Shown one piece after another: positions 1-64,000 of a stretch of 64,000 bases of DNA. A program made the translations under genes and the position numbers. The notes beneath the pieces were generated by a model, which worked only from the letters and a program-made list of their open reading frames with translations, searched no databases and was not told the origin of the DNA. Source of the DNA: Eledone cirrhosa (Eukaryota); assembly GCA_964016885.1 (NCBI GenBank), contig OZ024742.1, forward strand, positions 128,030,001 to 128,094,000, given 5' to 3'. Every line of letters begins with the position of its first letter. The first letter of the stretch is position 1.

Positions 1-1051
1 CACATATGTATTGTCGAAGTTGAAACTGAGAACCACCACCCCTCCTGCTGACCCAAATGTTTACTGAGGACCAGAACACCATTCTCCGCAATATAAGAGA
101 GGAATGCGCTTGCCGGACTATTGATGACCATAACATCACATTCCAAGGTAATGGCAAAACACAGTGAATACTAAACACGATCAGAACACCACAACATGCA
201 CATCGGAGCAACAGAGATATAATATCAATAAGCAAATCAATTGAATTTTTTGAGTTGAAATACATATAAATATGTGTCTGTGTGTATCGGACACACGTAC
301 ACATAAAGAAACTGCTGACCTAAATGTACCTGTCATGCCTGTCTGAATTCCTAAGAGAATTTTCGGTCAGTTACTATCTTGACCGATTACCCTCACAATT
401 ACTACGTAGCGGTTCTTGCACATGACTGCTGAACCTGGATGAAATGAAGACGAAGAATTTCCTTGCGTACCGTTTTGTACCACAGATGCGATCTCACTCT
501 GCCTCGTTAATGTTCAATCGACTCCAAAGTTCTATGTTCGGGGCAATAGAATTGAATCCAACCACCGACAACATAGTTGGATGACCGATAATCACACCAA
601 ACCGTAGTACTGTGATCCTTGTGATTTCGAGATATACAACCACTGACACTGTTACGAAGACCAGAAAACCATACTCCAAAATATTGAACCAAGTGATTGA
701 TTTGTGCGACCAAAATAACACCACACACATATTGAACTAGGAATATTGGATCCTCCGTCAATGTCTGGGTGAGCAAAAATAGATTTCTATCTGCACTGGA
801 ATTTACGAACTTGTGCATCTGCTGTGGTGTCAAAAACAAACGCACATGACCGCACAGATGAACAATGGACTATGCCACGTGGCTTGAACCTGCAAGTGAA
901 TTGAAGGATGTGTAACTCTGATATACAGATTATTTATTATTAAGATGTATAAACTTGACATAACTATTATCATCTTATATTCTCTCAACTAATCACATTT
1001 GATTATATTTCTCTATCCCGTTTTCTCCCCCCATATTTATATTTTTATTTG

Positions 1052-1087
<36 letters not shown>

Positions 1088-1600
1088 GGTTTTTTTTTTT
1101 ACATTGTATTTTCCCCTTCAAATACTTGCTTATATTTCTTTATATATTCTCTATATATTTTTTTATATATATTTTTTATCTTTATTCTTATTTTCACTTT
1201 TATCCTCCTCTATATTTTACCTTATTCTTACTTTTATACCTTATTATAGTGTAATCTTCCCCATGCTTTAGTATACATTATTAATTATAGATTATTACTC
1301 TTTTTCCATTTCTAATTACCTCATGTACTTTCTCCTCCGTTATATATATATTGTATGCCCTTTGTGTGCGTGTAGCCTCTGCACACCCTCTGCACCCTAC
1401 TATCGACGCCACCCCATCTATGGCTCAAGTAACCACTCGACTCCCGGGAATGAATATGACCGCAGCTAATAAACAAGGACCCACATCCCACCCTCCCGCA
1501 CCAAAATTAGACTTATCGTCCCTTACTTTTGCTCTTTACTCTCTTTACTCTTTGTTCTTGAATGTTTGGTTGGTAGAGTACATAACACCAATCAAACCCC

Positions 1601-1660
1601 TTTTATAGCTCTGACGAATCCTACGGTTACGTAAGGAAGAAACATTGTAGGCCAATAAAA
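1601..1660 (+). ncRNA. Degenerate type-I hammerhead ribozyme followed by AATAAA (Penelope-like pLTR style)
   Basis: CTGACGA 1611-1617; stem II TCC-TACG/gtta/CGTA-a-GGA; GAAA 1639-1642; C-att-G, cleavage triplet GTA 1647-1649; weak stem I GCT/GGC extended by TTTTAT/ATAAAA; AATAAA 1654-1659. Confidence 0.6.
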
Positions 1661-1795
1661 ATCTTTTGATGTTGTAGACGCTCTTGTGTTCTTTATCATA
1701 TATACGGCTCTGCTCCAAAGCATAGAGCTAATTATTATGCTGCCAATACCTTAATGGGACACGGGTATACAATACCTAACTCCTATTAACCTAAG

Positions 1796-1854
<59 letters not shown>

Positions 1855-2069
1855 CACACACATATATATATATATACATACATACATATATATACACACA
1901 TATATATATATATATATACATATATACATACACATATATATATATATATATATACATATATACATACACATACATATATATACATACATATATACATACA
2001 CATACATATATATATATATACATACATATATATACACATACATATATATATATATACATACATATATAT

Positions 2070-2106
<37 letters not shown>

Positions 2107-2407
2107 TACATACACATACACATATATATATATATATATATACATACACATACACATATATATATATATATATACATATATATACATTCACATACTAATA
2201 TATATATATACATATATACATACATATACTAATATATATATATATATACATACACATACTAATATATATATATATATATAAACACATACATACACATATG
2301 TATATATACACACATACATACACATACTAATATATATATATATATACACACATACATACACATACTAATATATATATATATATATACACACATATATATA
2401 TATACTA

Positions 2408-2440
<33 letters not shown>

Positions 2441-2513
2441 TATATATATACACACATATATATATACACACATATATATATATATACACACATATATATA
2501 TATATATACACAC

Positions 2514-2544
<31 letters not shown>

Positions 2545-2549
2545 CACAC

Positions 2550-2580
<31 letters not shown>

Positions 2581-2673
2581 CACACATATATATATATATA
2601 CACACATATATATATATATACATATATATATATACACACATATATATATATACACACATATATATATATACAC

Positions 2674-2706
<33 letters not shown>

Positions 2707-2962
2707 CATATATATATATACATATATATATATATACATATATATATACATATATATATATATACATATATATATACATATATATATATGTAAACCCATG
2801 CAAGCGTGGAACACGGACGTTAAACGATATATATATACACATATATATATATATACATATATATACACATATATATATACACATATATATATATACACAT
2901 ATATATATACACATATATATATATATACACATATATATATATACACATATATACATATACAC

Positions 2963-3011
<49 letters not shown>

Positions 3012-3016
3012 CACAC

Positions 3017-3081
<65 letters not shown>

Positions 3082-3098
3082 CATATATACATATACAC

Positions 3099-3131
<33 letters not shown>

Positions 3132-3152
3132 CATATATACATATACACATAT
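1796..3152. repeat. (TA)n/(TACA)n compound microsatellite array
   Basis: Directly visible; interrupted by a 37-bp RTE 3' end at 2792-2828. Confidence 0.97.
2792..2828 (+). mobile_element. Extremely 5'-truncated RTE family-A 3' terminus
   Basis: AAACCCATGCAAGCGTGGAACACGGACGTTAAACG is identical to the 3' terminus at 10215-10249. Confidence 0.9.
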
Positions 3153-6100
3153 ATCATCATCATCATCATCAGGTTTAGCGTCCGTGTTCCACGCTTGCAT
3201 GGGTTTGGACGGGGGTTTTCCCACTTGAGGCAAGAGTGGTTGTCTTGCTCGCATAGGACTGTCTGGCGGGTTTTCTACAGTTGGATGCCCTTCCTAACAC
3301 CAACCACATTTACAGTGTGGGGCTGGGAGGTTTTTACCGTGTTGCCTACACGGCCACATTACAGCGTGGACTGTCTGGCGGGTTTTCTACAGCTGGATGC
3401 CCTTCCTAACACCAACCACATTTACAGTGTGGGGCTGGGAGGTTTTTACCGTGTTGCCTACACGGCCACATTTACAGCGTGGACTGTGTGTTTTTTGTCG
3501 TGACACCTACACGATCTCATTTGTTTCGGCCTGGATGTTGTGGGACCAACATAACTTTACATTGAAAGGGGCGGTGTGGGTGGGGTGGAGGTGGTGGGAC
3601 GGGGGTGTGTTTTGATAGAGGTGTCTACTGACTGTAGTAGGTTTTTACTTTGTATTTAGGTAAGGCGGGTCTTCTCTATTACTGAGTACCGCCAAAGGTC
3701 TCGGTCCAGTGACATTGTCTTGGAGAGGTGTAAGCGTGTGAGGTCGGAATTTATCAGCTCGTCCCATGTTTTTCTGGGTCTGCCTACTCCGTGGCTACCG
3801 TCTATCTTTATTGCCCTGCACTTTGTTATACAGCTGTCGTCTTTCATGCGCATCACGTGACCGTACCAACGTAGCCTTCTCTCGAGTAAACAACATCTGA
3901 TCCCTCTTATTTCTAATTTTTTCCTTAGTTCGTTTATGCTTTGCCGTTCACGTATATTACTATTGCACATCCAGCGGAGCATGCAAGCTTCGTTCCTCTC
4001 TAGTCTGCGTATATCCTCTGCACACAATGCCCAGGTCTCACCGCCATGCAGCATTGCTGTTCGTATGCAGGCATCGTATAACCTGCCTTTCATTTTTAGG
4101 GAGAACCCTCTAGCGGCTAATAGTGGTATAAGCTCTCTGAACTTTTTCCATCCAGTTCTGACTCTAGCTACTGTACTTTCAGAGCACCCTCCCCCACTGC
4201 TGATTTTGTCACCCAGATAACGGAAGCTGTCCACTATTTCTATAGAACCCTCTGCGCAGTTGAAGGAGCTAGTATTTTGTGGGCACTTGCTGCTACTTAT
4301 TGCACCAGAGCACCGGCCACATGTAAAATCTATGTTCTTAGTTAGCTTACCTGTGATCCCACTACATCTTTTATGCACCCATACTTTGCATTTGGGACAT
4401 AAAATGGAGTTTCTACCTACGCCTTTCCTACACACTGAGCATGGCCATTTCCCCGATGGGACCGCCGCCTTATTTTCTTTCCTACAAACTAGAACTTTAG
4501 TCTTAGCCAGGTTAATTTTAAGGCCTTTTGATTCTAGGCCGTGCTTCCACGTTTGGAATTTCTTCTCTAGTTCGGTCATTGATTCAGCTATGAGCGTTAG
4601 ATCATCTGCGTATAGGAGTTCCCATGGGCAGCCGGTCTTGAACTCCTCTGTTATAGCCTGAAGGGCAATAATAAATAGTAGGGGGCTAAGTACAGAGCCC
4701 TGATGGACACCAACTTTTACGCTAAACTCTTCACTATATTCGTTGTTAATTCTAACCTTACTGACTGTTTCTTTATACATGGCTTGTATAGCTCTCACAA
4801 GCCATTCGTCAACACCTAGTTTTCTAAGAGACCACCAGATAATGGAACGGGGGACTCTGTCGAAGGCTTTCTCCAAGTCGACAAAAGCTAAGTATAGGGG
4901 TTTACTTTTAGCTAGGTACTTCTCCTGTAGTTGTCGTACAATGAAAAGAGCGTCTGTGGTACTTTTGCCTGACACAAACCCGAACTGCATTTCATCTAGA
5001 TCAATTCTCTCTCTGATTAGTTGCGCTATTACTTTTTCCGTGACCTTCATGACCTGGTCGATTAATTTAATGCCTCTATAGTTACTCCTATCTAGGGCAT
5101 CTCCTTTTCCCTTATAGCAGTTAACGATGATGCTGCTACGCCATTCCTTCGGAACAACCCCATTCTGTACGACTTGGTTAACTATCCGGGTGACCATGGT
5201 GTGTCCCACCGAACCAGATGCCTTCAGCATCTCAGCAACTATTTCCGAAGGCCCAGCCGCCTTACCCGTCTTCATATCTTTGATTGCCTTACTTATTATA
5301 CTACCTTTAACTAACACTGCTGGTCCCTCTATTGGATCGATCTGGGGGAGACTGTCTTTCTCCCATTTGTTCTCCTCATTTAGAAGCCTTTCGTAGTGAC
5401 ACTTCCAAGCTACCTTCTTATCAGCGTCGGTGATGGCAAGTATGCCATCATCGTTAAGTACACACTTCTCCCCGACAATATCACGGTTTTCCTTGACACA
5501 TTGCCTGGCAATCCTGAACACCTCACGTTTTTGGTCCTCACGTTGTAGAACATGCTTGAACTTTCTTTCCTCTGCTTCCCTTCTTGCTAAGTACACTTGT
5601 CTCCTAGCTTCCCTCCTGGCCACTTGATAGTCTTCTCTACTTCCCCCATCCCGCCATACTTTCCAAGCCTGCTTTTTGGCCTTAATTGACTCCTCCACCT
5701 TACTGTTCCACCACCATGTTACTCTCCTCCTACCTACAGGCCTGCTCCAGCCACAGACTTCGTCTGCCGCCGTCAGCAGGTTTGCTCTCAGGAATTCCCA
5801 CTGTTCCTCTATATTATACGACTCTAATTGCTCTTCCTTACTGTCGAAAGCGTCAAGTAATTTGCTTTGAAATTTATTTCTGGCTATGGGGTCCTTTAGC
5901 TTCCATATTTTTCTCCTGAGGATAGTCCTCTTTCGCTGTCTAGTACGTCTCGTCCTGACTATGAGGTCGCTAATTATCAGTCTATGTTGGGAGGTGAATT
6001 CTTCATGGGGGTGGGATTTAGTGTTAACAACAGACACTCTGTCACGTCTTCTGGTAAGGATATAATCTACCTGGCTTGTGTGTTCCCCCGATCTATAGAT

Positions 6101-6458
6101 GATTTTTTGAAGTTAGTGTTACAGATAGTTAAGTTATTTGCGTCGCAGAATTCCAGGATTCTGGAGCCTTCCTCATTTCTAGTACCGAACCCATAGCCTC
6201 CATGGATTCCGTCATAGCCGTCACAATGTTGTCCAACGTGACCATTTAGGTCGCCTGCAATAACTATATAGTCACTGTCGGTTATTTGGGAGGTAGCGAG
6301 CATCAGTGTCTCGTAGAATCTGTCTTTTATAGCGCGGGGCTGTCCGGATTGGGGTGCGTACGCAGATATTACTGTCACCGTAGTTTTATTGAGGACAAGT
6401 CTTATTTTAATTATTCTGTCGTTCACTCTATTTACGTCTATTATCTTATCTGCCCACT

Positions 6459-6459
<1 letters not shown>
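3153..6459 (-). mobile_element. RTE-clade LINE family A, copy 1 (truncated within the AP endonuclease; (GAT)n tail)
   Basis: APE motifs SAYAPQ and AGDLNGHVG at 6067-6458; RT ORF; 3' UTR 3171-3655; (CAT)n at 3153-3171. Confidence 0.96.
3656..6037 (-). CDS. RTE reverse transcriptase ORF, uninterrupted 793 aa, with a PHD-like zinc finger
   Basis: [62 protein letters not shown]. Confidence 0.93.
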   Translation of the reverse strand: MSVVNTKSHPHEEFTSQHRLIISDLIVRTRRTRQRKRTILRRKIWKLKDPIARNKFQSKLLDAFDSKEEQLESYNIEEQWEFLRANLLTAADEVCGWSRPVGRRRVTWWWNSKVEESIKAKKQAWKVWRDGGSREDYQVARREARRQVYLARREAEERKFKHVLQREDQKREVFRIARQCVKENRDIVGEKCVLNDDGILAITDADKKVAWKCHYERLLNEENKWEKDSLPQIDPIEGPAVLVKGSIISKAIKDMKTGKAAGPSEIVAEMLKASGSVGHTMVTRIVNQVVQNGVVPKEWRSSIIVNCYKGKGDALDRSNYRGIKLIDQVMKVTEKVIAQLIRERIDLDEMQFGFVSGKSTTDALFIVRQLQEKYLAKSKPLYLAFVDLEKAFDRVPRSIIWWSLRKLGVDEWLVRAIQAMYKETVSKVRINNEYSEEFSVKVGVHQGSVLSPLLFIIALQAITEEFKTGCPWELLYADDLTLIAESMTELEKKFQTWKHGLESKGLKINLAKTKVLVCRKENKAAVPSGKWPCSVCRKGVGRNSILCPKCKVWVHKRCSGITGKLTKNIDFTCGRCSGAISSSKCPQNTSSFNCAEGSIEIVDSFRYLGDKISSGGGCSESTVARVRTGWKKFRELIPLLAARGFSLKMKGRLYDACIRTAMLHGGETWALCAEDIRRLERNEACMLRWMCNSNIRERQSINELRKKLEIRGIRCCLLERRLRWYGHVMRMKDDSCITKCRAIKIDGSHGVGRPRKTWDELINSDLTRLHLSKTMSLDRDLWRYSVIEKTRLT

Positions 6460-7681
<1,222 letters not shown>

Positions 7682-10274
7682 TCGACAGTAAGGAAGAACA
7701 TTTAGAGTCGGACAATATAGAGGGAGAGTGGGAATTTCTGAAAGCAAACCTGCTGTTGGCGACAGACGAAGTCTGTGGCTGGAGCAGGCCTGTAGGCAGG
7801 AGGAGAGTAACATGGTGGTAGAACAGTAAGGTGGAGGGGTCAATTAAGGCCAAAAAGCAGGCTTGGAAAGTATGGCGGGATGGGGGAAGTAGAGAAGACT
7901 ATCAAGTGGCCAGGAGGGAAGCTAGGAGACAAGTGTACTTAGCAAGAAGGGAAGCTGAGGAAAGAAAGTTCAAGCATGTTCTACAACGCGATGACCAAAA
8001 ACGTGAGGTGTTCAGGATTGCTAGGCAATACGTCAAGGAAAACAGTGATATTGTCGGGGAGAAGTGTGTACTAAACGATGATGGCACACTTGCCATCACT
8101 GACGCTGATAAGAAGGTAGCTTGGAAGTGTCACTATGAAAGGCTACTAAATGAGGAGAATAAATGGGAGAAAGACAGTCTCCCCCATATCGACCCAATAG
8201 AGGGACCAGCAATGTTAGTCGAGGGGAGTATAATAAGTAAGGCAATCAAAGATATGAAGACGGGTAAGGCGGCTGGGCCTTCGGAAATAGTTGCTGAGAT
8301 GCTGAAGGCATCTGGCACGGTGGGACACACCATGGTCACCCGCATAGTTAACCAAGTCGTACAGAATGGGGTTGTTCCGAAGGACTGGCATAGCAGCATC
8401 ATCGTTAACTGTTATAAGGGTAAAGGAGACACCCTAGATAGGAGTAACTATAGAGGCATTAAATTAATCGACCAGGTCATGAAGGTCACGGAAAAAGTAA
8501 TAGCACAACTAATCAGAGAGAGAATTGACCTAGATGAAATGCAGTTCGGGTTTGTGTCAGGCAAAAGTACCACAGACGCTCTTTTCATTGTACGACAACT
8601 ACAGGAGAAGTACCTAGCTAAAGGTGAACCCCTCTACTTAGCTTTTGTCGACTTGGAGAAAGCCTTCGACAGAGTCCCCCGCTCCATTATCTGGTGGGCT
8701 CTTAGAAAACTAGGCGTTGACGAATGGCTTGTGAGAGCTATACAAGCCATGTATAAAGAAACAGTCAGCAAGGTTAGAATTAACAACGAATATAGTGAAG
8801 AGTTTAGCGTAAAAGTTGGCGTCCATCAGGGCTCTGTTCTCAGCCCCCTACTATTTATTATTGCCCTTCAGGCTATAACAGAGGAGTTCAAGACCGGCTG
8901 CCCATGGGAACTCCTATACGCAGACGACCTGACACTCATAGCGGAATCAATGGCCGAGCTAGAGAAGAAATTCCAAACATGGAAGCACGGCCTAGAATCA
9001 AAAGGCCTTAAAATTAACCTGGCTAAGACTAAAGTTCTAGTTTGTAGGAAAGAAAATAAGGCGGCGGTCCCTTCTGGGAAATGGTCGTGCTTGGTGTGTA
9101 GGAAATGCGTAGGTAGAAACTCCATTTTATGTCCTAAATGCAAAGTATGGGTGCATAAAAGATGTAGTGGGATCACAGGTAAGCTAACTAAGAACATAGA
9201 TTTTACATGTGGCCGGTGCTCTGGTGCAATAAGTAGCAGCAAGTGCCCACAAATACTAGCTCTTTCAATTGCGCAGAGGGTTCTATAGAAATAGTGGACA
9301 GTTTCCGTTACCTGGGTGATAAAATCAGCAGTGGGGGAGGGTGCTCTGAAAGTACAGTAGCTAGAGTCAGAACTGGTTGGAAAAAGTTCAGAGAGCTTAT
9401 ACCACTATTAGCTGCTAAAGGGTTCTCCCTAAAAATGAAAGGCAGGTTGTACGATGCCTGCATACGAACAGCAATGTTGCATGGCAGTGAGACCTGGGCA
9501 TTGTGTGCAGAGGATATACGCAGACTAGAGAGAAACGAAGCTTGCATGCTCCGCTGGATGTGTAACAGTAATATACGTGAACGGCAAAGCATAAACGAAC
9601 TAAGGAAAAAATTAGAAATAAGAGGGATCAGATGTTGTTTACTCGAGAGAAGGCTATGTTGGTATGGACACGTGATGCGCATGAAAGTCGATAGCTGTAT
9701 AACAAAGTGCAGGGCAATAAAGATAGACGGTAGCCACGGAATAGGCAGACCTAGAAAAACCTGGGACGAGCTGATAAACTCCGACCTCACACACTTACAC
9801 CTCTCCAAGACAATGTCACTGGACCGAGACCTTTGGCGATACTCAGTAACAGAGAAGACCCGCCTTACCTAAATACATAGTAAAACCTACTACAGCCAGT
9901 AGGCATCTCTAACAAAATACCCCCCCCCCCCCATCCCACCACCCCCATCCCATCCACACCACCCCGTTCTATGTAAAGTTATGTTGGTGCCACACCATCC
10001 AGGCCGAAACAAATGAGATCGTGTAGGTGACACGACAAAAAAACACACAGTCCACGCTGTAATGTGGCCGTGTAGGCAACACGGTAAAAACCTCCCAGAC
10101 CCACACTGTAAATGTAGTTGGTGTTAGGAAGGGCATCCAACTGTAGAAAACCTGCCAGACAGTCCTATGCGAGCAAGACAATCACTCTTGCCTCAAGTGG
10201 GACTACCCCCGTCCAAACCCATGCAAGCGTGGAACACGGACGTTAAACGTTGATGATGATGATGATGATGATGA
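7682..10274 (+). mobile_element. RTE family A, copy 2 (5'-truncated; TAG at 7819-7821; 1-nt frameshift near 9252)
   Basis: ORFs 7831-9288 and 9243-9872 together match the copy-1 protein; 3' UTR and (TGA)n tail 10251-10274. Confidence 0.96.
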
Positions 10275-10275
10275 C

Positions 10276-10306
<31 letters not shown>

Positions 10307-10367
10307 CATATATATACATATATATATATACACACATATATATATATACACACATATATATATATAT

Positions 10368-10424
<57 letters not shown>

Positions 10425-10880
10425 TCCACACATATATATACACACATACACTATGTTGAAAAGCTAACACACCAGAGAGAGAGATATACAGTGTGCTATC
10501 AATAATACATGGAAAAAACCCACCAGTGTATGGAATCTATAAGCTATGAAAGGCAGAATATAGACACGATAATTAAAAATATAAATTAAAGCGTAAATAA
10601 ATACCTCTATAACTATATAACACACGTACAAATTCAAAGATACTAATCCAAAGATATGTTTCACTAGTAATTTGTTGAAAGAAATGCTTTAGCCTCGGTT
10701 CATCAGCATGTGTAAGGCTATACATTTCAGACAACACTAAGATAATTTTAAAAGTGGCTGTCCAGATACACGTGGGAGAGAGAAGTCACAGCGTGTTTCA
10801 GGGCAGTGAACCAGTGGCTTCTGAGGGATGAACTGCTAGGCCAAAGCCACCCAGAGAAGTGTGTATATATATATATATAT

Positions 10881-11466
10881 ATCATCATCATCATCATCAT
10901 CATCAACGTTTAACGTCCGTGTTCCACGCTTGCATGGGTTTGGACGGGGGTAGTCCCACTTGAGGCAAGAGTGATTGTCTTGCTCGCATAGGACTGTCTG
11001 GCAGGTTTTCTACAGTTGGATGCCCTTCCTAACACCAACCACATTTACAGTGTGGGTCTGGGAGGTTTTTACCGTGTTGCCTACACGGCCACATTACAGC
11101 GTGGACTGTGTTTTTTTGTCGTGACACCTACCCGATCTCATTTGTTTCGGCCTCGATGGCGCAGCACCAACATAACTTTACATAGAACGGGGTGGTGTGG
11201 ATAGGGTGGGGGTGGTGGTGGTGGGACGGGGTGTATTTTGTTAGAGATGCCTACTGGCTGGAGTAGGTTTTACTATATATTTAGGTAAGGCGGGTCTTCT
11301 CTGTTACTGAGTACCGCCAAAGGTCTCGGTCCAGTGACATTGTCTTGGAGAGGTGTAAGTGTGTGATGTCGGAGTTTATCAGCTCGTCCCAGGTTTTTCT
11401 AGGTCTGCCTATACCGTGACTACCGTCTATCTTTATTGCCCTGCACTTTGTTATACAGCTATCGAC

Positions 11467-11472
<6 letters not shown>
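10881..11472 (-). mobile_element. RTE family A, copy 3 (3' fragment)
   Basis: [10 protein letters not shown]...[12 protein letters not shown], (CAT)n tail. Confidence 0.95.
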
Positions 11473-11546
<74 letters not shown>

Positions 11547-11547
11547 G

Positions 11548-11607
<60 letters not shown>

Positions 11608-11633
11608 GTATATATATATATGTATATATATAT

Positions 11634-13935
11634 AACAGTAGGGTGGAGGGGTCAATTAAGGCCAAAAAGCAGGCTTGGAAAGTATGGCGGGATGGGGGAA
11701 GTAGAGTAGACTATCAAGTGGCTAGGAGGGAAGCTAGGAGAGAAGTGTACTTAGCAAGAAGGGAAGCTGAGGAAAGAAAGTTCAAGCATGTTCTACAACG
11801 CGATGACCAAAAACATGAGGTGTTCAGGATTGCTAGGCAATGCGTCAAGGAAAACCGTGATATTGTCGGGGAGAAGTGTGTACTTAACGATGATGGCATA
11901 CTTGCCATCACCGACACTGATAAGAAGGTAGCTTGGAAGTGTCACTATGAAAGGCTACTAAATGAGGAGAACAAATGGGAGAAAGACAGTCTCCCCCATA
12001 TCGACCCAATAGAGGGACCAGCAGTGTTAGTCGAGGGGAGTATAATAAGTAAGGCAATCAAGGATATGAAGACGGGTAAGGCGGCTGGGCCTTCGGAAAT
12101 AGTTGCTGAGATGCTGAAGGCATCTGGCACGGTGGGACACACCATGGTCACCCGCATAGTTAACCAAGTCGTACAGAATGGGGTTGTTCCGAAGGACTGG
12201 CATAGCAGCATCATCATTAACTGTTATAAGGGTAAAGGAGACGCCCTAGATAGGAGTAACTATAGAGGCATTAAATTAATCGACCAGGTCATGAAGGTCA
12301 CGGAAAAAGTAATAGCGCAACTAATCAGAGAGAGAATTGACCTAGATGAAATGCAGTTCGGGTTTGTGTCGGGCAAAAGCACCACAGACGCTCTTTTCAT
12401 AGTACGACAACTACAGGAGAAGTACCTAGCTAAAGGTAAACCCCTCTACTTAGCTTTTGTCGACCTGGAGAAAGCCTTCGACAGAGTCCCCTGCTCCATT
12501 ATCTGGTGGGCTCTTAGAAAACTAGGCATTGACGAATGGCTTGTGAGGGCTATACAAGCCATGTATAAAGAAACAGTCAGCAAGGTTAGAATTAACAACG
12601 AATATAGTGAAGAGTTTAGCGTAAAAGTTGGCGTCCATCAGGGCTCTGTTCTCAGCCCCCTACTATTTATTATTGCCCTTCAGGCTATAACAGAGGAGTT
12701 CAAGACAGGCTGCCCATGGAAACTCCTATACGCAGACGACCTGACACTCATAGCGGAATCAATGGCCGAGCTAGAGAAGAAATTCCAAACATGGAAGCAC
12801 GGCCTAGAGTCAAAAGGACTTAAAATTAACCTGGCTAAGACCAAAGTTCTAGTTTGTAGGAAAGAAAACAAGGCGGCGGTCCCTTCTGGGAAATGGTCGT
12901 GCTCGGTGTGTAGGAAAGGCGTAGGTAGAAACTCCATTTTATGTCCTAAATGCAAAGTATGGGTGCATAAAAGATGTAGTGGGATCACAGGTAAGCTAAC
13001 TAAGAACATAGATTTTACATGTGGCCGGTGTTCTGGTGCAATAAGTAGCAGCAAGTGCCCACAAAATACTAGCTCTTTCAATTGCGCAGAGGGTTCTATA
13101 GAAATAGTGGACAGCTTCCGTTACCTGGGCGATAAAATCAGCAGTGGGGGAGGGTGCTCTGAAAGTACTGTAGCTAGAGTCAGAACTGGTTGGAAAAAGT
13201 TCAGAGAGCTTATACCACTATTAGCTGCTAAAGGGTTCTCCCTAAAAATGAAAGGCAGGTTGTACGATGCCTGCATACGAACATCAATGTTGCATGGTAG
13301 TGAGACCTGGGCATTGTGTGCAGAGGATATACGCAGACTAGAGAGGAACGAAGCTTGCATGCTCCGCTGGATGTGTAACAGTAATATACGTGAACGGCAA
13401 AGCATAAACGAACTAAGGAAAAAATTAGAGATAAGAGGGATCAGATGTTGTTTACTCGAGAGAAGGCTGCGTTGGTATGGACACGTGATGCGCATGAAAG
13501 TCGATAGCTGTATAACAAAGTGCAGGGCAATGAAGATAGACGGTAGCCACGGAATAGGCAGACCTAGAAAAACCTGGGATGAGCTGATAAACTCCGACCT
13601 CACACACTTACACCTCTCCAAGACAATGTCACTGGACCGAGACCTTTGGCGGTACTCAGTAACAGAGAAGACCCGCCTTGCCAGTAGGCATCTCTAACAA
13701 AATACACCCCGTCCCGCCACCACCCCCACCCCATCCACACCACCCCGTTCTATGTAAAGTTATGTTGGTGCCGCGCCATCCAGGCCGAAACAAATGAGAT
13801 CGTGTAGGTGTCACGACCAAAAAACACACAGTCCACGCTGTAATGTGGCCGTGTAGGCAACACGGTAAAAACCTCCCAGACCCACACTGTAAATGTAGTT
13901 GGTGTTAGGAAGGGCATCCAACTGTAGAAAACCTG
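11634..13935 (+). mobile_element. RTE family A, copy 4 (open RT ORF 11634-13697; tail deleted)
   Basis: Uninterrupted RT ORF; short deletion across the normal stop; UTR ends at its junction with copy 5. Confidence 0.96.
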
Positions 13936-31951: not shown

Positions 31952-33103
31952 CATCATCATCATCATTTTACGTCCGCTTTTCCCTGCTTACAAGGGTGGG
32001 AGAGGTCTTATTCAGCACAGCATCTCTCCACTCGTCACGGTCCCTCGTCATCTCCACCGTGAGCTTCAATGATCTGAGGTCTGTTCTCACCACCTCCACC
32101 CATGTTTTTCGTGGTCTACCTCTACCACGTCTTCCTTCAACTGGCAATTCCTGGCACTTCTTCACCCATCGGTCATCCTCCATGCGCATCACATGTCCAT
32201 ACCACCTCAGTCTCCTCTCCCGTACACTACATTCTATCCCTCTCAGACACAGTTTCTCTCTCAACACATTTATGCTGGGTCGTTCACGCACATTTACACT
32301 GCACATCCAACGAAGCATGCTTGCCTCATTTCTCTCCAGTTGCTGCCCATGTCTCACTACCATGCAGCATCGCGCTCCTCACACAGGCATCATACAACCG
32401 GCCTTTCGTACGCAGGGAGAAACCCTTCTTTGTCAACATTTCCCTGTACATCTACTGCATACATATTTCTCCCTACCTGTTAGTTTGCCTGCTATCCCGC
32501 TACATCTCTTGTGTACCCAGGATCTGCATTGTGTGCATTTTATAGAATTTATGCCAGTTCCTTTTCTGCATATCGAACATGGCCATTTCCCTGACGGAAT
32601 CAGGGTTTTGTCCTCTTTTCTACTCATCAACACTTTTGTCTTAGCTAGATTCACTCTCAGACCTCTTGCTTCCAACTGCTGTTTCCATAGCCAGAATTTA
32701 TTCTCTAGCTCCTCTACTGATTCTGCTATAAGAACCAGATCGTCAGCATAGAGAAGTTCCCATGGACAGCCAGTCTTAAACTCCTCTGTTATGGCTTGAA
32801 GGACTATAATGAACAAGAGCGGGCTGAGGACCGAACCCTGATGTATTCCTACTTGTATCTGGTATTCCTCACTAAACTCCATTCCTACCCTCACTTTACT
32901 GACAGCACCTCTGTACAAAGCTTGCACTGTCCTCACAAGCCATTCCTCAACACCTAGTTTCCTTAGGGACCACCAGATGACAGATCGGGGTACCCTATCA
33001 AAGGCCTTCTCTAGGTCAACAAAGGCTAAGTATAGTGGCTTATTCTTCTCTAAGAACCTCTCTTGCAATTGTCTCACCAAGAAGAGGGCATCTGTTGTAC
33101 TCT
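31952..33103 (-). mobile_element. RTE family B, 5'-truncated and internally deleted
   Basis: ORFs 32433-33080 and 31968-32363; (CAT)n tail. Confidence 0.93.
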
Positions 33104-33266
33104 TACCATATATATATATGGGCCTTCCAATTTCATTCTACATTATATACATGCCTGTGTATATTTTAATTATTTTTAAGGGAGTGTGACCCAACAGGTC
33201 ACAGGTGGTCTAGTTTGTTTTAAATTTGTCATTTTACTTATATATATATATATATATATATAAAAA

Positions 33267-33408
33267 GGCACATGGCTTAGTGGTTAGAGCATTGGCCTTG
33301 CAATTGAAAGGTTGTGAGTTCAATTCTCAAACCGGGTGATGTGTTGTTTCCTTGAGCAAGACACTTTATTTCATATTGCTCCAGTTTACTCAATTGTAGA
33401 AATGAGAT
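33267..33408 (+). mobile_element. tRNA-derived SINE head (A box TGGCTTAGTGG, B box GAGTTCAATTC), followed by an RTE-UTR/Ceph fragment to 33550
   Basis: Pol III boxes at tRNA spacing; related inverted copy near 63845-63945. Confidence 0.75.
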
Positions 33409-33548
33409 GATAGGACTGGGGTCCCTATCATTCCACTGCAAAGTGGTCGTGGAGGTGTCACGGCAAAAAAGCACCCAGCACTCACTGTAAATGAGGTTGG
33501 TGTTAGGAAGGGCATCCAGCTGTAGAAATCAAGTCAGAATCAAGTCAG

Positions 33549-33550
<2 letters not shown>

Positions 33551-33636
<86 letters not shown>
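33551..33636. repeat. (TC)19(GA)24 palindromic microsatellite
   Basis: Directly visible; centre CTCGAG. Confidence 0.95.
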
Positions 33637-33639
<3 letters not shown>

Positions 33640-34209
33640 AGAAGGATCGAAGTCAGTGTTGGCATATTACAATTGTTTTCAGCTGAATGTAGAATGAAGG
33701 TGATAGGGCCCCGACTCTTTTTTAACATCTCGTCAGATATGCAAGTGTATATGTGCTAAGACATCTAAACTGTTAACAGAGGGCCTGGAATTTGTTTATA
33801 TATACTTATTAATGGATTTTTAGGGGAGTGGGTGAGTAACAGTAAGAATAAAGGATAAAAAATATAAATGGTAAAGAAAATAAGAAGGTAAAAAAATATA
33901 TTAAAAAAAGCTGAAAATAATAAAAAAAATATACAAGGTAAAAAATGTAAAAAAAAGGTAAGAAGTGGTGAAAAAGACAACAAAAATAATAGAATGAAAT
34001 GAGAAATGAAAACAGAAAATAAAATAAAAAATTGAAAATAAGACTATAAAATTACAGTCAATCCATTTCATAGGCGAAACCGGACATCATCATCATCACC
34101 GTTTTATGTCCGTTCTTCCACGCTAGCATGGGTTAATATTTCATAATTATCGTCACTTGAAAAATGAAATTAAAAAATGCAAAAATAAAAATCTGAATAT
34201 GCTACTCAC

Positions 34210-34331
34210 TTTGTTCAATACCGTGTCTATTTTTTCAGTTATTTTGTTAACTGCTAAACGCATCTCAGTATTATGTGTTCTAGATTCAGAAAGAATAATT
34301 GGAACATGGATATCTGCGGAACTGACAGGTA
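34210..34331 (-). CDS. FKBP15: FKBP15-like exon (start of coiled coil)
   Basis: AG/GT; LSESRTHNTEMRLAVNKITEKIDTVLNK resembles vertebrate EARQHNTEIRMAVSKVADKMD. Confidence 0.88.
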
Positions 34332-34519
34332 CTAGAAAAATGGTAAAGAAGTGCAATTATAAGAAAATTTCAAGATAGTATGATTATTGAAAAAGCTGAG
34401 AGGAACAGAGAATTTGGCAAAAGCAAAAGTGGTCAAATACTTACATAAGTATGCTAGTCTTATTATCCAATCATACAGAAGGATGGTGAGAATGAGAATT
34501 TAGATAAATTTCCACACAG

Positions 34520-34850
34520 ATTAAAGTCTGCTTTGAAGACGAGAATGCAATATGTGGATATTTACTTCATCCTTACTTTGGCCTATGGCAGTGAAAGTAG
34601 CACTAAGGTACTTAAATTGATTGATATCCTCCAGAATCTTGCCACTGAGTATGGTGGGGACTCTTTCAGTGGGCAAGACACCAGCAATTACCATCTTTGT
34701 CTTGGTTGCGTTGATTTTAATGCTAACATGCAACACAGATGTTCACTGGCAGATTGAACAATAAAGTAGCTGCTGTCAATTATTATGAGGTTGTTAGCAT
34801 AGTCAAGGTCAGTGAGATTGAATTCTTGTCTGACAGTGATACTTCACAAC
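34520..34850 (-). mobile_element. Ancient RTE-type RT relic
   Basis: NLTDLDYANNL (decayed YADD), KINATKTKM, FKYLS. Confidence 0.7.
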
Positions 34851-35105
34851 ACTCTCAGAAATAGAACACAGCCCTGAGCAAATTTGAAAGGGGTCAGATT
34901 CCCTGCTGTAACATATAAGCTAAGCAAGAATATATGGGCTCCCAGCATAACAGAGATGATTAAGCTGTTTCACTGAGGGAAACTTATTGTGAATATTGCT
35001 ATGATACAAGTGATAGTCAACTGAAGATTGAAGAAGATTGAAAGATCATAACTAACTTAAAACATTTATGTTTAGACTATTTCAAAAATGAAAACATAGG
35101 CTTAC

Positions 35106-35193
35106 CAGAATAGGAATGTTGAGGGTAGAGTTGATTATATACAGGCTGAGAAGGACTTGATTGAAACGATACCGGTGGTTGATCGGGAGGCAT
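35106..35193 (-). CDS. FKBP15: FKBP15-like exon (Pro/Gln linker)
   Basis: TAG|ATG...G|GTAAGC; MPPDQPPVSFQSSPSQPVYNQLYPQHSYS; phases match neighbours; in-frame alternative acceptor at 35145. Confidence 0.72.
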
Positions 35194-35256
35194 CTATATT
35201 AATGAAAAAATCAGAAGTAATAATATTTGAAATAGTTACACGTGAAGTTAGTTTAA

Positions 35257-35477
35257 CCCTTTAGCATTCACATGACTCTATATATACTATTATATTTTCA
35301 CAGTAAAGGCTTTACCCCATATAATATCTCACATAATATTGAATCTATGAGATTTTAATGTTATTTATTTTGAGAACAATACCTTAACATCAGTATGTGC
35401 GGCCAGTCATGGCCAGTTTGAACAGAAAGAGGTGAGAGAATTCTGGCCGGATACGGCTGGGTTTAAATGCTAAAGGG
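35257..35477. mobile_element. piggyBac-type MITE
   Basis: TTAA-CCCTTTAGCATT...AATGCTAAAGGG-TTAA. Confidence 0.85.
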
Positions 35478-35501
35478 TTAACATTAAAATATGATCAATA
35501 A

Positions 35502-35553
35502 ATCGAATATTATTATTAATATTCAATATAACCCATACATATATATGTATGTG

Positions 35554-35584
<31 letters not shown>

Positions 35585-36053
35585 ATATAAATGTGTGTGT
35601 GTATATATATGTGTGTACATATGCATACTTACATTTATGTGTCAGCTGTGCTAGGGCAAGAAATAAAAATTCTAATTTTACTTTTCGGCAAGGCCAGCGA
35701 TAACTCACTTGGTATGCAAATGAGGCTACTCAGCTGATATGTACTTTAAAAAATACTATATATTTTCAACCGTTCAACAAAGTGGCAGAAGTATAGTCCT
35801 AATAAAGGGTAATGACCCAGAAACATGTTGATTGTTCCTCAATGCCAGTGTTGAACAAACAGATGATGATTTGTCATCGGCACGGCACAGCTTTAATTAA
35901 GCCGCTTGTTTACAAACGATCGAATATTATTATTAATATTGGATATAACCCATACATACGTACATATGTATGTGTACATATGTGTGTAGATATATATATA
36001 TATATATGTGTGTGTGTGTATATATGTTTGTACATATACATACTTACTTTTAT
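35502..36053 (+). mobile_element. Retrozyme-like non-coding element, copy 2 (~1.3 units, 417-bp period, mutated HHR core)
   Basis: 35502-35638 is repeated at 35919-36053; HHR fold at 35794-35834: TAGTC-CTaATaA-a-GGGT/aatg/ACCC-a-GAAA-CATG-T-T-GATTG. Confidence 0.75.
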
Positions 36054-36767
36054 ACATCATTCATTAGAAACTATAATAATACTATTGGTCTTTCAGTAAA
36101 ATGTTGTGTTCAAGAAGGAAAAAACTTAGCAACAATTTTCTGTTTTACATTTTTCTTTAAACTAAATCAGACACAAGAAATATGGATTGAGATTGACACT
36201 GTTAATAGAGTCTATAAAATATATTTTTGTTATTTAACAAAAATTAGTCTATATGCTTCTAAAAACTAGAAGAGGGCTCTACATATTTGCTTGACCTGTT
36301 ATAGATAACAGCCACTCTCTCAAATCAACACTTCTGTTAAAAATAAAAGGACATATAGTATAATGAGGAACAAAGTAGACTATTTCACTGAAAGAAGAAA
36401 AATATGATACCAGTTTATATATATATATATATATATTGATAAATACTCCGTAAAGTGGTATTGCTTGTGCCAGGCTGTATGGTACAGAAGTTTGCTTCAA
36501 AATCTTGTGATTCTAAGTTCAATTTCATTATGTACACTTTGTTCAAAGTATCTTCTGCCATAGTCTTGAGTCAATAACCTGATGCACTACTTCATACTTC
36601 AGTAGCACATAAGTCATGCTTTCTTCCTCCTCCCTTAAGCAGTTTTAGAGTCACTGCACTTCCTTCTGACAAGCCCATAAAATATAAACAAAAAACTGAA
36701 TTTGATTTGATACAGAACCCATCATATATTTTTCCCTTTGAACAGTCTATAAAAATTGATAAGTTAC

Positions 36768-36856
36768 CTGTTGGTACATTCCAGTTGCCATTGGTATCTG
36801 TGGTTGCTGCTGGTGAGTTTGATGATTTTGGTAAACGGATATTTGATGAGATGTAC
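36768..36856 (-). CDS. FKBP15: FKBP15-like exon (Gln-rich linker)
   Basis: TTTTCAG|...CAG|GTAACT; open frame; phase 1 to 0. Confidence 0.75.
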
Positions 36857-38405
36857 CTGAAAAGATTATAAAAGATGTCTGTTGATGGTCAGGCTTATGA
36901 TAACAGTAACCATAACAGTAAATGACTGCACAATCATTTACTGTTACGGTTACTCAATGAGTTTTGTTTTGAACTGTTAGTTGATAGATTTGTTTGTCTT
37001 ACATAAATTTGACTGAACATACAAGTAAAGTGTGTCTCTAAAAATAGCCCATGGCAAATACATAAGTTTTAACTTACATAAAATATATATTTTAGAAATA
37101 AATCTACTACTAGCTTACTGGTATTTGTTGATTAAAACCTAAGGATAATGAGTTTAATTATTGTCAAACATGTTCTCTATACATCAAGATTTTATTTAAA
37201 TATATATTACTATGAACTTATACAAGCACATATTGATTTTATTTAAAAACTATGAACTCATGCTACCACACAGTGAACACTTTGTTTACTGCAACAGATG
37301 CAAGTGTTATTAATCAATGAAAAGTGTCAATTAGTATTTGTTGTGGCTCTCTGACACTAATTTTTACCTTTCATCCTTTCAGGGCCAATAACAAAGTACC
37401 CATCCAGGGTTCAAATCCAGCTGACATCAACTTTCAGGGTGAATAACAAAGTACCCATCTAGAGTGGAGGATTTCTAAGAGCATTGAATGAGGTAACTTG
37501 TGATATATGTTCTGGCTATTTGCATTCCGAGTTGAAATCCAACAGTGGTCCATTTGAGTATAACAACATACAATAAGCATTTTAAGGCCATTTCCCCAAC
37601 AAAAGTAGGGGTTAGCATTAGCATTACAGGTTTCATACCGATCATAGGGTCCTTTTTCAAATAATGTTTTACGGCAGGATGCCTTTCCTAACACAGACTT
37701 TCATAGTTGCTTCTCACAAGATGCAAGGATATGGTGTACCTATTCTAAACCAGATATACAGAGAAGTGGCAGACTTAATCTGTTGCCTGGTTTAACACCA
37801 CAACATGGCTCTTTGGAGCTTTCAGTGGAGTCGTTTCTGTTACAAGATCAGGTCTATGGTTTGAGGATGTTCCCCACCAGTCTTGAAGGTCCTGAAAAGG
37901 GTCATATGGGCATTGCCCTTCTCTTTCTGATTAAAGAGTAAAAAAAAATGACACTTCACCAAATAAACTGACAAATATATAGTAGTAGTTCTTAGAATCT
38001 AATATGTTACAGACTACATTCTTATTCAGTGGATAATATAATATTCTTAGTAAAGATCATTAAATTTAAGAGAAGCATTAACACTAAAACGAATTCACAT
38101 AATTTCATGGGAATTAATATGAAATAGAACCAGTTCATGATAACTGTGTGTTACTACTGCCACCACCACCTACTGCTAAGTGGTCGTAGAGGTGCCACGG
38201 CAAAAAAGCACCCAGCCCACACTGTAAATGAGGTTGGTGTTAGGAAGGGCATCCAGCTGTAGAAATCAAGCCAGAATCAGTTCCCGTCCCACCCTTGCAA
38301 GCAGGGAAAAGCAGACGTAAAATCATAATGAGCATGATGTACTATACATGCACCTTTGATGAGTTGTAGTGCACCTGAGCACTGTACACAATAATTATTA
38401 TTTAC

Positions 38406-38535
38406 CTTGTGAGTAGAGTGATGAGGGCATATCATGAGATATTTTGAACTGATTCTGATTAGAAGAGAAAGAGCTTGGTTTATGGGGTAGATCAGGTTTT
38501 CTCCCAACACTACCACTACAATCTGAAACTGTAGA
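38406..38535 (-). CDS. FKBP15: FKBP15-like exon (Ser-rich linker)
   Basis: TTTTACAG|...AAG|GTAAAT; STVSDCSGSVGRKPDLPHKP; phase 0 to 1. Confidence 0.75.
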
Positions 38536-41301
38536 CTGTAAAAGATCATTCATAACAGAAATATATAGCCAAAACAAATGAGAAAAGTAAGAGAAAAAAT
38601 GTTGTGAGTGAGAAAAAAAAGAAGAGAAGAGTGTGTGGTGAGAGAGAGGTGTAAAGAGATAGAGAGGATTGTATGAAAAGATAGAGAGAAGATAATGAGA
38701 GGAGTATGTAAACATATAGAAAGGCAAGGATGTAAAGATACACAGAAAAGAATATATGAAGAGAGAGAAGTGTGTGAAGAGGTAGAGATAAAGTATATAT
38801 ATGTTTTAATGTATTGTTTTTTTTATACCTTTGACTTTAGACTTGAAATGGTAAAATATTTTCACAATTTTTAGTCTCATGGTTTTTGTTTACAATAATA
38901 GATCGTTTACTAGAACTTTGGTTTAGATACATCACTTAATGGAGAAAAATAAACAATAGAACCAAGAAAAGGCTTGTATATATGCACTGTTATCTATAGT
39001 GCCAACACAGCAAAATATGGATGCATTATTTTTGAAGTTGAAAAGGTCTGCTGGGATTTCAATGTTCCATATGTAATGTATATTATGAAAACTATATACC
39101 ATTTTTGCCTATCTGTCAGACACAAGCTCACAAAAAACATTCTAAAATAGAATACAATTAAAAGTAAGATAAAAAGGAGAAGGGCAAAGGTTCTAAAATG
39201 TTTTTGTCATACCAGAAGGTAGCGTTCTCTGCTAATGCTGTTCTGTGTGTGTGTGTGTGTGGTTGGTGACAGAACCAGTCATTAAGTGTGTGTTGCAAGT
39301 ATAAGCTCAAACATCATCATCGCTTAACATCCAATTTCTTCTGTAGTACACCATGATGCTAGATATCTCAATCCTGTGTCATCTCCTTTGTGAGGTTTAA
39401 TTGGGCAAGGTCAACTTTTAAGTCCTTTTCTGTTCCATAACTTAAGACATATTTTGTTTATGTATTAATAGGATAACACATAGAGTTTTGGAGACCCATA
39501 ACCTTTCTAAAATATATACATGACACAAGTCTACCTTAGTAGAAAAGTACCTAATATAGAAAAGTCCTCAATTTTACAGTGAAGTGACTACTTACTCTTT
39601 GGTGGTACATAATTACAGATTAGGCCATTGAGAATAATTAAGTGACTTGGTTGATATAATACACAGTCGTGTTGATTGCAAGATATGAGTAACAGACAAT
39701 TTGGTTGGTATATTTATATATGTAAATATACACACACACATATATATAATCTGAAGCTCATTTTAATGGGAAATATTAAAAATACATATGTGATCACAGG
39801 AAAACAAAGACTTGGCCTTATAACTTTCAAATTCAAAACTGTCTCACAAAGATATGATATCAAAAGTACAAAGTATGATGTTAGAGACGGATATAATCAA
39901 ATGATAGTACATTTTTTTTAGTTATTTCTAATCTATATTTTTAGAAATAGTCTGTTGCAATGAGTGACAATTCTCACATGTTATGTCTCTATAAGGTTGC
40001 ATCAACTTTTCTGGTACTAAACCACCTGAAACTGACCCTGGTTCTGTGATCCAAAGCTGTTTATTTTAAAGTTTTCATATTTAAATTCATACTTTCCATC
40101 ATAATTTTAAGTCAGAAAATTTTGTCAAATTATGTTTCAGACACCAGCTTAATGAAAAAGTTATTTACTTTAATTATATTCCTAAAAATTCATAATTATA
40201 AAAAAAATTAATTGAAGATCACAGGCAAAGTATTTCATTAGAAATATAGCATTGAAAGCACTAAATAGAAAAAACAACCAAACAAAACCTTTTGGTTGTT
40301 TATTTTTCCTTATGGTTCATTGAAAACCAAATAGAAACAGAAGGTCTTGGGTTTTTGTGTGGATTTTGATGTTAGGGTATTGTAAAAACAGAGAAATGAT
40401 GAATGTAAAATGTGGCATCGATAGTGCTGATAAGTAATCAAAAGAATCAATGTGAGCAGATATTAAAGTAAAGAAGATTGAATTTGGAGGAGAAAAAGAT
40501 TCATGCATGCTGAAAATATTTCCAATACAAGTGTGTACAAAGATGCTACGGTGAGGAATAGATCAATTAGAGAAGATAATATAAAATAAAAACTTTTGGA
40601 CTTTTTATATAAATAGAAGTATTAATTTGCAAAAGAAATACTGATTTATAACGTGTACAAAACATGACTAGTTTTGGAAGGTGGGTGATGAGGAGGATAA
40701 GTAAGTATTATTAGATACTGTAAGACGACTTGCTCAATACTCTACAAATTCCTTCCACCATTAATATGTTCTTTCTTTCGTGGTACTTCTATCCTATTCT
40801 ATATAAGACCTTTTGAAACACAGATCTATAACCAGAATTATGCTGAAAAAAGTTTGCCTATCCTTTTGAATCAAGAAATATTTGTTATAAACAAAAAATG
40901 AATTTTTACAAGAAAGCTGGCTTTTTTAAGATAGTGGACTGAAATTTGAAGATTTTGCTGCTGTTTCTAGCAGGTTGAGTGAGTATATAGAAGTTTCCTC
41001 ATGTAGCTGTGTATTCATAGATCAATCAAGCACTGAATTAGAAACCTTACTGATATGTGGCTAATGAGGAAACATGTGATTGTTTGACCCACTACAAAAT
41101 CAGCCAAATTTTTCTGAAATCACTCCCTACCATCCTAAAAAAAAAGGATGAACTGTCTTTGATTATAAGCATGCTAGATCAGTGGATAACTAGTCTAAAT
41201 AACAACAACCTCACTGACAAATGCTAAGTATAACTATTTATTTTTAACTTGACGAAGTATTCTAGTTAAATGACAATTTCCTTGAATGAATAGTTGCTTA
41301 C

Positions 41302-41418
41302 CAGAGCATCATCAGTTTCACTGTCACCACTTCCTAATGAAACAGCAACTCCAGGTAACATAGGCTGTCCCATCCGTGCCATTCGAGAAATTAGCCGGGC
41401 CTTATCACTTTTAGGTGA
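41302..41418 (-). CDS. FKBP15: FKBP15-like exon
   Basis: KARLISRMARMGQPMLP matches the conserved FKBP15 motif KAKLISRMAKMGQPMLP. Confidence 0.93.
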
Positions 41419-41497
41419 CTGAAATATATAAAAACAGTAAATAAATTTAAACAAGCAAGGAAAAGCGGACGTAAAATGATGATGATGATGATGGTGG

Positions 41498-42085
41498 TTG
41501 TGTCAAAGACATGACAACCTCCCTAGTGTTGGTGGTCTACATGATAAATGCACCCAGTACACATTGTAAAATGGTTGGTAATAGGAAGGACATCCAACTA
41601 TAGAAAGCTTCCTAAACAAAGGGTTGAGAGGACTGTTCAGTTGTGTCAAAGACATGACAACCTCTCTAGTGTTGGTGATAGGAAGGGCATCCAGCCTTAG
41701 AAAGCTTGCCAAACAAAGAGTTGGAAGGACCCTTCAGTTCAAACAAAGGGTTGGGAGGACTGTTCAGTTATGTCAAAGATATGACAACCTCCCTAGTGTT
41801 GGTGATAGAAAGGGCATCGAGCCATAGAAAGCTTGCCAAACAAAGAGTTGGGAGGACCCTTCAGTTGTGTCAAAGATATGACAACCTCCCTAGTGTTGGT
41901 GATAGAAAGGGCATCGAGCCATAGAAAGCTTGCCAAACAAAGAGTTGGGAGGACCCTTCAGTTGTGTCAAAGACATGACAACCTCTCTAGTGTTGGTGAT
42001 AGAAAGGGCATCGAGCCATAGAAAGCTTGCCAAACAAAGGGTTGGGAGGACCCTTCAGTTGTGTCAAAAATATGACAACCTCTCC
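41498..42085 (+). repeat. 97-bp tandem repeat derived from a Ceph-domain SINE body; RTE-type tail follows at ~42180-42231
   Basis: Units start near 41640, 41768, 41865, 41962 and 42059; each contains (G/A)AAGGGCATC. Confidence 0.88.
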
Positions 42086-42316
42086 TGTGCACTCATTAGA
42101 ACGCGAGACCATATGTAAGCGCGATGCAGACACCCTGGCCTGTCTGGGGGGTCAGTAATTCCACTTCGGTACTGTGCAGCCCTGGCTAGAATGGAAAGTG
42201 GATGTTAAACAATGATGATGATGATGATGATTACCATTATTGTGATTTCTTTAAATTTGTAACAAACTCTTCAATAATAGACACCCACTTTGAATTTGCA
42301 ATGGAGAGGGGAATAC

Positions 42317-42475
42317 CTGAGTCAACTGTTCGTTGATAGATTGAGACCTGTTTTTAATTGTATCTTCAGTTGGAGCTCCATCTGAATCAAAGTTTCCTGA
42401 ATCAGATGTAACGGGGATTGCTGGGACAGGAGTAGCATCTGGCTCCGGTGCATCATCACTTTTAGATAATTTTAC
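42317..42475 (-). CDS. FKBP15: FKBP15-like exon
   Basis: VKLSK...IKNRSQSINEQL resembles VKFAR...LRTKSNSLSEQL; AG/GT; phase 0. Confidence 0.88.
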
Positions 42476-43297
42476 CTGTGAAGTAGACAAAAAAATGGAA
42501 ACAGAACCATATTTAAATTGAAAACCAGATTATATAAACAGTTTGATAATACTTTGCAAGAATCTAGAGAGGCAGCAGCTTCCAGTACACTGAGAAGCTT
42601 TAATCATGTTGCTAACTGGAAGCTGTCTTAAAAATAGAAATGTAGAGCAATGTCTTTGATTTAAAAAAGAAACCAACTTCCAATTTGAAAAAAAATGTTT
42701 CTACGTTTCCAATTGGCCAGTCACTAGTTCATGATATTCATCATGACAACAGTGACAAATGGATTGTTTGTTCAACCTGGCTTTGTCAGTGTTTTGACAA
42801 AAGACACACACACACAGATATGACGGCCTTGTATATAATTTGTGCCTATACTCACAAGGCAGTGTTCAATATGAAACACTTGCACAGTGCAACTGAAGGT
42901 AGATCCACAAGAAAACAAATAAATCAATTTTTTTTAAATGAAAATCCTTGTGATACTTGTTTCACCAGAGTTGTACAGGTGCTCCCTTGTCACTCTTGCC
43001 ATTCGTAAATACAATGAACCAGTGATTGACCTATTGAAAACCTAGAACTAATGTTGTTAATGTTAATAAAATGTGATATAAAAATATATACATAATTGCT
43101 GTAGAAAATAGATTGCAGAAGAGATGACAGAAGAATTAGTAAAACATGTAGTTAAGTTTTAAAAAATATAAGTAAAATCAACTTTCAGTTCAATGATTTA
43201 AAAAGACATTATTTTTACAAACTATCTAAAGCTATGATGAGGATTAGAATAATATTTATTACTCCTGTTTCACGAATGGGAAAATTAATATTTCCAT

Positions 43298-43700
43298 AAT
43301 GCACCCAGCCCACTCTGTAAAATAATAGTGCTGATGTCATGTTAAATGCACCCAGTCCACTCTGTAAAATGGTAGTGCTGGTGTCATGATAAAATGCACC
43401 AAGTCCACTCTCTAAACTGGTAGTGCTGATGTCATGTTAAAATGCACCCAGTGCACTCTGTAAAATGGTAGTGCTGGTGTCATGATAAAATGCACCAAGT
43501 CCACTCTCTAAAGTGGTAGTGCTGGTGCCATGATACCATGCACCCAGCCCACTCTGTAAAATGGTAGTGCTGGTGTCATGATAAAATGCACCAAACCCAC
43601 TCTGTTAAGTGGAAGAGCTGTGTCATGATAAAATGCACCCAGTCCACTCTAAAATGATAGTACTGGTACTATGAAAAAAAAGCACCTAGTCTACCATGTC
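43298..43700 (+). repeat. 48-bp minisatellite (~8-9 units) derived from the Ceph domain
   Basis: GTAGTGCTG recurs at 43372, 43420, 43468, 43516 and 43564. Confidence 0.9.
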
Positions 43701-44017
43701 AGGTGGTAATGGTAATGTCATGAGAAAACGAACCTGGTATATGCTGTGAAGTGGAATATATGAGCATACATAGTCATCTGAATTGTCCGTCTAGCTTCAC
43801 AATGAGACAACTTATCTAACCCATGTAAGTGTAGAAAATAGATGTAAAATGATGATGAAAATAGCTCATTTGCAGCAATTTGTGTACAGGAAAAAATGTC
43901 TTAGAATATCAAGACCTACTTAAAGAGCATAAAATAACAGTTGGGGATGAGACAGGTGTAATAGTAAAACATTTTGAATTTTGAGGATAGTTAGTTGATA
44001 GGTTTGGTTTAGAATTT

Positions 44018-44274
44018 TGAAGGTGAAATTTATTTTTCCTATGATTTTTTAAATGTGTTTTGAATGAATATGGTCTTCAAAACCATAAACAATTACTCAT
44101 TTTCTGTGGTTCCCCCACCCAAGAACTCCTGGTTCCCATCAGGATGCCCTCAGACTGCAAAGTGGTAGTTTGGGAGGGAGAGTTAACTAAAAAACGGATA
44201 AATATTTTATGGTTTTGAAGGTTAGATTCATTCAAAACAAAAAAATCAATCGGAAAAACTTAAATTTCACCTCC
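44018..44274. mobile_element. MITE-like element with ~90-bp imperfect inverted arms
   Basis: AGGTGAAATTTA...TTTTGAATGAAT...CTTCAAAACCATAAA versus TTTATGGTTTTGAAG...ATTCATTCAAAA...TAAATTTCACCT. Confidence 0.7.
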
Positions 44275-44335
44275 ACAGGGTGTAATAATAAAAATTTACC
44301 AAGAATGAGTGTATAATACTAAGATTAATAATTAC

Positions 44336-44479
44336 CCGAGTTACTTCAATTTGAAACACGACGGAAGAATTAGGCGGTATTTTATCACCCATGCCTACTT
44401 CACCATATGCAAGGCTGGATGGAACGACTAAAACGCGTTGACCGCTCTTCTTCATACCAACTACACCCGAATCCCAGCC
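44336..44479 (-). CDS. FKBP15: FKBP15-like exon (C-terminal half of the FKBP domain)
   Basis: GWDSGVVGMKKSGQRVLVVPSSLAYG...IPPNSSVVFQIEV. Confidence 0.95.
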
Positions 44480-45083
44480 CTGCAAGTAAAACATAAAAAA
44501 AAAATAAATAAATAAAACAAGAACAAAGATTAGCATGAACGTTAAACAAGAGGAGGAATGATAGATTTCTCTTTGAAGCAAAATCAAATAGTTTATTCTA
44601 TTTTGTAACCTTTTTGTAGAGTTTATAGCCTGACCAGACGCTGGTAAGAGCATATCTGTATCACTGTCTGCTTATATTTATGTTGAGAGAGAGAAAGAAG
44701 ATGGGATGGTCACAGTTGGAATACCTTTTATTATAGGTCTACTTAATTAGACATTACATGGGATTAAACAACTTTTGGAATAGTGGCACAAGTAAAAATA
44801 GGAAAAAATGGCACAACTAATAAAAATTGTTTATTAAAGATAAATATGAATTGAAAATCATATATCGACATTGTTCAGACATAAACAAATATGTACTATT
44901 CATTACAAATTATGCAAAACAATAGTTTTCGATAATTTTCAGCTGATATATATTTTTAATACGCTACTTATAATTTAGCTGTCACCCTCCCACCCTCAAG
45001 TTTTCATTTGAGCTATTTTTATCATGCACTGAGCTAAATGTTACATCGTCATCATCATATGACAGGATATATATATACATATA

Positions 45084-46748
45084 TCATCATCGTTTAACAT
45101 CCCTCTTCCATGCTGGCATGGGTTAGACAGGATTGTTCCACTTGAGGCAAGATTGATCGGGTGACCATGTCTCACTCGTATAGAACTGTATCTGGCAGGG
45201 TTTTCTATGGCTGGATGCCCTTCCTAACACCAACCACATTTACAGTGTGGACTGGGAGCCTTTTTACTGTCTCCAACACGACCACTTTACAGTGTGGACT
45301 GGGTGCTTTTTGTCGTGACACCTACATGACCATTTTACATTGTGGACTGGATGTTCTGTGGTACCAACATAACTTTACAAAGAAAGGGTGGTGTGGGTGG
45401 AAGTGGGAGGATGGAGTAGGGGTAGTGGGTTGGGGTGTATATTTGATTAAGAGGTGCCTACTAACTGTAGGTTTAACTTCATACATAAGTGAAGGCAGGT
45501 CTTCTATATTACTGCGTAGCACCAAAGGTCTCAATCCAGTGACATTGTCTTAGAGAGATGTAAGTGTGCGAAGTCAGTTTTTATCATGTCAACCCAGGTT
45601 TTTCTGGGTCTACCTACTCCGTAGCTTCCATAAATTTTGATCGCCCTGCACTTTTTTATACAGCTGTCGTCTTTCATGTGCAGCACATGACCATACCAAC
45701 GTAATCTCCTTTCCAGTAAACTGTATCTGATCCCTCTTATTCCTAATTTCTCACTTAATTCATTTATGCTTTGCCGTTCACGTATATTACTATTACACAT
45801 CCATCAGAGTATGCATGCTTTGTTCCTTTCCAAACTGCGCAGGTTTCACTACCATGTAACATTGCTGTTCATATACAAGCCTTTTGATTCTAGGCCATGG
45901 TTCCATGTTTGGAATTTCTTCTCTAGTTCTGCCACAGATTCAGCTATGAGAGTTAGATCATCTGCATATAGAAGTTTCCATGGGTAGCCAGTCTTAAACT
46001 CTTCTGTTATAGCCTGTAGGGCAATAATAAACAGGAGGGGGTTAAGGACGGAGCCTAGTTTTACGCTAAATTCTTCACTATATTCATTGTTAATTCTAAT
46101 CTTGCTAACTGTTCCTCTATACATGGCTTGTATAGCTTTCACAAGCCACTCATCTACTCCTAGTTTTCTAAGAGCCTGCCAGATAATGGAGTGAGGGACT
46201 CTTTCAAAGGCTTTCTCCAAGTCAACAAAAGCTAAGGGTTTACTTTTAGCTAAGTACTTCTCCTGTACTTTCTGCACAAGGAAGAGAGCATCCGTAGTAT
46301 TTTTACCTGGCACAAACCCAAACTGCATCTCATCTAGATCAATTCGGTCCCTAATCAGCTGTGTGATAACTTGTTCTGTGACCTTCATGACCTGGTCAAC
46401 TAAATGCCTCTAGAGCATCTCTTTTTACTTGTAGCAGTTAACGATGATGCTGCTACACCAGTCATTTGGTATGACCCCATTCTCTATTACTTGGATTACT
46501 ATCCAGGTGACCATGGTATGTCCCACCATTCCAGATGCTTTCAACATCTCAGCAACTATCTCTGAAGGCCCAGCTGCCTTGCCTGTCTTCATATCTTTGA
46601 TTGCCTTACTTACTATACTACCACTAACTTGCACAGCTGGTCCCTCTGTTGGATCAACTTGGGGCAAACTATCTTTATCCCATTCATTCTCCTCATTTAG
46701 TAATCTCACGTAGTGACACTTCCAAGCTACTTTCTTATCAGTATCAGA
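45084..46748 (-). mobile_element. RTE family A-related copy, internally deleted
   Basis: RT ORF pieces 46425-46745, 45849-46388 and 45531-45800; UTR and tail. Confidence 0.92.
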
Positions 46749-47509
46749 GGATCTATGCAGATTGGAAAGGAACGAAGCATGGATGCTCTGATGGATGTGT
46801 AATAGTAATATACACAAACAGCAAAGCATAAACGAACTAAGTGAGAGATTAGGCATAAGAGGGATTAGATGCAGTTTACTGGAGAGGAGATTGCGTTGGT
46901 ATGGTCATGTGATGCGCATGAAGGATGACAGCTGTATGAAAAAGTGCAGGGCGATCAAAATTGTTGGAAGCTACAGAATAAGTAGACCCAAAACGACCTG
47001 GGACGAGGTGATAAAAGCTGACCTTCCAAACTTGAACCTCTCTGAGACAATGACACAGGATCGAAATCTTTGGCGCTATGCAGTAATACAGAAGACCTGC
47101 CTTCCTTTGCTCACGAACTTAAACCTACACTCAGTAGGCACCACTTAATCCCCACCCCCCAACACTTCCTCCCACACCAGCCTTACTCTGTAAAGTTATG
47201 TTGGTACCACAAAACATCTAGCCCACACTGTAAAATGGTCATGACAAAAAGCACCCAGTCCACACTGTAAAGTGGCAAAAAAAAATCACCCAGCACACAC
47301 TGTAAAGTGGTCATGTAGGAGACACGGCAAAAATCACCCAGCACACACTGTAAATGAGGTTGGCATTAGGAAGGGCATCCAACCGTAGAAAACCAGCCAG
47401 AGACAGTCCTATACAAACGAGACACGGTCACCCGACCAAACTTACCTCAAATGGGACAAACCCATCTAACCCATGCTAGCGTGGAAGATAGACGTTAAAT
47501 GATGATGAT
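46745..47509 (+). mobile_element. RTE family A-related 3' fragment fused head-to-head with the previous copy
   Basis: ORF 46795-47148, UTR, (GAT)n tail. Confidence 0.92.
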
Positions 47510-49949
47510 AAACACTGAAACAACGTATCACTAGCGGTCGACTGTCTGTATTCGTTCATTTTCCTGTCTTTATCCACATTTTTTATTCAAATATATACAG
47601 GGAGTCAAAAAATAAAATATACACATATTTATTAGAATGCTGAAGTGTGTATACATTTTGAGGGTGTGTATATATATACACACACCCAGCTCCCAAAGTA
47701 CCGTTTCGCTGTGAGCAGGGTGCGACGCGGCCAACTGGTCAGACCCTCCTCATAACGGTGCCACCCAGTTTCATACTGTAAGCGTGTTTGTTGTTAGGAA
47801 GGGCATCCAGTAGTCGAAAACACAGTCCCTATATTAGCATACCACTCTTTATATTAAACATATATTTTACTGTTCTTTAGCTGTTATTATTAGACATTCC
47901 GCAGGTAGTTTTGTTTATTTAAAGATGTAACATAATGTAGATTATGTAACTTATATAACATATTGTACTGAAATTGAAAAAAAAGTTATTCTTCCAAAGT
48001 AATTGATTTTCTACAATAAAACGGACCCCTAATTTAAGAAAATTACCCGACACTTTCACTTTCGCCAACGTTATGCTGTATATTACAGATAGGTGCTTTT
48101 ATAGTTACTTTGTTTTGGTTTAGTAATAGGCAGTAAATTTACGGCATAACACCCATTCGAAAAGAAAAACATTTTTTTTTTCAAGGGTTTTTCTTGTTTT
48201 TAACTAATCTGACCTCCGACATGTTTGCAATCGATTTTTTTTTTTAAATACGGAAAGAGGGTGGGCGAGTGAAAGTGAATGCCAGGAAATCTACACAGAT
48301 TCGATTACGGAAATCTCAATCGAATTGTAGTTGGTGTTTACTCTCATGATGATGATACCAGTGTTCATAAGAACTTAGAAACTCCTATACACACACATAA
48401 TATTGAAAATATGAAGCAACGGGCCAAGTGAAAGTTCAAAATTTAAAAACAAATGAACACACACATACATAAATAAATCATTCGGAATTTGAAGAAAGAT
48501 CAGGCAATTTTCAAGTTTCCTATTATTGTCGGCCATATTGGAAACCAGTGTGTAATTAAGCGATTAAATTAACCTAAAATAATAATGATTTTTACTTTAG
48601 GCACAAGGTACAATTTGTAGGGAGGAGAAAGCCGATTAATTCTACTGCAGCCAGTACTTGACTGGTACTTTATTTTATTGACCTCGGAAGGATGAAAGAT
48701 AAAGTTGACATCGGCGAGATTTCAACTCAGAACCTCGCCGAGGTCAATTATGCCTTTTGTGTATTAATAATAAATCAAAATCAAAGCTATCATTCGCAAT
48801 TATTCATATGCAATAAGAAAGTTGACATATAATGTAGTCACACGACCGGTATCACTGACAACGTAATTGGGCTCTCATCGTTACCAACGAACATTGTTCC
48901 AGTTGTACGAACAACGGAACAGCTTGCTCGTGAAATTAACATGCAAATGGCTGAGAATTCCGCAGACAAGCGCGTAATTCTCAGGGAGATTCAGCGTGAC
49001 ACAGTGTATGGCAAGATTGGCCCTTTGAATTACAGTTCCCGTCTACCCAGTTTCACTCCCATGATATGGGTTAACTCAAGGTTTTGCCCAAGATATCTCG
49101 CAGTGGGATCGAACCCGGAACTAATGATTGCGAAGCGAAATTTTTAACGATTCGGCGTCAATATCACTGACAATTAGTTTTTGAATGAAGAAAATAAAAA
49201 TGAATCTCCTTTGATTAATCAAATTCATTGCGTATATAAGAAAGTTATGTTTAGGGTAAGAGTTGACTAGGGTTCCCTCGTCGGCTGAGGGAAAAGCGAG
49301 CGAGAGCGGAGCATGTGACATAAATCTGGTGAATCAGGCAGATGCTTTCATTTTCTTCATACGAGAACTATTATTGCTGATACTCGGATAATGTAATCCT
49401 ATATTATGCATGGAAAAACAACAAAGGATGGGCATGGCTAGAATGCCTTTGATGAAGTTTTCTTAGCTGGGACTAAACGACAGCAAGAGCAACAACGTTG
49501 TTAATATAATTTAGGTTTTATATTAACAACATAGTTAAAAAACGAGTTAAGATAATCAAAAGCAAGATCATCAAACAAAACGCACTGACATTCGTACTGG
49601 AAAAGAAAAAAATGAAAACAAAAGCAAACCAATTTAAACAAATGTTTTAAGGGTTACATGAAAATGCTATTAATTATATAAAGTAAAAAATGCATTTACT
49701 CTGTTATACGGCTGTCACAAAAGAAAATGTCGTCAAGAATGTTTATTGTCTTAGCAACATTAGCGTTTGATTGCGTGACAATACTTCTTACAGTTGGAAC
49801 TGCATGATTTTTAAACGATTTATTTTTAAGTGCAATGAATCGTGAGAGAAAACTTAACCGAAACGCACCTTGATACAATATTTCGTTTATAATATTTTAG
49901 ATTTATGTAATCTATAAAGTTCGCCTACAAGGTCCTGGTTTTTTAAATG

Positions 49950-50128
49950 ATTATTTCTACTTTTGGCACAAGGTCAGCAATTACCCCAGTGCGTTACTGG
50001 TGCTTTATTTTATCGACCCCGTAAGGATGAAAGGCAAAGTTAATTTCGGTGGGATTTGAACTCAGAACGTAAAGGACCATAACTCTATGCTGCAAAGCAT
50101 GGTACTTGACGCTCAACCACTACTGCCG
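49950..50128 (-). mobile_element. tRNA-derived SINE with CCTTTCATCCTTACGGGGTCGATAAA core (Nin/Deu-like domain); further copies near 48590, 50180, 52810, 52920 and 53240
   Basis: B box GAGTTCAAATCC; repeated within the window. Confidence 0.8.
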
Positions 50129-50349
50129 CGAATTGGAAGTGCCTGGTGACCTAAATCCTCATTTGCTTTAATTTACATTGTAATAGTTGTTTCTACTTTT
50201 GGCACAAGGCCAGCAAATTACTCAGTGCATTACTGGTACTTTATTTTATCGACCCCGTAAGGATGAAAGGCAAAGTTTGTAATAATGATGATGACGAAGA
50301 GGAGGTAGATGAAGGAGAACATAGCAATGATGTTCATAAACCCCAATAT

Positions 50350-50540
50350 AGACCTGATAAACGTTAAAAAGCCAAACGGGGAGTACCATGAAAAAAAGTG
50401 CCGAAAAACGGAAAGAAATGAGGCAAAATGGGGAGATTTTACACAATGAAAGTTATAACCATTTTCACAAAAGACATCTCTCACCCACCCCAAAGTGGGT
50501 GGGACATCTCCCCGTTGGACGAGGAGAGTTGACAGGTTTG
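50350..50540 (-). mobile_element. ~180-bp MITE; second copy in inverted orientation at 51035-51210
   Basis: Termini CAGA(C/G)CTGTCAAC...GTTGACAGGT(C/T)TG; the two bodies are reverse complements. Confidence 0.72.
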
Positions 50541-51934
50541 CTAATAACATGACAAAACAAACTACACAGAGGTTTTGATTTCATTAGATCCTTTAAATTA
50601 CCATATTTCACGTTTCGTTATATTATTTTAAATATTCGTTTCTGATGTTATTTTTTTATTTCTTATTTAAATATTTGATCATTTTTAGCCACCACCCCAT
50701 GTGTCCAATCATCTCTCTCGGACTATTTTTATTTGTGAGGTTTATTTATATCAAAGATGGAGAGGAGATGGGCAGGACCAGGTTTCAAATGCCCAAGAAA
50801 CGCCCGGTGCCACTAGGGGTTACGGATACATATTGTAAATCCAGATTAAAACGTCAGAAAACTTCAACGAACGACTTTTTTTAATGTTTATTTTTCTTTT
50901 GGAAGCGAGGTTTATTGTTTTATTTAAGATACTGAATGAAACGTACTTTTCGAGGTGGGGTTTCATTATTATATTTAAGATATTGAATAAATTGTACTTT
51001 TTTTTCACATACTCGTAATGAATATATTTTACTGCAGAGCTGTCAACTCTCCCCGTTCGACAAGGAGATCTCTCATCCACTTTGGGGTGGGTGAGATATG
51101 TTTTTCTTGTGAAAATGGGTATAGCTTTTAGTATGTAAAATCTCCCCGTTTTGGGGGCACTTTTTTTTCATGGTACTCCCCATTTATGTTTTTAGAGGTT
51201 GACAGGTCTGGGTATGTATAGTTAGTTAATATGGGACTATTATTTAATTACCTGATTATTTACGCTATTTAAATGAAATGTGACTGTTTCCATTCACAAA
51301 AAACTATACCATATGTAGTAGCTTTCATTTAATTATTAGAGTGATTCGTACCAAAAGATGGCGTTGAAATAAAATATAATTAAAAAGAAAAATGAAAATG
51401 TACAATTGTGGAATAGTGATGTCTAAATGACTGAATAAAACAGAGAGAAACTAAACTTTTTCCTCTTTATGGAAATCAATTATTTTAGCATGACATGAAT
51501 GAGAGCATAAATACGATTCTATATGAGGAAGTTTAATGATTAGAAAAAAAAACCCCAAAAATGTTTTCTCGTTTCTGAAGCATACAGTGGGATAAGTTTT
51601 AGCTAAACAAACTACAAACGAGGACATGGACCGTAGAAGAGGCATGGTTACTGTGCATGACCTAATTAATACAGGTGCACTGATGGATATGGCTTGGACA
51701 AGTTAGCTGCACACCAAAACAGACATGACATCAAACCATAGATAAAAAGTAGTCATTCAAATTGCTCTTAAAATAGCAGAGGATATATTTAGGTGGAAAT
51801 ATTTTCAAATTGCCCCATGTGCATGAAATGGAATATTTTTTTTCTATTTTGGGCACAAGGCCAGCAATTTGAAGGGAAGGGAGGAAAGTTGATTAAATCG
51901 ACTCCAGTACGTAACTGGTACTTCATTTTAAATG

Positions 51935-52806
51935 CATCATCATCATCACCGTTTTACGTCCGTTCTTCCACGCTAGTATGGGTTAGACGGGTTGTCCTGT
52001 TGTGGGCAGTGTCTGGTCGGCTGACCATGCCTTGCTCATACAGGAACTGATTTGGCTTGATTTCTACAGCTGGATGCCCTTCCTAACACCAACCTCATTT
52101 ACAGTGAGTGCTGGGTGCTTTTTCGTGGCGCCTACACGTCCACTTTACAGTGTGGGCTGGGTGCTTTTTTGCCGTGGCACCTCCACGTCCACCTTGCAGT
52201 GGGGTCATATTGTCTATATGCTTCAGCTTGTACCCATGGGAGGTCGGGTACTCTGTATTACTGCACGACGCCAGAGGTCACGGTCATGTGTCATCGCCTT
52301 TGAGAGGTGTAATTGGGTAAGGTCGGCTTTTATCACCTCATCCCAGGTCATCTTGGGTCTCCCCACTCCGCGGTTTCCATCGACTTCTAGTGCTCTGCAC
52401 CTTTTTATGCAGCTGTCATCCTTCATACGCATCACATGTCCATACCAACGCAACCTCCTCTCCTGCACACAGCATTTGATTCCTCTTATGCTCAGTCTCT
52501 CTCTCAATTCATTTATGCTTTGTCGATCGCGTATATTACTATACACATCCATCGGAGCATGCAGGATTCGTTTCTCTAATCTACGTAAGTCTTCCACCTT
52601 CAGCGCCCAGGTCTCACTACCATGCAACATCGCTGTTCGGATACACGCATCATACAGTCTGCCTTTCATTTTGAGGGAGAAGCCTTTTGCAGCTAGCAGT
52701 GGCAGTAGTTCCCTGAACTTCTTCCACCCCGTTCTTACCCTAGTTATTGTACTTTCTGAACACCCACCTCCGCTGCTAATTCGGTCACCTAGGTAGCAGA
52801 AGCTGA
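51935..52806 (-). mobile_element. RTE subfamily A2 3' fragment
   Basis: [21 protein letters not shown]...STRPPMGTS*, UTR, tail. Confidence 0.93.
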
Positions 52807-53829
52807 CCCCCTTAACTAATCTTGGTGGGATTTGAACTCAAAATGTAAAGAGCCAAGCTATATGCTGAAAGGCATGCTGTCCAATGTTCTATTGATACTG
52901 CCAATCCTTTGGACTAATAATTACTGTTTCTACTTTTGGCATAAGGCCAGCAAGTACTCAGTGCATTACTGGTACTTTATTTTATCAGCCCTGTATGGAT
53001 GGATTTGAACTCAGAACATAAAGGGCCATAACTATGCTGCAAAGCATGGTGTCTGCCGCTCTACCGATACTGCCAATTTTCCCCCCTTTGGACAAATAAT
53101 ATGCAAAAGAGACCAATCATAGTTTAAACCCCTTTTCGTTGCGATTTCTAATGAAAGACACTGCCAAAGTGTTTTTGTTTGGAGGGATTTAACCAAATAA
53201 CTAACTCTTTTATTAGTAAGCTGATATTTAGAAAATTACAGTAAATTTGGAGGAAGGGTAAAAATCAATTAAATTAACCTCTGTTCTTCATTGATACTTT
53301 ATTTTATTGAACCCAGAAAGAGGAAAGGCAAAGTTGACCATGGCAGGATTTGAACCCAGAATGTAGAAAGTCGTAACTAAATGCCACAAAGCATTTTGTG
53401 CGATGCTCTACTAATACTATCAATTCATCACCCTCTAATAAAATATTGTTTATTTATTACAAATAGCTACCAAAATGTGTGTCAAAGCATTCTGATGGTC
53501 AGAAGCTGTGACAGTATTCCTCTAATGAACAATGGCAAAGGTGTTCAACACTGATCCTGTTTGACAATCATGGACCATAGATATGAAAGGATGTTCAAGA
53601 TATACAATAACATTTGTAAGTACTTTCATTACTGAAGACTTTCATTTTATTGAATATACTTTAAAATGTTCATTTATTCTTGCTATAAAAACTGAGGACG
53701 ATGAATATCTTTGAAGCAACTTAAGTAATGTAGAACAAAAAGACACCAACAACTAGATATTGGCAGTTTCCAAACCATTCTAATATTAGAAAATATCAAT
53801 GTTTAATATATATTTGATAACTTAATTTG

Positions 53830-55241
53830 ATATACCAGTGACTACATAATTATTGCTGGCGACCTAAATGGTGATGTTGGACAACATTGTGACGGCTATG
53901 ACAGAATCCATGGAGGCTACGGGTTTGGTACCAGAAATGAGGAAGGCTTCAGAATTCTGGAATTCTCTGCAACAAAAACTTCAAAAAACGAGACAATCAC
54001 TTGATCACCTATAGATCAGGGGAACACGCCAGTTAGATAGATTATATCCTTACCAGAAGATGTGACAAAGTGTCGGTTGTAAACACTAAATCCCTCCCCT
54101 GCGAAGAATGCACCTCCCATCATAGCCTCATAGATACTGACCTCATAGTCAGGACGAGACATACTCAACAACAGAGGAGGGCTACCCTGAGAAGAAGAAT
54201 ATGAAAGTTAAAGGACCCCACAGCCAGTAACAAATTTAAAAGTATACCACTTGATGCTTTTGACAGTAAGGAAGAGCAATTAGAGACGTACAATATAGAG
54301 GAACAGTGGGAATTCCTGAAAGTTAACCTGCCGAAGGTGACAGATGAAATCTGTGGCTGGAGCAGACCTATAGGCAGGAGGAGAGTAACATGGTGGTGGA
54401 ACAGTAAGGTGGAGGAGTCAATCAAGGCCAAAAAGCAAGCTTGGAAAGTATGGCGGGATGGGGGAAGTAGAGAACACTATCTAGTGGCCAGGAGGGAAGC
54501 TAGGAGACAAGTGTACCTTGCAAGAAGGGAAGCAGAAGAAAGAAAGTTCAAGCATGTCCTACAACGCGAGGACCAAAAACGTGAGGTGTTCAGGATTGCT
54601 AGACAATGTGTCAAGGAAAACTGTGATATTGTCGGGGAGAAGTGTGTCGGTAATGATGATGGTGTACTTGCCATCACTGATACTGATAAGAAGGTAGCTT
54701 GGAAGTGTCACTACGAGAGGCTACTAAAAGAGGAGAATAAGTGGGAAAAAGATAGTCTGACCTTACACCTCTCCAAGACAATGTCACAGGATCGAGATCT
54801 TTGGCGCTACACAGTAATACAGAAGACCCGCCTTGCCTAAGTACAAAGTGAAACCTACAGTCAGTAGGCACCTCTTAACCAAAAATACACCCCCATCCCA
54901 CTACCCATACCCCCACCCCCATCTATACCACCCCTTTCTCTGTAAAGTTATGTTGGTGCCACAACATCCAGTCCTAAATAAATGAGGTTGTGTAGGTGTC
55001 ACGACAAAAAACACACAGTCCACGCTGTAAAGTGGCTGTGTAGGTAACATGGTAAAGTACAAGTATAAGACCTCCCAGTCCACACTGTAAACGTGGTTGA
55101 TGTTAGGAAGGGCATCTAGCTGTAGAAAACCCGCCTGACAGTCCTATACGAGCAAGACAACCAATCTGCCTCACATGGGACAATTCCCGTCTAAACCCAT
55201 GCTAGCGTGGAAGATGGACGTTAAACGATGATGATGATGAT
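53830..55241 (+). mobile_element. RTE family A copy lacking the whole RT domain (APE/linker joined to the 3' end near 54739)
   Basis: IAGDLNG...NKWEKDSL|[15 protein letters not shown]; UTR; (GAT)n tail. Confidence 0.92.
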
Positions 55242-55253
55242 TAGATAACTTAC

Positions 55254-55322
55254 CTTGATAACTTTCCCTTTGCCAATCTTGAACCGAAATAACACGCCTG
55301 TATCAACATTGGAATCAAACAT
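55254..55322 (-). CDS. FKBP15: FKBP15-like exon (FKBP domain)
   Basis: MFDSNVDTGVLFRFKIGKGKVIK; AAG|GTAAGT. Confidence 0.93.
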
Positions 55323-56016
55323 CTATTCAAAAGGTAAGAGATGGCAATATTATTCTATACAATGAGACTACAAGAATAGATTATATAAATGAAATAAAAA
55401 GTTTATAACTTGCTTCTAACACTGATTAACAATCTGTGGTGAATGGTGAATATTGAAACAGGCTGTACTTAAATATTACAATTAGTTTCTCCTATTTTTC
55501 TGTGATCAAATAGTTATCAAGTGTAACTTAATGTATTTACTGAACTGAACAAAAATGTTTTATCAAATTGAAAATCTATTATAAAGAAGTTTTGAATTTG
55601 AAAGTTAGAAACATCAACATTGTTTGACTACGAAAAAAAAGTCTAAATTGGATATATAAACTCTGGAGATGGAAACAAATTTGTACAGCGCCGCCCATAG
55701 GACTTGAACCCACATCTGCAATATACCGGCAAAAGGTTTTGCAACTTCGCTCCCCTCTCTTGGTGATAGGAAGGGCATCCAGCCTTAGAAAACCTGCCAA
55801 ACAAAGGGTTGAGAGGATTCTTCAGTGTCAAGGACATCACAACTTCCCTAGTGTTGGTGCCATGAAAAAATGCACTTGGTAGTGCGTGGGATTGTATGCC
55901 AGGCCTCTGACCCACTTGGAGGTTATTGGTTGAATACTTGAATACTGACCAGTCTGTAACCATATATCCAACCCCTACAGGGAAAATGGACACTAAACGA
56001 TGATAATCATGATATA

Positions 56017-57378
56017 TTGGGTTGGCCAAAAAATCTGTTTGGTTTTTGCAATACTAAATATCAGGCGCTCTCATAGTTGCTAACTTTACTTTTTTTCCTT
56101 CCGAGTATGCATTCATTAGATACTTGATACTTTCAAGTAGTTTGAGCAAAGCTCCAACGAGATTGGTTGTATTTTGTGCATTTATCTTAACATTCAAAAT
56201 GGAGAACCAAAATGAACATTATTGAGAAATCATGCTTTTTATTTTATTTTAAAAAAGGTAAGAAAGCGTTATAAACTTGCAAGAACATATGCGCAGTGTG
56301 CGGAGTGAATGCTGTTACAGAACATGTATGCCAGAGTGATTTTCAAGAATTCTTTGATTCAAGATGCACCTTGCTCTGGACAGCCAACTGTGGTTAACAG
56401 TGACCAAGTAAAAGAGTTAGTTGACACCAACTCCTGTCTTGCAACCAGGGAGATCACAGATATTCTCCAGATATCCAATTCAAGTGTTAAAAACCATCTG
56501 CATAAACTTAGTTATGTCAGCAAGCTTAATGTTTGGGTTCTCCATGAATTGAATGAAGCCAACCTCACCCAACGGTTTTCCATCTGCGATTCCTTGCTTA
56601 AACGTGAAGAAGAAAATGGTATCTGGAGATGAAAAATGGATCGTCTATAATAATTGTTTCTACGTTAGGCAAAAGGCCAGCAAATACCCAGTACATTAGT
56701 GGTACTTTATTTTATCGACCCCGTAAGGATGAAAGGCAAAGTTAACCTCGGTGGGATTTGAACTCAGATCGTAAAGGGACGTAACTCTATGCTTCAAAGC
56801 ATGGTGTTCGACTCTCTACCGATACTGCCAATCCACAATAATGTGAAGTAAAAATGATCATGGGGGAAGTGCCAAGAGTCACTACAAACATCCTCCAAAG
56901 CAGGACTTCACCTAAAGAAGATTATGCTTTTGATTTGGTGGGATTGGAAGGGTGTTGTCTTTTACGAGCTTCTTCCCTCAAACAGCTGGATAAATCAAAC
57001 GCAGTGATCTGCCAGAACTTGCTAATCAAAAGGATATTGTCTTTCATCAAGTCAATGCCAGATCACAAACTTCCTTGCAGATGTGACAGAAGTTACTAGA
57101 GCTTGACTGGGAAGTTTTGCCTCACCCTCCATATTCCCCTGACCCTGCTCCTTCAGATTTCAGCCTCTTTTGGTCTCTTCAAAATTCTTTGATTAGACAG
57201 ACCTTCAATTCTTCAAAAGATGTGAAATTTCATTTGAAGGGTTCTTCGCTAGTAAAGACAGGAAATAATGGATCTACCTAGACGACAGAAGGTACTGGAA
57301 TGAAATGGCAAATATATCATTTTGGGTTTAAAACTCATTTTCACTAAGAAAACCATACAGACTTTTTGGCTAACTCAA
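56017..57378 (+). mobile_element. mariner transposon relic, interrupted by a SINE at ~56652-56835
   Basis: TA flanks; TIRs TTGGGTTGGCCAAAAA/TTTTTGGCTAACTCAA; transposase motifs WVLHEL, GDEKWIVYNN, HPPYSPDPAPSDF. Confidence 0.92.
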
Positions 57379-58268
57379 TATATATAATATTAGCAAGTTA
57401 TGACAATTTTCTTAACTGCTTTATATATCATTATCATTGTCTTTACGTCAACATTTCTATGCTGGCATGAGTTGGATGGGACTTATAGATAGAGAATAGA
57501 AACAACACATCTGTGGTTGAATCTTATTTCTGGTTCGATCTTTGACAATTAGGTAAATAGTTTTCTTTTGGATACAGTATAGAATATTTACTGTATATAC
57601 TTGAATATAAGCCAACCCTCTATTTTATGTTTGAGAAATAGGCAAAAATCTAAACCCTGTTTATAAACCAAGGCAGGTTTGATTACACCACTAAAAGTCT
57701 GTTGATAGGCTTGTTTAAAGTTTATATAAAATCAGAATAATCAATCAATCATGAAGTATCATCTGCTGTCAACAATTTGAATGTCATGGATTGCTCTAAT
57801 GCTGCTCATTTAACTGGATTTATACAAGATGGAGTTCCAATCACTTCCATGGTAGCATTTGAACTCAGAATACAAAGAGCTGGAACAAATACCACAAGGC
57901 ATTCCATTCCTGTCCAATGCTCTTATGATTCTGCCAGTCCACAGCCTTATACTTGTACTTTATCAACCCTGAAAGGATAAAAGGCAAAAATAAATTGAAC
58001 TCAAAATGCTAAGAGCCAGAATAGATACAGCAAGATGATTTGTTTGACAATTTGCTACCTTGAATCAATAAAGTTAGAATAAAGGTCTGAAATTTTACAT
58101 TACTCAGCAGTGTGTTGTGTTCTTGAACAAAACACTTCATGTTGCTCCAGTACAATCTGAAAATGAGTATCAGCAATAGCTGTAGGTTTAACCCTGCATA
58201 AGAAACCTGGATAAGCACCGGCCTGATGAGCCTCTAGGCTCAAGATAGACTTTAAGAACAATAGATAC

Positions 58269-58421
58269 CTTCCCGAGTTTTTTATTTGTAAGCAACCATC
58301 CAGTATACATCACTTCTGCAGAATCACCATCTTCCAATGGATCGCCTTCTCCAAGAACCAAATCTTGGATGATTACATTATCTAAGGCACTGTCATATAA
58401 TTTTGCTTTGGCAATAGCAAC
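58269..58421 (-). CDS. FKBP15: FKBP15-like exon (N-terminal half of the FKBP domain)
   Basis: VAIAK...QDLVLGEGDPLEDGDSAEVMYTGWLL. Confidence 0.95.
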
Positions 58422-58609
58422 CTGAAATAAAAGTTTCAATTGAATCAAAACATTTTTGTCTTCTTTTTCATTGTTTTAAAAAGATGTTATATTTACTTTC
58501 ATTGTTTTAAAAAACATGTTATATGCACTTTCATGGTTTTAAAAACATGTTTATATTTATTTTCAATGCTGCATAGGTTGGATATTATATTAATGAATTA
58601 TATATGAAG

Positions 58610-59085
58610 ATTCTTCATTACATCTGAATACCTTGCTTCCCTTGGCATGGATACATTAAAGCTACTATGTCTGACAACTGACTTGGTAGACACCCACAAT
58701 ATTATTAACCATCTTTCAACCCTGAGCATTCCATTTGTCTAACATGCTTACAAAATCAGAAAACAGTACAGCTCCCGTGACTTTCGGAAACATTTTTTCA
58801 TGCTGAGAGTCACTGAAGTATGGCACAAACTACCTGCATCAGTTGTTAACTGTCGAGACACTGCATCCTTCAAAACTTCCATGTTTCCTGAAATTCGCCA
58901 ACACTACACCTGATATTCCCCCTCCTTACACACGCACGCATGTATGTGTGTGTGTCTGTGTGTATATCATGACTCATAAACTGTTCACTTTCCTGACACT
59001 TGTACATTATTCTATGTATTATACATGCACCTTTGATGAGTTGTAGTGCACCTGAGCACTGTACACATTAATTTTCATTATTATC
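58610..59085 (+). mobile_element. CR1-clade LINE 3' relic
   Basis: DLVDTHNII...FFMLRVTEVWHKLPASVVNCRDTASFK; its 3' end recurs at 38343-38398. Confidence 0.72.
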
Positions 59086-59500
59086 TTAATAAACCTTGAA
59101 GTTGGAAGGGGATATATTAAAGTAATGTATTTTGCCTATGGACACAGTTACCTGTAAGAAATAGTTCATCGCCAGAGTCACTAACAAATTACCTGTCATT
59201 GTATTTGAACTGATATATTTTGAGTAAGAGATAGTTCATCACCAGAGTCACTAATCCCAACATAGAAAGCATTAAAAAAATATAAGCACTTATATAGCAA
59301 TTTTTACAACTAGGGATTATTTTTAGAAATGAGTTTGGAGACGGTTGCTTCTGATAGGACCCACTAGAAGGCAGACTTGAGGACTCTACCCCATGGCTTT
59401 TCCAGAAATAAATGGGCGAAGAAGAGTTTGAAGAATATTTTATCTTGTAAAACATACTAATGTCTGACATATAGCGTGTTGAATAGTTATTTAACATCCT

Positions 59501-60490
59501 TCATCATCATCATCACCGTTTTACGTCCGTTCTTCCACGCTAGCATGGGTTAGACGGGTTGTCCTGTTGTGGGCAGTGTCTGGTCGGCTGACCATGCCTT
59601 GCTCATACAGGAACTGATCTGGCTTGATTTCTACAGCTGGATGCCCTTCCTAACACCAACCTCATTTACAGTGAGTGCTGGGTGCTTTTTCGTGGCGCCT
59701 ACACGTCCACTTTACAGTGTGGGCTGGGTGCTTTTTTGCCGTGGCACCTCCACGACCAGCTTGCGGTGGGGGGGGGGGGGGGGGGGCATATTGTTTATAT
59801 GCTTCAGCATGTACCCATGGGAGGTCGGGTACCCTGTATTACTGCGTGACGCCAGAAGTCACGGTCGTGTGTCATTGACTTTGAGAGGTGTAGTTGGGTA
59901 AGGTCGGCTTTTATCACCTCATCCCAAGTCATCTTGGGTCTCCCCACTCCGCGGTTTCCATCAACTTCTAGTGCTCTGCACCTTTTTATGCAGCTGTCAT
60001 CCTTCATACGCATCACATGTCCATACCAGCGCAACCGCCTCTCCTGCACACAGCATTTGATTCCTCTTATGCTCAGTCTCTCTCTCAATTCCTTTATGCT
60101 TTGTCGTTCACGTATATTACTGTTACACATCCATCGGAGCATGCAGGCTTCGTTTCTCTCTAATCTACGTAAGTCTTCCACCTTCAGCGCCCAGGTCTCA
60201 CTACCATGCAACATCGCTGTTCGGATACACGCATCATACAGTCTGCCTTTCATTCTGAGGGAGAAGCCTTTTGCAGCTAGCAGTGGTAGTAGTTCCCTAA
60301 ACTTCTTCCATCCCGTTCTTACCCTAGTTATTGTACTTTCTGAGCACCCACCTCCGTTGCTAATTCGGTCACCTAGGTAGCAGAAGCTGTCTACTGTTTC
60401 TACAGGGCCCTCCCAGAGATTGGTGGTACTTGTTTCCTGTGGCTGTTTGCTTGCTGTTTCAGCACAGCTGCTGCATGTGAATCCTACATC
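59501..60490 (-). mobile_element. RTE subfamily A2 3' fragment
   Basis: Near-identical to 51935-52806. Confidence 0.93.
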
Positions 60491-60924
60491 CTTAACTAAT
60501 GATATACTAATACTGTAGGTTACTTAAGAAACAACTAATAATTACAACCTTATTGAATACTACTAAATGTATGTATAACAATAAGAAATGTTTAGTTTCA
60601 ACAACCATCTAAATAACCTGTAACAGCATAGAACTCATCACAGCTATTAACTGATAAGAGAGAGATCTGTAATAAAAATAAGAATGATAACAATAACAGC
60701 AACAATAAACAGCATGAGAAAGAGCAAAACAAATTAAGATTTATCTATATTAAAGCTGGTGTATATATCTTGTAAAAGGTCTGTCATGCTGGAAAGGGGA
60801 TGGCAAGAGTGTGTATGAGGAATTGAGAGAAAGAAGCAAGGCAGTGATGTAGAGAATAAACAGCACATTGTAAGAAATGATAAATTATTTATGGTTAATC
60901 TTGGTTTTAAATACTAATGCTTAC

Positions 60925-61023
60925 TTCTCTTGCAAATTTATGAACAACTTGTTCAGATTCGAATAAAATTGACCAGCCTTGTTTCGCTGCATCATAGAAC
61001 ATAGCATAGTTATTTGGCTGCAT
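60925..61023 (-). CDS. FKBP15: FKBP15-like exon (WH1-like domain)
   Basis: MQPNNYAMFYDAAKQGWSILFESE resembles VRPNNYSTFYDDQRQNWSIMFESE. Confidence 0.94.
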
Positions 61024-61554
61024 CTAAATAGAAAACAATAAAAGAACATCTTTGGTCGAGTTTTAACAAAGGAATTTGCTATTTAGTAAAAGTGTAAATT
61101 ATGAAAAAAACAACAACAAAAGTATCATTTATCAAAATGTCTACCATTATGTAAAGAAAACCTGGAAATATTTGTTTATTTCTGCATAGAATTCAGTTAT
61201 TTTGTGTCTTCGCATAATTCTTATACTTTTATATAGTTACATTTAAACCTTTTAAGTATTTCTATATTATGATAGATGATTCAATAAAATTATTTTTTTA
61301 AGCCTTTTGTTATTGTAATTCAAATAAATGACAACACCTATGATTTTCAAATAAAATTGAAAATAATAAAAAATTTGGAATTAATCTGATGTTTAGCACA
61401 AAACTTGAAGATCTTTTTTAGGTAACGTTAAAGTAAACAGTTTTGTATCATAAAACTAGGGACAGTTTTAGGTGCTATAGCATCAAGGGGGTTAAACATT
61501 AATTATAAATTCCAAATTAAATACATAAAAACAGAAACGCATTGATTTCCTTAC

Positions 61555-61629
61555 AGTAAATGTAAAGGTCTTGGTAATTATTACATTGGTCACATGTTTG
61601 TTCTTGGAGAGATAGAGCAGAATTTGATA
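61555..61629 (-). CDS. FKBP15: FKBP15-like exon
   Basis: YQILLYLSKNKHVTNVII resembles YRILLYISQQQPVTVARI. Confidence 0.92.
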
Positions 61630-61816
61630 CTGAAAAAAAAAAAAGATAAAATCACCATCAACATGAAAAAAGTTCACAAGGTTGATGGAATGTTTCTGAA
61701 CAACTAATTCAAAGATTAACTGAAATAGTGAAAATAAAAACTTGAATTAACAAGTTAACTAATACAGAAATGGTTAGTATTGGCTTTTGGTTTAAGAATA
61801 ACAAATGATGACACAC

Positions 61817-61886
61817 CTCTTTTTTTGAATCATTTGATATAATTGCAGCTCCTAGTTTACCTTGACTTTTGTATTCATTTCCAATG
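61817..61886 (-). CDS. FKBP15: FKBP15-like exon
   Basis: IGNEYKSQGKLGAAIISNDSKKE resembles NGQYVKQGKFGAAVLGNHTARE. Confidence 0.9.
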
Positions 61887-62195
61887 CTGAATAAAGAAGA
61901 ATATACAAATGTTTAATTTCAGTTAAGAAACTCATAATCTTAGCTATGTATTTTTAATGGTCAAAATGGTTACCTTGACTTATGTAATAGATGAGATAGA
62001 AAAATAAACATAACTTTTTGTTATTATAGAACATAATCTTCTCCTCCCAAGTTTTTCTCTTAACTGTGCTTTGTCATTCATACAACATTAAATGTTACCT
62101 ATCCAACATAGCATGCTTTCTTAATTTATTTTCAGCCTATGCAAATCATTTGCATTTAGTACATACAGCTCTCTACCAAGCAACAATACACTGAG

Positions 62196-62355
62196 TACAC
62201 AGGTGTCATACAATCTACTCGTCTTCAAACAGATAATCTGTTAGTTGCCAGATGTCATACAATCTACCCTTCCTCAAACAAAGAATCTGTTAGTTGCCAG
62301 GTGTACACAGGTGTCATACAGTCTACTCTTCCTCAGAGAATCTCTTAGTTGCCAG
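62196..62355. repeat. Three ~49-bp tandem units
   Basis: TGTCATACA(A/G)TCTAC...AATCT(G/C)TTAGTTGCCAG occurs three times. Confidence 0.8.
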
Positions 62356-62720
62356 TAGAGCATTCAGAACTTTTTCAATTGTTCTTATTCTGGCTACTAT
62401 GCTTTTAGAGTACCCCCACTCCACTGCTATATAAAAAAAACAAAACAAACTATTTTGGCTAATTAGTCAGGAATTTCATAAAATATTTATGAATAATTTG
62501 TAACCATTAATATATTTTGGAGAAGTATGCCATTATTAACAAAATAAAAAAATTACTTGTAATCTCTGTGTATCCAGAAAAAAAAGATAGATTTAAAAAG
62601 ATTTTCTCTAATTTGCCCCCTAAATTACAAATTTTAGGCTTGAAATACTTTATAGTTAATTTTTCATTAAAAAAAAAATCTAAGCAGACTTTTGAGAATA
62701 TTTGAATTAAACATACTAAC

Positions 62721-62790
62721 TATTTGAAAGCTTGAACTACACAAGCCACTGTTAAAGCAGGAGTGCTTTCTGAAGCAGCAGGTGAACTTT
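62721..62790 (-). CDS. FKBP15: FKBP15-like exon
   Basis: STPALTVACVVQAFKY resembles PTILVATAVHAYRY; phases fit. Confidence 0.87.
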
Positions 62791-62951
62791 CTATGGAAAG
62801 AGAGAAAAAAAACATGTTTAGATGATTTAGCAAATTGATGGAATACATCTATGATAATCAACATTATTAGTAGATTGTAATCTACAAATTAACAAATATA
62901 TTTCTTCACATTGAGTAATTCTACAAAGATAAGATAAAACTGGTAACTAAC

Positions 62952-63046
62952 CTTTTTTGGGTTGTTTTGGAGCTGTGTACGTGAGGCTTTCATTTCCTCC
63001 CTTATTTGATTGTTTATCAATATCAAATAAGTTTGCCAATTTAGAT
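62952..63046 (-). CDS. FKBP15: FKBP15-like exon (probably exon 2)
   Basis: SKLANLFD...GNESLTYTAPKQPKK resembles ARLASLFG...GNEFFQYTAPKQPKK. Confidence 0.93.
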
Positions 63047-63271
63047 CTGTAATAAAAATAAGAATGATAACAATGACAGATATAGCATAAGAAAGAGCAA
63101 AACAAATTAACAATTATCTATATTAAAGCTGGTGTATATATCTTGTAAAAAGTCTGTCATGCTCGAAAGGGGATAGTGAAAGAGAGGAGACAGGATAGTC
63201 ACAGTTGGAATACCTTTGATTATAGGTATGCATAATCAGATATTACATGAGGTTACAGAAATTTCAGTAAT

Positions 63272-63704
63272 AATTGTTTCTACTTTTGGCATTACTGGTA
63301 CTTTATTTTATCGACCTCATAAGGATGAAAAGCAAAGCTAACCTTGGTGGGATTTGAACTCAGAATGGAAAAGGCTGTAACTCTATGTGTCAAAGCATGG
63401 CGTCCGACCCTCTACTGATACTGCCAATCCAATGGCAGAGAGAGAAATGGGAATGGTAGTCACAGCTAGAAAAGGACCACAAAAGGGAAGAGTATTCTCA
63501 TTGCTGTTGCAAGCCAGACAACATTAATGGCAGTATCGGTAGAGGGTTGGACGCCATGCTTTCTAGCATAGTTACGTCCCTTTACAGTCTGAGTTCAAAT
63601 CCCGCCGAGGTTAACTTTGCCTTTCATCCTTACGTTGTCGATAAAATAAAGTACCAGTAATGTACTGGGTAATTGCTGGCCTTGTGCCTAAAGTAGAAAC
63701 AATT
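63272..63704. mobile_element. Head-to-head pair of tRNA-SINEs (63272-63430 minus, 63528-63704 plus)
   Basis: Mutually inverted copies of the SINE at 49950-50128. Confidence 0.85.
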
Positions 63705-64000
63705 AATCTTCTAATAAATGATCAACAAGATCTGACCTCATTGGCTTACTGTATGGGGTGGAACTCGTCAAATTGGACTAAGGAAAGAACATTCCCATTG
63801 TTGATACTATCTACCAGGTGCAACTCCTGGTAGAAAGAATAATGTGAAATAAAATGTCTTGCTCAAGGACATAACACATCTCTCAATCCGGGAATCGAAC
63901 TCACAATTACAAATCCAATTCTCTAACAACTAAGTCTTGTGCCTTCACAATTTACATGCCATGTAAAATAAACAATAACAGCAACAGTAGCAAGAGAAAT

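Follow-up and report, generated by a model that had tools for sequence, protein, structure and literature searches.

The segment at 35502 to 36053 of the window, by which we mean the whole 64-kb stretch of DNA analysed, begins with a sequence that recurs towards its end, and a second locus of the same kind touches a giant TA/TG array. This arrangement raises the question of what kind of template gave rise to such inserts and whether one of them founded the array. The window consists of repeat-rich animal DNA with LINE frames carrying RT and PHD domains and with very long TA arrays. It further contains an exon of an FKBP-type peptidyl-prolyl isomerase gene (44267-44671, minus strand), a decayed LINE with RT and zf-RVT matches (28997-31089), which we take to be L1/Tx1-like, and a perfect inverted microsatellite pair, (TC)19 followed directly by (GA)24 (33549-33638).

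A unit of 417 to 420 nt present in two copies

A sequence-only reading of this DNA had reported that 137 bp of the segment, here called copy 2, recur 417 bp later, that the second locus, copy 1, repeats ATACTTATAT at a distance of 420 bp with a redundancy of only about 10 nt, and that the unit includes a TA/TG microsatellite. All of these observations were borne out. Copy 2 (35502..36053, plus strand; its 3′ end may reach ~36059) comprises 1.33 units of a hammerhead-bearing repeat. By alignment, its redundant segment at 35502..35638, a 5′-truncated partial unit, returned at 35919..36053, the second occurrence bearing the 3′ end of the insert; the offset was 417 and 115 of 141 alignment columns were identical (E 1e-34). 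The two parts of the 137-bp repeat lying outside the TA/TG tract were nearly identical, namely the 5′ part (35/37) and the final 21 bases (19/21), so that the match is not one of low complexity. Since the halves of the repeat differ, it is not a simple assembly duplicate either. The similarity between them ends at 35502. One complete unit of 417 nt with 34% GC occupies 35502..35918 (plus strand), and its frames gave no Pfam family above the cut-off.

Copy 1 (24244..24686, minus strand) makes up about 1.03-1.05 units with a period of 420 nt and 36% GC. It is 70% identical to copy 2 (226 of 324 aligned columns in the core). ATACTTATAT was found at 24673 and 24253, a spacing of 420, and the redundancy amounts to 10 nt and is weak beyond. 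In both copies the unit is closed, as the same junction, leading from the tract and ATACTTA to the start of the unique part, is crossed.

A third copy was not detected in the 64-kb window by a two-sequence profile search. Nor was unit-like sequence above the level of shuffles found in the flanks of both copies, beyond the MITE or beyond the far end of the array (6 tests, the best of which was equalled by 15 of 300 shuffles). None of 49 frames near the copies reached the Pfam cut-off. Motif scans disclosed 0 further copies in metagenome contigs and 0 in viral contigs; a single match in a second metagenome scan turned out to be a chance hit within bacterial-looking DNA. Copy 2 is set in AT-rich unique DNA. 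A MITE-like element of ~220 bp (35253-35481), present once in the window, ends 20 bp before it; this element has 12-bp terminal inverted repeats starting with CCC, is flanked by TTAA on both sides and is presumably piggyBac-like. About 90 bp upstream of copy 1 lies a hairpin-forming inverted repeat of 37 bp (24775-24811). What is said below about ends and structure is drawn from these two copies (n=2) at the level of DNA.

The hammerhead motif

A type I hammerhead pattern matched twice in the 64-kb window, once in each copy and in register, compared with 0.07 matches per 64 kb in simulated windows (n=30) with a relaxed pattern and 0 with a strict one. The motif of copy 1 (24452..24494, minus strand) has an intact CUGACGA core together with GAAA and a GUA site. 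Its helix II measures 4 bp and starts from a U-U, and its helix III is a palindrome of 2 bp; cutting is predicted after 24458. In copy 2 (35793..35835, plus strand, cleavage position after 35829) the helices are kept, but the core reads CUAAUAA instead of CUGANGA, that is, with two G-to-A changes. G5 and G8 of the hammerhead core are needed for cutting. With this core cutting is not expected, and the hammerhead of copy 2 is predicted to be inactive.

The motif is enclosed by an extended stem that continues helix I (35772..35856, plus strand, in copy 2). Taking hammerhead and stem together, all 25 pairs are maintained in the two copies, five of them through changes on both sides, a count based on two sequences and on a structure read from those same sequences. 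Eleven of 500 shuffles equalled this result, and slid controls paired at 20-41%. Folded as circles, the whole units gave z values of -3.95 and -5.98, reached by 0/60 shuffles each. When the TA/TG tract was omitted, z was -3.44 for copy 1 and -0.87 for copy 2 (12/60 shuffles). A search of the window against Rfam yielded no match at the gathering score, and relaxing the threshold to E 10 still brought up no hammerhead; the matches up to E 10 were exclusively of a microsatellite-driven microRNA type. Because each of the two loci contains a single hammerhead, neither would be able to release a monomer itself.

Ends of the inserts and nature of the template

The cleavage positions (after 35829 and after 24458) fall in the middle of the insert in both copies. 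The 3′ end of copy 2 lies 7 nt past ATACTTA and that of copy 1 lies 3 nt past it, both just beyond the TA/TG tract; measured from the predicted cut, these ends are 224 nt and 214 nt downstream, respectively. They agree within about 4 nt (at most 10), whereas the 5′ ends are 120-130 nt apart. Thus, the earlier statement that the two insertions have different start points applies to their 5′ ends, while the 3′ ends nearly coincide. Six of the 7 nt following ATACTTA in copy 2 match the start of the next unit. A target-site duplication was detected neither for copy 2 nor at the immediate ends of copy 1.

As both inserts span the cleavage site, a cleaved linear monomer is excluded as the template. 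Inserts that in addition exceed one unit call for either a circle or a multimer left uncleaved, so that both loci support a template of more than unit length. The sequence-only reading had proposed a circular RNA intermediate of ~420 nt. A hammerhead unit of this length and the longer-than-unit template are upheld; the circle itself is plausible, but DNA does not distinguish it from an uncleaved tandem RNA. We would assign about 45 in 100 to a hammerhead-made circle and about 55 in 100 to an uncleaved tandem transcript.

The TA/TG tract and the giant array

In copy 2 an alternating purine-pyrimidine (TA/TG) tract is followed directly by ATACTTA (~35534..35626, plus strand). The internal tract of copy 1 (24256..24339, minus strand) forms a 25-bp hairpin whose 3′ foot lies ~10 nt from the 3′ end of the insert. 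Hairpins as good as this one arose in 3 of 200 shuffles and in 6 of 300 doublet shuffles, which is borderline; the hairpin of the first tract of copy 2 was nothing special (41 of 300 doublet shuffles). This first tract contains 22 TG and 3 CA. The tract of copy 1, with 9 TG and 6 CA, has 12 G and 12 C and hence no strand bias.

That copy 1 runs straight into a giant array was confirmed. The TA/TG array complex (1799..24245, minus strand), which is split by LINE and other insertions, begins exactly at the 3′ end of copy 1, beyond its intact internal tract, and has no counterpart on the 5′ side. Ten of 11 array pieces have the same polarity, while the LINE pieces among them lie in both orientations. 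The polarity match between array and element, which had been claimed as well, holds for the first tract of copy 2 and barely for the tract of copy 1, the copy that touches the array. At the far end of the complex (1792..1798, minus strand) we found ATACTTA, the same 7-mer that occurs at the two ends of copy 1.

Six ORF-bearing LINE pieces, one LINE 3′ end and a MITE were identified within the complex. The LINE pieces (at least seven) are young, sharing 88-96% protein identity with the longest, and each of them has TA on both flanks; a homolog search with the LINE protein brought up no close named relative, the best reaching 52%. With at least seven LINE pieces inside it, the array acts as a target, and the complex behaves as one old array and as a strong TA-targeting hotspot. 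Two LINE pieces at 11281-13682 diverge from a short TA tract with a polarity opposite to all others, which suggests a local inversion. A further element of the array (16447-16805) has 99-bp terminal inverted repeats that are 99% identical.

Origin of the two copies

In our interpretation the two copies were inserted long ago and belong to a retroelement of the animal retrozyme or Penelope pseudo-LTR type, which is non-coding and non-autonomous; we give this reading, with the internal-start mechanism proposed for it, a probability of roughly two in three. The unit of 417-420 nt, the hammerhead fold, the redundancy and the common 3′ end are its observed part. Both copies (2 of 2) combine an invariant 3′ end and a partial tandem with 5′ truncation of variable extent, which constitutes a Penelope-type insertion pattern. 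According to the mechanism, a tandem master locus elsewhere would be transcribed and a Penelope-like protein would nick AT-rich DNA. Reverse transcription would then start within the RNA, always at the same position, which lies immediately 3′ of the TA/TG hairpin and ~215-225 nt beyond the hammerhead cut, with the TA/TG tract presumably serving as the start signal. Copying would proceed through an uncut or re-ligated hammerhead site over slightly more than one unit, and a variable stop point would yield the 1.03 and 1.33 units. As to an autonomous partner, the GIY-YIG family was matched by 0 of 57 frames, comprising 8 long frames (of 97 listed) and 49 around the copies.

Copy 1 most likely adjoins the giant array because such elements target TA-rich DNA, the array being a hotspot that other elements entered too. 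Unlike the LINE pieces within the array, however, copy 1 borders on TA at a single end, which is not readily explained by insertion into a pre-existing array. We therefore considered the possibility that copy 1 was inserted with a short TA/TG tail at its 3′ junction or acquired one immediately afterwards, perhaps because the reverse transcriptase slipped on the internal tract, and that this tail expanded to many kilobases and was later invaded by LINEs. The occurrences of ATACTTA at 24673 and 1798 would then represent a target-site duplication, and Penelope insertions with duplications of 8-10 bp have been described (PMC3846280). We regard this course of events as doubtful. In its favour, the array starts at the 3′ end of copy 1 and extends on this side only, its TG lies on the strand of the element as in the first tract of copy 2, and the 7-mer recurs at the far end, 22 kb off, against a background of 0.5% per array end. 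Among 42 array ends (one end was left out beforehand), ATACTTA was present at two, namely the far end and the tract of copy 2 itself. The 7-mer was noticed post hoc, however, and since several non-LINE array ends were eligible, the chance of such a match is a few percent; it may possibly mark a target-site duplication or be due to chance. The polarity agreement has a one-in-two chance. Moreover, the internal tract of copy 1 is intact, hairpin-shaped and unbiased, the marker words ACGTAC, TACGTA and TGTACA are absent from the TA array pieces (one ACGTAC resides within a LINE), no array accompanies copy 2, and such elements have been reported to target TA tracts (PMC8557442). The proposal of the sequence-only reading that the unit seeds TA arrays thus gains a little from the 7-mer bracket and the one-sided TA, and loses by an array lying outside an intact tract and by the arrayless copy 2. 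Should the two 7-mers really be a target duplication, the origin of a very large TA array would lie in a single ribozyme-element insertion.

Both copies might instead descend from a linear element of ~420 nt with fixed ends at ATACTTA, copied from neither a circle nor a multimer. Copy 2 would then be a full copy preceded by a separate 5′-truncated one, a Penelope partial tandem formed via re-initiation, and the ATACTTA at the 5′ end of copy 1 would be target sequence. The combination of a truncated and a full copy is indeed the usual Penelope partial tandem as described in PMC8557442 and PMC3846280, and the short redundancy of copy 1, which spans 10 nt and is weak beyond, would agree with it. 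We nevertheless judge a linear element unlikely, as the 3′ end of copy 2 extends past the motif into the next unit, which indicates a read-through template, and as an RNA with such ends would hold the hammerhead in its middle.

Quite unlikely is a history that combines a circle with seeding, in which the TA/TG hairpin of the circle would act both as the fixed start signal of a Penelope-like reverse transcriptase and as the template for a slipped TA/TG tail, each insertion thereby being able to found a microsatellite array. Copy 1 would on these terms have founded the 22-kb complex, bracketed by a 7-bp duplication, which later became a landing site for LINEs.

An origin at the DNA level, in which no RNA step took place and the copies are what trimming left of a satellite-like tandem array, or stem from a local duplication, is considered very unlikely. 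The lack of a clear target-site duplication would suit it, and unequal crossover has been proposed for the growth of retrozyme arrays (Li, Clavereau and Pollet 2026, bioRxiv 10.64898/2026.07.22.740005). On the other hand, the flanks of both copies showed no trace of further units, deletion would not have cut back two separate loci to one 3′ point, and the copies are dispersed, inverted and 30% apart.

The strict model of the sequence-only reading, by which a circular RNA is reverse-transcribed in a rolling manner from random starts and yields permuted inserts, is highly improbable. Both inserts are longer than one unit and cross the cleavage site, and circles are known for coral, mussel and axolotl retrozymes, with tandem cDNA from a primed circle having been proposed (PMC7229834). 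But mapping the ends of the two copies revealed a shared 3′ point and variable 5′ ends instead of permutation, and random starts on a 420-nt unit would bring two 3′ ends this close in 2-5 of 100 cases.

A TRIM or a plant LTR retrozyme was rejected, as the repeat starts with ATCG and ends with TTAT, inspection revealed neither a primer-binding nor a polypurine tract, the window has no tRNA gene, and the hammerhead, being of type I, is not part of the repeated segment either. TRIMs are characterized by TG...CA terminal repeats, a primer-binding site and a polypurine tract. Plant LTR retrozymes, according to PMC7229834, carry a type III hammerhead in the LTR.

Comparison with known systems

The units share several traits with animal non-LTR retrozymes as described in PMC7229834, whose non-coding units of 150-450 bp (350-390 bp in mussel) have a GC content below 50%, a type I hammerhead with a short palindromic helix III and strong self-pairing, which was computed here. 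The U-U at the base of helix II is present as in the axolotl hammerhead HHR_Amex2 (PMC7229834). Animal retrozymes occur as dimers or multimers, in contrast to the 1.03 and 1.33 units found here with one hammerhead each, and their target-site duplications, when present, are longer than 4 bp (PMC7229834). The internal TA/TG tract is another difference, the word microsatellite occurring 0 times in the main text of that paper. Retrozymes are recognized by a tandem of at least two hammerhead units; neither locus has such a tandem, and both were therefore classed as monomer copies resembling retrozymes and not as active retrozymes. Among published titles, with subscription journals mostly outside the search and repeat databases excluded, we found none on a link between retrozymes and microsatellites or on a cephalopod hammerhead family.

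The birth of microsatellites from retroelements with internal or 3′ repeats is an established route (PMC3812793). The cases treated there concern L1, Alu and B2 tails and short tracts; a multi-kilobase TA array founded by a ribozyme element would exceed these by far.

With Penelope-like elements the two copies have in common a 3′ end that is fixed at a point downstream of the hammerhead, beside a stem-loop (PMC11167929, PMC8557442), as well as variable 5′ truncation, a partial tandem and perhaps an AT-rich or (TA)n neighbourhood (PMC8557442). Partial tandems, 5′ truncation and a bias towards (TA)n are reported for the group that includes Neptune, Naiad and the non-autonomous Chlamys, and (TA)n is described as the target of Naiad and Neptune elements (PMC8557442). 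The purified Poseidon protein of Anolis, which represents the sole in vitro Penelope system, nicks AT-rich DNA, initiates reverse transcription at an internal position of the RNA, within a stem-loop lying downstream of the hammerhead, and has unprocessed RNA as its main substrate (PMC11167929). Autonomous Penelope-like elements have an RT/GIY-YIG frame and a period of several kb, neither of which is seen here, where the period is 420 nt; the 30-40 nt tail of Penelope-like elements is not definable from two copies. In Octopus vulgaris, Penelope-like families were recently active, in a report whose main text is without the word retrozyme (PMC13282606). This would bear on the two copies provided that the host is octopus-like, as the look of its repeats may suggest.

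Retrozymes have been derived from Penelope pseudo-LTRs by Li, Clavereau and Pollet (2026, bioRxiv 10.64898/2026.07.22.740005). Their 'active' class has two consecutive hammerhead units as opposed to one per locus here, in a sample that is mostly vertebrate. The retrozyme monomers of the same study, dispersed near-monomer hammerhead copies that are common offspring of tandem loci, resemble both copies. We conclude that the feature is real and most likely of a known element kind, adding one further animal family to a described class. The common 3′ end near the hairpin suggests that the internal initiation seen in vitro for one Penelope-like protein extends to retrozyme-type units; in that case, their ends should cluster and not be permuted.
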